DNA of 64,000 bases. Origin: Gaiellaceae bacterium (lineage in GTDB: Bacteria > Actinomycetota > Thermoleophilia > Gaiellales > Gaiellaceae). Made by a program: the position numbers and the translations under genes. Numbering within the stretch: position 1 is the first letter of the stretch; each line of letters begins with the position of its first letter. Positions 1-64,000 of this stretch are shown here, piece by piece. The notes beneath the pieces are model-generated. The model had not been told where the DNA came from and ran no database searches. It saw nothing but the letters and a program-made list of their open reading frames with translations. The stretch covers positions 32,076 to 96,075 of the forward strand of contig DASRDA010000003.1 of the NCBI GenBank assembly GCA_035652835.1. Reading direction: 5' to 3'.

Positions 1-2679
1 CAGCAGCGCGACGGCGGCCGTTCCGGCGAGCGTCAGCAACGCTCCGCGCGCGAGCGGGTCGTCGCGGAGCAGGGCGAGCGTCGCTGCGCGGGACGTGACG
101 GTGAGCTGCGTGAACGGCGGCCGGGCGAGCCGCGCCGCGGCCGCCGCCTCCCTGCTCGCGGGGACGTCCACCCACAGCTCGTCGGTGAGGCCGAGGCCGG
201 GCGAGCGCGTGTCGAGCAGCGTCGACGCGGTCTGCCGGTCGGCGACGACCGCGTCGCCGACGATCGACGGGAACCGCCGCACCACGCCGACCACGCGCGC
301 CGTCACCTGCTCGCCCTCCACCTGCACGGGCAGGAGCCCGCGCGGCCCGGCCTCGGCCGCGAGCGCCGGCGTCGCGAGCACGGGCAGCGCCTGTCCGTCG
401 GTCGGCTGCGCGGGGCGGTAGACGGCGGTGCGGTCGGGCGTGATCAGGTAGCCGAGCCGCGCGGGCCTGCCGCCGACGCCGCCCGTGCCGACCCAGCCTG
501 CGAGCCCGCGCCCGGCGGGGACGCCGTTCACGCGCGGCACGCCCAGCGTCAGCGTTCCGCGCGCGCTCGGCTGCAGGCCGATGCCGCCGTTCGCGGCGGC
601 GTGGAGGTTCCCGAGGAGGGTCAACTGCAGCTGGGCGAGGGTCGCGTGGCGGAAAGGCACGCGTCCGTGGAGGACGAAGCGGCGCGCGCCGTGCGTGTGG
701 CCGAGCGACACGGGCTGGTAGTCGCCGAGCGGCCCGCGGAAGATCGCGATGACGCCCACGTCGTCGCCGCTCGTCGAGACGGGCAGCGTGAAGTTGCGCC
801 CGCGCGGCAGTGCGAGCGTCCGCAGCCGCTCGTCCGTCCGCGGCTCGAGGCGCGACGCGAGCGCGGCGCGCGAGCTCGACGCGAAGTCGGACCGCCAGCC
901 GCCGACGTGCGCGACGGCGGGCGCCGGCACGCCGAGCAAGGTGAAGGGCGCGCCCGACGTCACGTTGCCCGAGAGCCGCAGGATCTGCGTCGGCGGCGCC
1001 GGGTCGTCGGCGGCGGGCGCGCCGTGGAGCACGGGGACGAGCTGGAGGAGGTCCTCCGTGAGCACGAACGACGCCGGCACGGCGTAGGCCGCCTCGTCCT
1101 GCTGGCCGCGCTCGAGCGTGGCGCGGTAGGCGACCGCGAAGAGGGCCAGCCCGAGGCTGGCGACCAGGAACGTGGCGGCGATCGCGGCGTGGCCGGGGCT
1201 CCGCGCGAGCGAGGCCGCCGCGAGGCGCAGCGGGACGGGCCCGCGGCGGCCCGCCCGCCCGAGCAGCCGGAGGGCCGGCGCGAGCAGGCGCGCCGCGGCG
1301 ACCGCCGCGGCGAAGACGACGAGCGCCGGCACGAGCAGCAGGAAGGCGCCCGTGCCGCCGCTCGCGAGCTGCCCGGTCCCGATCGAGCCGCGCGCCCAGC
1401 CGACGACGACGACCGCGACGGCGCCGAGCGCGGCGGCGTCGAGCGGCGTCACCGCGAGCCGGCCGAGCTGCATCGCCGGTGCGCGGACGGTCGCGTAGAG
1501 GAGCAGGCCCGCGGCGGCGGCGACGCAGATCGCCGCGACGATGCCGCTGCGGGCGAGCAGCGCGTGGGTCACCACCTGCCATGCGGGCGATCCCGCACGC
1601 GACGCGACCGCGGCCGCCGCGGCGCCGCCCGCCGTCCAGCCGACGACGGTCCCGAGCGACGCCAGCACGAGCGACTCCGCGAGCGTGAAGAGCTCCACCT
1701 GGAAGCGACGCGCGCCGAACCACACCAGGCGGCGCCGTGCGTCGGTCACGTAGCGCCGGAGCGACGCGGCGGCGAGGATCGTGAACGCGAGCAGGAGCGC
1801 GCCTCCCTCGCCGCCGAGCAGGAGCAGCCTGCGCGCGGCTGCGGTCGAGGCGCCGGCGGCGTCGGTGAGCTGCTGCGTCGGCGCCGTCACCTGGAACTGG
1901 TCGCCGTGCGCGAGCACGGCCGCGCTCAGGCTCTCGACGCGTCGCGTGAAGTCGGCGATCGACCAGGGGTGGACGTCGGCGTGCGCGAGCGGCACGAACC
2001 AGGCGTACGACCGGAAGAACGTCTGCAGCTCGGGCGTGCGCGACAGGCCGTCCACGCCGTTCGCGATCACGACCGGCGACGGCGGCGGCGTGTGGTAGTT
2101 GACGGCGCGCGCGACCTCCTGCGTCGGCGGCGCGGGCAGCACGAACGGCGCGAACGGCGTGTCCGGGCGCAGCACTGCGCGCCCGACCTGGATCAGGTGC
2201 AGGTAGCGCGTGGACGGGATCGGCCCCTTGCCCTCGAGCCGCAGCACCTCGCAGTGCGACGGCACGCACCGCCGCGGAAGCCGCCCGGAGAGGAGCGTCA
2301 CCCAGCGGCCGAGGTCGTCGGCTGCGCGCAGGTTGACGAGCCGCCCCTGCACCGACGCCTCGCGGAAGAGCATCGCCTTCGCGGGCTCCTCGTCCAGCGT
2401 TCGCCGCATCTCGGGCGTGACGACGCGGTCGAGCGCGCGCCACGTGCCCCCGTAGCCCCCGAACCAGGCCACCTCCACCACGCGGTCGCCGGGATCGAGC
2501 TGCGCCGTCGCCCGCACGAGCGCGCGGTCCTGCATCACGAGCCGACCCGCGAGCACCGCGGCGAGCACCGCCGCGCCGGCGACGACGCCCAGCGAGACGA
2601 GGACGAGCCGCTCCCCGCCGGCGGCGAGGCGCGCCCGGACGAGCGCGAACGGAAAGGCGAGCCGGCGGAGCGACGACAC
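1..2679 (-). CDS. ABC transporter permease, FtsX/MacB-like (start inside window, 3' end runs off the left edge)
   Basis: Absent from the ORF track because its stop lies left of position 1. Manual minus-strand translation from GTG at 2679 gives 893 uninterrupted codons (VSSLRRLAFPFALVRARLAAGGERLVLVSLGVVAGAAVLAAVLAG...) with several hydrophobic TM blocks and GC3-rich codons. The 881-aa plus-strand ORF 601..3246 is its antisense shadow over most of its length. Confidence 0.6.
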   Translation of the reverse strand, partial: MSSLRRLAFPFALVRARLAAGGERLVLVSLGVVAGAAVLAAVLAGRLVMQDRALVRATAQLDPGDRVVEVAWFGGYGGTWRALDRVVTPEMRRTLDEEPAKAMLFREASVQGRLVNLRAADDLGRWVTLLSGRLPRRCVPSHCEVLRLEGKGPIPSTRYLHLIQVGRAVLRPDTPFAPFVLPAPPTQEVARAVNYHTPPPSPVVIANGVDGLSRTPELQTFFRSYAWFVPLAHADVHPWSIADFTRRVESLSAAVLAHGDQFQVTAPTQQLTDAAGASTAAARRLLLLGGEGGALLLAFTILAAASLRRYVTDARRRLVWFGARRFQVELFTLAESLVLASLGTVVGWTAGGAAAAAVASRAGSPAWQVVTHALLARSGIVAAICVAAAAGLLLYATVRAPAMQLGRLAVTPLDAAALGAVAVVVVGWARGSIGTGQLASGGTGAFLLLVPALVVFAAAVAAARLLAPALRLLGRAGRRGPVPLRLAAASLARSPGHAAIAATFLVASLGLALFAVAYRATLERGQQDEAAYAVPASFVLTEDLLQLVPVLHGAPAADDPAPPTQILRLSGNVTSGAPFTLLGVPAPAVAHVGGWRSDFASSSRAALASRLEPRTDERLRTLALPRGRNFTLPVSTSGDDVGVIAIFRGPLGDYQPVSLGHTHGARRFVLHGRVPFRHATLAQLQLTLLGNLHAAANGGIGLQPSARGTLTLGVPRVNGVPAGRGLAGWVGTGGVGGRPARLGYLITPDRTAVYRPAQPTDGQALPVLATPALAAEAGPRGLLPVQVEGEQVTARVVGVVRRFPSIVGDAVVADRQTASTLLDTRSPGLGLTDELWVDVPASREAAAAARLARPPFTQLTVTSRAATLALLRDDPLARGALLTLAGTAAVALL

Positions 2680-2751
2680 CAGTGCTTGTACTCTACCGGT
2701 GTCGGACGCCGTTCGAGGTCGCCGGCCGCCGACAGCTTCCACGAGCACACG

Positions 2752-3246
2752 ATGCCGCGCTACGACGTCCCCAAGGCCGCGCCGGAGCCGCTCCGCCGGG
2801 TGCAGCTGCTCGTGAACAGCGCCGATCTCGAGAACGAGCGCGACTGGCTGCCGGACTGGCTGCGCGAGCGCGGCCTCGAGGGGCAGGAGGAGCGCGCGCT
2901 GTCGCTGCGCGAGGCGCTGCGCGCGCTGGTGCTCGCGAACAACGGCCGGCCCGTCGACGCGGCGGCCGTCGCCGTCCTGAATCGCGCCGCGGCGCGGCTC
3001 GAGGTCGGCCTCGACGCGGACGGGTCGCCGCGGCTTCGCGGCGCCGACCCGCTCGACGACGTGGTCGCCGTCGCGGTCGGCGCGATGCTCGACGGCAGCT
3101 GGCGCCGGCTGAAGGCCTGCCGCAACTGCCGCTGGTGCTTCTACGACTACTCGCCGAACCGCTCGGCGACCTGGTGCTCGATGCAGCTCTGCGGCAACCG
3201 CCGGAAGACGCGCGCCTACCGCAGCCGCCGCCGCTCGACTGCTTAG
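2752..3246 (+). CDS. CGNR zinc-finger domain protein (ABATE/CGNR family)
   Basis: ATG at 2752, in frame with ORF 601..3246. The C-terminus CRNCRWCFYDYSPNRSATWCSMQLCGNRRKTRAYR is the CGNR Zn-finger signature. Only this last 164 aa of the track ORF looks protein-like. Confidence 0.8.
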   Translation: MPRYDVPKAAPEPLRRVQLLVNSADLENERDWLPDWLRERGLEGQEERALSLREALRALVLANNGRPVDAAAVAVLNRAAARLEVGLDADGSPRLRGADPLDDVVAVAVGAMLDGSWRRLKACRNCRWCFYDYSPNRSATWCSMQLCGNRRKTRAYRSRRRSTA

Positions 3247-3255
3247 TCTCCTCCG

Positions 3256-4344
3256 GTGCGCATCCGTGCCGCCGCCGCCGGGGTCGCGATGGCCGTGACG
3301 CCCGGGTGGAACGTCTCCAACGTCGGCGCCGTGGCGCAGCACGTCGCCCACTCGTACGGCGTCGGGCTCGCGGTCGTCGGGTTGTTCACGACGGCGCTCT
3401 TCGTGACGCACGCGGCGCTGCAGGTGCCCGCCGGCCGGCTCTCCGACCGGTTCGGGCCGCGGCTGGTCGGCGGAGTGGGGCTGGCCGTCGTCGCGGCCTC
3501 GTCGGCCGGCGCGCTCGCGTGGCGGCAGGCGTGGTTCGCGATCCTGCTCCGGCTCGTCGCGGGAGTCGGCACCGCCGGCGCGTTCGTCTCCGGCAGCGAG
3601 TACGTTCGCGGCACGATCGGGTCGGCGGTCGCGCAGGGCATCTACGGCGCGATGAGCATGGCGGGCGGCGGCCTGGCGCTCGCGCTCGTCCCGCTCTGGG
3701 GGACGTGGCGTGCGCCGTTCGCGACGGCCGCCGTCGTCGCTGCGGCGGGCGTGGTCGTCGTCGCGGCCGCTCCGGCGCTGGAACGCCCGCGCGGAGAGCG
3801 GCCGCCGCGCGCGCCGGTCCTCGACCGGCGGCTGCTGCCGCTCGGCGCGATGCACGCCGCCTCCTTCGGCCTGTCGGTGGTGATCGGCAACTGGGCCGTG
3901 ACGCTGCTCGAGCGTGAGGGCGGCGACTCGTCGGCCGTGGCCGGCGTCGTCGGCGGGCTGCTCCTGCTCCTCGGCGTCATCACGCGGCCGCTCGGCGGGC
4001 GCCTCGCGGGGAGGGGCGGCGCGCTCCGTGCGAGCCTCGTCGCGGGCGGCGTCGGCGTCGCGGTGCTCGCGGCGGCGCGGCCGCTCCCGCTCGCCGTCGC
4101 CGCCGCGGCGCTCGCCGGGCTCGCGGCGGGAATCCCCTTCGCCTCGGCGTTCGCGGGCGCCGCCCGCCTGCGCCCGGAGGCGCCGGGCGCGGCAGTCGGG
4201 CTCGTGAACATGGTCGCCGCGGTAACGATCCTGGTCGGCACTCCGCTCGTCGGGCTGACGTTCTCGCTGCCCGGCGACGGGAGGATCGGCTTCGGCGTGG
4301 TCGCCGTACTGTGGGCGGCGGCGGCGCTAGCCGTTCGCGGTTGA
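3256..4344 (+). CDS. MFS transporter
   Basis: 362 aa, about 10-12 hydrophobic helices, G/A/V/L-rich, with an MFS-like loop (GRLSDRFGPR). Confidence 0.8.
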   Translation: MRIRAAAAGVAMAVTPGWNVSNVGAVAQHVAHSYGVGLAVVGLFTTALFVTHAALQVPAGRLSDRFGPRLVGGVGLAVVAASSAGALAWRQAWFAILLRLVAGVGTAGAFVSGSEYVRGTIGSAVAQGIYGAMSMAGGGLALALVPLWGTWRAPFATAAVVAAAGVVVVAAAPALERPRGERPPRAPVLDRRLLPLGAMHAASFGLSVVIGNWAVTLLEREGGDSSAVAGVVGGLLLLLGVITRPLGGRLAGRGGALRASLVAGGVGVAVLAAARPLPLAVAAAALAGLAAGIPFASAFAGAARLRPEAPGAAVGLVNMVAAVTILVGTPLVGLTFSLPGDGRIGFGVVAVLWAAAALAVRG

Positions 4345-4378
4345 GCTGGCCGCGCCCCGCACCAGGAATCGCTCCTCC

Positions 4379-7057
4379 CTACGCGGAGACCGCGACCCCA
4401 GACGCTTTCGAGTGGGGAACCCGCCACCGGTGGGTTCCGGAGGCGACGTCGAACGGTGCTCGACCGTCGGGAAGCATGACCGTGGCGAAGGCGTTCGGCG
4501 GCACGACCGCGGTGATTTCGACCGTGTCCCCGCTGAGCGTCCATGCGACCTCGGCTGGGCCGTACGGGCCGTCGTGGCTTGCCCGAGCGTGGGTGAGGCC
4601 ACCTCCGGGACGCGGCGCGACCGCGATGCGACGGAAGCCGGGCTCCGCCGGTCCGAGGCCGGCCACTGTTCGATGGAGCCAGTCCGCAACCGCGCCCAGC
4701 GCGTAGTGATTGAAGGAGGTCATCTGGCCGGGGTTGACGGATCCGTCGGGCAGGAGGCTGTCCCACCGTTCCCAGATCGTCGTTGCCCCCATCGTGAGGG
4801 GGTAGAGCCACGACGGGCACTCCTGTTGAAGAAGTAGCCGGTACGCGTCTTCGGTTGCACCGATGCTGCAGAGCGCGTCGCAGATGAGCGGCGTGCCGAC
4901 GAAGCCCGTGCTGATCCGGAAGCCGTTTTCTCTGACCAGCTCGGTCAAGCGCTCGCCGGCTCGCTGCCGTGCCTGCCCGTCGACGAGTCGGAACGCGAGA
5001 GAAAGCGCATACGCGGTCGGCGAGTCACTGGTGAGGCGGCCCGTCGGAAGCACGTAGGCACTGCGGAAGGCCGTGACGATCTCCTCGTGCAGCCGCGAAT
5101 AGTCGAGGGCGTCGCCGTCGCGACCGAGAACGCGTGCCGTCTTCGCGAGCAACTCCGTCGATCGCGCGAAGTACGCGGTCGCCACGAGCGCGGGGTCGGT
5201 CCGTCCCTGGTCCGGCCGATCAGGCGGCGCGGTCGGGTCCAACCAGTCGCCGTACTGGAAACCGGTGTCCCAGAGCCTGGATGGACCGGCGATTCGCGTC
5301 ACGAGGTCGACCCAGGAGCGCATGCTCGGGTACTGGCGCTCGAGGATCCCGCGGTCTCCCGCGAGCTCGAAGATCCTCCATGGCACGATCACCGCGGCGT
5401 CGCCCCAGGCGGCGGCCGGCGCATCGTGGTCGTGCAGTCCTCGGCGGAGGCCGTCCAGGACTTCGGGCACGACGTTCGGGACCCGCCCGTCGGGGGCCTG
5501 CTCCGCGGCCAGGTCGGCGAGCCACGACCCGAGGAAGCCGGCGACGTCGTAGAGGAAGAGCGCGGTCGGCGAGAAGATCTGGACGTCGCCCGTCCAACCA
5601 AGGCGCTCGTCGCGCTGCGCGCAGTCGGTCGGCACGTCGAGGAAGTTGCCGCGCATGCTCCAGACGACGTTCTCGTGCAAGCGGTTGACCAGCGCGTTCG
5701 AGCACTCGAACGTACCGGTCCGAGCCAGGTCCGAGTGGCAGACCACGGCGACGACATCCCCGGAAGCGAGCTCGCCCGGCCACCCGTCGATCTCGGCGTA
5801 CCGAAAGCCGTGGAACGTGAAGCGCGGCTCCCACACCTCCTCACCGTCGCCGCGCAGGACGTAGCGGTCGGTTGCCGCCGCCTGGCGGAGAGGCCGGACG
5901 CAGAGCTCTCCGTTTTCGAGGATCTCGGCATGGCGGAGCGTGATCGTCCGGCCGCGCGAACCGTGCACGCGGAGGCGTAGGCGGCCGACGAGGTTCTGGC
6001 CGAAATCGAGCAGAAACGTCCCCGACGGGGAACGGCTCACCGATCGGGGCTCGACGAGCTCGATGCGGCGCACCGGGGGGCCCGAGGGCGGAATGAGCGT
6101 CGCCAGGTCCCGTTCGACCAGCTCGACCCCCTGCCAGTCCGTGTCGTCGAAGCCCGGCTCCGCCCACGCCCCCAGCTCCCTGCGAGCGTCGTAGGTCTCG
6201 CCGTCGTACAGGTCGGACGCCAGGATCGGCCCGGTCGCGGCGCGCCACGCGTCGTCGGTGCACACGGTGGTCGTCGTACCGTTCGGGTGGCGTATCTCGA
6301 GCTGGGCCAGCAGTGCGAGCCGGTTGCCATAGATGTTGCGCCGCCCGCCGTGCGGTCCGAGACGGCCGCGAAACCATCCATCTCCGAGGATCACGCCGAT
6401 TGCATTGCGACCGGGTCGGAGGCTGTCCGTGACGTCGATCGTCTGAACGCGCAAGCGGTGCGCATAGCTCGTCCATCCGGGAGCGAGGACGGCGCGGGTC
6501 ACCGGCGCCCCGTTGACGTACGGCTCGTAGACGCCGAGCGCAGTGATGTACAACCGCGCCTCTTCGATCTCCGCCGGCACGTCGAACTCGCAGCGCAGGT
6601 ACGGGCACGGCTGGGGGGTCGTCAGATCCTCTCGCCAGGCGGGGGCGACGAACCGGGCGGTCCAGTCGTTGGGCTCGAGGAGCGGCGCCTCGATGCGGAG
6701 CGGATCGCTCCAGGGCGACGGATCAGACTGACCATCCCACACGCGCACGCGGACCAAGGCGCGCTCGCGGGAGAGCAACGGCTCGAACGGCCAGTCGACC
6801 AGCACGGATTCGGAAGACGCGATCGTTCCCGTGGTCCGGGAGTCGCCTCCTCGCTCGACAGCGATCTCGTACGCGCGCTGGCGCCAGCCCGAAACCGACG
6901 TCGCGATCTTCCAGGAGAGCCTCGGCGCCGGCGAGGCGACGCCGAGGGCCTCGTCTCGCAGCTCCGCGCGCAGCGCGAAGACGGTTGCGGTCGAGCCCAC
7001 CCGCGCAGGCTCTGCCGTCCGGTCGTCGAGCGCTGCTGCATTCGAGCCACCCACCAC
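4379..7057 (-). CDS. alpha-L-rhamnosidase (glycoside hydrolase family 78)
   Basis: The 892-aa ORF shows typical bacterial rhamnosidase N-terminal, catalytic (alpha/alpha)6 and C-terminal regions (PRLSWK..., YITALGVYEPYVNG, DCAQRDERLGWTGD, ECPSWLYPLTMGATTIWERW). GTG start. Confidence 0.85.
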   Translation of the reverse strand: MVGGSNAAALDDRTAEPARVGSTATVFALRAELRDEALGVASPAPRLSWKIATSVSGWRQRAYEIAVERGGDSRTTGTIASSESVLVDWPFEPLLSRERALVRVRVWDGQSDPSPWSDPLRIEAPLLEPNDWTARFVAPAWREDLTTPQPCPYLRCEFDVPAEIEEARLYITALGVYEPYVNGAPVTRAVLAPGWTSYAHRLRVQTIDVTDSLRPGRNAIGVILGDGWFRGRLGPHGGRRNIYGNRLALLAQLEIRHPNGTTTTVCTDDAWRAATGPILASDLYDGETYDARRELGAWAEPGFDDTDWQGVELVERDLATLIPPSGPPVRRIELVEPRSVSRSPSGTFLLDFGQNLVGRLRLRVHGSRGRTITLRHAEILENGELCVRPLRQAAATDRYVLRGDGEEVWEPRFTFHGFRYAEIDGWPGELASGDVVAVVCHSDLARTGTFECSNALVNRLHENVVWSMRGNFLDVPTDCAQRDERLGWTGDVQIFSPTALFLYDVAGFLGSWLADLAAEQAPDGRVPNVVPEVLDGLRRGLHDHDAPAAAWGDAAVIVPWRIFELAGDRGILERQYPSMRSWVDLVTRIAGPSRLWDTGFQYGDWLDPTAPPDRPDQGRTDPALVATAYFARSTELLAKTARVLGRDGDALDYSRLHEEIVTAFRSAYVLPTGRLTSDSPTAYALSLAFRLVDGQARQRAGERLTELVRENGFRISTGFVGTPLICDALCSIGATEDAYRLLLQQECPSWLYPLTMGATTIWERWDSLLPDGSVNPGQMTSFNHYALGAVADWLHRTVAGLGPAEPGFRRIAVAPRPGGGLTHARASHDGPYGPAEVAWTLSGDTVEITAVVPPNAFATVMLPDGRAPFDVASGTHRWRVPHSKASGVAVSA

Positions 7058-7063
7058 TGCTGG

Positions 7064-7077
7064 TTGATACGTTTCAA
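7064..7077. promoter_or_regulatory. LacI-family operator candidate TTGATACGTTTCAA
   Basis: 14-bp palindrome with one mismatch and a central CG, 7 bp upstream of the rhamnosidase GTG and downstream of the lacI-type gene. It resembles the TGAAACGTTTCA-type LacI/RbsR operators. Confidence 0.45.
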
Positions 7078-7096
7078 TCAGCCCGCTGTCAAGCGC

Positions 7097-8107
7097 TCAT
7101 GCGCCAAGAGTCGAGGCGCGGGCAACCAGCTCCGGCTCGAGCAGGACGTTCCGGTGCTCGTGGTTCGGGCTGGTGGCCTCCTCGATGAGGAGCCTCGCCG
7201 CCTGGTATCCGAGCTCGTACGCAGGGTTTCGCACAGACGTCAGCGGAACCAGAGACGTCGCCGCGAAGCGAATGTCGTCGTATCCCACGATCGCGAGGTC
7301 GTGCGGGATCGAGACTCCCTCGGACAACGCCGCGAGCTCGGCGCCGATCGCCATCAGGTCGTTGCCGCAAAAAACGGCCGTCGGGACGCGACGAAGGCTC
7401 AGGAGGCGGTGCATGGCTTCCTCGCCCGCCTCGATCGTCATTGCCTCCATCTCGATCTCGTGCTCGGCTCGAACCTGCACCCCGCGGGCTTCGAGCGTGT
7501 CGAGAAGGCCCTCGCGGCGCTCGGCGCACGGCTTCAGCCGGCGAGGGCCGTTCACCAGGCCGATCCGCTTGTGACCGAGGTCGAGCAGATGTCGCGCGAC
7601 CTGCTGCCCTCCACTCGTGTCGTCGACGGCGACGCTGCACTGGTCCGCGCGCTTGCGGTGACGGTCGAGGAGGACGACGGGGACGCCGTGGCTGCGGATC
7701 TCTTTCAGCCGCCGAGGCGGTGCGCTCGTGGCGGGCGAGATGAGGATGCCGGCGACCCGCTGTTCTTCGAGGAGGCGCAGCGCTTCGTCCTCCCGTGCCG
7801 CGGCGGTCCCGGAGCTCGCCAGCACGACGAGATGGTCGGCTTCGGCGGCGGCGCGCTCCACCCCGCGCGCGACCTCGGTGAAGAACGGGTTGTCGAAGTC
7901 GAGGACGACAAGGGCGATCGACGCGTTTCTTATCCCTCGCAGCTGCCGCGCGGCGTTGTTGCGGACGAAGCCGAGCTCCTCGATCGCCGCCAGGACCCGT
8001 CTTCGGGTCGGCTCGGCGACAAGCTCTGGTCGGTTGAGGACGTTCGAGACCGTGCCGAGTGAGACGGCGGCATGCTCGGCGACGTGTTTGATCGTCAACC
8101 TCGCCAT
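7097..8107 (-). CDS. LacI family transcriptional regulator
   Basis: N-terminal HTH MARLTIKHVAEHAAVSLGTVSNVLN followed by a periplasmic-binding-protein-like sugar-binding core. Start set at the internal ATG 8107 rather than the track start 8179. Confidence 0.9.
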   Translation of the reverse strand: MARLTIKHVAEHAAVSLGTVSNVLNRPELVAEPTRRRVLAAIEELGFVRNNAARQLRGIRNASIALVVLDFDNPFFTEVARGVERAAAEADHLVVLASSGTAAAREDEALRLLEEQRVAGILISPATSAPPRRLKEIRSHGVPVVLLDRHRKRADQCSVAVDDTSGGQQVARHLLDLGHKRIGLVNGPRRLKPCAERREGLLDTLEARGVQVRAEHEIEMEAMTIEAGEEAMHRLLSLRRVPTAVFCGNDLMAIGAELAALSEGVSIPHDLAIVGYDDIRFAATSLVPLTSVRNPAYELGYQAARLLIEEATSPNHEHRNVLLEPELVARASTLGA

Positions 8108-8195
8108 CGCTCGCACACTAACCGTCGTTCCGGTGAGTTCGTACGGCTGCGCGGAGCGGCTTGACAGTCGCAGCGGCACCTAGTAGACCTCGCAC

Positions 8196-8207
8196 TGAAA
8201 CGTTCCA
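8196..8207. promoter_or_regulatory. LacI-family operator candidate TGAAACGTTCCA
   Basis: 12-bp near-palindrome in the 191-bp divergent region between the LacI gene and the ABC substrate-binding gene. TTGACA at 8161..8166 lies upstream as a possible -35. Confidence 0.45.
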
Positions 8208-8298
8208 ATCGTCGCGGTAGGTGCCCCAGGCCGACCCGCGACCCACCGCTTCGGCGATGTCCGCGGACGGACGTCCGTCTTACGACGAAGGAGACGAC

Positions 8299-9636
8299 AT
8301 GGCAGCACGCAAGCAAGGAGGGGTCGCGACGAGGGAACGGCCGGCTGGTCGTTTCGTGGCCGCAGCCGTGGCGGCGGCAGGGGTGCTTCTGGCAGCCGTT
8401 TTCGCCGCCGGAGCGTCGGCCACCGCCGGTACGGCGACGAAGAGCCCAGCCGCGCACATCGACTACCTGTCCGTCGACCAAAACACGGTGTGGGCGCCGC
8501 TGCTCAACGCGATGACGAACAAGTACAAGAGGATCGCTCCAGGTTCGTCGTTCAAGGACTCGACGATCCCGCAGCAGGACCTGAACCAGCGAATCCAGCT
8601 GCTCGCGAGTCAGAACGCGCTTCCGCTGCTCTACAACACGCCGGCGAACGATCTGCTCTTTCAGATGGCGAAGAGGGGCGAGGTCGTCGACGTGGCCAAG
8701 GAGTTCAAGAAGCTCGGCGTGAGCAAGGATCTGGTTCCGGCGGCCGCTGCGATCCTCAAGCAGATCTACAGCGGCAGGGTGCTCTCGCTTCCGCTCGAGT
8801 TCAACATCGAGGGGGTCTGGTACAACAAGAAGATCTTCGCCCAGAACGGCATCACGGTGCCGAAGACGTGGGATCAGCTCGTCGCAGACGCGGCGAAGCT
8901 GCAGGCGAAGGGGATCCAACCGTTCGCGGCCTCGGGCATCCAGGGCTGGCCGATCACCCGGCTGGTCGGGAACCTGATCTTCAGCAAGCTCGGTGCAGAC
9001 GCGCTCGAGAAGATCCAAACCGGCAAGGCGAAGCTGACGGACCCGCAGTACGTATGGGCCGCGCAGCAAGTGGCCGACCTCGGCAAGAAGGGGTACTTCG
9101 GCCAGGGTGTCGCCTCGCTCGACTACGGGCCCGCCGAGGACGTCTTCCTGCAGGGCAAGGCGGCGATGTTCTACATGGGGAGCTGGGCGCTCGCGGACTT
9201 CAACGACCCGACGAAGAACAAGCTCGGTGTCGCGAGCATCGGGTTCTTCCCCTTCCCCGGCGTGAGCGGCGGCAAGGGGCCGTCGGCGCTCGTACCGATG
9301 AATGCCGGGCAGCCGACCTCGATCAATCCGAAGAAGCTCACGCCGGCGAACGAGCTCTGGCTGAAGTACATCGCCCAGCATTACGGAGACGAGGCGATGC
9401 GCCAGAAGGGACAGGTCACGGGCTTCGTCGTCCACAAGTTCCCGGCGAAGCTGTCGCCGCTGACGAAGCTGGTCGTGCACCAGCTGGCGGTGACGAAGAA
9501 CCCGGTCCTGTGGTTCGAGGCGCTCTTCAGCGCGAAGGCGACGACGGTGTCGCAGCAGGATGCGGCGCCGCTCGTCACGGGCCAGATGAGCCCGCAGAGC
9601 TTCATGAGCGCCGTTCAGCAGGCGGTTTCGGGGTAG
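8299..9636 (+). CDS. sugar ABC transporter substrate-binding protein (family 1 extracellular solute-binding)
   Basis: ATG 8299 is preceded by GAAGGAG. It has a signal-like segment (FVAAAVAAAGVLLAAVFAAGASA) and a typical SBP_bac_1-like body. The track ORF starts earlier, at 8221. Confidence 0.85.
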   Translation: MAARKQGGVATRERPAGRFVAAAVAAAGVLLAAVFAAGASATAGTATKSPAAHIDYLSVDQNTVWAPLLNAMTNKYKRIAPGSSFKDSTIPQQDLNQRIQLLASQNALPLLYNTPANDLLFQMAKRGEVVDVAKEFKKLGVSKDLVPAAAAILKQIYSGRVLSLPLEFNIEGVWYNKKIFAQNGITVPKTWDQLVADAAKLQAKGIQPFAASGIQGWPITRLVGNLIFSKLGADALEKIQTGKAKLTDPQYVWAAQQVADLGKKGYFGQGVASLDYGPAEDVFLQGKAAMFYMGSWALADFNDPTKNKLGVASIGFFPFPGVSGGKGPSALVPMNAGQPTSINPKKLTPANELWLKYIAQHYGDEAMRQKGQVTGFVVHKFPAKLSPLTKLVVHQLAVTKNPVLWFEALFSAKATTVSQQDAAPLVTGQMSPQSFMSAVQQAVSG

Positions 9637-9656
9637 CCCATCCCCCGGATGCCGCG

Positions 9657-9691
9657 CCGGGTGCGGGCGTGTGACGCGCGTCCGCACCCGG
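9657..9691 (+). other. intercistronic GC-rich hairpin after the substrate-binding gene
   Basis: CCGGGTGCGG-N15-CCGCACCCGG, a 10-bp stem, lies 21 nt after the SBP stop and 40 nt before the first permease gene. No U-tract. Confidence 0.4.
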
Positions 9692-9730
9692 GCGCGTCGC
9701 ATCCCGGCGTAGAGTCGGAACCGAGCACCG

Positions 9731-10618
9731 ATGGACGTCATCCTGCGAGACCGGCGTGCGATCCTCGTCTTTCTCGCGCCGGCGCTGCTCGTCTACACGG
9801 CGGTGCTCCTCGCGCCGATCGTCTGGTCGCTCGTCTACACGTTCTACGAGGGAAACGTCCTCTCGGGCTTCAAGTACGTCGGCCTGAAGAACTTCCACAC
9901 GCTGATCCACGACCATGCGTTCTGGACGGCGCTCAGGTTCACGCTCGAGTACGGCGCGCTCGTCACCGTCTTCCAGGTGGCGTTGGGCCTGCTGCTGGCG
10001 CTGATGTTCGTCTTCTACCTGCGGCGAGGGTCTGCACTCGTTCGAACCCTCGTCTTCTTCCCCGTCGTCCTCCCGACAGTGGCCGTGGCGCAGCTCTTCG
10101 CGAAGGTGTTCGCGATCGCGCCGCAGTACGGGCTCGTTAACTCGGGGCTCCACGCGGTGCATCTCAACGGCTGGATCCAGGACTGGCTCGGCCGCGGTAA
10201 CACCGCGCTCCTCGTCCTCGTCTTGATGGATGTCTGGCGCTCGATGGGGTTCTACGCCGTCCTCCTCTACGCGGGCCTCGTCGACGTGCCCGAGGAGATC
10301 CTCGAGTCGGCGCGCCTCGACGGCGCATCGGGGCTCCGGCTGGTCCGGCACGTCGTGCTGCCGCTCCTCGGTCCGGTGCTGTTCTCCGCGCTCATCTTCA
10401 GCATCAACGGGACGCTGAAGGTGTTCGACTCCGTCGTCGCACTTACGAATGGCGGCCCCGGGCAGGCGACGACCCCGCTGACGCTCTACATGTTCAACAA
10501 CGCCTTCTCGTACGGCGAGTACGGCTACGCGAGCGCCGTTGCGACAGCGCTTTCGATCCTCTGCCTCCTCATCACGCTGGCAGTCTTCGGCTTTGCACGA
10601 AGAGACGTGACGCGGTGA
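9731..10618 (+). CDS. carbohydrate ABC transporter permease (MalF/UgpA-like)
   Basis: 295 aa, 6 TM helices, EAA-loop-like ESARLDGASGLRLVRHVVLP. Confidence 0.9.
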   Translation: MDVILRDRRAILVFLAPALLVYTAVLLAPIVWSLVYTFYEGNVLSGFKYVGLKNFHTLIHDHAFWTALRFTLEYGALVTVFQVALGLLLALMFVFYLRRGSALVRTLVFFPVVLPTVAVAQLFAKVFAIAPQYGLVNSGLHAVHLNGWIQDWLGRGNTALLVLVLMDVWRSMGFYAVLLYAGLVDVPEEILESARLDGASGLRLVRHVVLPLLGPVLFSALIFSINGTLKVFDSVVALTNGGPGQATTPLTLYMFNNAFSYGEYGYASAVATALSILCLLITLAVFGFARRDVTR

Positions 10619-11505
10619 CGGATGTGTCGTCCGCTCCGCGCCTGCGGCCGCGCGTGCGGCCCCGTCCGCGGCGGTCTCCGCGCCGGCAGGCGCGGACGCT
10701 GATGGCGTGCGTCATCGCGTTCCTGCTGCTGATCGAGCTACTGCCGATCGTCTGGCTCGTCCTGCAGTCATTCAAGCAGGACAGCGAGTTTTCGCTCCAT
10801 CCGGTGTGGGCGCTGCCGAAGGGGTTCTACTGGGAGAACTGGAGACTCGCGTGGTCGACCGGTCACATCGGCACATACTTCAAGAACAGCGTCCTTGCCA
10901 CGTTTCCCGCGCTGTTCTTCATGATCGTGCTGGGGCTGGCCGCCGCCTTCTCGCTCGAGGTGATGAAGTGGCGCGGCCGCAACGGCGTGCTGTTCGTCTT
11001 CGTCGCCGGGCTCCTGATTCCGTTGCAGATGGTGTTGTTGCCGCTGTTCACGGTCTACTTCCACGTCCACCTGATCAACTCGCTCTGGTCGCTGATCATC
11101 ACCTACACGGCGTTCGGCCTCCCGCTGACGATCTTTCTGATGACCGGTTACTTCCGCGCGGTGCCTCGGGAAGTGCTCGAGGCCGCGACGCTCGACGGCG
11201 CCAGCATCTACAGCGCGTTCGCCAGGATCGTGCTGCCGATGGTCTCGAACGCGATCCTCACGGTCGCGTTGGTGCAGTTCTTCTTCATCTGGAACGACCT
11301 GCTCCTCTCGCTGACCTTCATCAGCGACGACAGCAAACGCACGATCCAGACTGGACTCCTCAACTTCACAGGCCAGTATGGCCAGGTCCAGTGGGGGCCT
11401 ACGTTCGCGGCGGTCTCGATGACCGTTCTTCCGACGCTGCTGCTCTACCTCGGCCTCAACCAGCGGGTCATGCGCGGGCTCACGTCGGGGAGCCTGAAGG
11501 GCTGA
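10615..11505 (+). CDS. carbohydrate ABC transporter permease (MalG/UgpE-like)
   Basis: 296 aa, 4-nt overlap with the upstream permease, EAA loop EAATLDGASIYSAFARIVLP. Confidence 0.9.
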   Translation: MTDVSSAPRLRPRVRPRPRRSPRRQARTLMACVIAFLLLIELLPIVWLVLQSFKQDSEFSLHPVWALPKGFYWENWRLAWSTGHIGTYFKNSVLATFPALFFMIVLGLAAAFSLEVMKWRGRNGVLFVFVAGLLIPLQMVLLPLFTVYFHVHLINSLWSLIITYTAFGLPLTIFLMTGYFRAVPREVLEAATLDGASIYSAFARIVLPMVSNAILTVALVQFFFIWNDLLLSLTFISDDSKRTIQTGLLNFTGQYGQVQWGPTFAAVSMTVLPTLLLYLGLNQRVMRGLTSGSLKG

Positions 11506-11518
11506 GGGGAGGCGCCGC

Positions 11519-12616
11519 ATGGCATCCGTCAGATACGAAGGCGCAACGCGCGTGTATCCGAAGGCCGAGCGCCCGGCGGTCGACGCCCTCGACCTGCAGG
11601 TCGGGGACGGCGAGTTCCTCGTCCTCGTCGGGCCTTCCGGATGCGGCAAGTCGACGAGCCTCCGGATGGTCGCGGGGCTCGAAGAAGTCGACGAGGGCGC
11701 GATCTTCATCGGCGACCGCGACGTGACCACGGTCGCACCCAAGGAACGAGATGTCGCGATGGTCTTCCAGTCGTACGCCCTGTATCCGCACATGACGGTG
11801 GCCGACAACATGGGCTTCGCGCTGAAAATGGCGCGCGTTGCCAAGAGCGAAGCGCGCGAGCGCGTTCGCGAGGCCGCGCGGATCCTCGATCTCGAGCAGT
11901 ATCTCGACCGCAAGCCACGCGCCCTGTCCGGCGGCCAGCGGCAGCGTGTTGCGATGGGCCGGGCGATCGTCCGCAAGCCGCAGGTGTTCCTGATGGACGA
12001 ACCGCTGAGCAACCTCGACGCCCAGCTCCGCGTCCAGACGCGGACGCAGATCGCCGCGCTTCAGCGGCGGCTCGGGACGACGACGATCTACGTCACGCAC
12101 GATCAGGTCGAGGCGATGACGATGGGCGACCGCGTCGCCGTCATGTTCGATGGGCGCCTGCAACAGGTTGCTGCGCCAAACGAGTTGTACGCGCGACCGG
12201 CCAACCGGAGGGTCGCCCGGTTCATCGGGTCGCCGGCGATGAACCTTCACGAGGCGGCGGTGGTCGACGGCGCTGCGGAGATCGCGGGTTACCGGATCCG
12301 GCTACCCCGCGAGGTCACCTCGAAGCTGTCCCCGGTGGACGAGGGGAGGGTGGTCCTCGGGTTCCGGCCCGAGGCGATCGACCTGGTCGGAGACGGGGAG
12401 GGCCTTCCCGTCGTGGTCGAGGTCGTGGAAGAGCTCGGCGCGGATGCGTACATGTTCGCCTCGCTTCCCGGCCGCGAGACGGTCGGCGACGTCGGCGACC
12501 TCGTCGCGCGGATCGATCCGCGCAACATCCCGCGAAAGGGACAGTCGGTCACGATCGCGGTCCGCCCGGAAGAGCTCCACGTCTTCTCGCGATCGAGCGA
12601 CGAGCGCCTCAACTGA
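11519..12616 (+). CDS. sugar ABC transporter ATP-binding protein (MalK/UgpC/MsiK-like)
   Basis: Walker A GPSGCGKST, signature LSGGQRQR, Walker B VFLMDEPLS, and a C-terminal TOBE-like regulatory domain. Confidence 0.92.
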   Translation: MASVRYEGATRVYPKAERPAVDALDLQVGDGEFLVLVGPSGCGKSTSLRMVAGLEEVDEGAIFIGDRDVTTVAPKERDVAMVFQSYALYPHMTVADNMGFALKMARVAKSEARERVREAARILDLEQYLDRKPRALSGGQRQRVAMGRAIVRKPQVFLMDEPLSNLDAQLRVQTRTQIAALQRRLGTTTIYVTHDQVEAMTMGDRVAVMFDGRLQQVAAPNELYARPANRRVARFIGSPAMNLHEAAVVDGAAEIAGYRIRLPREVTSKLSPVDEGRVVLGFRPEAIDLVGDGEGLPVVVEVVEELGADAYMFASLPGRETVGDVGDLVARIDPRNIPRKGQSVTIAVRPEELHVFSRSSDERLN

Positions 12617-12645
12617 GCAGCTTCCTCCTCGGCGGCGAGCTCGAG

Positions 12646-13335
12646 GTGCACCGCCTCGGTTTCGGCGCGATGCGGATCTTGGAGGACCCCGCGCAGGGCA
12701 TGCGAGTGCTTCGGCGCGCCGTCGATCTCGGCGTGAACCTGGTCGACACCGCAGACATCTACGGCGCCGGCAGGAGCGAGGAGCTGATCGCGAGAGCGCT
12801 GTACCCGTATCCGGACGATCTCGTCATCGCGACCAAGGGTGGGCTCGGCTGGGGGCTTCAGGAGCGAATCCGCGACGCACGACCCGAGCGCCTGCAGGCG
12901 GCCGTCGAGGCAAGCCTGCGACGCCTCAAGCTCGAGAGGATCGACCTCTACCAGCTTCATCGCCATGACCCGGCGGTCCCGATCGAGGAGTCGATCGGAC
13001 TCCTGGCGAGACTGCGTGATGAAGGAAAGATCCGGTTCGTCGGCATCTCGAATGTCTCGTTGCGCCAGCTGCGACAGTGCCGGTCCGTGACCCCGATCGC
13101 GACGGTCCAGAACCACTACAACCGCGGCTACCTCGTGTCCGAAGATGTTCTCGACGCCTGTGAGCGTGACGGGATCGGGTTCATACCCTGGGCACCGCTG
13201 GGTGAGGGCCTGGGTGACCCGGCAAGCGAGTTGCGCTGGCTGCTCGAGCGTTCTCCCGTGATGCTGCCGATCCCCGGCACGTCCCGAGTCGACCATCTCG
13301 AGCACAACATGCGCGCATCACGATTCGCTGGTTGA
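12646..13335 (+). CDS. aldo/keto reductase (short form)
   Basis: AKR catalytic residues are in context (DTADIYG, ATKGG, YQLHRHD). The start is uncertain: GTG 12646 was chosen, and an in-frame CTG at 12613 overlaps the ATPase stop. This is the tail of track ORF 11641..13335. Confidence 0.75.
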   Translation: MHRLGFGAMRILEDPAQGMRVLRRAVDLGVNLVDTADIYGAGRSEELIARALYPYPDDLVIATKGGLGWGLQERIRDARPERLQAAVEASLRRLKLERIDLYQLHRHDPAVPIEESIGLLARLRDEGKIRFVGISNVSLRQLRQCRSVTPIATVQNHYNRGYLVSEDVLDACERDGIGFIPWAPLGEGLGDPASELRWLLERSPVMLPIPGTSRVDHLEHNMRASRFAG

Positions 13336-13359
13336 GCGCGGATACCGAGAGGTTCCGGC

Positions 13360-14249
13360 TTACGCGACGCCGAGAAGGAGCGCGAGCAGCGCCTTCTGGG
13401 CGTGCAGGCGGTTGCCGGCCTCGTCCCAGATCGCGGATCGTTCGCCGTAGAGCACGTCGGCGGTGATCTCCTCGCCGGGATGCGCCGGCAGGCAGTGCAT
13501 GACGAACGCCTCCGGAGCGGCGAGCGTGAGCAGCGCGTCGTCGAGCCGGTACGGGTCGAGGTCGCGCAACCGCCGTGCGCGCTCGTGCTCCTGGCCCATC
13601 GAGACCCACGTGTCGGTGACGACGACGTCGGCGCCCCGCACCGCCTCGCGCGGGTCGAGAACGGTCTCGACGCCCTCCGCCTGGTAGCCGGCCGGGCACG
13701 CGGCGACGACCTCGTAGCCGAGCAGCCTCCCGAGCGCGGCGAGCGAGACAAGTACGTTCGATCCGTCGCCCACCCAGGCAACACGCACGCCGTCGAGCGC
13801 ACCGAGGCGGTCGCGGATCGTGAGCGCGTCCGCGAGCGCCTGGCACGGATGCTCGCGCGCGGTCAGCGCGTTGATCACCGGCACCGACGACCACTCCGCC
13901 CACGCCTCGAGCTCCTCGTGCGCGTGCGTGCGCACCGCGAGCGCGTCGACGTAGCGGGAGAGCGCGCGCGCCGTGTCCGGCAGCGACTCGCCGCGGGAGA
14001 TCTGCAGCTCCTCGGGCGTGAGCGGGATCGCGGTGCCGCCGAGGTGCGCGATCGCGACCGAGAACGAGACGCGCGTGCGCGTCGAGTGCTTGGCGAAGTA
14101 GAGGCCGAGCGTGGCGCCGGGGGCGAGCGGGCGTCGCGGCTCGGCGCGCAGCTCCTCCGCCAGGTCGAGGATCGCCTCCGCCTCGGCGGGCGCGAGATCG
14201 GCGATCGTGAGCAGGTCGCGTCCCGCGAGTGTGAGCTGGAGCGGCGCCG

Positions 14250-14253
<4 letters not shown>
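13360..14253 (-). CDS. argF: ornithine carbamoyltransferase
   Basis: Motifs STRTR (carbamoyl-phosphate binding), HPCQ and HCLP. The GTG start at 14253 overlaps the argH stop (GTGA). The upstream part of track ORF 13360..15447 is shadow. Confidence 0.92.
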
Positions 14254-17272
<3,019 letters not shown>

Positions 17273-18367
17273 TCATGGGACCACCTCCGCGAGCAGGTCG
17301 AGGGCGAGGTCAGCTTCCTCGTGCGTGAGCGTCAGCGGGGGCGTCAGGCGCAGCACCCGCTCGCCTGCGGTGCCGACGACGAAGCCGTGGGCGAGCCCCT
17401 CGACGGCGATCGGCGCCGCCGGCCGGTCGAGCTCCACCGCGAGCAGCAGCCCGAGCCCGCGCACCTCGCCGAAGCGCGCGAGGCCGGCGGCGAGACGGTC
17501 GGAGACGCCGCGCACGTGCGCCAGCAGCTCGTCGTCGACGGCGTCGACGACCGCGCACGCGGCGGCGCACGCGACCGGGTTGCCGCCGAACGTCGAGGCG
17601 TGGTCGCCTGGCTCGAAGGCGGTGGGCGCCGCCTCCGAGACGAGGAACGTGCCGATCGGCAGGCCGTTCGCGAGCCCCTTCGCGAGCGTGACCGCGTCGG
17701 GCCGCACGCCGAGCCGCTCGAACGCGAAGAAGGAGCCGCAGCGGCCGACGCCCGTCTGCACCTCGTCGAGGACGAGCAGCGCGCCGTGCTCGTCGGCGAG
17801 CGCGCGCGCCTCCGCGAGCGTCTCCGGCGCGAGCGGGTGGACGCCGCCCTCGCCCTGCACCGGCTCGAGCAGGATCGCCGCGGTCTGCGGGCCGACGTGC
17901 TCGGCGAGCGTCGCCGGCGTCGCGAAGCGCGCGCCCGGAAGGAGCGGCTCGAAGGCGGCGCGCTTCGCCGGCTGCCCGGTGACCGAGAGCGCGCCGAGCG
18001 TACGGCCGTGGAACGACCCCTCGAGCGCGACCACCTCCGTCCGGCCCGTCGCCTTGCGCGCCCACTTGAGCGCGGCCTCGACCGACTCGGCGCCCGAGTT
18101 GCAGAAGAATGCGGCGGCTCCGCCGAAGCGGCCCGAGAGCCGCGCCGCGAGCTCCTCCATCGGCTCCGTCCAGAAGAGGTTCGACACGTGCCACAGCCGC
18201 TCGAGTTGCGCGCGCGCGGCCGCGAGCGGGGCGGGGTGGCGATGACCCAGCCCGACGACGGCGATGCCCGCGAGCAGGTCGAGGTAGCGGCGGCCCTCCG
18301 TGTCGACGAGCCAGGCGCCGTCGCCCTCGACGAAGGTGACGTCCTGCCGTGCGTAGGTCGGCAGCAA
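17273..18367 (-). CDS. argD: acetylornithine aminotransferase
   Basis: Class III aminotransferase motifs (LAGIAVVGLGHRHP, FCNSGAESVEAALK, LVLDEVQTGVGRCG, TLAKGLANG). The TTG start at 18367 (MLPTYARQDV...) is preferred because codons 18368..18439 have low GC3 (about 67% against over 90% in the gene body) and contain a palindromic element. The alternative is GTG 18439, which overlaps the argB stop. Confidence 0.88.
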   Translation of the reverse strand: MLPTYARQDVTFVEGDGAWLVDTEGRRYLDLLAGIAVVGLGHRHPAPLAAARAQLERLWHVSNLFWTEPMEELAARLSGRFGGAAAFFCNSGAESVEAALKWARKATGRTEVVALEGSFHGRTLGALSVTGQPAKRAAFEPLLPGARFATPATLAEHVGPQTAAILLEPVQGEGGVHPLAPETLAEARALADEHGALLVLDEVQTGVGRCGSFFAFERLGVRPDAVTLAKGLANGLPIGTFLVSEAAPTAFEPGDHASTFGGNPVACAAACAVVDAVDDELLAHVRGVSDRLAAGLARFGEVRGLGLLLAVELDRPAAPIAVEGLAHGFVVGTAGERVLRLTPPLTLTHEEADLALDLLAEVVP

Positions 18368-18377
18368 ACGGCCTGGG

Positions 18378-18420
18378 GCCGGAAGCTGTTTGGCGACTTC
18401 GTCGCCAAACAGTTTCGTGC
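18378..18420. repeat. palindromic element copy B (minus-strand reading GCACGAAACTGTTT-N15-AAACAGCTTCCGGC)
   Basis: The core is 12-bp perfect arms, CTGTTTGGCGAC-TTC-GTCGCCAAACAG, extendable to 16 bp with one mismatch. The conserved non-palindromic flanks are shared with copy C at 22601..22644. Confidence 0.7.
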
Positions 18421-18435
18421 TTGTCAGGCCGGCGT

Positions 18436-19104
18436 TCACGCGACCACCGCCGTCCGGCCGATCTCGGCGACGATGCCGCTCGCGGCGGCGATCGCGGCGG
18501 CGCGCAGCTTCGGGACGATGCCGCCGTCGAACAGCCCGGCGTCGAGCATGCGCGTGGCGCGGCCTGCGTCGATCGCCTCGACGAGCTCGTCGTCCACGAG
18601 CAGCCCCGGGACGTCGGTGAGGAACACGAGCCGTCGCGCGCCGATGCCGAGCGCGAGCGCTGCGGCCGCGTCGTCTGCGTTGACGTTGAGCGGCCCGACC
18701 GCCATCGGCGCGACGACCGGCACCCGGCCGGCGGCGAGCGCCTCGAGGACGCGCGCCGGCCGGCACGGCAGCGGGTCGCCGACCTGGTCGAGCGGCGGCA
18801 CCGGCACCGCGAGCAGGCCGTCGCGCTCGCCGTGCACCGGCACCGCGAGCTCGCCGATCGCCGCGCAGAGCTGCGCGTTCACCTCGTGCAGCGACTCGCG
18901 CACGACGGCGATCGCCGCGCGCGACGTGCGCCGGCGGCCGCCCACGAAGTCGACGGGGATGCCGCGGCGGCGCATCTCGTCCGTGATCTGCGGGCCGGCG
19001 CCGTGCACGACGCAGACCTCGAGGCCTTCGGCCACGAGGTCCAGGACATGGGCCGCGGCGTCCCGCGCAACCGCCCCGCCGACCTTGAGCACGACGCGGC
19101 TCAT
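18436..19104 (-). CDS. argB: acetylglutamate kinase
   Basis: MSRVVLKVGG, HGAGPQI, and an amino-acid kinase fold. 222 aa, which is short for ArgB. The ATG at 19104 overlaps the argJ stop (ATGA). Confidence 0.88.
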   Translation of the reverse strand: MSRVVLKVGGAVARDAAAHVLDLVAEGLEVCVVHGAGPQITDEMRRRGIPVDFVGGRRRTSRAAIAVVRESLHEVNAQLCAAIGELAVPVHGERDGLLAVPVPPLDQVGDPLPCRPARVLEALAAGRVPVVAPMAVGPLNVNADDAAAALALGIGARRLVFLTDVPGLLVDDELVEAIDAGRATRMLDAGLFDGGIVPKLRAAAIAAASGIVAEIGRTAVVA

Positions 19105-20264
19105 GTCCTGTAGTCCGCGTTGATGCGCACGTAGTCGTAGGAGAGGTCGCTGGTCAGGTAGCTCGCGCGGCCGTCGCCGAGACCGAGGTCGAGCTCGATC
19201 GTGCAGACGGCGCCGTCGACCGGCGGCTCGGCATGCTGCGGCGCACCGGCGACGAGGACGGCGGTGCCGTTGTAGGAGAGCGAGACGCGGCCGGGGTCGA
19301 GCCGTGCGTAGCCGCCGTCGTGCGGCGCGCTGCCGGCGGCCATCAGCACGCGCCCCCAGTTCGCGTCGCGCCCGAAGAGCGCGGTCTTGACGAGCGGCGA
19401 GGTGGCTATGCGCCGCGCGATCGCGCGGGCCTCGGGCTCGCTGGCCGCGCCCGAGACCTCGATCTCGGCGACGAGCGTCGCGCCCTCGCCGTCGGCGACG
19501 ATCTGGCCCGCCAGGTCCTTGCACGTCGTGAGAAGGGCCAGGGCGAACGCCTCGTCGCTCGCGGGCGAGCGGTCGACGGCGGCAGCGCCCGACGAGAGGA
19601 GCACGACGGCGTCGTTCGTCGAGCACTCGCCGTCGACGGAGATCGCGTTGAAGCTCGCGTCGACCGCGGGCCGGAGGAAGTCGAGCGGCTCGCCCGGCTC
19701 GAGCGGATAGTCGGTCGTGACGACCGCGAGCATCGTCGCGAGGACGGGGTGGATCATCCCGCTGCCCTTCGCCATTCCGCCGACCGCGAAGCCGGGCCCG
19801 TGGGCGACGGCCGTCTTCGGCTTCGTGTCGGTGGTGAGGATCGCCTCGGCGGCGTCAGCGCCGCCGTCCGGGGAAAGCGCCGGGACGGCCGCATCGAGCC
19901 CGGCGCGGACGCGGTCGAGCGGAAGGGGCGCGCCGATCACGCCGGTCGACAGCACGAGGATCTCCTCCGGCTCGAGCCGGAGCAGCGCCGCGGCGTGCTC
20001 GGCGGTCGCGCGCGCGTCGGCCTCGCCGCGCGCGCCGGTGGCCGCGTTCGCGACGCCGGAGTTGATCACCACCGCCTGCGGCTGCGCGTGCTCGAGGTGC
20101 CGCCTCGAGACGACGACCGGCGCCGCCTGCACGCGGTTCTGCGTCCACATCGCGGCCCCGGTGCCGCGGCCGAGCGTGCGGACGACGGCGAGGTCCTTCC
20201 GCTCGCGGCGGATGCCGGCGTGCACGCCGGCGGCGGCGAAGCCGCGTGCGGCGGTGACGCTCAA
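19101..20264 (-). CDS. argJ: bifunctional glutamate N-acetyltransferase / amino-acid acetyltransferase
   Basis: ArgJ family with the autoproteolytic site context HPVLATMLAVVTTD (ATML) and KGSGMI. The TTG start at 20264 overlaps the argC stop (TTGA). The upstream part of the track ORF is shadow. Confidence 0.9.
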   Translation of the reverse strand: MSVTAARGFAAAGVHAGIRRERKDLAVVRTLGRGTGAAMWTQNRVQAAPVVVSRRHLEHAQPQAVVINSGVANAATGARGEADARATAEHAAALLRLEPEEILVLSTGVIGAPLPLDRVRAGLDAAVPALSPDGGADAAEAILTTDTKPKTAVAHGPGFAVGGMAKGSGMIHPVLATMLAVVTTDYPLEPGEPLDFLRPAVDASFNAISVDGECSTNDAVVLLSSGAAAVDRSPASDEAFALALLTTCKDLAGQIVADGEGATLVAEIEVSGAASEPEARAIARRIATSPLVKTALFGRDANWGRVLMAAGSAPHDGGYARLDPGRVSLSYNGTAVLVAGAPQHAEPPVDGAVCTIELDLGLGDGRASYLTSDLSYDYVRINADYRT

Positions 20265-21214
20265 ACCAGCACGCCTCCGAGCCGCAGGCCCGCGGTCTCC
20301 TCGAGGCCGAGGGCGAGGTTCGCGTTCTGCACCGCCTGCCCGGCCGCGCCCTTGCCGAGGTTGTCGAGCGCGCAGACGACGATCGCGGTGCCGGTCGCCC
20401 GGTCGGCGAAGACGCCGAGCTCGGCGCCGTCCGTGCCCTGCACGCGCGAGAGCTCCGGCGCCGTCCCCGCCGGCAGCACGCGCACGACCGGGCTGCTCGC
20501 GTACGCCTCCCCGAGCAGCGCGCGAACGTCCGCGTCCGTCTGCAGGTAGCAGGTGGCGAGCAGCCCGCGCCGCACGGGGAGCAGGTGCGGGACGAAGCAC
20601 ACGGGGAAGCCGAGCTGCTGCGCGATCTCCGGCGCGTGCCGGTGTGCGCCGACCGCGTACGGCGCGAGGTTCTCGAGGACGGCGCCGGCGTGCGAGGACG
20701 GCTTCAGCGAGCGGCCGGCGCCCGACACGCCCGACTTCGCGTCGACGATCGCGCTCTCGATCGCGGAGGCGAGCGGCGCGAGCGCGAGCAGCGCCGCCGT
20801 CGCGTAGCAGCCCGGATTGGCGATCAGCCGGCCCTGCGGTGGGAAGAGCTCGGGCAGCCCGTAGCTCCACGCGCCGGGGGCGGCGCCGTACCACGCCTCG
20901 GCCAGCGCGGGATCGTCGAGGCGATGCGCGCCCGAGAGGTCGACGACGACCGCGTCCGGCGGCGGTGCGAACGCTGCCGCCTCCGCGGCGTCGAGGCAGA
21001 GGAAGAGGACGTCGGCGCCGCTTCCCGCGGCCTCGCCGTTGCTCGAGAACGGGGGGAGGTCGCCGTCGAGGCGCGGGTCGAGCGCCCACGGCGGCTTGCC
21101 GGCGAGCGAGTCGGAGCCGAGCGCGACCGGCTCGAGCGCGGGATGCGCGAGCAGCCGGTCGAGCGTCTCCTGGCCGGCGTAGCCGGCGCAGCCGATGATG
21201 GCCGCGGTCGCCAT
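20261..21214 (-). CDS. argC: N-acetyl-gamma-glutamyl-phosphate reductase
   Basis: MATAAIIGCAGYAGQE Rossmann N-terminus, active-site context NPGCYAT, 317 aa. Confidence 0.92.
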   Translation of the reverse strand: MATAAIIGCAGYAGQETLDRLLAHPALEPVALGSDSLAGKPPWALDPRLDGDLPPFSSNGEAAGSGADVLFLCLDAAEAAAFAPPPDAVVVDLSGAHRLDDPALAEAWYGAAPGAWSYGLPELFPPQGRLIANPGCYATAALLALAPLASAIESAIVDAKSGVSGAGRSLKPSSHAGAVLENLAPYAVGAHRHAPEIAQQLGFPVCFVPHLLPVRRGLLATCYLQTDADVRALLGEAYASSPVVRVLPAGTAPELSRVQGTDGAELGVFADRATGTAIVVCALDNLGKGAAGQAVQNANLALGLEETAGLRLGGVLV

Positions 21215-21243
21215 GTGGCGAAAAGTATACAGATTGTTGCAAA
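21215..21243 (-). promoter_or_regulatory. AT-rich spacer upstream of argC (possible -10 TATACT / operator)
   Basis: This is the only AT-rich stretch in the neighbourhood. The minus strand reads TTTGCAACAATCTGTATACTTTTCGCCAC-ATG. TATACT ends 9 nt before the argC ATG and no Shine-Dalgarno is visible. The functional assignment is speculative. Confidence 0.3.
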
Positions 21244-22530
21244 CTATGCAGCCTCGGCTCGCCTCGGAACCAGGTCCTCCATCCGGTCGACCGAGGCGAG
21301 GGAGGGGAAGAAGCGGCCCCACACGGCCGCGAAGGCGATCGTCAGCGCGCCGCCCGCCACGACCGCCGGCACCGCCCCGACGAGCGCGGCGGCGGCGCCC
21401 GACTCGAACGCGCCGAGTTCGTTCGAGGCGCTGATGAACACCCACTCGACCGCGTTCACGCGCCCCCGCACCTCGTTCGGGGTCGCGAAGGCGACCGTCG
21501 TCGAGCGGATGTTCATCGAGAACATGTCGACGAACCCGCTCGCCGCGAGCGCGACGGCGGAGAGGGCGAACCAGCGCGACAGGCCGAAGACGACCATGCA
21601 CACGCCGAAGCCCGCGACGACGACGAGCAGCGTCCGGCCGGCGCGGCCGCCGAGCGGCCGCCGGGCGAGCCGGATGCCGGCGACGAGCGCCCCGACTGCC
21701 GGCGCGCTTCGCAGCACGCCGAGGCCCACCGGGCCCGTGTGCAGGATCGTGCGCGCGTAGAGCGGCAGCAGCGCGACCGCGCCGCCGAAGAGCACCGCGA
21801 CCAGGTCGAGCAGGATCGCGCCGAAGATGACCGGCGTCTCGCGGATGAAGCGGATCCCGACCAGGAGGCTCTCGAGCTTCGGCGGCGGCTCGACCGCGGC
21901 GGGCTCCGCCACCTCGTCGTGGGCGACGCGCAGGATCATCGCCGCGCCGAGCAGCGACAGCCCGAGCGCGACGGCGTACACCAGCTCGGGTCGCACGGCG
22001 AAGAGCAGCCCGCCGACGGCGGGGCCCGACACGGTCGCCACCTGGTAGGCGATCGAGCGCAGGGCGAGCGCGCCGGCCAGCAGGTCGCCCGGCACCAGCT
22101 CCGGCGCGAGCGCGCGCGCCGCCGGCGAGCCGAATGCGCCCGCGGCGCCGGTCAGCGCCGCGAGCGAGACGAACGGCCAGAGGCGGTGCGCGCCGGTCAG
22201 CGTCACCGTGAGGAGGAGAGCGGCGACGACGCCCTCCATCGCGAGGGAGCCCGCGAAGACCGCCGTGCGCGGCAGCCGGTCGGCGAGCTGGCCCGCGGGC
22301 AGGGCGAGGAGCGGCAGCGGCACGAACGCGGCGAGGCCGATCAGGCCGAGATCGAGCGCGCTCCGGTGGATGGCGTACACCTGCCAGCCGACGGCCACCG
22401 CGAGCATCTCCTCGGCGACGCCCGAGGCGAGGACGCCGAGCCAGAGCCGCCGGAAGTCGCGGTGCCGCAGCGCCGGCGGCAGGCGGCGGCGCGCGAGCAG
22501 GCGGAGCGCGAGCACGCGCCAACTCTGCAC
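21244..22530 (-). CDS. MFS transporter (EntS/MFS_3-like)
   Basis: 428 aa, 12 predicted TM helices, N-terminal RHRDFRRLWLGVLASGVAEEM typical of this MFS subgroup. GTG start. Confidence 0.8.
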   Translation of the reverse strand: MQSWRVLALRLLARRRLPPALRHRDFRRLWLGVLASGVAEEMLAVAVGWQVYAIHRSALDLGLIGLAAFVPLPLLALPAGQLADRLPRTAVFAGSLAMEGVVAALLLTVTLTGAHRLWPFVSLAALTGAAGAFGSPAARALAPELVPGDLLAGALALRSIAYQVATVSGPAVGGLLFAVRPELVYAVALGLSLLGAAMILRVAHDEVAEPAAVEPPPKLESLLVGIRFIRETPVIFGAILLDLVAVLFGGAVALLPLYARTILHTGPVGLGVLRSAPAVGALVAGIRLARRPLGGRAGRTLLVVVAGFGVCMVVFGLSRWFALSAVALAASGFVDMFSMNIRSTTVAFATPNEVRGRVNAVEWVFISASNELGAFESGAAAALVGAVPAVVAGGALTIAFAAVWGRFFPSLASVDRMEDLVPRRAEAA

Positions 22531-22600
22531 GCTGATGCCGTTCCTCGCGCGATGCTGACACCGTGATCGGGCTTGCGCGCCACGGCCGGGTCGCGACGAC

Positions 22601-22644
22601 GCCGGAAACTGTTTCTCGGCAGAGCCTCGAAACAGTTTCGATGC
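22601..22644. repeat. palindromic element copy C (minus-strand reading GCATCGAAACTGTTT-N16-AAACAGTTTCCGGC)
   Basis: 11-bp arms GAAACTGTTTC ... GAAACAGTTTC (22605..22639), separated by 13 nt. It lies in the divergent MFS / HtrA intergenic region, 72 nt upstream of the MFS GTG. Confidence 0.7.
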
Positions 22645-22737
22645 GTGGTGTCTGTAACCGGTCGAACGTTCCGAGAGGCATTTCCTAGGTCCGGCTCAGC
22701 CCGCTCACAGCCCGCGCTGATCCCATAGCGTGCAGAG

Positions 22738-23799
22738 ATGCACAGCACGAGGAAGACGGTCGCGGTCGGCGTGGTCGCCGCGCTCCTGGCGGCGGGCGTC
22801 GCCGTCGGGGCGGCGCTCGGGCTCACCCACGGCGGCGCCACCCGCACCGTCACCGTCGGCGCCGCAGCCGGCCCGGTCCCGGCGGCCAACGTCACCTCGG
22901 AGCTCACCGTGGGCCAGATCGCCGCGCGTGTCACGAAGAGCGTCGTCGAGGTTGTGGCGAGCGACGGCGGCTCCGGCGGCCTCGGGCAGCGCTCGACCCA
23001 GGCCGAGGGGACGGGCTGGGTCTACGACTCGGACGGCCACATCGTCACCAACCAGCACGTGATCTCCGGAGCGAGCAGCGTCAAGATCACCTTCTCCGAC
23101 GGCAGCACCTCCACCGCGAAGGTCGTCGGCAGCGACGTGTCCAGCGACCTCGCAGTCCTGAAGGTCGACGTCCCGTCCTCGAAGCTCGCGCCTCTCGCGC
23201 TCGGCGACTCGAGCGCGGTGACCGTCGGCGAGGGCGTCGTCGCGATCGGCGACCCGTTCGGGCTCGAGGGCACCGTCACCAGCGGCATCGTCAGCGCCGT
23301 CGGCCGCGAGATCCAGGCGCCGGACGGCACGCCGATCGAGGGCGCGATCCAGACGGACGCGGCGATCAACCACGGCAACTCCGGCGGCCCGCTCTTCGAC
23401 ATCCACGGCGACGTGATCGGCGTCACGTCGCAGATCGAGAGCAACTCGGGCGGCAGCGACGGCATCGGCTTCGCGATCCCGTCGAACACCGTGAAGTCCG
23501 TCGCCGCGCAGCTGATCGCGAGCGGCAAGGTCGAGCACGCGTTCCTCGGCGTGCAGCCGCAGACGGCCGCGAACGGCGTCCGCGTCGCGAAGGTCGAGCC
23601 GGCGAGCGGCGCCGCGAAGGCCGGCGTACGGGTCGGCGACGTGATCACGGCGGTCGACGGCACGCCCACCGCGACGGCGCCGGCGCTCCGTGCCGCCATC
23701 GCCTCGCACAAGCCGGGCGAGACGGTCACCCTCACGATCAGGCGCAACGGCGCGAAGACGACGCTGCACGCGACCCTCGGGACGCGGCCGGCCGGCTGA
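22738..23799 (+). CDS. trypsin-like serine protease with PDZ domain (HtrA/DegP, S1C family)
   Basis: N-terminal TM/signal segment, catalytic triad contexts TNQHV, DLAVLKV and GNSGGPL, and a C-terminal PDZ (GVRVGDVITAVDG). Confidence 0.88.
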   Translation: MHSTRKTVAVGVVAALLAAGVAVGAALGLTHGGATRTVTVGAAAGPVPAANVTSELTVGQIAARVTKSVVEVVASDGGSGGLGQRSTQAEGTGWVYDSDGHIVTNQHVISGASSVKITFSDGSTSTAKVVGSDVSSDLAVLKVDVPSSKLAPLALGDSSAVTVGEGVVAIGDPFGLEGTVTSGIVSAVGREIQAPDGTPIEGAIQTDAAINHGNSGGPLFDIHGDVIGVTSQIESNSGGSDGIGFAIPSNTVKSVAAQLIASGKVEHAFLGVQPQTAANGVRVAKVEPASGAAKAGVRVGDVITAVDGTPTATAPALRAAIASHKPGETVTLTIRRNGAKTTLHATLGTRPAG

Positions 23800-24028
23800 C
23801 GGGCGGGGACCACGAAGACGCCGGGTCGGTGGCGCTTTCGTCCACCCTGCCGACCGGCCCGTTGCGCCCGAGGGCGTTTCCGAGTCGCTCGGCGGGGCTT
23901 CGACCTAGTCGCGCTCCGTGCCCGGCGAGGTCTGCACCTTACGACGTGCCGTTCGCGGGACGCAAGCGGCACGCGCGGCCGTTTCGCGCTCGCAGCGAGG
24001 AAAACGACGCCCTGGTCCCATACGCCTC

Positions 24029-24048
24029 GCTTACGAAGGCTTACGAAG
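24029..24048 (+). repeat. tandem direct decamer GCTTACGAAG x2
   Basis: Read directly from the sequence. It sits 65 nt upstream of the ATG at 24113, in a 313-bp non-coding region of lower GC. Confidence 0.6.
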
Positions 24049-24112
24049 TCCAAAGCGTCTCCGAATGTGCCGGGCCTAGCGTTCGTCCATGAAGCGACGG
24101 AAGGAGGCGGCG

Positions 24113-24373
24113 ATGTCGGCAGGGCAGCAGGAGTCGGTGGGAAGCTCGCTCGACGGATGCGTCGGCTTCAAGGTCGAGTCCTCGCGGCGGCGGCTCGGCG
24201 TCGTCGACGCAGTGCTCTTCGGCGACGACGCATCGTGGCCGTCGGCGCTGTCGGTGCGGCCCGGCCGGTTCGCGCGCGGCGTGCGCATCATCGACGCCGC
24301 CGACATCCGGGACGTCGACGCGCGTGCGCGCCGGATCGACGTCGCGTCGGACGGCGAAGAGATCTTCTTCTGA
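24113..24373 (+). CDS. small PRC-barrel-like domain protein
   Basis: ATG 24113 is preceded by GGAAGGAGG. High-GC3 codons. The pattern GFKVESSRRRLGVVDAVLF...VRIIDAADIRDVD resembles PRC-barrel proteins, which is a recollection-level call. Confidence 0.6.
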   Translation: MSAGQQESVGSSLDGCVGFKVESSRRRLGVVDAVLFGDDASWPSALSVRPGRFARGVRIIDAADIRDVDARARRIDVASDGEEIFF

Positions 24374-24418
24374 GCTTCTCCTGCGCTTAACGAACCGGGG
24401 CGTAACCTCGCCCCTCGA

Positions 24419-25894
24419 GTGAGAGGCCACGTCCGGTTCGCTGGCGGGCGAATCGACGCGACCGCGGCCGCGGCGGCGGCCGTCGGCGTGGGCGCCGCGC
24501 TCCTGCGGCTCCCGCGGCTGCACGACGCGTTCTGGCAGGACGAGGTCGCGTCGGCGCGCATCCTGCGCGAACCGACGCCGGCGCGGATGCTCGCGCACGT
24601 CGCCCGGACCGAGTCGACGCCGCCGCTGTGGTACGCGCTCGGCTGGCTGCTGCACCACGCCGGCGTCTCGCTGCAGGACGTGCGGCTGCTCTCCGTCGCC
24701 GCCGGCGCGTCGCTCGCGACGCTGGTCGTGCTCGCGGCACGCACGGTCGTGCCGCTCGCGCCCGCCGCGCTCGCGGGCGTGCTCGTCGCCGTCGGCGGCG
24801 AGCTCGCGGCGGCGGGAAGCGAGCTTCGCGCGTACGCGCTGCTGGCGTTGCTCGCCGGCCTCTTCGCCGTCGCGCTCGACGCGGCCGTGCGCCGGTCGGG
24901 AGCGCGGACGGCCGTCCCGCTCGCGCTCGTCACGGCCGCCGGGTCGCTGACGCACTACTTCTTCCTCTTCACGGTCGCGGCCGGGGCGGCCTGGCTCTGG
25001 CTCGAGCCACAGGCGCGCGGCGCCCGCCGGCGCGGGACCGCGGCGATCGCGGCCGGGCTCGCGCTCGCCTCGCCGTGGCTGCCGTTCGCGTTGCGGCAGT
25101 ACCGGCAGGACCGGTTCGGGTGGATCGGGCCCTTCGACGCGCGCGTCGTCGTCGACACCGCGTTCCGGCTCTTCACGCCGCTCGTCCACGCCCGCTGGGT
25201 GCCGGCGGCGTTCCTCGGCGTCGTGCTGGTCGGCGCGTGGCGACTCGCGCGCGCCTCCGCCCGCGGGCGGCTCTGCGCCGCGCTCGCGGTCGGGCCGCTC
25301 GTCGCGGCTGCAGTCGCGTGGCGGTCGGGCGTCCGCGTCTACGCGGTGCGCAACCTGATCGAGGTGGAAGCGTTCGTCGCGGTCTGCGTCGCCGCCGCCG
25401 TCGCAGCGCTCGCTCCGCGCGCGCGCGTCGTCGCGGCCGCTGCGGTCGGCGCCGCCGCGCTCGCCGGCTTCGTGTGGGACCAGCAGGCGCCCGCCGCGCC
25501 GTACGGGGAGATCGCGCACACGCTCGTCGCCGAGGGCTGGCGGCCGGCCGCGCCGGTGCTCGTCTTCGGCAGCCCGTACGCGTTCCGGTCGCCGCTCGAG
25601 TGGTACCTGCCGCACGATCCGAGCCTCGCCGTCCTGCGGCTGCACGCCGCCTCGTGCCGCGTCGTCTACGTGGTCGCGGGCCGCCGGGCGACTCCGGCCG
25701 TCGCCGACGACGTGGTCGCGGCGCGCCGCGTCGGCCGGTTCCTCGTCGGACGCGTCCGCATCGACGAGCCGCTTCGCGGCCTGCGGGCGAGCCTGCTCGC
25801 GGCGCCGCCGGCGCGGAGGCGGTGCGCGCCGGGCGTCTACGCGACGGCTTCGGCCGAGCCGCGCTCGACGACCGGGTCGAGCAGCACCTTGTAG
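24419..25894 (+). CDS. GT39/ArnT-like integral membrane glycosyltransferase family protein
   Basis: 491 aa, polytopic. The N-terminal FWQDEVASA ... TESTPPLWYALGWLL pattern is typical of PMT_2/GT39-like proteins. The 3' end overlaps the convergent GGDEF-EAL gene by 58 nt. Confidence 0.65.
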   Translation: MRGHVRFAGGRIDATAAAAAAVGVGAALLRLPRLHDAFWQDEVASARILREPTPARMLAHVARTESTPPLWYALGWLLHHAGVSLQDVRLLSVAAGASLATLVVLAARTVVPLAPAALAGVLVAVGGELAAAGSELRAYALLALLAGLFAVALDAAVRRSGARTAVPLALVTAAGSLTHYFFLFTVAAGAAWLWLEPQARGARRRGTAAIAAGLALASPWLPFALRQYRQDRFGWIGPFDARVVVDTAFRLFTPLVHARWVPAAFLGVVLVGAWRLARASARGRLCAALAVGPLVAAAVAWRSGVRVYAVRNLIEVEAFVAVCVAAAVAALAPRARVVAAAAVGAAALAGFVWDQQAPAAPYGEIAHTLVAEGWRPAAPVLVFGSPYAFRSPLEWYLPHDPSLAVLRLHAASCRVVYVVAGRRATPAVADDVVAARRVGRFLVGRVRIDEPLRGLRASLLAAPPARRRCAPGVYATASAEPRSTTGSSSTL

Positions 25895-28194
25895 ATCTCG
25901 GCCGCCGGGGCGGGGCGCGAGAAGAGGAAGCCCTGCGCGCCGTCGCAGCCGAACTGCCGCAGCGAGTCGAGCTGGCCGTTCGACTCGATGCCCTCGGCGA
26001 CCGCGACCACGTTGAGCGCGTGCGCGAGGCTGATCAGATTCGACGTGATCGTCGCGTCCTTCGCGTCCCGCTCGCTGCCCTGCACGAATGAGCGGTCGAC
26101 CTTGATCATGTCGATCGGGAAGTGCCGGAGCTGGCCGAGGGACGAGAAGCCGGTCCCGAAGTCGTCGATCGCGATGCGCACGCCGAGCGCGTGGAGCTCC
26201 TCGAGCTCGCGGCGGGCCTGCTCGCCCGCGCTGCCGGGCTCCACGATCGCGCTCTCGGTGATCTCGAGCCCGAGCGCCGACGGCGGGATGCCCGTCTCGG
26301 CCAGCGCCTCCTGCACGAGCGCGCCGAAGCCCCCGGGGACGAGCTGCCGCGGCGAGACGTTGATCCACGTCACGACCTCGCCGAGCGCGCCGTCCGCCCG
26401 CCACAGCGCCGCCTGCCTGCACCCCTCGCGCAGCACGAACGCGCCGAGCTCGACGATCAGGCCGGTGCTCTCGGCGACCGGGATGAACCGCGCGGGCGGC
26501 ACGTCGCCGCGCGTCGGCGAGCTCCAGCGGAGCAGCGCCTCGACGCCGATCACGCGGTCGGAGCCGAGGTCGACCATCGGCTGGTAGTGGAGGCTGAACT
26601 CGCCGCGCTCGAGGCCGACCCGCAGCTCGTGCTCGATGCCGAGCAGCTCGCCCAGCTCGCGCGCCATCTCGTCGTGGAACACCTCGTGCCGCGCGCGGCC
26701 GGCCTCCTTCGCCGCGTACATGGCGATGTCGGCGTCGCGGATCAGCGTCTCGCCGGTGTCCGACGCGCTCGCGCGCGTGACGACGCCGATGCTCGCGGTG
26801 AGCACCAGCTCGCGCCCGGCGACGCCGATCGGCTCGCGCAGGTTCTCGAGCAGCCGGTCGGCGGTCACGATCGTCTGCCGCTCGTCGGCGCCCTCGAGCA
26901 GCACGGCGAACTCGTCGCCGCCGAACCGCGCGACGGTATCGCTCGCGCGCACCGACGAGCTGAACCGGCGTGCCACCTCCTGCAGGAGCTGGTCGCCCGC
27001 GTCGTGGCCGAGGCTGTCGTTCACCTGCTTGAAGCCGTCGAGGTCGATCAGCATCACCGTGAGCGGCTCCACCGACCGCAGGCTGCGCGTCAGCGCGTGG
27101 TCGAGCCGGTCGCGGAAGAGCGCCCGGTTCGGCAGGCCCGTGAGGCTGTCGTGGAACGCCTGCCGCGTGAGCTGCGCCTCGAGCTCGAGGCGCTCGGTGA
27201 TGTCGCGCGCGTTGAAGACGATGCCGCGCACCTGGCGGTCCTGCCGCAGGTCGCTGACGTGCGCCTCGATGCTCCGCCACGCGCCCGAGCGGTCGCGGAG
27301 CCGGAAGACCAGCTCGGGCGGCTCGCCGACCTGCGACGCCGCGTGCGCCTGCGCGCGGTCGTCGTCGTGCACCGCGGCGAAGACGCCGCTGCCGAGGAGG
27401 TCGGCCTCGTCGCGGCCCGTGAGCCGCGTCACCGACGGGCTGGCGTAGCGGCAGCCGTCCGAGCCGAAGGCCAGCACGAGGTCGCTCGACGCCTGGACGA
27501 CGCTCCGGAACTGCGCCGTCTGACGGCGCGTCGTCGCGATCAGCGCCCAGGCGAGGAGCAGCGACAGCAGCAGGCCGCCGATGCCGAGGCCGGCTTGGAG
27601 CACGATCAGGTCCGAGATGTTCCGGTCGGTCGAGTTCGCGATCGTGCGCGTCGCGTTGAGCGCCATGTTCGACTCGAGCGCGGCCAGCACGCGCAGGCGT
27701 CGCAGCGGGTCGGTGGCCGGCGGGTGCTCGCCCGCGGTCAGCTTCACGCTCGTCACCGGCCGGTGATGGAGCAGCGCGGCGCCGGTCGCGGTCAGGTCGT
27801 CGGCGAGGAGGATCTCCTGCTCGAGCTGCGAGCGCGCGACGGCCCCGTGCTCCGCCGTGAGCTTCGTGTCGTCGTCGTCGCCCGCGACCGCCGGAGCGGT
27901 GCCGCCGTCGAGCAGCGCCTTCGCGCTCGCGCGCAGGTTGCGCGCGATCACCTCCGGGTCGGCCTGCACGCCCTCGCGCGCGAGCAGGACCTGCTCGACG
28001 TAGCGCTCGGCGAGCGTCCGCTGCCGGCCCGCGATCTCGACGACGGCGGCCTTGTCCTCGGACCGCGTCGTCGAGCGGATCGAGAGGCCGACGGTCAGCG
28101 CGGACGAGAGGGCGAAGGTGAAGAGGATCGCCGCGACGACGCGCCGGTTGCGCCGCGCGAGACGCTGGAACGCCGGTGAGGGGCGGATCGTCAC
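25837..28194 (-). CDS. membrane sensor PilJ-like / PAS / GGDEF / EAL protein (c-di-GMP turnover)
   Basis: GTG 28194 overlaps the cupredoxin stop (GTGA). It has a TM segment, a periplasmic 4-helix PilJ/NarX-type sensor (AGRQRTLAERY), a second TM, a PAS domain, an intact GGDEF (RFGGDEFAV) and an intact EAL (EALLRW, DDFGTG). Confidence 0.9.
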   Translation of the reverse strand: MTIRPSPAFQRLARRNRRVVAAILFTFALSSALTVGLSIRSTTRSEDKAAVVEIAGRQRTLAERYVEQVLLAREGVQADPEVIARNLRASAKALLDGGTAPAVAGDDDDTKLTAEHGAVARSQLEQEILLADDLTATGAALLHHRPVTSVKLTAGEHPPATDPLRRLRVLAALESNMALNATRTIANSTDRNISDLIVLQAGLGIGGLLLSLLLAWALIATTRRQTAQFRSVVQASSDLVLAFGSDGCRYASPSVTRLTGRDEADLLGSGVFAAVHDDDRAQAHAASQVGEPPELVFRLRDRSGAWRSIEAHVSDLRQDRQVRGIVFNARDITERLELEAQLTRQAFHDSLTGLPNRALFRDRLDHALTRSLRSVEPLTVMLIDLDGFKQVNDSLGHDAGDQLLQEVARRFSSSVRASDTVARFGGDEFAVLLEGADERQTIVTADRLLENLREPIGVAGRELVLTASIGVVTRASASDTGETLIRDADIAMYAAKEAGRARHEVFHDEMARELGELLGIEHELRVGLERGEFSLHYQPMVDLGSDRVIGVEALLRWSSPTRGDVPPARFIPVAESTGLIVELGAFVLREGCRQAALWRADGALGEVVTWINVSPRQLVPGGFGALVQEALAETGIPPSALGLEITESAIVEPGSAGEQARRELEELHALGVRIAIDDFGTGFSSLGQLRHFPIDMIKVDRSFVQGSERDAKDATITSNLISLAHALNVVAVAEGIESNGQLDSLRQFGCDGAQGFLFSRPAPAAEIYKVLLDPVVERGSAEAVA

Positions 28195-28637
28195 GTGACG
28201 ACGAGGAACGCGCGCATGCCGCCCATGAAGTGGCCGGCCATGTTGCAGAAGAGCTCGTACGAGCCCGGCGCGAGGGTGACGTTCACGCGCCGCACCGCTC
28301 CGGGGCCGGCGGGCTCGAGCGTGGCGACCGTCGCCGGCTCGAGCGCGTCCTCGTTCACCGTCAGGCCGTCGGTGCGGAGCGGCAGGTCCGCGCGGTGCGC
28401 GCGCACCACGATCAGCTCGTGGTCGGCAGGGCCCGCGTTCCGCACCACGAGCTGCACGCGCCCGGCCGCGATCCGCGCCGGCGCGACGAGGATGCGGAAG
28501 TCCTTCTCCCGCACCGTCACCTGCGTGCGCGCGGACGCGTGCGGCTGGTTCGAGCCGCAGCCCGCGAGGAGGGAGGCCACGGCCGCGGCGCCGGCCGCGG
28601 CCCGCAGGAACGAGACATGCCGCACAAGAGGCGTCAT
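28191..28637 (-). CDS. cupredoxin-like (type-1 copper) lipoprotein
   Basis: Lipobox LLAGC and a C-terminal copper-ligand pattern YELFCNMAGHFMGGM with an upstream His (ADHELIV). Confidence 0.75.
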   Translation of the reverse strand: MTPLVRHVSFLRAAAGAAAVASLLAGCGSNQPHASARTQVTVREKDFRILVAPARIAAGRVQLVVRNAGPADHELIVVRAHRADLPLRTDGLTVNEDALEPATVATLEPAGPGAVRRVNVTLAPGSYELFCNMAGHFMGGMRAFLVVT

Positions 28638-28657
28638 CGACCGGCGGCCGTCTCGAC

Positions 28658-29743
28658 TTGAGAGGCTTCACCCGGCCGGGCGCTACGGTGCGGGCGGTGG
28701 ACTTCGGGGGTCGCGTCGCGTGGGGCCGGCCGCGGTCTGAGCGCCGGCTGGCGGTCGACCTCGGCACGGCGAACACGGTCGTCTACCGGCGCGGGCGCGG
28801 CGTCGTGCTCTTCGAGCCGTCCGTCGTCGCCGTCGACGAGCGGAGCGGCGAGGTGCTGGCGGTGGGCGAGCCGGCGCGGCGCATGATCGGCCGGACGCCC
28901 GCGTACATCCGCTCCACGAGGCCGCTGCGCCACGGCGTCATCGCCGACTTCGACGTCACCGAGCAGATGCTGCGCGCGTTCATCCGCCGCGCGCTCGGCG
29001 GGCTCGGGCGGCGCGCCGACGTGATGGTGTGCATCCCGAGCGGCGCGACGCCCGTGGAGCGCTCGGCGGTGGAGGAGGCGGCGCGGGCGGCGGGCGCCGC
29101 TCGCGCGTTCCTGATCGAGGAGCCGCTGGCCGCGGCGATCGGCGCCGGCCTGCCGGTCGCCGAGCCGTCCGGTTCGCTCGTCGTCGACGTCGGCGGCGGC
29201 ACCTCCGAGATGGCGGTGACGGCGCTCGGCGGCCTCGTCGTCAGCCACGCGGTCCGCGTCGGCGGCTACGACCTCGACGAGGCGATCATCCGGCTGCTGC
29301 AGGAGGAGCAGCGGCTGCTGATCGGCCAGGAGCGCGCCGAGGCGCTGAAGATCGAGATCGGCGCCGCCGTGTCGCAGGCAGCGGGGCCGGGCACGGCCGA
29401 GGCGGCGGGGCGCGACCTGACCACCGGCCTCCTGCGGCGCGCGCCGGTGACGGCCGACCAGGTGCTGCAGGCGTTGCAGCGCCCGCTCGCGCAGATCGTC
29501 GAGTCCGTGAAGCAGGTGCTCGAGCGGACGCCCCCCGAGCTCGCCGCCGACCTCGGCCGCCGCGGGCTCACGCTCGCGGGCGGCGGCGCGCTCCTGCGCG
29601 GCTTCGACCAGCTGCTCGAGCAGGAGACCGGCCTGCGGGTGACGGTGGCGGACGAGCCGCTGACGACGGTGGCGCGCGGCGCGGGGCAGGCGCTCGAGGA
29701 GCTCGAGCGGCTGACGCCCGCGTCAGGGCAGCGCCGGCGCTGA
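28658..29743 (+). CDS. mreB: rod shape-determining protein MreB (actin-like ATPase)
   Basis: AVDLGTANTVVY, DVGGGTSE, and colinear MreB/Mbl motifs. The TTG start at 28658 is uncertain, with in-frame GTGs at 28688 and 28697. Confidence 0.88.
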   Translation: MRGFTRPGATVRAVDFGGRVAWGRPRSERRLAVDLGTANTVVYRRGRGVVLFEPSVVAVDERSGEVLAVGEPARRMIGRTPAYIRSTRPLRHGVIADFDVTEQMLRAFIRRALGGLGRRADVMVCIPSGATPVERSAVEEAARAAGAARAFLIEEPLAAAIGAGLPVAEPSGSLVVDVGGGTSEMAVTALGGLVVSHAVRVGGYDLDEAIIRLLQEEQRLLIGQERAEALKIEIGAAVSQAAGPGTAEAAGRDLTTGLLRRAPVTADQVLQALQRPLAQIVESVKQVLERTPPELAADLGRRGLTLAGGGALLRGFDQLLEQETGLRVTVADEPLTTVARGAGQALEELERLTPASGQRRR

Positions 29744-30682
29744 CCGGCGCGCGGCGGCGAGCGAGCCGAGCAGGAGCAGCGCCGCGAGGCCGCTGAACCA
29801 CGACGCGATCGCGCGGTTCGTCGAGGAGCGCACGACGCTCCGCCCCAGCGACCGGTAGACGCCGACGGCGCGGGCCGCCGTTCCGACACGGTAGGTGCGG
29901 CCGCCGGTGTCGGCGGCGATCGCCGCGAGCGTCACCGGGTCGGGCTTGAAGGTGAGCATGAAGCCGTAGGCGTCGACGGGCCCCAGCGGCGACGGCCGTC
30001 CGAAGGTTCCGAGGGCGACGGTGTCGACCGGGATGCGTGCCGCACGCGCGAGCGACGCGCCCTCGAGCGGAGTCAGCGAGCCCGCGGTCTGGGCGCCGTC
30101 CGAGAGGAGGACGATCGCAGCCGGGTGGCGGCCGGCCGGCACGGCACGGGCGGCGCCGACGGCCACCGCGACCGCGAGCCGCAGCGCGTCGCCGATCGCG
30201 GTGCCGCCGCTCGCGTCGAGCTCGCCGATCCCCGCCCGCAGCGCGTTGCGGTCGACGGTCGGCGGCACGAGCAGAGTGGGACTGCCGCTGAAGGAGACGA
30301 GCCCCACGCGCACGCTTCGCGGAACGCGCGCGGTGAAGGCGGCGAGCGCCTCCTCCGCGGCGCCGAGGCGCGACGGCACGACGTCCGTCGCGTTCATCGA
30401 GCCCGAGACGTCCACCACCAGGATCACCGTCGCGTGCCGCGCCACCGTCGTCGTCCGCAGCTGCGGGCCGGCGAGCACCACCGCCGCCGCGGCGAGGGCG
30501 AGCACGAAGAGCGCGAACGGCAGGAGCGTGCGGCGCCGGCGCTCGACGACCGCCGCGAGCACGTCCAGGTTGGTGAAGGCCGTCGCGTGGCGCGCCGGGC
30601 GGCGGCTCAGCCACGCAGCGGCCGCCACGGCTGCCGGCACGAGCAGCAGCACGAGCAGAAGGTACGGCGACGTGAATGTCAC
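29723..30682 (-). CDS. VWA domain-containing membrane protein (BatA-like)
   Basis: GTG 30682. N-terminal TM, MIDAS DVSGSM ... GGTAIGDAL, and a C-terminal TM. Only the last 319 aa of track ORF 29723..31492 are protein-like. Confidence 0.8.
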   Translation of the reverse strand: MTFTSPYLLLVLLLVPAAVAAAAWLSRRPARHATAFTNLDVLAAVVERRRRTLLPFALFVLALAAAAVVLAGPQLRTTTVARHATVILVVDVSGSMNATDVVPSRLGAAEEALAAFTARVPRSVRVGLVSFSGSPTLLVPPTVDRNALRAGIGELDASGGTAIGDALRLAVAVAVGAARAVPAGRHPAAIVLLSDGAQTAGSLTPLEGASLARAARIPVDTVALGTFGRPSPLGPVDAYGFMLTFKPDPVTLAAIAADTGGRTYRVGTAARAVGVYRSLGRSVVRSSTNRAIASWFSGLAALLLLGSLAAARRSAPALP

Positions 30683-30821
30683 GTCACCGCCAACGCTACT
30701 CCGGCTGGTAGGTGATCGCGACCACCGCCGCGGTCGCGAACGCCGGCCGCAGCGCGCGGGACGAGCGGACGCACGCCGGATCCGTCGAGCGTAGGAGGCA
30801 AATGCACTAGCGTCATCGTCC

Positions 30822-31634
30822 GTGCAGAACGGCCCGGTGTCGCTCACCGTCGTCGGCTCGATCAACCTCGACCTCGTCGCGCGCGTGCCGCGGCTGCCGC
30901 GCGCCGGCGAGACGCTCGCCGCCGCCGGGCTCGATCGCGTGCCGGGCGGCAAGGGCGCGAACCAGGCGCTCGCCGCCGCGCGGCTGGGGGCCGAGGTGCA
31001 ACTGGTCGGGGCGGTCGGGGACGACGCGTTCGCCGACGAGGCGCTCGCCCTGCTTCGCGAGGCGGGAGTCGCGCTCGAGCTGCGGCGCGGCGCGCAGACC
31101 GGGCTTGCCCTGATCCTCGTCGACGAGGCAGGCGAGACCCAGATCACCGTGGCGGCGGGCGCGAACGCGGAGCTCGCTCCGCGCGAGGTGGAGGGCCCGG
31201 TGCTGTGCCAGCTCGAGGTGCCCGACGAGACCGTGCGCACGGCCGCGCGGAGGGCGTCGTTCTTCGCGCTCAACGCCGCGCCGGCGCGGCCGGTCGACCT
31301 CGAGCCCGACCTCCTGATCGTCAACCGGCTCGAGCACGAGGTCGTGTCCCGCGGCCGGCTCGTCGCCGTCACGTCGGGCGCCGACGGAGCCGTCCTGCTC
31401 GAGGGCGGACGCGAGATCGCGCGCGCCCGGCCGCCGGACGTCGAGGCGGTCGACGGCACGGGGGCGGGCGACGCGTTCGCCGCCTGCCTCACCGTGTCGC
31501 TGCTCGAGGGCCGGCCCCGCGCGGCTGCGCTCGAGCGTGCCTGCGCCGCGGGCGCGCTCGCCGCCTCCCGCTTCGGCGCGCAGCCGTCGCTGCCGACCGC
31601 CGCGGAGGTCGACGCGCTCCTCTCGCGTCGGTGA
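30822..31634 (+). CDS. rbsK: ribokinase / PfkB-family carbohydrate kinase
   Basis: VVGSINLDLV, GGKGANQALAAARLG, and a C-terminal DGTGAGDAF anion-hole motif. The start is uncertain (GTG 30822). Confidence 0.8.
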   Translation: MQNGPVSLTVVGSINLDLVARVPRLPRAGETLAAAGLDRVPGGKGANQALAAARLGAEVQLVGAVGDDAFADEALALLREAGVALELRRGAQTGLALILVDEAGETQITVAAGANAELAPREVEGPVLCQLEVPDETVRTAARRASFFALNAAPARPVDLEPDLLIVNRLEHEVVSRGRLVAVTSGADGAVLLEGGREIARARPPDVEAVDGTGAGDAFAACLTVSLLEGRPRAAALERACAAGALAASRFGAQPSLPTAAEVDALLSRR

Positions 31635-31644
31635 CCGATATGTA

Positions 31645-31678
31645 ACGGTGCCTGGCACCGTTAGGTGCCAGGCACCGT
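31645..31678 (+). terminator. strong hairpin after the ribokinase gene (15-bp stem, GTTA loop)
   Basis: ACGGTGCCTGGCACC-GTTA-GGTGCCAGGCACCGT begins 11 nt after the stop at 31634. No U-tail. Confidence 0.55.
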
Positions 31679-31702
31679 CACGGGATCGAGACGTGAGACC
31701 CG

Positions 31703-32125
31703 ATGGGCGGCGGTGGTATGAATCGCGCCGTGGCCGGGCCGGCGCTCGACGCGCTCAGCAGGGTTCCGCTCTTCGCGGATCTCGGCGAGGACGAGCTGCA
31801 GGAGATCGCCGGCTCGATGCACGTGCGCGAGTTCGCCGCGGGCGAGGTCGTAACGGCCGAGGGCGCGGGCGCCGACGCGTTCTTCGTGGTCGACGCGGGC
31901 GAAGGTGAGGTGAGCGTGCAGGGCGAGCCGCGCGCCACCGTCGGCCCCGGCGACTACTTCGGCGAGATCGCGCTCATGATGGGCGCGGAGCGCACCGCGA
32001 CCGTCACCGCTGCCACCGACCTCCGCTGCTTCGCGTTGACGCCGGAGGACTTCCGCACCGTCGTCGAGGGCAACCCGGCGATCGCGTGGAAGCTGCTCGG
32101 CTCGACGATGGACAAGCTCTCCTAG
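31703..32125 (+). CDS. cyclic nucleotide-binding domain protein (stand-alone cNMP domain)
   Basis: VPLFADLGEDELQEIA ... GDYFGEIALMMGAERTATV matches the cNMP-binding beta-barrel and phosphate-binding cassette. No DNA-binding domain is present. Confidence 0.8.
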   Translation: MGGGGMNRAVAGPALDALSRVPLFADLGEDELQEIAGSMHVREFAAGEVVTAEGAGADAFFVVDAGEGEVSVQGEPRATVGPGDYFGEIALMMGAERTATVTAATDLRCFALTPEDFRTVVEGNPAIAWKLLGSTMDKLS

Positions 32126-32243
32126 CGCGCCGTCGGCGGAAGAACGGGCGCGCGGCGGCCGTCTGGCGGACGAGGCCGTTGAACAGTGCCGGAACGGGAG
32201 GTACGTTCGGAGTCGTGCGCGGGCAGGGCGGGGAGAGGGCGGC

Positions 32244-35200
32244 GTGACGCTGGAGGGCCAGATGCTGGAAACGCCCTCGTCTGCCGTGCGCGACTCCGCC
32301 GAGCTTCCCGAGTACGACTGGGACGAGATCCGCCGGCACGATCGGCCGGGCGACTACTGGCTCGTCTTCGGCGGCGACGTCTACGACGTCAGCGAGTGGA
32401 TCCACCACCATCCGGGCGGGGCGCGGGTCTTCCTGTCGAACCTCGGGCGCGACGCGACCGAGGCGCACGCCTCCGTCGGCCACTCGGAGGAGGCCATGGC
32501 CGCCGCCGAGTCGTTCCGGATCGGCCGCCTCCGGCAGGCGCCGGCCGAGGTGACGGTCGAGCCGGCCGGCGGCGGCGGCCCGCTCGAGATTCCGTACGCG
32601 GTGCGCTGGCTCGTCCCGAAGGGCGAGCGGTTCGCGAACTTCGACGTCCTGAACGACAACGACACGCAGCTCGAGTACTACCGCCGCTTCGGCCACATCT
32701 ACGCGGTCGGCATCCCGACGAAGAAATGGCGCATCGTGGTCGTCTCCGACCCCCAGCTCCTCGACGAGGTCGCGGCGAACGAGGAGCAGTTCGGCAAGCG
32801 CGTCGAGGAGATCAACTTCTTCGCGCAGCTCGCGAACTCGCGCGGCGGCGGCATCTCGGTGATCGGCGACGGCGCGCACTACGAGCGCGTGCGCCGCGTG
32901 ATGCTGCCCTGGTACGCGCCCTCACATCAGCGGACGCAGCTCGAGCGCATGAAGGAGCAGGCGCGGAAGCTCGTCGCCGCGTGGGCGCGGCTGCCCGACG
33001 ACCAGCCGCTCGACGCGCGGGCGTGGATCGAGCGCTACACCCTCGAGGTCTCCGGCCGCGGCGCGTGCAACTACGACTTCGGCCTCCTCGACGACGGAGA
33101 GCCGCACCCGTTCGCGAGCGCCGTGCCCGAGAGCACGAAGGAGAGCATCCTCCGCGTCGCCGAGCCGCGCCCCGACTCGCCGCTCCTGCTCGGCCGTGCG
33201 CGCCGCGCGCGCAGGAGGCGGTACCGCCGCCACAACCGTGAGCTCTTCGAGACGGCCGACGCGCTCGTCCGCGGGCGCGCGCACACCTGCCCGCTCGGGC
33301 AGCAGACCGACCTGCTCACGCGGCTGCTCACCGTCCCGGATCCCGAGACCGGCGAGCGCCTCGACCTCGAGACCGTGCGCGACCAGATCCTCATGCACCT
33401 CTCGAACGGCTTCAACGGGCCGTCGATCACCGGCGCCTGGCTCGCGTACGTGCTCGCGACGCGGCCGGACATCGAGGAGAAGCTGATCGCGGAGATCGAC
33501 GCCATCGCGGGCGGCGACCCCGAGTACGACCTGCAATACGAGGACCTGATGGCGATGCCGTACGCGACGCAGGTGATCAAGGAAACGCTGCGCATCTACC
33601 CGCCGATGCCGATCACCGTGCGGCGCAGCCTCAAGGACGGCATGCTCGGCCGCTACCGCATCCGCAAGGGCGACATCGTCTTCGTCGGCACGCTCGCCGC
33701 GCAACGCGACCCTCGCTACTGGGAGAACCCGGACGAGTTCGACCCCGAGCAGTTCGCGATGGACAAGGTCGTCGCGCGGCCGCGCCACGCGTTCATCCCG
33801 TTCTCGATCGGCAAGCGGCAGTGCATGGCGCAGGAGGTCACGTTCATGATGCTGCGGGTCCTCCTGTTCGAGCTCTACAACCGCTACCGGCTGCGGCTCG
33901 CGCCGGGGGCGACGGTGGTGAAGAACACGGTCGTGACGACCAAGCCGGCGTCGGTGCCCGTCGTGCGCCTCCTCCGCGAGGGCAGGGAGGAGCGGCGGCG
34001 GTCGCTCGCGCGGCGCCGGCAGACGGCGGACGAACGGCCCGTCGCGGCCGCCGCGCCGGACGCGGCGCGCGACTGGGACCGCCCGTCCGAGATCCCGGCC
34101 GGGAGCCCGTACCGGCATCTCGTGGTCGCCTACGGAAGCAACTTCGGCATGAACAAGGGCCTCGCCGAGCGCTTCGCCGGACGCAGCCGCCGCTACGGCC
34201 ACACGAGCGAGGTCGTCACGCTGGACGAGCTCGCGGCGCAGCCGCCGCGCACCGAGCCGTGGCTGCTCGTCGTGATGACGGCGACCTACACGTCGAACCC
34301 GCCCGGCAACGCCGTCGCCTTCCGCACGCTGCTCCAGGAAGCCCGTCCGGGCGACGCGCCGTGGCGCGACTGCCGCTACCTGGTCTGGGGCCTCGGCAAC
34401 AGCCAGTGGAACGCATTCCTCGCCTTCCCGCGCTACGTGCACGAGCGGCTGGCCGCGCTCGGCGCGACCCCGGTGGCGGAGTTTGCCTTCGCCGACGTCG
34501 GCTCGCCCGTGTGGGAGGAGGCGCACGCGGAGTGGAACGACCGCGTCTGGCCCGCGCTGCTCGAGCTCTCCGGCGCGCGGGCGACCGAGGCCGCGGCCGC
34601 GCGCGTGGCCGCGGAACGAGCGGCCGCGGGCAGGCTGACGGGCGCCGACTCGAACACCGCGATGGCGCGGTCGCTCGCCGCCGACGTCGCGCCGCGCGTC
34701 CTGCTCGCCCCCACGATCCTCACCAACGCCGTCGGCCTCCAGACGTTCCAGGCCCGCGCGCTCGTGTGCCGGGAGCTGCAGGCGGAGGAGTCGCCGAAGC
34801 GGACGCGGCACCTCGAGGTCAGCCTGCCGCCGGGCACCACCTACCGCGCCGGCGACCACCTCTGCATCTGCCCGAAGAACGACGAGGAACGCGTCGAGCG
34901 GCTGGCGCGGCACCTCGGCGCGGCGCTCGACGGGCTCTTCATGGTGCCGAAGAGCATGAACGTCCAGGCGGTACCGAAGGGCGTCGTGCTGCAGGTGCGG
35001 AACGTGCTCACGAGCCTGGTCGACATCGCCGGCCCGCCGACGCTGCCGCTGATCGACCTGCTGCTGGCGAAGGCCGCCGACGCCGGCGAGCGCGCGGAGC
35101 TGGAGGCGATCCGCGACGTTCTCCGCGAGCCCGGCGGGCCGGACTCGCCGCTGCGGGCGGCGATCCACGGCGGCGCCTACGACGTGCTGCGCCTGCTCGA

Positions 35201-35936
35201 GGACTTCCCTTCCTGCCGGCTGAACGTCTACGAGCTCCTGCAGGTCGTGCAGCCGCTCCGACCGCGCTACTACTCGACCAGCTCGAGCCCGCGGGTCCAC
35301 GGCGAGGGGGTCGCCCACGTCGCGGTCGGCTACGAGGCGGCGCCGGTGCCGGGCATGCCCGACCGCACGTTCGCCGGCATGAGCGCGAGCTACGTGCACT
35401 CGCTGCGCGAGGGCGACCGCCTCGACGTCTTCCTCGACGGCGCCGACGGCTTCCACCTGCAGGAGGACGTCTCGAAGCCGATGATCTTCGTCTCCGCCGG
35501 GACCGGCTTCGCGCCGATGCGCGCGTTCCTCTGGGTGCGGCTCGCGCTCGCGCGCGCCGGTGTCCCGCTCGGAGAGGCGGCGCTCTTCAACGGGATCCGC
35601 TCGGCGAGCCTCGACTACATCTACCGCGACGAGATCGAGCGCTTCGCTGCGGAGGGCGTGCTCGACCACGTCCACGTCGTCACCTCACGCGAGCCGGCGA
35701 AGCGGCGCGAGCACGTGCAGGACCGCATCCGCGACGACGGCGCGCTGGTCTGGCGGCTGCTCGACGCGGGAGGCTACGTGTACGTCTGCGGCTCGCAGCC
35801 GATGCGGGAGGGCGTGCGCGCCGCGTTCGTGGACATCGTCGCCGAGCGGCGGCCGATGCCGCGCGAGCACGCCGAGGCGTACCTGGACGAGCTCGAGAAC
35901 GTCGAACGCCGCTACCGCCCCGACCTCTGGGGCTGA
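32244..35936 (+). CDS. cytochrome b5-like / cytochrome P450 / NADPH-P450 reductase (FMN+FAD) triple-fusion protein
   Basis: 1230-aa single ORF. b5 HPGG and VGHS contexts. P450 EXXR ETLR, FDPEQF, and Cys loop FSIGKRQCMAQE. CPR motifs LVVAYGSNFG, RYYSTSSSP, GTGFAPMRAF and YVYVCGS. Confidence 0.9.
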   Translation: MTLEGQMLETPSSAVRDSAELPEYDWDEIRRHDRPGDYWLVFGGDVYDVSEWIHHHPGGARVFLSNLGRDATEAHASVGHSEEAMAAAESFRIGRLRQAPAEVTVEPAGGGGPLEIPYAVRWLVPKGERFANFDVLNDNDTQLEYYRRFGHIYAVGIPTKKWRIVVVSDPQLLDEVAANEEQFGKRVEEINFFAQLANSRGGGISVIGDGAHYERVRRVMLPWYAPSHQRTQLERMKEQARKLVAAWARLPDDQPLDARAWIERYTLEVSGRGACNYDFGLLDDGEPHPFASAVPESTKESILRVAEPRPDSPLLLGRARRARRRRYRRHNRELFETADALVRGRAHTCPLGQQTDLLTRLLTVPDPETGERLDLETVRDQILMHLSNGFNGPSITGAWLAYVLATRPDIEEKLIAEIDAIAGGDPEYDLQYEDLMAMPYATQVIKETLRIYPPMPITVRRSLKDGMLGRYRIRKGDIVFVGTLAAQRDPRYWENPDEFDPEQFAMDKVVARPRHAFIPFSIGKRQCMAQEVTFMMLRVLLFELYNRYRLRLAPGATVVKNTVVTTKPASVPVVRLLREGREERRRSLARRRQTADERPVAAAAPDAARDWDRPSEIPAGSPYRHLVVAYGSNFGMNKGLAERFAGRSRRYGHTSEVVTLDELAAQPPRTEPWLLVVMTATYTSNPPGNAVAFRTLLQEARPGDAPWRDCRYLVWGLGNSQWNAFLAFPRYVHERLAALGATPVAEFAFADVGSPVWEEAHAEWNDRVWPALLELSGARATEAAAARVAAERAAAGRLTGADSNTAMARSLAADVAPRVLLAPTILTNAVGLQTFQARALVCRELQAEESPKRTRHLEVSLPPGTTYRAGDHLCICPKNDEERVERLARHLGAALDGLFMVPKSMNVQAVPKGVVLQVRNVLTSLVDIAGPPTLPLIDLLLAKAADAGERAELEAIRDVLREPGGPDSPLRAAIHGGAYDVLRLLEDFPSCRLNVYELLQVVQPLRPRYYSTSSSPRVHGEGVAHVAVGYEAAPVPGMPDRTFAGMSASYVHSLREGDRLDVFLDGADGFHLQEDVSKPMIFVSAGTGFAPMRAFLWVRLALARAGVPLGEAALFNGIRSASLDYIYRDEIERFAAEGVLDHVHVVTSREPAKRREHVQDRIRDDGALVWRLLDAGGYVYVCGSQPMREGVRAAFVDIVAERRPMPREHAEAYLDELENVERRYRPDLWG

Positions 35937-35950
35937 CCGCCGGAGGCCGC

Positions 35951-36121
35951 ATGGACCTGCTCGCACTGATCTTCACCGTCGCCGCGCTGATCATGTTCGT
36001 GTTCGCGGCGAGCGGCCGGGAGCTGCGCCGCTTCAACGAGATCGCGCTCGGCCTCGTCTTCCTGTCCGCGGCGCTGATCTGCCAGTTCACCGCGATCACG
36101 AACACGCACATCGGCGGGTAG
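35951..36121 (+). CDS. small two-TM membrane protein (56 aa)
   Basis: ATG preceded by GGAGG, 15 nt after the P450 stop. GC3 near 100%. Sequence MDLLALIFTVAALIMFVFAASG...LGLVFLSAALICQF. Confidence 0.55.
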   Translation: MDLLALIFTVAALIMFVFAASGRELRRFNEIALGLVFLSAALICQFTAITNTHIGG

Positions 36122-36130
36122 CCGCCGCGG

Positions 36131-37186
36131 TTACTGGGGCGGGCCGCTGCCGAGCGTGAGCGTGACGGCACCGCTCGCGCCCGTCTGGTCGGTGTACGTG
36201 ACCTGGACGGCGGCGCCCGGCTTCTTCGAGAGCACGACCGTGGTGAGGCTCTGCGGCGTCGTGATCGCGCGCCCGTCGACCGCGGTGATCACGTCGCCCG
36301 GCGCGAGCCCCGCCGAGTCGGCCGGCCCGCCGGGGACGACGGCCGCGATCAGCGCGCCGGGCGCCGTCTCGCCGAAGCCGTCCGAGGCCGCCTGCACCTC
36401 GACGCCGAGGAAGGCGGTGCCGCCGACGTGCACCGTCGCCGAGGACTCACCGGCGGCGATCCGGCCCGCCACCGCCAGCGCCTTCCCGATCGGGATCGCG
36501 TACGCGTCGCTGGTGGGCGTCCGGAAGGCGATGCCGAAGCCGGAGCCGGTCGAGGCGGCGGTGTCCATGCCGACGACGCGGCCGGAGGCGTCGAGCAGCG
36601 GGCCGCCGGAGTCGCCGGGCTGGACGTTCGCGTCGGTCTCGATCAGGCCGGTCAGCCGCTCGGCGTGGCCCTCCTCGTCGCCGGCGGTGATCGTCTTGCC
36701 GAGGCCGATGATCTTCCCGGCCGCGGCGGTGAGCGAGCCGGTGCCGTTCGCGTTTCCGAGCGCCTTCACCGGCTGCCCGATCCGGAGCCTCGCCGAGGCC
36801 GCCGTCGAAACGGTCTTCAGGTTCGACGCGCCGCTCAGCTGGAGCAATGCGACGTCGCTGGTCACCGAGTAGCCGAGCACGCGCGCGGCGTAGCTGCGGG
36901 CCGTTCCCGGCACGACCACCCTGATGGTCGTGGCGCCGTTGATCACGTGGTTGTTGGTGAGCACCCGCCCGGACGGCGTCAGCACCATCCCGGTGCCGGC
37001 CGCCTGGCCGCCCTCGTAGCCGAGGTTGGTCTCGATCACGACGACGCCGGTGCCGATGCGGGTCGCGGTGCCGCGCGCGAACGCGAGGCCGGCGGTCAGC
37101 CCGAGCGCGGACAGCCCCGCGGCGACGAGCAGGGCGACACGGATGCGATGGCGGCGGAAGCTGTTCACGTCTCCAGTGGTACCCAC
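36131..37186 (-). CDS. trypsin-like serine protease with PDZ domain (HtrA-like, S1C)
   Basis: N-terminal TM, triad contexts TNNHVI, DVALLQL and GDSGGPL, and a C-terminal PDZ (GLAPGDVITAVDG). Confidence 0.88.
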   Translation of the reverse strand: MGTTGDVNSFRRHRIRVALLVAAGLSALGLTAGLAFARGTATRIGTGVVVIETNLGYEGGQAAGTGMVLTPSGRVLTNNHVINGATTIRVVVPGTARSYAARVLGYSVTSDVALLQLSGASNLKTVSTAASARLRIGQPVKALGNANGTGSLTAAAGKIIGLGKTITAGDEEGHAERLTGLIETDANVQPGDSGGPLLDASGRVVGMDTAASTGSGFGIAFRTPTSDAYAIPIGKALAVAGRIAAGESSATVHVGGTAFLGVEVQAASDGFGETAPGALIAAVVPGGPADSAGLAPGDVITAVDGRAITTPQSLTTVVLSKKPGAAVQVTYTDQTGASGAVTLTLGSGPPQ

Positions 37187-37258
37187 CGTTCTTCAAGGAT
37201 TGCTGTGACCGGACGGGCTCATAGGAAACCCTTAACCGCCACGTACCATCGCGGCTCG

Positions 37259-39859
37259 ATGGAGAGGCTCCTCGAGCGCGAGGCCGAGCTCTCGACGATC
37301 GAGGGCGTCGTCGCGGAGCTCGACGCGGGCCGGGGCCGGCTGGTCCTCGTCGGCGGCGAGGCGGGCATCGGCAAGACGACGCTCGTTCGCGCGCTGCGGG
37401 CGCGCGCCGCCGGCGCGGCTGCGTTCCTCTCGGGCGCGTGCGAGCCGCTGTCGGTGCCCGTGCCGCTCGCGCCCGTGCGCGAGCTGGCCGAGGCGGCAGG
37501 TGATGCCGATATGGCCGGGCTCGCGAGCGAGGACCGGCTGCTGCTGGCGCGGCGCCTCCTCGCGGCGATCGCGAAGCGCGCGCCGGCCGTGGCGGTGATC
37601 GAGGACGCGCACTGGGCGGACCCGGCGACCCTCGACGTCGTGCGGCTCGTGGCGCGCCGCCTCGAGCAGTCGTCGGTCGCGCTCCTCCTCACGTACCGCG
37701 CCGACGAGGTCGACGCAAACGCGGCGCTCCGGCAGCTGCTCGGCGACCTCGCGACCAGCCCGGTCGCGCTTCGGGTCGACCTGCGCCCGCTGTCGGAGCA
37801 CGCGGTCCGGACGCTCGCGGAGCCCGCAGGCCTCGACGCGCGGCTGCTCGCCCGCGCGACCGGCGGCAACCCGTTCCTCGTCGTCGAGGCCGTTGCCGCC
37901 GGGGGACGGTTGCCGGCGACGGTCAAGGACGCCGCGCTCGCGCGTGCCGGCCGGCTGAGCCCCGCGGCGCGCGAGGCGGTGGACGCCGCCGCCGCGATCG
38001 GCCAGCGGGTCGCGCCCGCCCTGCTCGAGGCGGTGGCGCCGGGAAGCGCGGACGCGGTGGAGGAGGCTCTCGCGCGGGGCGTGCTCGTCGCGGACGGCTC
38101 GGTGCTCGGGTTCCGGCACGAGCTGATGCGCGAGGCGATCGAGTCGTCGATCGCGCCGCCGCGCCGGGCGGAGCTGCACGCACGCGTCGTCGCGGCCCTC
38201 GCGGCGCAGCCCGGCGGCGTCGACCACGCCCGGCTCGCGCATCACGCCGAGCTGGCCGGGCTCCTCGACGACGCCGCCCGCCACGCGGCGGCCGCGGCGG
38301 CCGAGGCGGAGCGGGTCGGAGCGCTGAGCGAGACGAGCCTGCAGGCGGAGCGGGCGCTCCGTCTCGGCTCGGGATTCGGCCCGGCCGAGCGCGTCGACCT
38401 GCTGCTGCAGCGCTCGCGGGCGAGCAACTTCGTCAGCCTCCGCATGGAGGACGCGGTCGGGCCGGCCGAAGAGGCGATCGCCCTCGCCGCGCGCATCGGC
38501 GACCCGGTGCGCGAGGGGCGCGGCCACGCGACGCTCGCGTCGGCGCTGTGGTCGCTCGACCGCGTTGCGGAGGCACGCGCCGAGGCCGAACGGGCGGTCG
38601 CCGTGCTCGAGCACGCGGGCGACGCGGCCGAGCTGGCGCGCGCGCAGGCGGCGCGCGTGCGCATGGAGGCGACGGCCTCCGACCCGGCCGTGGCGCTCGA
38701 GCTCGGTCCGGGGGCGCTCGAGCTGGCGACGCAGGCCGGGCTCGAGCAGACGCGGGTCGACGTGCTCGTCAGCATCGGGCTCGCGCGCGGCCACCGCGGC
38801 GATCCCGACGCGCCCGCGGCCCTCGCCGAGGCGGCACGTGCCGCCCGGGCGGCCGGCTTCTCGATCCAGGCCGTCCGCGCCTACGTCAACGTGGTCTTCG
38901 TCGCGGCGAGCCTCCGGCAGCACGCCGTCGTGGACGCCGCCTGGGTCGAGGCGCTCGCGCTGTTCGACGAGTACCAGACGCCGATCCCGCGCAACGCGGT
39001 CGAGTTCTACCGCGCGCGCAGCCTTCTCGACCGCGGCCGCTTCGACGAGGTCGCCTCCCTCGCCGCGCTCCCCGGCCGCGAGTGGGCTGCGGAAGCGCCG
39101 GCCGTGCTCGCGTTCGGCGCTCTCGTCGCCGCGCGGCGCGGAGAGGCGGGCGCCGGCGAGCCGCTCGAGCGCGCGTGGTCCGAGATCGCTCCCGTCCCCG
39201 AAAGCTCGCGGCACGGAGCGATCCGCGTCGCGGTCGTCGAGGGCGCGTGGCTGCGCGGCGACGCGGCCGCCGCGCGGCGCCACCTCCGCGCGGCCCGCGA
39301 CGCGCCCGCCGGCGCGCGGTATGCACGCCCCGCCGCCGACCTGGCCCTGTGGGCCCATCGGCACGGCGTCGAGCTCGAGCCGCCGCCGGCCGCGCCCGAG
39401 CCGCTCCTGCGCGAGCTCGAGGGCGACTGGCGCGGCGCCGTCCGGGGCTGGCGCGACCTGGAGGCGCCCTACGAGGCGGCGCTCGCCGCGCTCCCCGGCG
39501 ACGACCGGGCGGCGCGCGATGCGCTCGCGGCGCTGCAGCGCCTGGGCGCGCACGGCGCCGCGCGGGCGTTCGCGCGAGATCGCGCCGCCGCCGGCGCGCG
39601 GGCCGTGCGGGGACCGCGCCGCTCGACGCGCCTGCACCCGGCCGGCCTCACCCGGCGCGAGCAGGAGGTGCTCGAGCAGCTCGCGACGGGGGCGACGAAC
39701 GCCGCGGTCGCCGCCGCGCTCCACCTCTCGGAGCGCACGGTCGCGCACCACGTGTCGTCGATCCTCGGCAAGCTCGGCGCTCCGAACAGGACGGCCGCGA
39801 TCGAGCGGGCGCGGGCGGACGGGCTGCTGCAAGATGGGCAGCCGTCGCCGCCAACCTAG
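37259..39859 (+). CDS. LuxR-family transcriptional regulator with N-terminal AAA/NTPase domain (LAL/MalT-like)
   Basis: ATG 37259. Walker A GGEAGIGKTT, a long helical-repeat middle region, and a C-terminal LuxR HTH (LTRREQEVLEQLATGATNAAVAAALHLSERTVAHHVSSILGKLG). Confidence 0.85.
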   Translation: MERLLEREAELSTIEGVVAELDAGRGRLVLVGGEAGIGKTTLVRALRARAAGAAAFLSGACEPLSVPVPLAPVRELAEAAGDADMAGLASEDRLLLARRLLAAIAKRAPAVAVIEDAHWADPATLDVVRLVARRLEQSSVALLLTYRADEVDANAALRQLLGDLATSPVALRVDLRPLSEHAVRTLAEPAGLDARLLARATGGNPFLVVEAVAAGGRLPATVKDAALARAGRLSPAAREAVDAAAAIGQRVAPALLEAVAPGSADAVEEALARGVLVADGSVLGFRHELMREAIESSIAPPRRAELHARVVAALAAQPGGVDHARLAHHAELAGLLDDAARHAAAAAAEAERVGALSETSLQAERALRLGSGFGPAERVDLLLQRSRASNFVSLRMEDAVGPAEEAIALAARIGDPVREGRGHATLASALWSLDRVAEARAEAERAVAVLEHAGDAAELARAQAARVRMEATASDPAVALELGPGALELATQAGLEQTRVDVLVSIGLARGHRGDPDAPAALAEAARAARAAGFSIQAVRAYVNVVFVAASLRQHAVVDAAWVEALALFDEYQTPIPRNAVEFYRARSLLDRGRFDEVASLAALPGREWAAEAPAVLAFGALVAARRGEAGAGEPLERAWSEIAPVPESSRHGAIRVAVVEGAWLRGDAAAARRHLRAARDAPAGARYARPAADLALWAHRHGVELEPPPAAPEPLLRELEGDWRGAVRGWRDLEAPYEAALAALPGDDRAARDALAALQRLGAHGAARAFARDRAAAGARAVRGPRRSTRLHPAGLTRREQEVLEQLATGATNAAVAAALHLSERTVAHHVSSILGKLGAPNRTAAIERARADGLLQDGQPSPPT

Positions 39860-39927
39860 GCAGATCGGTCGATGCTCCGCGCGGCGGCGCCTCCTACGCT
39901 CGCCGGAAACGCGAAGGAGGTCTGTCG

Positions 39928-40308
39928 ATGGACGGGTTCACGGTGAAGCGGATCGACGAGCTGCAGTCGATCCATCACGGGATGGTGAAGCTCGCGGGCG
40001 CCGAGCTCGGAGTCGAATCGTTCGGGCTGCAGGTGCTCGACTTCCCGCCCGGGTTCGAGCACTACCCGGAGCACGACCACGCCGAGGACGGGCAGGAGGA
40101 GGTCTACGTCGTGCTCGAGGGCTCGTGCGATCTCGAGGCGGGGGGCGAGCGGATGTCGATGGGCGCCGGCGCGATGGCGCGGGTCTCGCCCGGCACGAAG
40201 CGCAGGATCGCCCCCGGCGAGAGCGGAGTCCGCGTCCTCGCGATCGGCTGCACGGCGGAAGGCGCCTACGAGCGGCCGGAGGACTTCCGGCTCGCGGCGC
40301 ACGCATGA
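39928..40308 (+). CDS. cupin domain protein
   Basis: ATG preceded by AAGGAGG. Cupin metal motif context HYPEHDHAEDGQEEVYVVLEG. 126 aa. Confidence 0.75.
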   Translation: MDGFTVKRIDELQSIHHGMVKLAGAELGVESFGLQVLDFPPGFEHYPEHDHAEDGQEEVYVVLEGSCDLEAGGERMSMGAGAMARVSPGTKRRIAPGESGVRVLAIGCTAEGAYERPEDFRLAAHA

Positions 40309-40871
40309 CCGCCACGGCGGCAGCGCGGGCGCAGGTGGTCGCGGCCGGCGCCGACCCGATCTGGTTCCTCGGCACGGTCGCCCGGATGAAGCTGACCGGC
40401 GACGACACCGGAGGCCGCTTCGCGCTCTGGGAGGGCGTGCTCCCGCACGGCGCGGCGCCCCCGCTGCACTCGCACCCGCAGGACGAGACGTTCTACCTCC
40501 TCGACGGCGAGCTCACCGCGTGGCTCGTGGCGCCCGAGGACGCGGACGGCCCGGACTGGGTCGAGGCGTGCGCGCGGCCGTGCCGGCCGGGCGCGGCGAT
40601 CTTCGCGCCGGCGGGAACGCCGCACTCCTTCCGTGTCGAGTCCGACACGGCGCGGATGCTCTTCCTCTCGACGCCGGCGGGGATCGAGGACTACGTCCGC
40701 GAGCTCGGGGAGCCCGCGCGCTGGCCGTGGCTGCAGCCGCCTCCGGACGGCCCGCGCGTTCCGCCGGAGCGCGTCGCGGAGGTCGAGGGACGGCTCGGGA
40801 TGGTGCGCCACGCGCCGCCGCCCCCGCAGCTCACGCCACCGGCTCGCGCGCCGACAGGGGACGGGCGGTGA
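40305..40871 (+). CDS. cupin domain protein (second, translationally coupled)
   Basis: ATGA overlap with the previous cupin. PPLHSHPQDETFYLLDGEL ... GTPHSF. The 3' end overlaps the convergent ABC exporter by 41 nt. Confidence 0.7.
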   Translation: MTATAAARAQVVAAGADPIWFLGTVARMKLTGDDTGGRFALWEGVLPHGAAPPLHSHPQDETFYLLDGELTAWLVAPEDADGPDWVEACARPCRPGAAIFAPAGTPHSFRVESDTARMLFLSTPAGIEDYVRELGEPARWPWLQPPPDGPRVPPERVAEVEGRLGMVRHAPPPPQLTPPARAPTGDGR

Positions 40872-42633
40872 GCGCGGCGTAGCGGCCGCCGGCGGCGACG
40901 AGGTCCTCGTGGCGGCCGGTCTCGACGATCCGCCCGCGGTCGAGCACGACGATCTGGTCGGCGTCGCGGATCGTCGAGAGCCGGTGCGCGATCGCGATCG
41001 TCGTGCGGCCGGCCGACAGGCGGTCGAGCGCCTCCTGCACGAGCCGCTCCGTCTCGGCGTCGAGCGAGCTGGTCGCCTCGTCGAGGACGAGGATCGGCGG
41101 GTTGCGGAGGATCGTGCGCGCGATCGCGATCCGCTGCTTCTCGCCGCCCGAGAAGCGGTAGCCGCGCTCGCCGACGACCGTGTCGTAGCCGTCGGGCAGC
41201 GAGGCGATCAGCTCGTGGATGCGGGCCGCGTCCGCGGCGAGCTCGATCTCCTCGTCGGTCGCCTCCGGCCGCGCGAAGCGGAGGTTCTCGCGCACCGAGC
41301 CGTGGAAGAGATACGTCTCCTGCGACACGACGCCGACGAGCTCGGCGAGTGCCTGGAAGCTGAGGTCGCGCACGTCGACGCCGCCGATCGTGATCCGGCC
41401 GCGGTCGACGTCGTAGAGCCGCGCCGCGAGGTAGGCGAGGGTCGTCTTGCCGGAGCCGGTCTCGCCGACGATCGCCGTCGTCGTCCCGGCCGGGACGGTG
41501 AACGAGACGTCCTCGATCGTCCACTCGTCCCCGTAGCGGAACCACACGCCGTCGAAGACGACGTCGCCGGCGGGCCCCTCCGTGATCGCGTCGGCCCGCT
41601 CGGCGATGTCGACCGGCTGGTCGAGGTACTCGAAGATGCGGTCGAACAGCGCGAGCGACGTCTGGACGTCGAGCCCGACGCCGAGCAGCGAGCCGACGGG
41701 GAAGAAGAGCCGCGTCTGCAGCGTCGTGAACGACACGAGCATCGGGATCGACACGGCGTGCGAGCCGTGCGCGAGCGCGAGCCCGCCGAACCAGTAGACC
41801 GCGGCCGGCATGATCGCGAAGCTCGTCTGGATCGACGCCATCACCCAGCGTCCGGCCATCCGCTGGCGCACCTCGAGCTCCGCGAGCCGCAGCGAGTCGG
41901 CCTCGAAGCGGTCGGCGAGCTCGTTGCCGCGGCCCATCGTCTTCCCGAGCAGGATCCCCGAGACGGAGAGCGACTCCTGCACGAGGCTCGAGATGTCCGC
42001 GAGCGTCTCCTGCGTCGTCTTCGCGATCCGCCGCCGCTCGTTGCCCACGCGGCGCGTCAGCCAGACGAAGAAGGGGATCAGCGCGAACGCGAACAGCGCC
42101 AGGCGCCAGTTCAGCACGAGCATGCCGACCATCGTCGCGCCGACCGTCGTCACGTTCGACGCGATCGACGTCGCGGTGTTCGTGACGACGTTCTGCACGC
42201 CGCCGATGTCGTTCGAGATCCGCGACTGCACCTCGCCCGTCCGCGTCCGCGTGAAGAACGCGAGCGAGAGGCGCTGCAGGTGACGGAACACGGCCGCGCG
42301 CAGGTCGTGCATCACGCGCTGCCCGACCTGGTTCGAGAGCAGCGTCTGGACGACGCCGAGCACACCGGTGACGACCGCGATCGCGATCATCGCGGCCGCG
42401 TTCTTCGACAGTGCGGTCGTGTCGTCGCGCCCGATCGCCTCGAGCACGCGCTTGAGCAGGAACGCGGGGAGGACCCCCAGCCCGGCCGAGGCGACGATCA
42501 GCAGCAGCACCGCGCCGAGGCGCAGCCGGTACGGCGCGAACAGCCGGCCGACGCGACGCAGGTTCGCGCGCCGCACGAGCGGATCGGCGGGGCGCTCGGG
42601 CGCCGCGGCGGCGGAATGGAAGAACATCCCCAT
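40831..42633 (-). CDS. ABC exporter, fused permease/ATPase (MsbA/MdlB-like half transporter)
   Basis: ATG 42633. Six-TM ABC_membrane domain, Walker A GETGSGKTT, signature FSGGEKQR, Walker B ILVLDEATS. Confidence 0.9.
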   Translation of the reverse strand: MGMFFHSAAAAPERPADPLVRRANLRRVGRLFAPYRLRLGAVLLLIVASAGLGVLPAFLLKRVLEAIGRDDTTALSKNAAAMIAIAVVTGVLGVVQTLLSNQVGQRVMHDLRAAVFRHLQRLSLAFFTRTRTGEVQSRISNDIGGVQNVVTNTATSIASNVTTVGATMVGMLVLNWRLALFAFALIPFFVWLTRRVGNERRRIAKTTQETLADISSLVQESLSVSGILLGKTMGRGNELADRFEADSLRLAELEVRQRMAGRWVMASIQTSFAIMPAAVYWFGGLALAHGSHAVSIPMLVSFTTLQTRLFFPVGSLLGVGLDVQTSLALFDRIFEYLDQPVDIAERADAITEGPAGDVVFDGVWFRYGDEWTIEDVSFTVPAGTTTAIVGETGSGKTTLAYLAARLYDVDRGRITIGGVDVRDLSFQALAELVGVVSQETYLFHGSVRENLRFARPEATDEEIELAADAARIHELIASLPDGYDTVVGERGYRFSGGEKQRIAIARTILRNPPILVLDEATSSLDAETERLVQEALDRLSAGRTTIAIAHRLSTIRDADQIVVLDRGRIVETGRHEDLVAAGGRYAALTARPLSAREPVA

Positions 42634-42677
42634 CGCGAGCAGCGTACGCCGCGCGCCGCGGCCGGCGGCCGTCGCGA

Positions 42678-43442
42678 TTACGCCGGCGCGAACGGGAAGC
42701 CGGGCGTGGCGTACGTCGTGCCGTCCTCGAGGATCGAGAGTGCCTCGTAGCCGCGCAGCCTGGTGGTCCACCTCGGCCCTCGTTCCGCTCCCATCGCGAA
42801 GGCTGCGGTGGCGTAGACGTCGGCCCGCGCGAGCTCGGGGCCGGTGACGGTCACCGAGAGCAGCCCGCGCGGCGGCCGGCCGGTGTGCGGGTCGAGAATG
42901 TGCTCGCCGCGGCGGTAGGCGCCGGAGGTCGCGACGGCGCCGTCGCCGAGCTCGACGACCGCCGCGAGCGCGCCGCTCTCGAGCGGGTGCTGGATGCCGA
43001 CGCGCCAGCCGTCGCCGGGCAGCGCGCGGCCCGCGAGGCGCATGTCGCCGCCCGCGTTGACGGCGACGTTGCGCGCGCCTGCGGCGAGCAGCACCGCGGC
43101 GGCGCGGTCGACCGCCCAACCCTTGACGTACCCGGACGGGTCGAGCCTCCCGGCGGGGCGGGCGTCGAAGTACCCGCGCGTCTCGAGGCGGTACGACTCG
43201 CAGGCGTCGAGGACCTCGCGCACCTCCGGCGACGCGCGGTCCGGGAGGAGCCCGCCGCGGGCGATGCGCGAGATCTCGCTCGTCGCTCGGTAGGTGCTGA
43301 AGGTCTCGTCCACGTGCCGGAGCCACGCGAACGCGACGTCGACCGCGGCCTCGTCGACGTCGTCGTCGCGCACGTCGACGACGACGGGCATTCCCATGAC
43401 GTGCTCGACGCGCGCGAGCCCGGGGCGCGTCGCGGCGCTCAT
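42678..43442 (-). CDS. apbE: FAD:protein FMN transferase (ApbE family)
   Basis: 254 aa with ApbE-family similarity (HVMGMPVVVDV, DPSGYVKGWAVDRA, ATSGAYRRG). The ATG overlaps the stop of the FMN-binding gene (ATGA). Confidence 0.85.
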   Translation of the reverse strand: MSAATRPGLARVEHVMGMPVVVDVRDDDVDEAAVDVAFAWLRHVDETFSTYRATSEISRIARGGLLPDRASPEVREVLDACESYRLETRGYFDARPAGRLDPSGYVKGWAVDRAAAVLLAAGARNVAVNAGGDMRLAGRALPGDGWRVGIQHPLESGALAAVVELGDGAVATSGAYRRGEHILDPHTGRPPRGLLSVTVTGPELARADVYATAAFAMGAERGPRWTTRLRGYEALSILEDGTTYATPGFPFAPA

Positions 43443-43888
43443 GCCTTGCGCGCCGCCAGGAGCGCCGCCTGCAGCGACTGCTCGAAGCCCTCGCTCGTGT
43501 CGGTCGCCCCGGAGACCATGTCGACGTTCGGGTCGAACTGCGCGCGCAGCACCTCCTGCACGAGGATCGGCAGTGCCTGCTGGTTGATGAAGACGGAGCG
43601 GTCGGTGTGGTTCGGGTACACCGGCACGCCGACGGAGACGATCCGGCGCTTCACGGTCTTCCGCTTGCCGACGATCGTCGTCGTCCTCTTCACGACCAGC
43701 GTCACCTCGACGTTGCCCCAGCGGCCGGCGAATCCCTCGGATCCGGTCACGCGGACGGTCTTCACGACCACGCGCTTCTTGGCCGCGGTCGCCGTGGTGG
43801 CGGACGTTTCGCGGAGCGCCGCCGCGGCGTTCGCGGCGGGGAAGGCGAGCGAGGCCGCGGCCAGCGCTCCGGTGACGGTCTTCCTCAT
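43439..43888 (-). CDS. secreted FMN-binding domain protein (flavinylation substrate)
   Basis: Signal peptide followed by an FMN_bind-like domain with the acceptor motif DMVSGATDTS ([S/T]GA[S/T]). Confidence 0.8.
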   Translation of the reverse strand: MRKTVTGALAAASLAFPAANAAAALRETSATTATAAKKRVVVKTVRVTGSEGFAGRWGNVEVTLVVKRTTTIVGKRKTVKRRIVSVGVPVYPNHTDRSVFINQQALPILVQEVLRAQFDPNVDMVSGATDTSEGFEQSLQAALLAARKA

Positions 43889-43909
43889 CGTGCTCTCTCC
43901 TCTCGTCTT

Positions 43910-45295
43910 TCACAGGGCGAATCGTTCGGCGTGCAGGTCCTTGCGCGCGACGCCCGCGGCGCGCGCATTGCGCGCGACGGCGTCGGTCAGGCCGGCGGGG
44001 CCGCAGACGTAGACGTCGCGCGCCCGCAGGTCGGGGACGAGCTCGAGCAGGTGCTCCGGCGACAGCAGGCGCGCCCCGTCCGGCGTCCGGTGGTCGCCGG
44101 CGACGACGCGCACGTCGATCGCTCGCGCGGCCGCGATCCGCTCCAGCTCGTCGCGGAATACGACCTCGTCCTCGTCGACGACGCGGTAGAGGACGATCGT
44201 GTCGCCCTCGATCTCCTCGAGCAGTGCGCGGATCGGCGTGATCCCGATCCCGCCCGCGATCAGCAGCTTCTTCGTGCGGCGGCCGACGTCGGACGTGAAG
44301 CGGCCGAACGGGCCTTCGACGAGCACGCGCGTCCCGGGGCGGATGCTCGCGAGGCGGGCGGAGTGGTCCCCGAGCGCCTTGACCGTGAGCCGCAGCTCCG
44401 TGCGGGTGGGCGCGGCCGACAGCGAGTAGGGGTGCGCGCTCCACCAGCGGCTGCGGTCGAGGAAGCGCCACAGGAAGAACTGCCCGGCGCGCGCGTGAAG
44501 ACGGTCGAGGTTGCGTCCCGCGATGCGGAGCGAGACGACGCCGGGCCCCTCGTGCTCCACGTTGGTGACGTGCAGGCGGAAGCGGAACGCGTTCACGATC
44601 GGCGCGGCGACGCGGAAGACGACGAGCAGCGCGAGCGCCGCGGCGTAGAGCGCGCGCCAGTAGTCGGCCGCGACCTGGTCGAGGACGAGCTCGTTGCCGG
44701 TCGGGATCTGGTGGAACCACGCGAGCGCGATCGCCGCGTACGCCGTCAGGTGGACGGCGTACCAGGCCTCGTAGGAGAGTCGCCTGCGCACGATCGCGAT
44801 CGAGCTTGCGACGACGACGAGCCAGAGCGCGGTGCCGATCGTCGCGGTGATCATCCCCGGGTAGATCCCGCCGCCGAGCATGGTCGAGATCTCCTTCGCG
44901 ATCGTGAAGCGGTCCATGAGCGCGTAGCCCCACACGCTCAGCACGACGTGCGCGACGACGAGATAGAGCGTCGCGTGGCCGAGCACGCGGTGCCAGACGC
45001 TCAGGCGGTCGAAGCCGGCGAGGCGCTCCAGCCACGGGATGCGGCCGAGCAGCACGACCTGCACCAGCGCGACGTAGGCCGCGAAGAGGCCGGTGAGCCG
45101 CGCTGCGCTCGTGAGCGCCTCGCCGGTCGTCTTGACGCCGACGACGTTGCCGCCGTGCCACCAGAGCCAGAGGATCGCGACCGCGTTGCCGAGCAGCGCC
45201 GTCCAGACGAGCGCGGCGACCGGTGCGCGTGCTCTCGCAGCCGCGGCGGCGGCGCGTGCGGGCGAGCGTTCGAGGGCGATGCCGGCGTCGGTCAC
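43910..45295 (-). CDS. ferric reductase-like transmembrane protein with FAD/NAD(P)-binding domains
   Basis: TM heme-binding-type domain (His-containing helices), FAD motif HPYSLS, and NAD motif LLIAGGIGITP. GTG 45295 was chosen. The track start at 45490 runs through non-coding repeats with poor codon usage. Confidence 0.8.
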   Translation of the reverse strand: MTDAGIALERSPARAAAAAARARAPVAALVWTALLGNAVAILWLWWHGGNVVGVKTTGEALTSAARLTGLFAAYVALVQVVLLGRIPWLERLAGFDRLSVWHRVLGHATLYLVVAHVVLSVWGYALMDRFTIAKEISTMLGGGIYPGMITATIGTALWLVVVASSIAIVRRRLSYEAWYAVHLTAYAAIALAWFHQIPTGNELVLDQVAADYWRALYAAALALLVVFRVAAPIVNAFRFRLHVTNVEHEGPGVVSLRIAGRNLDRLHARAGQFFLWRFLDRSRWWSAHPYSLSAAPTRTELRLTVKALGDHSARLASIRPGTRVLVEGPFGRFTSDVGRRTKKLLIAGGIGITPIRALLEEIEGDTIVLYRVVDEDEVVFRDELERIAAARAIDVRVVAGDHRTPDGARLLSPEHLLELVPDLRARDVYVCGPAGLTDAVARNARAAGVARKDLHAERFAL

Positions 45296-45384
45296 GCGAC
45301 GGAGCGTCGCAACGCCGCCTGAGAGCCGGCTGAGAGTCTCGCCGACGTCCGATGTGAGTCGAGGGCATGCGTGGGGGCGAACCT

Positions 45385-45574
45385 CCGGGGCCTGGTACGT
45401 GCCTGGCCCCGGAGGTTCCCCCGACCCCGTCGCCGCGCATGCCGCGGCGGGCGCGTTTCCCCCGCTCGTGCAGCGCCTTTGCGACGTCACACTTCTGACA
45501 CGTGCCTGGCACGTGCCTGACCCCGGCGCACGCTGCCGCGAGGACGCCGGGGCCTGCTACGTGCCTGACCCCGA
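45385..45574. repeat. cluster of GC-rich quasi-palindromic repeats (CCGGGGCCTGSTACGTGCCTGRCCCCGR)
   Basis: Copy 1 is at 45385..45412, inside a 14-bp-stem hairpin at 45379..45418. A partial or duplicated copy is at 45500..45526 and includes the palindrome GGCACGTGCC. Copy 3 is at 45547..45574. All lie in the ferric-reductase / Mn-catalase divergent region. Confidence 0.7.
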
Positions 45575-45694
45575 GTGCGACCCCGGATGCGGCTCCGGAA
45601 CGCGTGCACGTGCGCGGCGCGCGGCGCGGGTTTGCCAGCGCCCGCGCACGGTGAGAGGTCGAGCAACGAACGACGACACACGAGGAGGCCCGCG

Positions 45695-46681
45695 TTGATC
45701 CTGCGTCTCGAGAAGCTGCAGACCGAGCTGCCGCCGCCGTCCGAGCCCGATCCCGCCGGCGCCGCGGCGGTGCAGGAGCTGCTCGGCGGCAAGTTCGGCG
45801 AGATGTCGACCTGGCTGAACTACACGTTCCAGTCCTTCAACTTCCGCACGCGCCAGGGAGCGCGACCGTTCTACGACCTGCTGTGCAGCATCGCCACCGA
45901 GGAGTTCGGCCACGTCGAGCTGGTGTCCGCGACGATCTGCACGATGCTCACCGATCCCGGCGACCCCGGCGACGGCCGGGCGCCCGACGCGGCGCTCGCC
46001 GATCTGAAGGGCGTCGGCAACCCGCACCACGTGATCGCGGGCGGCCGCGGCGCACTGCCGCAGAACTCGCAGGGGCGGCCGTGGAACGGCGACTACGTGT
46101 TCTCGTCCGGCGACCTGATCGAGGACCTGACGCACAACTTCTTCCTCGAGACGGGTGCGCGGAACAACAAGCTGAAGGTCTACGAGCTCGTCGAGCATCC
46201 GGCGGCGCGCGCGCTGACCGGCTACCTGCTCGTCCGCGGCGGCGTGCACCAGGTCGCGTACGCACGCGCGCTCGAGCGGCTCACCGGCTGCGACCTGATG
46301 AAGCTCTTCCCGTCGCCGCGCATCCCCACCGAGAAGATCCCGGAGTGCAAGCCGCACCTCGAGCGCGGCGAGCATCTGAAGCTCTACCGCTTCTCGCAGG
46401 ACGCGTACCGCGAGGTGGCCGCCGTGTTCAACGGCCCGCACCCGGAGACGGGCGAGGAGCTGACGATCGCCGACGAGCCGCATCCCGAAGGCGCGCCCGC
46501 GCACGACCTGCCGCCGCAGCCGGACGTCTTCGCCCCGAGCTGGGCGCCGGAGGAGATCGCCGAGGTCGCGCAGCGGCTGCGCAAGCAGGCCGGCCTGCCG
46601 GACGAGCCGGCGGGCGAGGTGTCCGAAGACTCGCAGCACCTCGTCGGCGGCCTGCTCGGCAAGGTCAAGGCGAAGGCGTAG
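45695..46681 (+). CDS. manganese catalase family protein
   Basis: TTG 45695 lies 5 nt after GAGGAGG. LQTELP...PDPAGAAAVQELLGGKFGEMS...ATEEFGHVELV match the di-Mn catalase helices. The track start at 45575 is unlikely. Confidence 0.85.
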   Translation: MILRLEKLQTELPPPSEPDPAGAAAVQELLGGKFGEMSTWLNYTFQSFNFRTRQGARPFYDLLCSIATEEFGHVELVSATICTMLTDPGDPGDGRAPDAALADLKGVGNPHHVIAGGRGALPQNSQGRPWNGDYVFSSGDLIEDLTHNFFLETGARNNKLKVYELVEHPAARALTGYLLVRGGVHQVAYARALERLTGCDLMKLFPSPRIPTEKIPECKPHLERGEHLKLYRFSQDAYREVAAVFNGPHPETGEELTIADEPHPEGAPAHDLPPQPDVFAPSWAPEEIAEVAQRLRKQAGLPDEPAGEVSEDSQHLVGGLLGKVKAKA

Positions 46682-46760
46682 CCGCCGCGCCCCGCGTGCG
46701 CTCCCCCGAAGGAGGGAGCGCACGCGGACGCCGACGCGCGTTCGGCTAGCCTCGAACGCG

Positions 46761-48368
46761 GTGTCGGCATGGGTCGGAACTCGCCGGCGGCTGCTCGGCA
46801 GCGCCGTCGCCGCCGCCGCGGCCGTCGTCCCTATCGCGCGGGCGGCGCGCCGCGCGACGCTCCTCTCCGGCGTCCGCATCGGCAACGGCGGCCACGCGTT
46901 CGCCGGCGACGGCGAGCTGCTGACGACGCTCAGTCCGTTCGGCGAGCGCCGCGTCGCGCATCTGCGGTTCGTGCTCGCGCGGCGCGCCCGCGTCGTCTTC
47001 GACGTGCTGCAGACCGGGCAGGGCGCGGCGTCGGAGCAGCCCGTCACGTCGGGCAGCTCCCAGGTCGGCTCCCGCACGCTCGAGCTGCCCCCCGGCGAGC
47101 ACGTGCTCGACTGGCAGCCGGACCCGTCGCTGCCGGCCCGCACCTACATCCTGCAGGTGCACGTCGCCGGGCTCGCGGGCGCGACGGCGCGCTGCGTCGC
47201 GCGCCTGCTCGGCGTGGACGCCGGCTTCCTCGTCCGCAGCGCACAGCCGGGAGACACCGCGCAGCTGCTCATCCGCACCGACGCCCCCACGCTGCGCGTG
47301 CAGATCCTGCACAGCGGCCCCGAGGACGAGCCCACGTACGCGAACGACCTCGTCAACGGCGTCCCGGTCACCGAGCCGGTGGAGATCGACTGGAGCCGGC
47401 ACGCCGACCGGCCCGCGGCGATCGGCGTGCGTGTCGGCGACTGGCCGACCGGCGTCTACTTCGCGCGACTCGACGCGGACGACGGCCGCACCGGCTTCGC
47501 TCCCCTGATCGTGCGGCCGGCGCAGCCGAGCAGGCGGGTCGCCGTCGTGATGCCGACCAGCACCTGGCAGGCCTACAACTTCTACGACGCCGACGGCGAC
47601 GGGTGGGGCGACACGTGGTACGCGCGCTGGCGGACGACCGTGGTCGACCTGGCGCGGCCGATGGCGTTCCGCGGCGTGCCGTACCGCTACCGCAGCTACG
47701 ACCTCGGCTTCCAGCACTGGCTCGCGCAGACCGGGAAGCAGGTCGACGTGTACGCCGATGAGGACCTCGAGCTCTTTCCCGACCCGGAGACGCTGCGGTC
47801 GGCCTACGACCTGCTCGTCTTCCCCGGCCACACCGAGTACGTCACCGCGCGCGTCTACGACCTCGTCGAGGCCTACCGCGACCTCGGCGGCAACCTCATG
47901 TTCCTCTCCGCCAACAACTTCTTCCGCCGCGTCGACCGCGCCGACCAGACGGTCACGCTGATCGACGAGTGGCGCAACCTGCAGCGGCCGGAGGCGGCGC
48001 TGCTCGGCGTGCAGTACGTCGCGAGCGACCGCGGCCAGCGGCAGCAGCCGTTCACGGTGACCGGCGCCGCCGCGGCGCCGTGGGCTTTCGTCGGCACCGG
48101 CCTCGCCGACGGGTCGCAGTTCGGCAGCTACGGGATCGAGATCGACGCACGGAGCCCGGCGTCGCCGGCCCAGACGCAGGTGCTGGCGACGATCCCCGAC
48201 CTCTTCGGCCCCGGCCGCTCGGCCGAGATGACCTACTACGAGCACGAGAGCGGCGCCCGCGTCTTCTCCGCCGGCGCGCTGAACTTCGGCGGCCAGATCC
48301 TGCTCTGGCCGGAGACGCGGCAGCTGCTCGAGAACGTCTGGGGACGGCTGGCCCCGCCCGCCCGCTAA
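46761..48368 (+). CDS. Tat-signal secreted protein of unknown function (possibly N,N-dimethylformamidase beta-subunit-like C-terminal domain family)
   Basis: Twin-arginine N-terminus TRRRLLGSAVAAAAAV. 535 aa, non-biased composition, high GC3. The family call is recollection-level only (LVFPGHTEYVT, MFLSANNF). Confidence 0.65.
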   Translation: MSAWVGTRRRLLGSAVAAAAAVVPIARAARRATLLSGVRIGNGGHAFAGDGELLTTLSPFGERRVAHLRFVLARRARVVFDVLQTGQGAASEQPVTSGSSQVGSRTLELPPGEHVLDWQPDPSLPARTYILQVHVAGLAGATARCVARLLGVDAGFLVRSAQPGDTAQLLIRTDAPTLRVQILHSGPEDEPTYANDLVNGVPVTEPVEIDWSRHADRPAAIGVRVGDWPTGVYFARLDADDGRTGFAPLIVRPAQPSRRVAVVMPTSTWQAYNFYDADGDGWGDTWYARWRTTVVDLARPMAFRGVPYRYRSYDLGFQHWLAQTGKQVDVYADEDLELFPDPETLRSAYDLLVFPGHTEYVTARVYDLVEAYRDLGGNLMFLSANNFFRRVDRADQTVTLIDEWRNLQRPEAALLGVQYVASDRGQRQQPFTVTGAAAAPWAFVGTGLADGSQFGSYGIEIDARSPASPAQTQVLATIPDLFGPGRSAEMTYYEHESGARVFSAGALNFGGQILLWPETRQLLENVWGRLAPPAR

Positions 48369-48378
48369 TACGCCTTGC

Positions 48379-48401
48379 GATACTACGCCGCGCGTAGTAT
48401 C
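48379..48401. promoter_or_regulatory. perfect 10-bp inverted repeat GATACTACGC-CGC-GCGTAGTATC abutting the PadR start
   Basis: Read directly. It ends 1 nt before ATG 48402, making it a candidate autoregulatory PadR operator. Confidence 0.5.
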
Positions 48402-48740
48402 ATGCGCCCGATGACGCGGACGAACGACCCGCCGGTGCTGATCCTGACGAGCCTCGCTGACGGTCCGAAGCACGGCTACGCGCTGCAGCAGGACATCGAG
48501 GCGTTCGCCGGCGTGCAGCTCGGCCCCGGCACGCTCTACGGAGCCATCGCACGGCTCGAGGAGCGCGGCCTCATCGAGCCGGCGGGCCCGTCCGGGCGGC
48601 GGCGGCCGTACCGTCTCACGACCGCCGGCCGCGAGGCGCTCGCCGACGCGCTCGCCGAGCTGCGCACGATCGTCGACGAGGGCACGGCGCGGCTCGCCGT
48701 GCGGCGGCACCGCGTCGCTGCGTCGGGCGGCCTGGCATGA
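48402..48740 (+). CDS. PadR family transcriptional regulator
   Basis: Winged-HTH pattern ILTSLADGPKHGYALQQDIEAFAGVQLGPGTLYGAIARLEERGLIE. Confidence 0.88.
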   Translation: MRPMTRTNDPPVLILTSLADGPKHGYALQQDIEAFAGVQLGPGTLYGAIARLEERGLIEPAGPSGRRRPYRLTTAGREALADALAELRTIVDEGTARLAVRRHRVAASGGLA

Positions 48741-49627
48741 GCAGCGAGCGGACGAGCAGGCTCCTGCTCCGCCTCTACCCGGCGCCGTGGCGCGCGCGGT
48801 ACGGCGAGGAGCTCGCCGCGCTGATCGTCGAGACCTCTGCCGGAAGGGTGCCGTGGCGCACGAGGGTCGACGTCGCGCTCGGCGCGCTGCGCGAGCGGTT
48901 GCGTGCGGCGGCGGGCGGGGGCGCGGCCCCCGAACGCGCGCGCGGCGGGGCGCTGCTCGTGCTCGCGGCGTGGGCGCTCTTCGTCGTCGGCGGGTCCGGC
49001 GTGCAGAAGGTGTCGGAGCACTGGCAGGCGGCGACGCCGGTCGGGAGCCGCGGCGTGCCGGCCGCCGCCTTCGACGTGCTCGTGGTCGCGGCCGCGGCCG
49101 GCAGCGCGCTCGTGCTGGCGGGCATCGGCGCCGCGCTGCCGAGCCTGCTCGCGTTCCTGCGCGCCGGCGGCTGGGCGTCGATCCGCCGTCGCATCCTCGT
49201 CGCGGGGGCGCTCACCGCGTTGCTCGTGCCCGCGACCGCCGGGCTCGCGGCGTGGGCCCACACGCTGAACGTGCAGCAGCGGAACGGCCACGACCTCTTC
49301 TACGGCGGGATCTTCCTCGCCTGGGTGCTGCTGGCCGTGTGCTGCCTCGCCGCGTGGACGGCGGCGGCGACGGGAACGGCGCGCAGGCTCGACCTGCCGC
49401 CGGGGGTTCTCCGGCTCGAGGCGTGGCTCGCCGGGGCGGTCGCGCTCGCGATGGTCGTGATGACCTCCGCGACCGCGGTCTGGTGGGGCGCGGTCGCCGA
49501 GGCCGCGCCGGGATTCTTCGGCGCCGCCCCGTTCACGCCGCAGCTCGTCGTGGCGGTCGCGTTCATGCTCGCGGCCTCGAGCGCGGGCGTCGCCGGCGCC
49601 GTCCGCGCGCGGCGCGCGCTCGGCTGA
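48737..49627 (+). CDS. membrane protein, PadR-associated
   Basis: ATGA overlap with padR. N-terminal LLLRLYPAPWRARYGEE motif and four or more TM helices. Confidence 0.6.
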   Translation: MSSERTSRLLLRLYPAPWRARYGEELAALIVETSAGRVPWRTRVDVALGALRERLRAAAGGGAAPERARGGALLVLAAWALFVVGGSGVQKVSEHWQAATPVGSRGVPAAAFDVLVVAAAAGSALVLAGIGAALPSLLAFLRAGGWASIRRRILVAGALTALLVPATAGLAAWAHTLNVQQRNGHDLFYGGIFLAWVLLAVCCLAAWTAAATGTARRLDLPPGVLRLEAWLAGAVALAMVVMTSATAVWWGAVAEAAPGFFGAAPFTPQLVVAVAFMLAASSAGVAGAVRARRALG

Positions 49628-49644
49628 TCCCGCGGCGCACGGGT

Positions 49645-49666
49645 GTCCGACACCACGGTGTCGGAC
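49645..49666 (+). terminator. hairpin GTCCGACACC-AC-GGTGTCGGAC after the membrane protein gene
   Basis: 10-bp arms lie 18 nt after the stop at 49627. It could alternatively be an operator for the downstream MFS gene. Confidence 0.4.
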
Positions 49667-49748
49667 GCCTCCTTCAGGGCGTCGTCGCCGGCCGATGAGT
49701 TCTCGCCCCCTGTCCCGTCAGTAGGGTGCAAGCGATCGAAAGGACTCC

Positions 49749-51185
49749 ATGACCGGCCTCAGCACTCGCACCCGCTGGCTCGCCCTCGTGATCCTCTGCG
49801 TCGGCGACCTGATGATCGTCGTCGACACGACGGTCGTGAACGTCGCGCTGCCGTCGATCCGCAACAGCCTCGGCTTCTCCCAGACGTCGCTGGCGTGGGT
49901 CGTGAACGCGTACATGCTCACGTTCGGCGGGTTCCTGCTGCTCGCGGGCCGGCTCGGCGATCTGTTCGGTCACCGGCGGTTGTTCCTGAGCGGCATCGCC
50001 GCGTTCACCACCGCCTCGCTCGTGTGCGGCGTGTCGACGACGAAGGGGATGCTGATCGCGGCGCGCGCGGTGCAGGGGCTCGGCGGCGCCGTCGTCTCGG
50101 CGGTCGCGTTCTCGCTGATCGTCGTGCTGTTCACCGAGCCGTCGGAGCGTGCGAAGGCGATGGGCGTGTTCGGCTTCGTGATGTCGGGCGGCGGCAGCAT
50201 CGGGGTGCTGGCGGGCGGCGTCCTCACCGACCTCGTCGGCTGGCACTGGATCTTCCTCGTCAACCTGCCGATCGGCATCGCGGTGCTGGCCGCCGGCCTG
50301 CCGCTGCTGCCGGCGGTGCACACGGGCGGCGAGCGGCGGCGCCTCGACGTGGCGGGCGCGGTCGCGATCACGGGCGCGCTCGTGCTCGCGGTGTACGCGA
50401 TCGTGAACGGCAACCAGTCGGGGTGGACCAGCGCGCAGACGCTCGGCCTCCTCGGCGCGGCCGTGGCCGTCGCGATCTCGTTCGTCGCCTGGGAGGCGCG
50501 GATCGCCTCGCCGCTCGTCCCCTTGAGCATCTTCCGCCATCGCAACCTCAGCGTCGCGAACGTCGTCGGCGTCCTCTGGGCCGCCTCGATGTTCGCGCTC
50601 TTCTTCCTGTCGGCGCTGTACCTGCAGCTCGTGCTGCACTACAGCCCGCTCGACGTCGGCCTCGCCTTCCTGCCCGGGAACCTGATCATGATGGCGTTCT
50701 CGCTCGGGCTGTCCGCGAAGCTCGTGATGCGGTTCGGGTTCCGCAAGCCGCTCGCGTTCGGCCTCCTGGTCGCCGCCGCCGCGCTGCTGTGGTTCGCGCG
50801 CGCGCCCGTGCACGGCTCGTTCGTCGTCGACATCCTGCCGAGCATGATCCTGATCGGGATCGGCGGCGGGCTCGCGTTCAACCCGGTGCTGATGGCCGCG
50901 ATGAGCGACGTCGAGCCGCAGGACGCCGGGCTCGCGTCGGGCGTCGCGAACACCGCGTTCATGATGGGCGGGGCGCTCGGCCTCGCGGTGCTCGCGAGCC
51001 TCGCGTCGTCGCGGACGCACCACCTCTCGGCGGCGGGCCACGGGTCGCTCGACGCGCTCACCGGCGGCTACCACGCGGCCTTCGCGCTCGGGGCCGTGCT
51101 CGCCGTCGCGGCCGCGACGATCGGCGGGACGTTCCTGCGCACGCGCACGACGGCGGCCGGAGCTCCCGCCCTCGAGGGCGCGTGA
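49749..51185 (+). CDS. MFS transporter, DHA2 (EmrB/QacA) 14-TM drug:H+ antiporter family
   Basis: 478 aa, 14 TM helices, N-terminal VILCVGDLMIVVDTTVVNVALPSI and motif LGRLGDLFGHRR. Confidence 0.88.
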   Translation: MTGLSTRTRWLALVILCVGDLMIVVDTTVVNVALPSIRNSLGFSQTSLAWVVNAYMLTFGGFLLLAGRLGDLFGHRRLFLSGIAAFTTASLVCGVSTTKGMLIAARAVQGLGGAVVSAVAFSLIVVLFTEPSERAKAMGVFGFVMSGGGSIGVLAGGVLTDLVGWHWIFLVNLPIGIAVLAAGLPLLPAVHTGGERRRLDVAGAVAITGALVLAVYAIVNGNQSGWTSAQTLGLLGAAVAVAISFVAWEARIASPLVPLSIFRHRNLSVANVVGVLWAASMFALFFLSALYLQLVLHYSPLDVGLAFLPGNLIMMAFSLGLSAKLVMRFGFRKPLAFGLLVAAAALLWFARAPVHGSFVVDILPSMILIGIGGGLAFNPVLMAAMSDVEPQDAGLASGVANTAFMMGGALGLAVLASLASSRTHHLSAAGHGSLDALTGGYHAAFALGAVLAVAAATIGGTFLRTRTTAAGAPALEGA

Positions 51186-51189
51186 GCGG

Positions 51190-53850
<2,661 letters not shown>

Positions 53851-53916
53851 CCTCCGCCCGGCCGTGGCCGGCCGCGTGCCCCGATCGGGGGACCGCCGCG
53901 CGCGGCCCGGCGGCGC

Positions 53917-54414
53917 TCAGTCGTCGAGCTGCGGGTGGACGATCAGCACGTCGCAGCGCGCACGGCGCGCCACGCCCTGGCTGACGCTGCCCGCGAGCAG
54001 CCGGTCGAGCAGGCCCGGCTCGCGCGTGCCGACGACGATCAGGTCCGCGTTGCGGCGCTCGGCGACGTCGACGATCTCGGCGGCGGGATCGCCGACCACG
54101 CCGTCGAACTCGTGCGCGATGCCGGTGTCGGCGAAGAACGACTCGACCCGGCCGCGGTGCTGCTGCCACATGGCCTCGTCGACGCGAAGCTCGTTCTCCG
54201 GCGTCGTGGTCAGGTACGGCGTGAGCCCGAACGCGCCCGGCATCGCCTCGACCGGCGCGGGGGCGGCCACGTCCGCGACGATCACCGTCGACCCGAACGC
54301 GCGCGCGAGCTCGGCGGCCCGTGCGAGCGCCCGCTCCGCGGGACTCGTCCCGTCGTAGCCGACGACGATCGTCCGCAGCCCGCCCGCCGGCGGCTGCGAT
54401 CCGGTGCTCGTCAT
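53917..54414 (-). CDS. universal stress protein (UspA family)
   Basis: ATG 54414 preceded by GGGAGG. IVVGYDGT ... DLIVVGTREPG ... GSVSQGVARRARCDVLIV. Confidence 0.85.
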   Translation of the reverse strand: MTSTGSQPPAGGLRTIVVGYDGTSPAERALARAAELARAFGSTVIVADVAAPAPVEAMPGAFGLTPYLTTTPENELRVDEAMWQQHRGRVESFFADTGIAHEFDGVVGDPAAEIVDVAERRNADLIVVGTREPGLLDRLLAGSVSQGVARRARCDVLIVHPQLDD

Positions 54415-54427
54415 GCATCCACCTCCC

Positions 54428-55177
54428 TCACAGGTGCCGGCCGGCGAAGTCGCGCATCGCGGCCTCGTCGGCAAACGTCACGACGGCGCCGTCGGCGCCC
54501 GCGTCCAGCATCGCGTCGACCTGGTCGGCCGACGTGCGCGGCACGACTCGCAGGTCGGGATGCCGCTCCTTCACCTGCCGCACGTGCTCGGCGTCGGACC
54601 CGCGCGACGGATGCCAGGCGTCGCCGAGCTCGCGTGCGCGGCGGATCGCGCGGTCGGAGCTCCCGCCGATCCAGATCTCCGGCGGAGGCGACGGATGCGG
54701 CTCGGCGGTCGCGTCGCGGTACGACCAGAGGCGGCCCTCGAACGAGGGCTCGCCGCTCCAGAGCGCGCGCATCAGCCGGATCTCCTCGTCGGCGCGCGCG
54801 CCGCGCCCTTCGAACGGCACGCCCATGAAGTCGAACTCGTCGCGGTGCCAGCCGATGCCGATGCCGAGCGTCACCCGGCCGCCGGACAGCTCGTGCAGCG
54901 TGGCGACCTCCTTCGCCAGCCGGAACGGGTTGTGCAGCGGCGCGAGCACGATCGAGGTGCCGAGGCCGACGCGCTCGGTCCAGCCGGCGATCCAGCCGAG
55001 CGTGACGAGCGGGTCGTACACCCGCCCGTACGGGTCGACGCCCTCCGGCCCCACGACGATGTGCTCGGTCGCCCAGACGGAGTGGAAGCCGAGCTCCTCG
55101 GCCGTCTCCGCCGTCGCCCGGATGCGCGCCGGCGACGAGTCGCGTCCGAAGTTCGGCAGGATCACGCCGAAGTGCAC
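54428..55177 (-). CDS. luciferase-like monooxygenase (LLM) family oxidoreductase, probably F420-dependent
   Basis: FGVILPNFG ... ELGFHSVWATEHI ... LGIGIGW are typical of the LLM class. GTG start. Confidence 0.85.
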   Translation of the reverse strand: MHFGVILPNFGRDSSPARIRATAETAEELGFHSVWATEHIVVGPEGVDPYGRVYDPLVTLGWIAGWTERVGLGTSIVLAPLHNPFRLAKEVATLHELSGGRVTLGIGIGWHRDEFDFMGVPFEGRGARADEEIRLMRALWSGEPSFEGRLWSYRDATAEPHPSPPPEIWIGGSSDRAIRRARELGDAWHPSRGSDAEHVRQVKERHPDLRVVPRTSADQVDAMLDAGADGAVVTFADEAAMRDFAGRHL

Positions 55178-55570
55178 GAGCCGAGACTAGCGGCGGAGCG
55201 CGTGGCGAGGCTGGCGACGATCGACCCCGACGGGCGGCCGCACCTCGTCCCGATCGTCTTCGCGGTCGACGGCGACACGCTCTACTCCGCGGTCGACCGC
55301 AAGCCGAAGCGGTCGCGCACGCTGCGCCGCATCGAGAACGCGCGGGCGCGGCCCGACGTCACCGTGCTGGTCGACCACTACGACGACGACTGGACGAAGC
55401 TCTGGTGGATTCGCCTGCGCGGTCGTGCGCGCGTGCTCGACGACGGCGCCGAGCGCGAGCGCGCGCTCGAGCTCCTCGCGCTGAAGTACGCGCAGTACCG
55501 CGACGCGCCGCCGGACGGCCCCGTCCTCGCGGTCGACGTCGACGACGCGCGGAGCTGGTCCGGGTCGTAG
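55172..55570 (+). CDS. PPOX-class (pyridoxamine 5'-phosphate oxidase-like) probable F420-dependent enzyme
   Basis: ARLATIDPDGRPHLVPIVFAVDGDTLYSAVD...LWWIRLRGRA. Start uncertain: GTG 55172 overlaps the divergent LLM start by 6 nt, and GTG 55202 is an alternative. Confidence 0.75.
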   Translation: MHEPRLAAERVARLATIDPDGRPHLVPIVFAVDGDTLYSAVDRKPKRSRTLRRIENARARPDVTVLVDHYDDDWTKLWWIRLRGRARVLDDGAERERALELLALKYAQYRDAPPDGPVLAVDVDDARSWSGS

Positions 55571-55576
55571 CGGGAG

Positions 55577-56185
55577 TCAGGCGGCGAGCTGCGCGAATGC
55601 CCGCCGAAAGACGTCGAGCGGCTGCGCGCCCATCACGATCAGGCGGCGGTCGAGCAGGAACGCGGGGATCGCGTTGATGCCGATCGAGAACGCCTGCCGC
55701 GTCGAGCCCTCGACGAGGTCGAGGTAGGCCGACGGATCGGCGATGACGCGCTCGACGCCGTCCGCGTCCAGGCCGACCTCGGCCGCGAGGCGCCGCAGCT
55801 GGTCCGGGTCGCCGATGTCCGTCGCCTCCGACCAGTACGCCTCCATCAGGCGCGCGTGGAACGGCTCGTGCAGTCCCTGCTCGCGCGCGAGCTCCGACAT
55901 CCGCAGCGCGAGCCGCGTGTTCGGCACGACCGCCGGCCGGTCGTACACGAGCCCCGCCTCGGCGAAGCGGTCGCGCAGCGGGTCGTCCTCGCCGGCGCCG
56001 ATCCCGTACCGCCGGTGCAGCTCGGCGAGCGGGATGCCCTCCGGCGGGTACTCCGGGTGGAGGTCGAAGGGGAGCCAGAGGATCTCGGCGTCGAACTCGC
56101 GCCGCGCCTGCTCGGCCGTCACCTGGCCGAGCCGGCAGAACGGTCAGAGGTAGTCGCTCCAGACGACGATCGAGTGAGCCGCCAC
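55577..56185 (-). CDS. DsbA/FrnE-like thiol:disulfide oxidoreductase with an in-frame TGA (56144..56146) at the first Cys of the CxxC motif; candidate selenoprotein or pseudogene
   Basis: The track ORF (start 56122) lacks the active site. Extending the same frame upstream reads GTG-AAHSIVVWSDYL-TGA-PFCRLGQ, which is the DsbA/FrnE N-terminal consensus with TGA in place of Cys. The remainder is intact (202 codons). Confidence 0.55.
56105..56137 (-). other. SECIS-like stem-loop downstream of the in-frame TGA
   Basis: UGCC-G-GCUCGGCC[AGGUGAC]GGCCGAGC-A-GGCG forms 8 bp, a 1x1 mismatch and 4 bp. It starts 7 nt after the UGA, and the loop GGU lies about 21-23 nt after it. Confidence 0.4.
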
Positions 56186-56212
56186 GGCTGCGGTCGATGC
56201 TAGCGCCGCGGC

Positions 56213-56974
56213 TCAGCCGCGCAGATGCTCCGCGAGCCAGCGCAGGACGAACGCGCGGGCGCGAGACGCGCTCGGGTCGCCTTCGACGAGGTCCCAGCCG
56301 TGCGCGCCGCCCGGCAGCAGGAGCAGGTGCTTGTCCGTGCTGCGGGCCGCGGCGAGCACGTGGCGGCTGGTGCTCGCGTCGGCGTACGGGTCGGTGCGGC
56401 TGCCGACGACGAGCAGCGGCAGCGTCAGCCGCGGAAGCGCCGCGTCCGCGTTCGCGAGCTCCGGCTCCCCGGAGAAGTCGACGACCCCCGACGCGAGGCC
56501 GCGCAGCTCGGGGCCCGCCGCGAGCACCGCCGCGCCGCCCAGCGACGCCCCGCCCGCGACGACGCGTCGTGCGCCGAGCCGGCGCAGCTCGCGCACGGCG
56601 CCGACGACGTCGAGGTCGTAGCGGACCGACGCGTTCGGGCCGAGCCGCGGCGACTGGCCGAGGCCGCGCAGGTCGTACGCGAGCACGCGGTAGCCGGCGC
56701 GGGCGAGCCGGCGCGCGAAGCCGAGCCAGCCGCAGTGGGAGCCGGTCGACTCCGGCGCGAGGACGACGCCGCGCCGGCCGCTGCCGTAGACCGCCCCCGC
56801 GAGCACGACGCCGTCGGCGGCCCGGAACCAGAGCGCGCGGGAGTGCACGGTGCCCTGGCCGCAGACCCGGGTGTCGCTCTGAGGCGGCCTCGCCGGCAGC
56901 CCCTGGGCGGCGCGGGCCGCGCCGTCCGCGGAGGCGATCGCGAGTAGCAGGGCGGCGACCATGGTCAGGCGCAC
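56213..56974 (-). CDS. secreted alpha/beta hydrolase
   Basis: Signal peptide MVAALLLAIASA, nucleophile elbow GASLGG, and a C-terminal His context GGAHGW. GTG start. Confidence 0.8.
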   Translation of the reverse strand: MRLTMVAALLLAIASADGAARAAQGLPARPPQSDTRVCGQGTVHSRALWFRAADGVVLAGAVYGSGRRGVVLAPESTGSHCGWLGFARRLARAGYRVLAYDLRGLGQSPRLGPNASVRYDLDVVGAVRELRRLGARRVVAGGASLGGAAVLAAGPELRGLASGVVDFSGEPELANADAALPRLTLPLLVVGSRTDPYADASTSRHVLAAARSTDKHLLLLPGGAHGWDLVEGDPSASRARAFVLRWLAEHLRG

Positions 56975-56979
56975 GAGCC

Positions 56980-56989
56980 AACTATAGTT
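56980..56989. promoter_or_regulatory. palindrome AACTATAGTT (followed by GTTCCGAAC) in the divergent hydrolase / PadR promoter region
   Basis: AT-rich palindromes occupy most of the 26-bp gap between GTG 56974 (minus strand) and ATG 57001 (plus strand). Confidence 0.35.
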
Positions 56990-57000
56990 CGTTCCGAACC

Positions 57001-57657
57001 ATGACGGAACGGACTAAGAAGGCGGCGCAGAGCGAGCCGCGGCTTCGGCTGACGCTCACGGAGTACGCGATCCTCGGCCTGCTCGTGCACGTCGGCGAGC
57101 CGAGGTCGGGCTACGACCTGCGGAAGCTGGTCGACGAGTCGATCGGGTTCATCTGGCAGCCGTCGAAGACGCAGCTCTACGCGGTGCTCGCGCGCCTCGT
57201 CGGGGCGCGCCTGGCGACCGCCCGCCGTGTCCGGCAGGAGTGGCGCCCCGACAAGACGCTGTACGCGCCGACTGCGGCGGGACGGGCGGCCGTGCGCGCG
57301 TGGCTCGAGCGGGACGAGGACGAGCGCGATCCCGACCGGAGCGTCTTCGTGCTGAAGCTGTTCTTCGGCGCCCAGGCGGAGCCGGGCGGGCTCGACCCGC
57401 AGCTCGCCGCGTTCCGCGACGCGTACGCACGCAGGCTCGCGCTCTACGAGGCGAAGCTCGCGGTGCCGCCCCGGAGGGAGCGCGCCTCGGACGCGTACAC
57501 GCGGCTGACGCTGCGCTACGGGATCGTGCGTGCGCGCGCAGCGGTCGAGTGGGCCGACGCGGCGCTCGCCGAGCTCCGGGCTCAGTCCGCGCCGGGCGCG
57601 AGGGTGAGAGCCGGCTTGCCGCCGCGCATGCCGGGCGCCGGAAGACGCAGCGAGTAG
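57001..57657 (+). CDS. PadR family transcriptional regulator with C-terminal dimerisation domain
   Basis: LTEYAILGLLVHVGEPRSGYDLRKLVDESIGFIWQPSKTQLYAVLARLV. The 3' end overlaps the convergent MFS gene by 76 nt. Confidence 0.85.
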   Translation: MTERTKKAAQSEPRLRLTLTEYAILGLLVHVGEPRSGYDLRKLVDESIGFIWQPSKTQLYAVLARLVGARLATARRVRQEWRPDKTLYAPTAAGRAAVRAWLERDEDERDPDRSVFVLKLFFGAQAEPGGLDPQLAAFRDAYARRLALYEAKLAVPPRRERASDAYTRLTLRYGIVRARAAVEWADAALAELRAQSAPGARVRAGLPPRMPGAGRRSE

Positions 57658-58742
57658 ACGACGCCGAGCGCGGGCGGGAGCGCGGCGATCGTGAGCGCGG
57701 TCTTCAGGTCGACGGCGTCGGCGACGGCGCCGAGCGCGACGGCGGCGATGCCGCCGATCCCCATCGCGAGGCCGACCGACAGGCCGGAGGCGACGCCGAC
57801 GTGCCGGGGCAGGTAGAGCTGGCTGAGCACCATCGTGACGCCGAACGTGCCGACGACGCAGATGCCGACGAGCATGAGCGCGAGCACCCCGGCCACGCCG
57901 CCGAGGTAGACGAAGACCAGCACGGCGGGCGTGATCGCCGCCTGCGTCACGACGAGCGTCCGGCGCAGCCCGATCCGGTCCGCGACGGGCCCGAGCATGA
58001 GCGTTCCCGCCGCCCCGGCGAGCAGCATGATGAAGAGCAGCCGGCTGCCGTCGGCCTTCGAGTGGCCGAGCGAGACGACCCAGAGCGGCACGAACGCGAG
58101 CAGCGCGAACCACGAGATGCTGCGCAGCGCGATCACGATGCCGAGCCGCGTCATCGCGTCGCGCTGGTCCTCTCCCACGGGCGCGTCGTCGGCCGGTGCG
58201 TCCGGCCGAAGCGTCGAGAGGTGCGGCACGAGCCGCGACAGGGCGAGCGCGGTCGCGAAGACCGGCGCCATCGCCGCGAGCCCGCCGACGAGTCCGAGCC
58301 ACGCGACCAGCTGCCCCGTCGCGAAGGCGCCGAGCGCATAGCCCGCGTTGCCGCCGCTGTTGAAGTACGACATGCCGCTGGCGCGCTTCCGCCCGCTCGC
58401 GTACGCCGCGAACTTCGCCCCCTCCGGATGGAAGGCGGCGACGCCGAGCCCGCCGGCGAGCACGAGCAGCAGCACGACGGGATACTCGGGCGAGACGGCC
58501 GCGCCGCCGACGCCGACGGCCGCGAGGAGCGCGCCGCCGGGGACGAGCCAGAGGGCGCCTCGCCGGTCGGACCAGAGGCCGAACACGGGCTGGACGACCG
58601 ACGACGAGACGGTCGCCGCGAGGAGCAGCAGGGCCGAGAGCGCGTAGTTCAGGTGGAAGCGGTCGGTCATGAAGGGGATCAGCGCCGGCACGCTTCCCGA
58701 CGCGAAGTCCACCGCCAGGTGGCCGCCGGCGAGGCTCGCCAT
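57582..58742 (-). CDS. MFS transporter (Fsr-like)
   Basis: ATG 58742 (residue 266 of the track ORF). 386 aa, 12 TM helices, HLAVDFASGSVPALIPF ... FGLWSDRRG. Confidence 0.85.
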   Translation of the reverse strand: MASLAGGHLAVDFASGSVPALIPFMTDRFHLNYALSALLLLAATVSSSVVQPVFGLWSDRRGALWLVPGGALLAAVGVGGAAVSPEYPVVLLLVLAGGLGVAAFHPEGAKFAAYASGRKRASGMSYFNSGGNAGYALGAFATGQLVAWLGLVGGLAAMAPVFATALALSRLVPHLSTLRPDAPADDAPVGEDQRDAMTRLGIVIALRSISWFALLAFVPLWVVSLGHSKADGSRLLFIMLLAGAAGTLMLGPVADRIGLRRTLVVTQAAITPAVLVFVYLGGVAGVLALMLVGICVVGTFGVTMVLSQLYLPRHVGVASGLSVGLAMGIGGIAAVALGAVADAVDLKTALTIAALPPALGVVYSLRLPAPGMRGGKPALTLAPGAD

Positions 58743-58830
58743 TGCCTTGCGGTCGATGTGCGCGCCCACCGCGTCCGATGCTAGCGACGCGCCTCTGGTA
58801 CGGGCGCCCGCCACGTAGGCTGACGCGCGC

Positions 58831-59688
58831 GTGAAGGAAGTGGGCATTCCCGGGGGCGGCGACGCGTTCCGCGACAGCTTCCGCGCGGCGCTCGCGACGA
58901 TCCTGGAGCTGTCCCTGTCCGAGGTCCCGGAGGCGGGCGGCGCGGCCGATGCCGTGGCGGGCGGAACGCTCACGCGCTGGCTCGGCGGCCTCGGCATGGG
59001 TCTCGTGCCGGTCGCGGAGCCGCGGACGTTCGCGTGGGCGGGGCCGTGGCTCGCCTGCGTGCAGCCGCCACGGGGAGAGCGCCGGTTCGTCGTCATGTAC
59101 GGGGTGCCGTCGGGCGTCGTGTGGGACCCCGCGGGCGACGGCGCCGTGGCGTCCGAGTGGCTCGTCGAGGGGTTCGTCGTCGCGGCGTCGGACATCGCGC
59201 TCGCACGACCCGCGTCGCCGGCGCCGCCGCGCGCGGGCGGCGTGCTCGAGGAGATCTGGGTCGCGGCCGCCGCGGGCGAGCCGGTGCGCGCGCTCGACCG
59301 CGTGACGGCGCGCGCCGGTGCCGGCCTCGACGGCGACCGCCACGTCACCGGGCGCGGAACCTTCCCGTCCGGCCTCCCGGGCAGCGCGCTGACGCTGATC
59401 GAGGCGGAGGTCTGCGAGTCGTTCGAGCCGCCGCTTCGGGCCGGCGAGCACCGCCGCAACCTCGTGACGCGTGGCATCGACCTCAACGCCCTCGTCGGCC
59501 GCGAGTTCACGATCGGGAGCGTGCGCTGCCGCGGCATGCGCCTGTGCGAGCCGTGCAGGGTCGTCGACGGCTACGCGTCGCGGCCGGTCCTGCGCGCGCT
59601 CGTCCATCGCGGCGGCCTGCGCGCCGACGTCCTCGAGGACGGCGAGGTCCGGACGGGCGATCCGGTCTCGGCGCTCGACGACCGCTGA
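58831..59688 (+). CDS. MOSC domain protein with an uncharacterised N-terminal domain of about 130 aa
   Basis: The C-terminal MOSC beta-barrel has the conserved Cys context (GMRLCEPC). I do not recognise the N-terminal half. Confidence 0.8.
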   Translation: MKEVGIPGGGDAFRDSFRAALATILELSLSEVPEAGGAADAVAGGTLTRWLGGLGMGLVPVAEPRTFAWAGPWLACVQPPRGERRFVVMYGVPSGVVWDPAGDGAVASEWLVEGFVVAASDIALARPASPAPPRAGGVLEEIWVAAAAGEPVRALDRVTARAGAGLDGDRHVTGRGTFPSGLPGSALTLIEAEVCESFEPPLRAGEHRRNLVTRGIDLNALVGREFTIGSVRCRGMRLCEPCRVVDGYASRPVLRALVHRGGLRADVLEDGEVRTGDPVSALDDR

Positions 59689-59733
59689 CCCGGCACCCGC
59701 GGCGTCGCCGCGGATGCCGGGCCGTCGCCCCGC

Positions 59734-61959
59734 TCAGCTCGCGCCGGCGAAGGCGGGAGACGAGGCGAGCTTCGGCGCGCCGCCGTGCTCCACCCGCGGC
59801 AGCCATTCGAGCCAGCGGGGGAGGTACCAGTTCCACTCGCCGAGCAGCTTCATCGTCGCGGGCAGCAGGACGGCGCGGACGATCGTCGCGTCGATGAGCA
59901 CCGCGGCCGCGAGGCCGATGCCCATCTCCTTCATGTCGAGGATCGGCAGCGTGGCGAAGATCGAGAACACGCCGACCATCACGAGGGCGGCGCTCGACAC
60001 GACGCCCGCGGTCGTCTTGATCCCGTGGGCGACCGCGTCTTCCGTCTTCAGGCCGCGGTCGTGCGCCTCGCGGACGCGGCTCAGGATGAAGACGTGGTAG
60101 TCCATCGAGAGGCCGAAGAGGATCACGAACATGAAGATCGGCAGCCAGAACGCGACGCCGCCGTTCGAGGTGAAGTGCAGGACGCCGGCGCCCCAGCCGT
60201 ACTGGAACACGGCCACGAGCACGCCGTAGGCGGCGCCGACGGACAGCAGGTTGAGCACGATCGCCTTCGCCGCGATCACGACCGACCGGAACGAGACGAG
60301 CAGCAGGACGAACGCGAGCGTGAGCACGAAGGCGAAGACGAGCGGCCACGAGTGCTTCAGCAGCGCGTTCGCGTCGACGGAGTTGGCGGTGCCGCCGGTG
60401 ACGGCGTACGCCGCGCCGGGCAGCGTGCCGACCGTCCGTGGGAGGATCCGCTCGCGCAGCGTGCGGAGCGCGGCGGCCGAGCGGGCGTCGGTGCCGTTCC
60501 CGGCGAGCGGGATCGTGATGCGGGTGGTGCTGCGAGTCGCGTTGACGTCCACCTCGATCGGCGTGCGCATCTGGCCGCTCGCCAGCGCCTGCGTGCGCAG
60601 CTCGCGGATCGCCGCCACCGTCGCGGGCGCGTCGGCCGGCGCCCTCACCGCCACGATCGCGGGAGCGACGTTGCCGGGGAACGCCTTCTGGAGCCGGTCG
60701 ATCGTCGAGACCGTCGCGATGCCCTTCGGCAGCGCGTCGAGGCCGGTCTGCGCGGTGTGGATGTGCAGCACGGGAACCGCCAGCACGAGCAGGACGGCCG
60801 CGGCGGCGACTGCCGACGCGAGCGGCCTGCGCAGCGCGGGCGTGAGCACCGCCGACCACAGCCGGTTCTCGCCGCGCTCGCGGCGGAGACGGCCGAGGAA
60901 CGGGATGCGGCCCTTCTCGATGCGGTCGCCGAGCTTCGACAGCAGCGCCGGCAGCACGGTCAGCGAGCCGAGCATCGCCACCGCGACCACCATCATCGTC
61001 GCGACGCCGAACGAGAGGTACGTCTTGTCGCCGCTGATCAGCATCCCGGCCATCGCCACCATCACCGTGACGCCCGAGATGAGGACGGAGCGGCCCGACG
61101 TGGCCGCCGCGGCCTCGAGCGCGGCGTCGGCGCTCTTCCCCGCGGCGCGCTCCTCACGCTCGCGCTTGAGGTAGAAGAGCGAGTAGTCGACGCCCACCGC
61201 GAGCCCGACGAGCAGCAGCACCGCGCTCACGTTGGGGTCCATGGGCACGAGATGGCTCGGTAGCGCGACGAGCCCGATCGTCCCGGCGACGGCCGAGAGC
61301 GCGAGCAGCAGCGGCACGCCCGCCGCGACGATCGCGCCGAACACGAGCAGCAGCACGATCAGCGTCAGCGGGACCGACCGCTCGCCCGCCTGCTCGAGCT
61401 GACGGTTGAACGCCTCGTTCAGCGCCTTGCCGGAGCTGATCGAGCCGGCCTCGCCGATCGTGAAGCCGGGATGCCGTGCGGCGACCGCGGACGTGGCGGC
61501 GGTGATCGCGTCGATGTGCTTCGTCGCGACCTTGGAGTCGCCCTTCATCGCCCACTGCACGATCGCGCTGTGGCCGTCCGCCGAGACCTGCCCGCTTCCG
61601 GCGCGGTACGGCGAGCGGAGGTTGGCGATCATCTCGAACTTGCCGACCGTCCGGACGACGTCGCCGACCGCCGCGCGGAATGCCGGGTCGCCTGCCGTCA
61701 GCGACCGGCTCTGGACGAGGACGATCTCGGTCTGCGGGTCGGTCTGGAACCCCGCCTGCCGGAGCAGCCGGTCGGCGCGGTGCGACTGCCCGACGTTCGC
61801 GTTCTGCTCGTCGATCTGGCGCGTGCCCACGACGTGGCCGAGCGCGAGCGCGGCGACGACGAAGGCGAGCCACCCGAAGACCGCCGCCTTCCGGTGGGCC
61901 GCGCTCCAGCGACCCATCCGGGCCGCGATGTTGTTCGATCTCTCGAGAGGTGACATGGC
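59734..61959 (-). CDS. MMPL family RND-type membrane transporter
   Basis: ATG 61959. 741 aa with two 6-TM bundles, each followed by a soluble loop, and typical MMPL blocks (VGVDYSLFYL, GLSMDYHVFILSR). Confidence 0.9.
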   Translation of the reverse strand, partial: AMSPLERSNNIAARMGRWSAAHRKAAVFGWLAFVVAALALGHVVGTRQIDEQNANVGQSHRADRLLRQAGFQTDPQTEIVLVQSRSLTAGDPAFRAAVGDVVRTVGKFEMIANLRSPYRAGSGQVSADGHSAIVQWAMKGDSKVATKHIDAITAATSAVAARHPGFTIGEAGSISSGKALNEAFNRQLEQAGERSVPLTLIVLLLVFGAIVAAGVPLLLALSAVAGTIGLVALPSHLVPMDPNVSAVLLLVGLAVGVDYSLFYLKREREERAAGKSADAALEAAAATSGRSVLISGVTVMVAMAGMLISGDKTYLSFGVATMMVVAVAMLGSLTVLPALLSKLGDRIEKGRIPFLGRLRRERGENRLWSAVLTPALRRPLASAVAAAAVLLVLAVPVLHIHTAQTGLDALPKGIATVSTIDRLQKAFPGNVAPAIVAVRAPADAPATVAAIRELRTQALASGQMRTPIEVDVNATRSTTRITIPLAGNGTDARSAAALRTLRERILPRTVGTLPGAAYAVTGGTANSVDANALLKHSWPLVFAFVLTLAFVLLLVSFRSVVIAAKAIVLNLLSVGAAYGVLVAVFQYGWGAGVLHFTSNGGVAFWLPIFMFVILFGLSMDYHVFILSRVREAHDRGLKTEDAVAHGIKTTAGVVSSAALVMVGVFSIFATLPILDMKEMGIGLAAAVLIDATIVRAVLLPATMKLLGEWNWYLPRWLEWLPRVEHGGAPKLASSPAFAGAS

Positions 61960-62116
61960 CTGCCTTTCGGATCGCGGAGAGTGGACGATCCGAGCCTCCC
62001 GGCGTCGGCGCGCCGCGGGTATGCAGCGGGCCTGCCTCTTGCGGTGCGGGAATCCCCACCGTCGGTCGCGGGCCGTCCCCATTCCCGCGGCGCGTCTGCG
62101 CGGTCAGGCTGCACGC

Positions 62117-62269
62117 ATGAGCTTCAAGTCGATCCTCTACCTCACCGTCCTCGTCGCGGCGCTGCTCCTGCTCGCCGTCGGCGGCTGGCTGGCGAAGGGC
62201 CTGAAGGCGTTCGTCGGCCAGACGACACAGCCCGGCCGCCGGCCGTTGCTCAGCGGCGCAGGTACGTGA
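62117..62269 (+). CDS. possible small single-TM protein (50 aa)
   Basis: ATG 62117, MSFKSILYLTVLVAALLLLAVGGWLAKGLKAF..., high GC3. It overlaps the convergent regulator's end by 20 nt. No homology call. Confidence 0.4.
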   Translation: MSFKSILYLTVLVAALLLLAVGGWLAKGLKAFVGQTTQPGRRPLLSGAGT

Positions 62270-63416
62270 GCGCCGCGAGCACGCGGCGGTGGTCGTGCTC
62301 GTCCGCCGGCAGGCGCAGCTTCGTGAAGATGCTCGTGACGTGCTTCTCGACCGCGCCCGGCGTGACGACGAGCCGCTCCGCGATCGCCTGATTCGACCGG
62401 CCCTCGGCAATCAGCTCGAGCACCTCCCGCTCGCGCGGCGTCAGCTCCGACAGCGGGTCGTCGTCGCGGCGGCGGCCGACGAGCCGCGAGACGACCTCGG
62501 GGTCGAGCGCCGAGCCGCCCTCGGCGACGCGCTTCACCGCGGCCGCGAACTCCTTCACGTCCGCGACGCGGTCCTTGAGGAGGTACCCGACGCCGTCGGC
62601 GTTCGCCTGCAGCAGCTCGAGCGCATAGGCCGACTCGACGTACTGCGAGAGCACGAGCACGCCCACCTGCGGGTGGCGGGCGCGGATCTCCTGCGCCGCC
62701 CGCAGCCCCTCGTCGGTGTGCGTCGGCGGCATCTTGATGTCGACGATCGCGACGTCGGGCGAGTAGGAGCGCACCTTCAGGAGCAGCTCGTCGGGATCGC
62801 CCGCTTGGCCGACGACGTGGAAGCCGGCGTCGTTGAGGAGCCTCGCGATGCCTTCGCGGAGGAGCACCGAGTCCTCGGCGATCACGACGCGCAGCCGTGC
62901 CCCGAGCCCCTCCTCGGCGACGTCCGCCCGCAGGGGCGGGAAGCCGACCGCCGGGTCGAGCTGGTAGATCCGCTCCGGCTGGTCGAGCCCGCGCAGCTGG
63001 TGCGCGCCGAGGTCGAGCGCCTCGACCGAAGTCGAAAGCGATCCGTACGCGGCTTCCGAGAGCAGCACCTGGCCGCCGTGCCCGGCGGCGCAGACGCGGG
63101 CCGCGCGGTGCATGTCGAGGCCGACGTAGCTGCCCTCGACGCGGAGCGGCTCGCCGGCGTGGATGCCGATCCGCACGCGGACCGGCCCGTCGTGCCGGCT
63201 CTGGATCTCGCGCGCCGCGGCGACCGCCGCGTCCGGCTCGGCGAACGCCGCCGCGAGCTGGTCGCCGCGACAGTCGATCTCCGAGCCTCCGTTCGCCGCG
63301 AGCGCGTTCCGGACGACGCGCCGGTGCTCCTCGAGCGCGGCGGGGTAGTCGTCGCCGAGCTCCTGCACGAGCCCCGTCGAGCCCTCGATGTCGGTGAAGA
63401 GGAGCGTGACGCTCAC
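62250..63416 (-). CDS. class III nucleotidyl cyclase domain fused to a NarL/LuxR-type response regulator (CHD-REC-HTH)
   Basis: N-terminal LLFTDIEGST ... RGDQLAAAF ... RIGIHAGE (cyclase homology domain). REC with AEDS and VDIKMP acceptor context. C-terminal LuxR HTH (LTPREREVLELIAEGRSNQAIAERLVVTPGAVEKHVTSIF). Confidence 0.85.
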   Translation of the reverse strand: MSVTLLFTDIEGSTGLVQELGDDYPAALEEHRRVVRNALAANGGSEIDCRGDQLAAAFAEPDAAVAAAREIQSRHDGPVRVRIGIHAGEPLRVEGSYVGLDMHRAARVCAAGHGGQVLLSEAAYGSLSTSVEALDLGAHQLRGLDQPERIYQLDPAVGFPPLRADVAEEGLGARLRVVIAEDSVLLREGIARLLNDAGFHVVGQAGDPDELLLKVRSYSPDVAIVDIKMPPTHTDEGLRAAQEIRARHPQVGVLVLSQYVESAYALELLQANADGVGYLLKDRVADVKEFAAAVKRVAEGGSALDPEVVSRLVGRRRDDDPLSELTPREREVLELIAEGRSNQAIAERLVVTPGAVEKHVTSIFTKLRLPADEHDHRRVLAALTYLRR

Positions 63417-63449
63417 GTCGCTCGAGTCTACGACGGGCCTGTCGGCGAA

Positions 63450-63471
63450 AAGGTGGGGCTAACCCCACCTT
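63450..63471. promoter_or_regulatory. palindrome AAGGTGGGG-CTAA-CCCCACCTT in the divergent regulator intergenic region
   Basis: 9-bp perfect arms lie between the cyclase-RR start (63416) and the REC gene start (63495). NarL/LuxR-type regulators bind inverted repeats, so this is a candidate operator. Confidence 0.4.
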
Positions 63472-63494
63472 GGCGCGTCGTCCGCTGTGCCACG

Positions 63495-63851
63495 ATGCGC
63501 CGCGTGACGTCCGTGCTGATCGTCGACGACCACCCGAGCTTCCGCGCGTCCGCGCGGGCGCTGCTCGAGGCGGAGGGGCTCGACGTGGTCGGCGAGGCGG
63601 CGGACGGCGCGTCCGCGCTCGAGGAGGCGGCGCGGCTCCGGCCGCAGGTCGTCCTGCTCGACGTGCAGCTGCCGGACATCGGTGGCTTCGACGTCGCCGC
63701 GCGGCTGTCGGCGGACGGCGGGCCGCAGGTGATCCTCACGTCGAGCCACGACGTCCGCGACTTCGGTCAGCTCGTCGCGCGGAGCGGCGCCGCCGGGTTC
63801 ATCCCGAAGGCCGAGCTGTCCGCGGCCGCGATCGCCGAGCTGCTCCGCTGA
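63495..63851 (+). CDS. stand-alone response regulator receiver protein
   Basis: VLIVDDHPSFR ... VVLLDVQLPD ... GFIPK, 118 aa, no output domain. Confidence 0.8.
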   Translation: MRRVTSVLIVDDHPSFRASARALLEAEGLDVVGEAADGASALEEAARLRPQVVLLDVQLPDIGGFDVAARLSADGGPQVILTSSHDVRDFGQLVARSGAAGFIPKAELSAAAIAELLR

Positions 63852-63858
63852 CGCGGGG

Positions 63859-64000
63859 TCAGCGGCGCGCCTGCGCCGCGGCGAGGTCCGCCTCCTCGCG
63901 CTCGTCCGGCTCGGGCTCGAACGGGATCGCGGCCCAGATGCGCGTGCCGTGGCCGGGCGAGCTGTCGACGCCGAAGCGGCCGCCGAGCGCGTCGACGCGG
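63859..64000 (-). CDS. sensor histidine kinase, C-terminal fragment (5' part beyond the window)
   Basis: Minus-strand translation ends ...RVDALGGRFGVDSSPGHGTRIWAAIPFEPEPDEREEADLAAAQARR-stop, which is the G2 box and end of an HATPase_c domain. Confidence 0.6.
   Translation of the reverse strand, partial: RVDALGGRFGVDSSPGHGTRIWAAIPFEPEPDEREEADLAAAQARR

What the first reader, a model, noticed from the sequence alone, without database searches (positions are those of the whole stretch)
32244..35936. Cytochrome b5 - P450 - diflavin reductase triple fusion (CYP102/BM3-like layout with an extra N-terminal heme domain and an atypical I-helix)
One uninterrupted 1230-codon ORF carries three modules.

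1. Residues about 20-98 form a b5-like heme-binding domain with both axial His contexts (WIHHHPGG and ASVGHSEEA).
2. A P450 domain has EXXR (ETLRIYPP), FDPEQF and the Cys-ligand loop FIPFSIGKRQCMAQE.
3. A CPR-type reductase has an FMN module (LVVAYGSNFGMNKG), the FAD motif RYYSTSSSP, the NADPH motif GTGFAPMRAF and a C-terminal aromatic residue (DLWG).

Characterised self-sufficient CYP102 enzymes are two-module P450-CPR fusions. To my knowledge, an additional fused b5 is not part of that architecture.

The I-helix segment reads HLSNGFNGPSITGAW, with no obvious (A/G)Gx(D/E)T acid-alcohol pair. The residue two positions after the Cys ligand is Ala rather than the usual Gly. Both hint at non-standard O2 activation or electron routing.

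The gene is flanked by a stand-alone cNMP-binding protein (31703..32125) and a 56-aa two-TM protein (35951..36121).
Basis: partly seen in the sequence, partly recalled or inferred. Interest (0 to 1): 0.7.

Follow-up and report, generated by a model that had tools for sequence, protein, structure and literature searches.

The report
Cytochrome b5–P450–reductase fusion enzyme family
This gene encodes a single protein that joins a cytochrome b5, a P450 and its NADPH reductase; it belongs to a widespread, unstudied enzyme family of uncultured soil bacteria that has an unusual active-site helix and almost always sits next to a tiny membrane-protein gene.

Summary
ORF 32244..35936 (+, 1230 aa) carries Cyt-b5, p450, Flavodoxin_1, FAD_binding_1 and NAD_binding_1 in that order, all above Pfam cut-offs. 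Both b5 axial histidines (H56, H80) and the cofactor motifs are intact.

- **Not unique:** the P450–reductase core is 65–79% identical across more than 120 protein clusters. At least 101 genome stretches match, and all 80 loci kept are MAGs (Gaiellaceae/Thermoleophilia, other Actinomycetota, Chloroflexota).
- **Not CYP102:** it is 28% identical to BM3. The next P450s in a 1.84-billion-protein library are at most 34% identical.
- **The N-terminal module varies:** one b5 (as here), two b5, one or two FHA domains, or none. A tree rooted on a 57%-identical sister makes b5 ancestral and repeatedly lost.
- **Two constant features:** the I-helix `HLSNGFNGPS` (Asn-Gly where BM3 has Glu267-Thr268), and a 56-aa two-TM protein (35951..36121) directly downstream in 74 of 76 loci.

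Most likely it is a membrane-associated BM3-type NADPH-driven P450. The b5 would be a dispensable auxiliary electron carrier, and O2/proton handling is non-canonical. The substrate is unknown. Seven literature searches found no description. I rate it a new variant of a known kind.

The parts
32244..35936 (+). Whole gene: 1230-aa b5-P450-CPR flavocytochrome (GTG start, TGA stop at 35934-35936)
   Evidence: ORF listing. Five Pfam domains above cut-off. An identical protein, P0001, is annotated only as 'cytochrome P450 [Gaiellaceae bacterium]'.
32230..32239 (+). Shine-Dalgarno-like GGGGAGAGGG, 4 nt before the GTG start
   Evidence: Read directly from the sequence.
32319..32531 (+). Cytochrome b5 domain (residues 26-96) with axial His56 (HPGG) and His80 (GHS)
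   Evidence: PF00173, 71.9 bits. Ungapped alignment to solved b5 structures, E 6.5e-14. Both His motifs are at least 90% conserved in 51 family b5 domains. AF2 pLDDT is 80-92.
32532..32582 (+). Flexible Pro/Ala/Gly-rich b5-P450 linker (residues 97-113)
   Evidence: pLDDT is below 50 for residues 99-112. Length and sequence vary among homologues.
32583..33983 (+). P450 heme-thiolate domain (residues 114-580)
   Evidence: PF00067, 211.8 bits. 28% identical to the BM3 heme domain. Nearest folds are CYP102L1, P450DA, BM3, CYP97A3, CYP184A1 and CYP505A30.
33396..33425 (+). I-helix motif HLSNGFNGPS (residues 385-394): N391-G392 replace the acid-alcohol pair
   Evidence: Alignment to BM3. Present in 107 of 111 proteins where the I-helix regex matched, and SNGFNG in 78 of 81 sources (80 loci plus the window). 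The sister lineage P0245 has HLAHGADTPA at the same place.
33792..33836 (+). Cys-ligand loop FIPFSIGKRQCMAQE (residues 517-531; Cys527)
   Evidence: The FxxGxRxC signature is intact. The loop is near-invariant in the family.
34119..34556 (+). FMN (flavodoxin-like) domain, residues 626-771
   Evidence: PF00258, 52.1 bits. Aligns to BM3 residues 471-612. Y682 and W722 align to the BM3 residues in ...TASYNGHPP... and ...GDKNWATTY...; I take these, from memory, to be the FMN-stacking Y536 and W574. Both are invariant in the family.
34740..35327 (+). FAD-binding domain, residues 833-1028 (RYYSTSSSP)
   Evidence: PF00667, 100.7 bits. Aligned to the BM3 and CPR FAD domains. R1008, Y1010 and S1011 are invariant.
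35487..35933 (+). NADPH-binding domain and C-terminus, residues 1082-1230 (GTGFAPMRAF; YVCGS; PDLWG)
   Evidence: PF00175, 48.2 bits. C1182, D1227 and W1229 are invariant. 116 of the 120 retrieved proteins end in an RYRPD(L/V/I)W-x type C-terminus.
35942..35946 (+). Shine-Dalgarno GGAGG for the small downstream gene
   Evidence: Read directly from the sequence.
35951..36121 (+). 56-aa two-TM hairpin protein, the near-constant partner gene, 14 nt after the P450-CPR stop
   Evidence: Present directly downstream in 74 of 76 loci with downstream DNA, 71-96% identical. 738 clusters at 90% identity; of the 120 listed, 106 are exactly 56 aa. Nucleotide identity at codon positions 1/2/3 is 0.87/0.95/0.68. 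No Pfam family above cut-off and no PDB relative.
31703..32125 (+). Stand-alone cNMP-binding protein (140 aa): lineage-specific upstream neighbour, possibly regulatory
   Evidence: PF00027, 62.6 bits. Upstream on the same strand in 12 of 80 loci, mostly Gaiellaceae/Thermoleophilia-labelled MAGs, next to both b5-containing and b5-less forms.

Best explanation
The gene encodes a functional three-module flavocytochrome: cytochrome b5, then a P450, then an FMN/FAD/NADPH diflavin reductase. It belongs to a sharply delimited, uncharacterised family of self-sufficient P450s from uncultured soil Actinomycetota and Chloroflexota. Its conserved genetic unit is the P450-reductase gene plus a 56-aa two-TM protein gene.

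Shown:
- All cofactor-binding signatures are intact and conserved.
- The b5 has both axial histidines.
- The family is isolated from other P450s.
- The NG I-helix and the small partner gene are near-universal in the family.
- The N-terminal module varies (b5 x1, b5 x2, FHA x1, FHA x2, none), and b5 is the ancestral state.

Inferred mechanism:
- Electrons flow NADPH -> FAD -> FMN -> P450 heme, as in P450 BM3.
- The b5 heme acts as an auxiliary one-electron relay, reduced by the FMN domain. It supplies or tunes delivery of the second electron to the oxy-ferrous P450, as microsomal b5 does. This would improve coupling but is dispensable, which fits its repeated loss and its replacement by phosphopeptide-binding FHA domains.
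- The small TM protein tethers the enzyme to the cytoplasmic membrane, or presents a substrate there.
- The substrate is probably a lipid-like, possibly anionic molecule. The nearest folds are fatty-acid and lipid P450s, and a conserved K160-K161-W-R163 sits where BM3 has R47.
- Asn391-Gly392-Pro393 replace Glu-Thr-Thr, so O-O activation cannot use the canonical Thr-mediated proton relay. It must rely on water or substrate-assisted protonation, or on a ferric-peroxo or otherwise non-Compound-I route.
For: - Domain order and scores.
- Whole-length similarity to BM3 (363 bits, three stretches) and to CPRs.
- b5 ligands and their conservation.
- Invariant FMN, FAD and NADPH residues (Y682, W722, R1008/Y1010/S1011, C1182, D1227, W1229).
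- Family size and the N-terminal variants (42 none, 46 FHA, 32 b5 among the top 120 clusters).
- Taxonomic spread (101 genome stretches match; all 80 loci kept are MAGs).
- Isolation of the family (at least 56% identity among members, then at most 34%).
- 28% identity to BM3.
- Invariant HLSNGFNGPS.
- The sister lineage P0245 is also b5-fused but has a canonical G-A-D-T.
- The outgroup-rooted tree gives b5 as the ancestral state.
- Small TM gene in 74 of 76 loci, under purifying selection.
- Structural neighbours are CYP102L1, P450DA, BM3, CYP184A1 (oleic acid complex) and CYP505A30.
- No other conserved neighbour gene.
Against: - No substrate, product or spectrum is known, so every mechanistic step past cofactor binding is inference.
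- The b5-to-P450 electron route is unsupported by structure. The AF2 model (pLDDT 72, pTM 0.67) is poor in the beta-region and the Cys loop and gives no coordinates. No core position cleanly tracks b5 presence.
- Replacing b5 with FHA domains, which are not redox modules, could mean the N-terminal module serves recruitment or regulation rather than electron transfer.
- By my reading of the alignment against bovine b5, most of the classical acidic docking residues of microsomal b5 are not conserved here.
- Two loci (L040, L049) keep the NG motif but lack the small gene, so that partnership is not absolute.
- The single examined locus of the D-T sister lineage is too little to prove that the NG motif and the TM partner arose together.
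Confidence: 0.55

Rival explanations
1. The b5 is an electron output rather than a helper of the fused P450. The reductase reduces b5, which then passes electrons to a separate acceptor such as a membrane desaturase, hydroxylase or other oxidoreductase. The polypeptide would then be a branched redox hub.
For: From general knowledge, eukaryotic CPR can reduce b5 and b5 is the usual donor to desaturases. The double-b5 forms look like an extended relay. The b5 sits at the far N-terminus on a flexible linker.
Against: No desaturase-like or other acceptor gene is conserved next to the gene. b5 is lost in most family members without a stand-alone b5 gene appearing within +-8 kb, while the P450-CPR core stays 70-80% identical. 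The core function therefore does not depend on b5.
Confidence: 0.15
2. The P450 domain is not an O2-activating monooxygenase. It uses reductase electrons for other heme-thiolate chemistry at the membrane. Examples would be reduction or rearrangement of lipid hydroperoxides (Asn in the I-helix as in CYP74/CYP8A), reductive chemistry, or ferric-peroxo C-C cleavage of the kind that b5 stimulates in CYP17A1.
For: The acid-alcohol pair is invariably replaced by Asn-Gly-Pro, while the sister lineage keeps Asp-Thr. A membrane partner is present. From general knowledge, P450s that lack the Thr often do atypical chemistry.
Against: From general knowledge, CYP74 and CYP8A need no reductase and have a modified Cys loop. 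Here a complete, conserved reductase and a canonical FxxGxRxC loop are kept. Several true monooxygenases lack the Thr (EryF) or have Asn at the acid position (the CYP7 family), also from general knowledge. No direct evidence exists for any substrate.
Confidence: 0.2
3. It is simply a divergent CYP102-type fatty-acid hydroxylase. The b5 is an evolutionary decoration with little functional consequence.
For: The best sequence and structure matches are CYP102 enzymes and other fatty-acid P450s. Basic residues sit at the position of BM3 R47. b5 is dispensable in relatives.
Against: It is 28% identical to BM3, with no intermediates in 1.84 billion representatives. The non-canonical I-helix is invariant. 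A dedicated membrane partner gene accompanies it, which is not known to me for CYP102. The b5 His ligands stay conserved wherever b5 is present, which argues for a maintained function.
Confidence: 0.1
4. The 56-aa downstream product is a ribosomal peptide substrate (RiPP precursor) that the P450 modifies.
For: P450 genes next to very small ORFs are known in RiPP clusters (review PMC10124130, listed, not read in detail). The partner is short and has a conserved C-terminal CQFT..TNTHIG.
Against: The peptide consists of two roughly 18-20-residue hydrophobic segments around a basic loop. It is 71-96% identical across phyla along its whole length, with no variable core. It lies downstream of the enzyme. 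No protease, transporter or other RiPP gene is conserved nearby.
Confidence: 0.03

Closest known systems
P450 BM3 (CYP102A1) and other class VIII self-sufficient P450-CPR fusions (CYP102 family, fungal CYP505)
   Same: P450 is N-terminal to an FMN/FAD/NADPH diflavin reductase in one chain. It is the best sequence match over the whole length (8dmg, E 2.5e-107) and among the best fold matches. The FxxGxRxC, EXXR, FMN, FAD and NADPH motifs are conserved.
   Different: The heme domain is only 28% identical. There is an extra N-terminal b5 (FHA or nothing in relatives). Asn-Gly-Pro replaces Glu267-Thr268-Thr269. A 56-aa membrane protein is co-encoded.
Eukaryotic microsomal triad: P450 + NADPH-P450 reductase + cytochrome b5
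   Same: The same three redox components are present. The b5 domain is most similar to microsomal and outer-mitochondrial-membrane b5 (E 1e-13 to 1e-14). The CPR part matches rat and human CPR over 600 residues (E about 1e-62). Membrane association is suggested by the TM partner.
   Different: Here all three are fused in one bacterial polypeptide, and the membrane anchor is a separate small protein. By my reading of the alignment, the b5 acidic docking residues are largely not conserved.
Fungal CBBR (cytochrome b5 - b5 reductase fusion) serving CYP540A2 (PMC12462446)
   Same: A natural fusion in which b5 is covalently linked to a flavin reductase and feeds a fatty-acid P450.
   Different: In that system the P450 is a separate protein and the reductase is an NADH-b5 reductase, not a diflavin CPR. 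Here the P450 itself is part of the fusion.
P450s without the conserved I-helix threonine or acid (CYP107A1 EryF, CYP176A1 P450cin, CYP74, CYP8A1, CYP152)
   Same: All lack the canonical acid-alcohol proton relay. Asn is present in the I-helix, as in P450cin, CYP74 and CYP8A1 (from general knowledge).
   Different: There is no sequence kinship beyond the superfamily. CYP74, CYP8A1 and CYP152 need no reductase, whereas this protein keeps a complete fused one. The exact motif SNGFNGPS was not found described in any paper retrieved.

Membership tests
Class VIII self-sufficient P450-CPR fusion (BM3-type architecture) | P450 domain followed in the same polypeptide by flavodoxin-like FMN, FAD-binding and NAD(P)H-binding domains | tested here: met
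   Pfam order is p450 144-559, Flavodoxin_1 628-746, FAD_binding_1 833-1028, NAD_binding_1 1082-1192. Three-stretch match to full-length BM3.
Class VIII self-sufficient P450-CPR fusion (BM3-type architecture) | Conserved heme-thiolate loop and flavin/NADPH-binding residues | tested here: met
   F520-x-x-G523-x-R525-x-C527; Y682 and W722 (FMN); R1008/Y1010/S1011 (FAD); C1182, D1227 and W1229. All are invariant in alignment A1.
Class VIII self-sufficient P450-CPR fusion (BM3-type architecture) | NADPH-driven substrate oxidation without external redox partners | not testable with these tools
   Requires expression and an enzyme assay.
CYP102 family (P450 nomenclature) | More than 40% amino-acid identity of the P450 domain to a CYP102 member | tested here: not met
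   28% identity (121/438) to the CYP102A1 heme domain. Foldseek reports 24-25% identity to CYP102L1 and BM3. Only CYP102A1 and CYP102L1 were compared directly.
CYP102 family (P450 nomenclature) | I-helix acid-alcohol pair (Glu267-Thr268 in BM3) | tested here: not met
   Asn391-Gly392 sit at those positions and are invariant in the family.
Cytochrome b5 (PF00173, heme-binding subgroup) | Match to the Cyt-b5 model above the curated cut-off | tested here: met
   71.9 bits against a cut-off of 23.7, covering profile positions 2-73 of 74.
Cytochrome b5 (PF00173, heme-binding subgroup) | Two axial histidines (HPGG and GHS contexts) with canonical spacing | tested here: met
   His56 and His80, 24 residues apart, align to the ligands of solved b5 structures. 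Both are at least 90% conserved in 51 family b5 domains.
Cytochrome b5 (PF00173, heme-binding subgroup) | Bound low-spin heme b with a b5-type spectrum and redox potential | not testable with these tools
   Needs the purified protein.
CYP74 / CYP8A-type peroxide-rearranging P450s | No redox partner needed; modified Cys-ligand loop; catalytic Asn in the I-helix | tested here: not met
   A complete, conserved reductase is fused and the Cys loop is the canonical FxxGxRxC. Only the presence of Asn in the I-helix resembles these families.
CYP152 peroxygenases | Arg-Pro at the acid-alcohol position; H2O2-driven with no reductase | tested here: not met
   The motif here is Asn-Gly-Pro and a reductase is present. 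The NCBIfam CYP152 model scores 39 bits against a cut-off of 600.
DUF6220 (PF19728), for the 56-aa partner protein | Score above the Pfam gathering threshold | tested here: not met
   17.9 bits against 29.8. Matches are sub-threshold in 22 of 23 members (best E 6.5e-4), plausibly a hydrophobic-composition effect.

The most novel reading that the evidence does not exclude
The family is a bacterial all-in-one counterpart of the microsomal b5/CPR/P450 system whose true holoenzyme includes the 56-aa membrane subunit. In this reading its invariant Asn-Gly-Pro I-helix supports NADPH-driven heme-thiolate chemistry on a membrane lipid that is not classical Compound-I hydroxylation, for example hydroperoxide reduction or ferric-peroxo C-C cleavage. 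Activity would be gated in different lineages by interchangeable N-terminal modules: b5 for redox tuning, and FHA plus a Ser/Thr-rich hinge insert for phospho-regulation of reductase domain motion.
Probability: 0.2. Interest if true: 0.8.

Novelty: new variant of a known kind. Interest (0 to 1): 0.62.

Why it matters
Self-sufficient P450-reductase fusions such as BM3 are the workhorses of P450 biocatalysis and the main models for inter-domain electron transfer. A natural version that also carries b5, and relatives that carry FHA domains instead, is an evolutionary experiment on a long-debated question: what b5 does for a P450, whether second-electron delivery or an allosteric effect.

Close homologues with and without b5 exist side by side and could be compared directly.

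The family is common in uncultured soil Actinomycetota and Chloroflexota. It is unusually conserved for a P450 (70-80% identity across MAGs labelled as different phyla), has a unique I-helix, and has a dedicated small membrane partner. Together these point to an unknown, probably housekeeping, lipid-related reaction in major soil lineages. It would also define a new CYP family.

Tried and rejected
1. **Assembly or frameshift artefact:** rejected. The same fusion occurs in many independent assemblies, and the b5 segment has the same codon-position GC as the rest of the ORF.
2. **b5-like domain as a non-heme ligand-binding (MAPR-type) domain:** rejected. Both axial His are present and conserved.
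3. **Operon context:** I looked for a metabolic gene cluster. Only the 56-aa gene is conserved, plus the cNMP-binding gene in 12 of 80 loci. The other window neighbours are unrelated and not syntenic: MreB, VWA, PfkB, an HtrA-like protease and an AAA-LuxR regulator.
4. **Stand-alone b5 genes near b5-less homologues:** none within +-8 kb.
5. **AF2 model of residues 1-600 to judge b5 docking:** pLDDT 72, pTM 0.67, poor in the beta-region and the Cys loop, and no coordinates are returned. No docking inference was made. The only finding is that the I-helix is predicted as continuous.
6. **Core positions that co-vary with b5 presence:** no clean signal. The best columns (612 and 615 in the P450-FMN linker, 749 in the FMN domain) hold in only 58-67% of single-b5 forms.
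7. **Family assignment of the small protein:** nothing above threshold in Pfam and nothing in the PDB.
8. **Literature:** seven full-text searches found no description of natural b5-P450-CPR or FHA-P450-CPR fusions. This covers only the open-access library.
9. **Search for a cultured carrier:** none seen among the 80 reference loci kept or among the source names of the protein hits. A further 21 genome matches were not listed.

Full report
**1. The observation**

An SD-like GGGGAGAGGG lies 4 nt upstream.

Pfam finds five domains in the stated order, all well above the curated cut-offs:
- Cyt-b5, residues 26-96, 71.9 bits
- p450, 144-559, 211.8 bits
- Flavodoxin_1, 628-746, 52.1 bits
- FAD_binding_1, 833-1028, 100.7 bits
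- NAD_binding_1, 1082-1192, 48.2 bits

No NCBIfam model reaches its cut-off. Against the PDB, the best whole-protein match is full-length P450 BM3 (8dmg, E 2.5e-107, three stretches). CPRs follow, matching over about 600 residues.

The N-terminal 113 residues match solved microsomal and mitochondrial b5 structures without gaps over 74 residues (E 6.5e-14). His56 (HPGG) and His80 (GHS) fall on the two axial ligands, 24 residues apart.

The codon-position GC profile of the b5 segment equals that of the whole ORF, with GC3 of 0.96-0.97. An identical protein is on record from four contigs as 'cytochrome P450 [Gaiellaceae bacterium]'. The fusion is real.

**2. How it relates to BM3**

The P450 domain is 28% identical to the BM3 heme domain. 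That is below the 40% rule for a CYP family. The protein therefore has the BM3 layout (class VIII) without being a CYP102.

HMMER and BLASTP give the same I-helix register. BM3 A264-G265-H266-E267-T268-T269 corresponds to N388-G389-F390-N391-G392-P393.

A 57%-identical sister protein, P0245, confirms this register independently. It reads HLAHGADTPA where the query reads HLSNGFNGPS, so a canonical Asp-Thr lies exactly at N391-G392.

The Cys loop keeps FxxGxRxC (F520...C527). Ala at Cys+2 is invariant in the family, and the canonical-I-helix sister has it too. I therefore do not treat it as mechanistically informative.

All reductase signature residues are invariant in a 15-sequence alignment spanning the family. 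These are Y682 and W722 for FMN, R1008/Y1010/S1011 for FAD, and C1182, D1227 and W1229. Their functional assignment is by alignment to BM3 and CPR and from my own knowledge.

An AF2 model of residues 1-600 is of moderate quality (pLDDT 72, pTM 0.67). The b5 domain is confident, the 99-112 linker is disordered, and the I-helix is predicted as one continuous helix (375-406). The beta-rich region and the Cys loop are poor, and I drew no docking conclusion.

Foldseek places the P450 domain nearest to CYP102L1, P450DA, BM3, CYP97A3, CYP184A1 (solved with oleic acid) and CYP505A30, with a target TM-score of about 0.7.

**3. The family**

A search of 5.8 billion clustered proteins returned 527 hits at E <= 1e-20 (only the 8000 best word-sharing candidates were scored). 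The top 120 are all 65-79% identical over at least 91% of the query.

The N-terminal module differs among them:

| N-terminal module | Clusters (of 120) |
|---|---|
| No domain | 42 |
| Two FHA domains | 36 |
| One FHA domain | 10 |
| Two tandem b5 domains | 19 |
| One b5 domain (as here) | 13 |

The I-helix string MHLSNGFNGPS occurs in 107 of the 111 proteins where the pattern matched. The Cys loop FIPFS[IV]GxRQCMAQE occurs in nearly all.

An exhaustive HMMER search of 1.84 billion 50%-identity representatives shows a sharp boundary. Members and their fragments are at least 56% identical; everything else is at most 34%.

In GTDB species genomes, 101 stretches encode a relative. All 80 best loci are MAGs, and none is an isolate. 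Their labels are Gaiellaceae, Thermoleophilia, Solirubrobacterales, Acidimicrobiaceae, Streptosporangiaceae, Jatrophihabitantaceae and Chloroflexota. A few bins are labelled Gemmatimonadota, Verrucomicrobiota or Proteobacteria.

Seven of the 80 loci carry b5. No stand-alone b5 gene lies within +-8 kb of the others.

A search with a lower-GC divergent fragment (P0266) found no cultured carrier either, and added further b5-containing clusters.

**4. Order of events**

I built an NJ tree on 1101 core columns:
- The double-b5 forms form one clade.
- The single-b5 forms, including this protein, form a basal grade interleaved with domain-less forms.
- The FHA forms form one derived clade.

Rooted on P0245, which is itself b5-P450-CPR, Fitch parsimony assigns b5 to the root and to the ingroup ancestor, with 10 changes on the tree.

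The b5 fusion is therefore old and has been lost or replaced several times, while the core stayed 70-80% identical. The NJ/parsimony treatment is simple and the deep branching is not bootstrapped. The direction (b5 ancestral) rests on one outgroup sequence.

**5. The conserved partner**

No metabolic gene cluster surrounds the gene. The window neighbours are MreB, a VWA protein, a PfkB kinase, an HtrA-like protease and an AAA-LuxR regulator. None of them is syntenic in other loci.

The cNMP-binding gene lies upstream on the same strand in 12 of 80 loci, mostly Gaiellaceae/Thermoleophilia-labelled MAGs.

The 56-aa ORF at 35951..36121 is different:
- It starts 14 nt after the stop codon and has a GGAGG SD.
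- It is directly downstream of the P450-CPR gene in 74 of the 76 loci that have downstream DNA. It is 71-96% identical there, whichever N-terminal module the enzyme carries.
- It forms 738 clusters at 90% identity. Of the 120 listed, 106 are exactly 56 aa.
- Nucleotide identity at codon positions 1/2/3 is 0.87/0.95/0.68, which indicates purifying selection on the protein.
- It consists of two hydrophobic segments around an invariant GRELR(R/H)FNE loop, with conserved Cys44 and His53.
- It matches no Pfam family above cut-off and nothing in the PDB.

The one examined locus of the D-T sister lineage (L081) has no such gene. Two NG-type loci (L040, L049) also lack it.

**6. Interpretation**

Shown:
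- This is a complete b5 + P450 + diflavin reductase chain with all ligand and cofactor motifs conserved.
- It is a member of an isolated, populous, uncharacterised family.
- Two features are constant in the family: an Asn-Gly-Pro I-helix and a small membrane-protein gene.
- One feature varies: the N-terminal module.

Inferred:
- Electrons flow NADPH -> FAD -> FMN -> P450 heme, as in BM3.
- The b5 acts as an auxiliary one-electron relay or effector for the second electron. This is the role debated for microsomal b5 (summarised in PMC12462446).
- That role would be useful but dispensable, consistent with repeated loss.
- The small protein provides membrane tethering or substrate presentation.
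- The substrate is lipid-like. The nearest folds are fatty-acid and lipid P450s, and basic K160-K161-W-R163 sit where BM3 has R47.
- O2 and proton handling does not use the Thr relay.

The main rivals are:
1. b5 is an output to another acceptor.
2. The P450 does non-monooxygenase heme-thiolate chemistry.
3. It is an ordinary divergent fatty-acid hydroxylase.
4. The small ORF is a RiPP precursor (unlikely).

None can be excluded without biochemistry.

**7. Novelty**

Seven searches of the open-access and bioRxiv library found no description of a natural b5-P450-CPR or FHA-P450-CPR fusion. A 2025 paper lists only CYP102 and CYP505 as natural CPR fusions. Subscription literature and the P450 nomenclature lists could not be searched.

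Database records name these proteins only generically.

I rate the finding as a new variant of a known kind. The self-sufficient P450-CPR principle is known. New here are the added b5 or FHA module, the invariant non-canonical I-helix, the dedicated small membrane partner, and the restriction to uncultured soil lineages.

Noticed in passing
Homologues P0029, P0031, P0032, P0035, P0039 and others (no counterpart in the window; corresponds to window residues 804-825, about 34653..34718): Family members with N-terminal FHA domains carry a Ser/Thr-rich insertion of about 40 residues in the FMN-FAD hinge. The median segment is 64 aa, against 17-23 aa in b5 and domain-less forms. This suggests the FHA domains bind a phosphorylated hinge and gate reductase domain motion.
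   Followed up: partly
Homologues P0012, P0018, P0043 and others; loci L001, L005, L006, L033, L045: A Chloroflexota/Solirubrobacterales-type clade carries two tandem b5 domains (about 62% identical to each other) ahead of the P450-CPR core. That gives three hemes and two flavins per chain. P0394 looks like a double form that lost its first b5 but kept the inter-b5 linker.
   Followed up: partly
P0245 / locus L081 4001-8161: A sister lineage (57% identity) is also b5-P450-CPR but has a canonical I-helix (GADT) and a canonical FMPFGTGNRGC loop. It has no 56-aa gene downstream; a 161-aa unrelated ORF is called there instead. It is preceded by a long Pro/Ala/Arg-rich N-terminal extension of about 140 aa.
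   Followed up: partly
window 31703..32125: A stand-alone 140-aa cNMP-binding protein sits immediately upstream on the same strand in 12 of 80 related loci (mostly Gaiellaceae/Thermoleophilia-labelled MAGs), next to both b5-containing and b5-less enzymes. It is possibly a lineage-specific regulator.
   Followed up: partly
P0246 (458 aa, metagenomic): A stand-alone P450-only relative (61% identity) has degraded motifs: I-helix HLSECFYGPS, and Cys loop FAPFSAGPPQCRPDE in which the conserved Arg is replaced by Pro. It is possibly a decaying paralogue.
   Followed up: no
loci L040 and L049: Two related Actinomycetota MAG loci keep the SNGFNG I-helix but have no copy of the 56-aa gene within +-8 kb. 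They are the only exceptions among the 76 loci with downstream sequence.
   Followed up: partly
P0266, P0279 (metagenomic fragments): Lower-GC, Lys-rich relatives (56-63% identity in the P450 part) keep FIPFSVGQRQCMAQE. The family therefore extends outside high-GC Actinomycetota and Chloroflexota. Their source organisms are unknown.
   Followed up: partly
window 36121..36131: The small TM gene ends only about 10 nt from the stop of a convergent HtrA-like protease gene (Trypsin_2 + PDZ, 36131..37186, minus strand). The scan found no intrinsic-terminator-like site between them.
   Followed up: no

Follow-up and report, generated by a model that had tools for sequence, protein, structure and literature searches.

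The gene at 55577-56185 on the minus strand of the window (the whole 64,000-nucleotide stretch of Gaiellaceae DNA analyzed here) is, judging from its sequence and that of its relatives, very probably a functional selenoprotein gene whose in-frame TGA is read as selenocysteine (Sec). Its product would be a FrnE/DsbA-like thioredoxin-fold oxidoreductase. The original prediction had proposed this selenoprotein reading, which is now supported by the kept TGA, the coding sequence upstream of it, the hairpin that follows it, the Cys-containing homologues, and the Sec machinery of the lineage.

The gene, its in-frame TGA, and its database copies

The features of the gene are as follows, with the evidence for each in parentheses.

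55577..56185, minus strand: full putative selenoprotein gene, FrnE/DsbA-like thioredoxin-fold oxidoreductase, 202 codons plus stop (translation, Pfam, PDB homologues)
56183..56185, minus strand: GTG, the likely true start, 13 codons 5' of the TGA (start positions of orthologues)
56144..56146, minus strand: in-frame TGA at residue 14, predicted to be read as Sec (assemblies, relatives, Cys homologues)
56135..56146, minus strand: predicted redox motif U-P-F-C, TGA CCG TTC TGC (aligned to CPWC of FrnE/SCO1869 and to CPFC/CPWC of the nearest full-length representatives)
56120..56122, minus strand: GTG chosen by gene callers, coding for Val22, in the apical loop of the hairpin (ORF list)
55577..55579, minus strand: terminator of the gene, also TGA (sequence)

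Translated from GTG 56185, the gene reads VAAHSIVVWSDYL, the TGA at 56146..56144, and then PFCRLGQVTAEQ...; the minus-strand translation of 56260..55570 gives ...HLRG, a stop, AAALASTAA-V-AAHSIVVWSDYL, the TGA, PFCRLGQVTAEQARREF...AQLAA, and the final stop. The TGA is the sole lesion in the 202-codon frame and occupies the position of the first Cys of CxxC. If the TGA is translated as Cys, residues 6-197 of the product match the Pfam family DSBA (PF01323) with E=1.6e-27 and a score of 97 bits (cut-off, 25.6), so the domain extends across the stop codon. Among solved structures, the best matches are SCO1869 (3GL5) and Deinococcus FrnE (5CNW), which align over residues 6-200 at E values of about 4-6e-24 with CPWC opposite UPFC. 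The original prediction had set the start at GTG 56185 and a TGA at 56146..56144 as the single interruption of 202 codons, noted the 181-aa ORF call, and described a DsbA/FrnE-like protein with the TGA at its first Cys. These coordinates were all recovered on the sequence, the translation contains no other lesion, and the PF01323 match together with the CPWC alignment bears out the identity.

By exact sequence look-up, the 181-aa product was traced to at least nine contigs of independent assemblies (three NCBI, one ENA, two Logan, plus JGI metagenomes), namely GCA_037025265.1, GCA_037025245.1, GCA_037025205.1, ERZ27279673, SRR5579885, SRR24677575, and JGI 3300027773/3300005532. All six loci fetched from independent assemblies of the window's organism carry the identical TGA with identical flanks. 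As relatives, we took 80 loci from a GTDB scan with one genome per species, a collection in which the window's species is not included. All 80 come from uncultured Gaiellaceae, Gaiellales, or Thermoleophilia, and their products share 55-84% protein identity with that of the window, the best match reaching 84%. The choice between TGA and TGC at this codon, which the original prediction had wanted compared among orthologues, falls on TGA in all 80 species-level Gaiellales genomes retrieved. The frame [IV]WSD[YF][ILT]-stop-P[FWY]CR is present in 79 of the 80 loci, and in these 79 the stop is always TGA, never TAA or TAG. Moreover, WSDY[IL] is conserved 5' of the TGA among the relatives. A disruption beyond the TGA was found in one of the 80 relatives, L018, a Gaiellaceae MAG. 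Here the TGA is present at 2840-2860 but is followed by a 1-nt deletion (TGAC-GTTC against TGACCGTTC), and the frame shifts; this deletion marks a genuine pseudogene or else an error of assembly.

TGA is also the terminator of the gene in 50 of 80 sequences, among them the window, and the codon is therefore not reassigned genome-wide. In these genomes, TGA is an ordinary stop, with the SECIS-flanked one alone predicted to be recoded. Two variants of the codon were observed. One is a Cys form with TGC (L101, 1030-1035; protein P0070, 72% identical), and the other is GGA, encoding Gly in GPWC (L102, 650-655; protein P0010, a single metagenome contig). The latter would be without a nucleophile and could be a sequencing error or a dead copy. 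Besides P0070, more distant homologues have Cys at the TGA position, with C-P-[FW]-C aligned; the alignment suggested in the original prediction accordingly places CPFC/CPWC opposite UPFC. UGA kept in orthologues and Cys present in homologues is the pattern of a Sec/Cys pair, by which selenoproteins were recognized in PMC1088965.

The start codons were compared among 80 sequences (the window and 79 loci). An ATG or GTG lies exactly 13 codons 5' of the TGA in 59 of them, and some start codon precedes the TGA in 79; in several loci, the preceding stop is merely 13-18 codons 5' of the TGA. Gene callers begin at GTG 56122 instead, from which the ORF track obtains 181 aa. This GTG is kept as GTG in only 16 of the 80 sequences, and the first possible start 3' of the TGA is scattered from 5 to 100 codons downstream. 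By homology search, more than 100 database clusters were recovered at 80-89% identity, nearly all of them exactly 181 aa with the same cut point, and every database copy among the closest matches listed is shortened to about 181 aa and lacks the active site. The 181-aa public protein is an artefact that arises when annotation starts the gene at the next GTG. The sole NCBIfam match is NF041057 (Rcas_1661 family), at 31.1 bits against a cut-off of 190 and over the C-terminal half only. The gene is not a member of this family, and because the match falls below the cut-off, the NCBI annotation pipeline has no model by which to recognize it as a selenoprotein gene.

A scan of the window for TGA-interrupted frames with coding-like GC3 on both sides returned three other sites, at 49970-49972, 29723-29725, and 8874-8876 (minus strand). 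All three resemble boundaries between neighboring genes in the same frame and lack a redox motif. Elsewhere in the window, an ORF of 883-886 aa (51190-53850, minus strand) lies three genes downstream of the selenoprotein gene; it has no Pfam family on record and keeps its position in 5/5 assemblies whose fetched locus extends across it. Additionally, a stretch of lower G+C content (4379-13335; 0.61-0.70 against about 0.745 over 14-64 kb) contains a sugar-utilization cluster, which may have been acquired horizontally.

4379-7057, minus strand: alpha-L-rhamnosidase, sugar-utilization cluster
7097-8179, minus strand: LacI-type regulator, sugar-utilization cluster
8221-9636: ABC solute-binding protein, sugar-utilization cluster
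9731-10618 and 10615-11505: two permeases, sugar-utilization cluster
11641-13335: aldo/keto reductase, sugar-utilization cluster

The hairpin 3' of the TGA

Directly 3' of the UGA, the mRNA can form a stem-loop of the bacterial SECIS-like type with a small G-containing apical loop.

56105..56137, minus strand: SECIS-like hairpin (fold and comparative data)
56132..56125 with 56117..56110, minus strand: upper stem, 8 bp, beginning 11 nt after the UGA
56124..56118, minus strand: apical loop AGGUGAC, 7 nt (fold)
56137..56134 with 56108..56105, minus strand: lower stem, 4 bp (fold)

The fold is the one drawn in the original prediction, with its 8-bp stem, AGGUGAC loop, and 4-bp lower stem at 56137..56105, and the 61-nt piece containing it has a minimum free energy (MFE) of -31.3 kcal/mol. 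The accompanying caution about GC-rich hairpins was well founded. Compared with shuffled sequences, the stability is not significant (z-score -1.7; 13 of 200 shuffles equally stable), and no Rfam SECIS model matched, either over the whole window at gathering thresholds or at the site at E<=10. Because the hairpin is unremarkable by itself at high G+C content, its significance comes from the comparative data alone.

In the relatives, for which the original prediction had asked about conservation, the hairpin is held at a fixed distance from the TGA. The region from the TGA to +54 aligns without gaps in 78 sequences. RNAalifold returned no consensus structure for this 78-sequence alignment, and the RNA evidence used here consists of pair counts, per-sequence folds, and a positional MFE profile. 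Among 77 distinct orthologous sequences, the six core pairs form in 78-91%. The stem cells pair in 76%, against 18-50% in controls whose 3' partners were slid by 1-3 columns. At pair 16-36, 37 sequences have CG and 8 have GC, and four standard pair types are seen at pair 15-37. Clear compensatory covariation is confined to these two outer pairs of the upper stem, and it is modest because the stem overlaps conserved codons (L-G-Q...T-A-E).

Folded one by one, all 78 sequences form a hairpin, with an apical loop that begins 21-27 nt from the U of the UGA. In 56 of them, the loop starts at nt 23 and is 7 nt long, and a G lies within the first two loop nucleotides in 62. The hairpin also survives amino-acid change, in other sequence or register, in L056 (L-A-Q-P-I-A-T), L064, L067, L035, L040, and L076, while in Q-x-L lineages the stem is lengthened by CAG-CUG pairing. 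Furthermore, when 30-nt segments were slid along the 80 genes, those at +9 and +12 after the TGA were the most stable of 192 positions, with mean MFE values of -16.1 and -15.5 kcal/mol, respectively, against a gene-wide mean of -8.2 (sd 2.0). The +12 segment ranks first in its own gene for 19 genes, and its median rank is 4. The Cys variant L101 retains the hairpin, which is thus not exclusive to Sec forms; its retention there is as expected of a recent switch.

The same profile has a second stability minimum, in the 30-nt segments at +30 to +39 after the TGA (mean MFE about -13.4). In many relatives (e.g., L023-L033, +30 to +70 nt), this corresponds to the palindrome CGCCGGTTCGGCG (R-R-F-G-A), and the window's version at about 56077-56116, GGCGCGAGTTCGACGCC, is weaker. 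This second element may extend the SECIS, or it may have arisen by chance from the codons present.

Sec machinery in the lineage and alternative readings of the UGA

A selA-selB-tRNA-Sec cluster was found on the contig of one relative, L016 (DASREW010000021.1, Gaiellaceae), 6.3 kb upstream of its TGA-containing orthologue.

L016, 140-1738: selA (Pfam SelA, E=5e-133)
L016, 1739-3397: selB (GTP_EFTU, SelB beta-barrel, and SelB winged-helix domains)
L016, 3609-3700: tRNA-Sec (ARAGORN; Rfam RF01852, 54.6 bits against a gathering score of 47)
L016, 10031: TGA of the orthologue (motif frame)

SelA homologues more than 80% identical are numerous, and those that NCBI names are labeled Gaiellaceae. Through SelA, the same cluster was retrieved on eight further contigs of uncultured relatives; it was confirmed by ARAGORN in seven (L087, L089, L095, L098, L099, L100, and L147) and, by way of the overlapping piece L124, in L148. 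Seven loci share a tRNA-Sec at 97% identity, and an exact 42-nt match to it occurs in 41 contigs of JGI metagenomes. The SelB proteins of the relatives, at 547-565 aa as called, are short, and Pfam recognizes only their last winged-helix domain. In the eight contigs, the cluster lies downstream of a conserved MoaD/MoaE fusion, an M50 peptidase, and a LOG (lysine-decarboxylase-like) gene, with a VanW-domain gene sometimes intervening. None of these sel-cluster or tRNA-Sec loci carries the DsbA-like gene, so L016 is the sole same-contig case.

The 64-kb window itself contains no tRNA gene and no Rfam match, and tblastn with SelA and SelB of L016 found neither selA nor selB in it. The seven SelA matches looked up all led to records other than the window's assemblies. 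One SelA, P0208, which differs from P0412 solely in an M/V start residue, is found together with the window's exact protein in ERZ27279673 and JGI 3300027773; however, its contig differs in composition (GC 0.70 against 0.745; tetranucleotide distance 0.030 against 0.014 within the window) and is therefore not counted as the same genome. The sel contig closest in composition to the window, L145, could not be traced to it by exact look-up or further homology search. Collectively, the search for Sec machinery called for in the original prediction succeeded for the lineage, with selA, selB, and tRNA-Sec in L016 and the eight contigs, and yielded nothing in the window or linked to its genome. We infer that selABCD are present in the window's own genome.

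In the mechanism that we propose, the mRNA hairpin 11 nt after the UGA would act as a bacterial SECIS and recruit SelB-GTP-Sec-tRNA(Sec) to the ribosome, so that the UGA at 56146..56144 would be decoded as Sec and termination avoided. The attacking active-site residue would then be Sec, in U14-P-F-C17, and the enzyme may cycle between the selenol/thiol and the selenenylsulfide (U14-C17) forms while reducing or isomerizing disulfides. Sec insertion itself, SelB binding to the hairpin, and the substrates of the enzyme are what we infer from this scheme.

Three other explanations of the interrupted frame were weighed. The UGA might be read through without Sec, a near-cognate tRNA inserting Cys or Trp or the Sec pathway delivering Cys, which would give a full-length protein that is not, or only partly, a selenoprotein. 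We regard this as improbable. It would agree with the failure to find Sec machinery in the window or linked to its genome, and the TGC (L101) and GGA (L102) variants indicate that other residues are tolerated at least transiently. Across 80 species, however, TGA alone occupies the site, never TGC or TGG, which is hard to explain if Cys or Trp were intended; moreover, the hairpin is conserved at SECIS distance, and selA, selB, and tRNA-Sec occur in the lineage and adjoin the orthologue in L016.

Two separate products, an upstream ORF of 13 codons and a 181-aa DsbA-like protein without CxxC starting at GTG 56122, are very hard to credit. Gene callers do give the 181-aa protein in more than 100 clusters, and the GTG exists in the window, yet only 16 of 80 orthologues have it, and the starts after the TGA are scattered over 5-100 codons. 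The peptide upstream of the TGA, which can be aligned to solved structures, makes up the first beta-strand and the active site of the DsbA fold, Pfam coverage begins at residue 6, and a thioredoxin fold deprived of its first strand and CxxC would be non-functional. The probability of a pseudogene (TGC to TGA) or of a sequencing or assembly error at 56144 is close to nil: although TGA is one base from TGC and L018 has its 1-nt deletion just after the TGA, the same TGA recurs in six independent assemblies and in 80 species-level genomes whose proteins are 55-84% identical to that of the window, no second lesion interrupts the window's frame, and the protein sequence encoded 5' of the TGA is conserved. 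A pseudogene, an assembly error, and a shortened protein after a short upstream ORF are ruled out by the conservation pattern, because none of them can yield a conserved TGA together with an upstream start and scattered later starts. Decoding of the UGA as Sec remains the reading that we prefer.

Relation to known DsbA-like proteins and selenoproteins

The gene product has the FrnE-type DsbA fold, in which CxxC lies in the N-terminal part and a signal peptide is absent, except that the first Cys would be replaced by Sec. SCO1869 (3GL5, Streptomyces coelicolor) and FrnE (5CNW and 5CP1, Deinococcus radiodurans) are DsbA-fold proteins like that of the window, and in all of them there is no space for a signal peptide before the first beta-strand. 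FrnE is cytoplasmic. In the window's protein, 13 residues precede the active site and leave no room for a signal peptide, and the protein is therefore probably cytoplasmic as well. FrnE and SCO1869 carry CPWC with Cys, whereas the window's protein is predicted to have Sec. They are also longer (239-260 residues), and the window's protein stops where their C-terminal extension begins, its residue 202 aligning to residue 218 of the 260-residue FrnE chain. The FrnE tail bears an extra CxxxxC motif; the window's protein has no such tail.

In a search of 1.84 billion cluster representatives with the Cys form P0070 as the query, the Gaiellales proteins all fell into one cluster at 50% identity (P0241, shortened). 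The next representatives are at most 44% identical to P0070, are full length, and have CPWC or, like P0070 itself, CPFC (P0242, P0244, and others). Six other representatives, P0277, P0282, P0325, P0332, P0372, and P0352, are 32-38% identical to P0070 and start immediately downstream of the CxxC position; these may represent additional Sec clades shortened by gene callers, or fragments.

Gaiellales are a high-G+C order of soil actinobacteria, abundant and mostly aerobic. The Actinobacteria were already known as a phylum with many selenoprotein families (PMC1794560). Our literature search found no paper linking Gaiella or Gaiellales to a DsbA-like or any other selenoprotein. The DsbA-like UxxC selenoprotein (COG2761) was among the families discovered in Sargasso Sea data in 2005 (PMC1088965). 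Reports from Anaeromyxobacter, Desulfovibrio, Desulfotomaculum, and others followed (PMC1794560). A 2016 survey counted 41 organisms with it (PMC5029168), and a 2026 review enters it as "DsbA-like protein form 1" (PF01323, UxxC; PMC13188914). Since DsbA-like UxxC proteins have been known since 2005, the Gaiellales genes would constitute a new, previously shortened clade of a known family.

On this reading, a whole order of uncultured soil actinobacteria would join the users of the DsbA-like selenoprotein, and a systematic annotation error would be corrected, as the closest public copies listed lack the active site. In addition, about 80 natural variants of one in-frame bacterial SECIS-like element at about 74% G+C become available, which is useful for SECIS models and selenoprotein finders. 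A further, tentative proposal, which taken as a whole we consider rather unlikely, is that an ancient Cys-to-Sec switch produced a distinct FrnE-like clade retained by practically all Gaiellales species sampled (80 of the 80 retrieved), possibly sustaining the Sec trait. According to a published rule, FdhA or SelD maintains the Sec-decoding trait (PMC1794560). If a DsbA-like protein rather than formate dehydrogenase or SelD did so here, it would be an exception to that rule (PMC1794560) and would suggest an unrecognized selenium dependence of a major soil lineage.

With regard to recoding, the mechanism would be of the known bacterial SECIS/SelB type, and we see nothing new revealed in it. The hairpin resembles that of E. 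coli fdhF in being embedded in the coding sequence directly 3' of the UGA and in having a loop G near the 5' side. The minimal E. coli fdhF SECIS must sit 11 nt from the UGA, and the upper stem in the window begins at this same spacing. In contrast to that of fdhF, however, the window's hairpin has no evident bulged U, and the two share no sequence similarity. Among DsbA-related families, NF041057 (Rcas_1661 thioredoxin-like (seleno)lipoprotein) also includes selenoproteins. The closest known system is the DsbA-like form 1 family, which has the same Pfam domain as the window's gene, Sec for the first Cys of CxxC, widespread Cys homologues, and a UGA-adjacent hairpin with a small G-containing apical loop, as here; the Gaiellales proteins differ from it in forming their own 50%-identity cluster.
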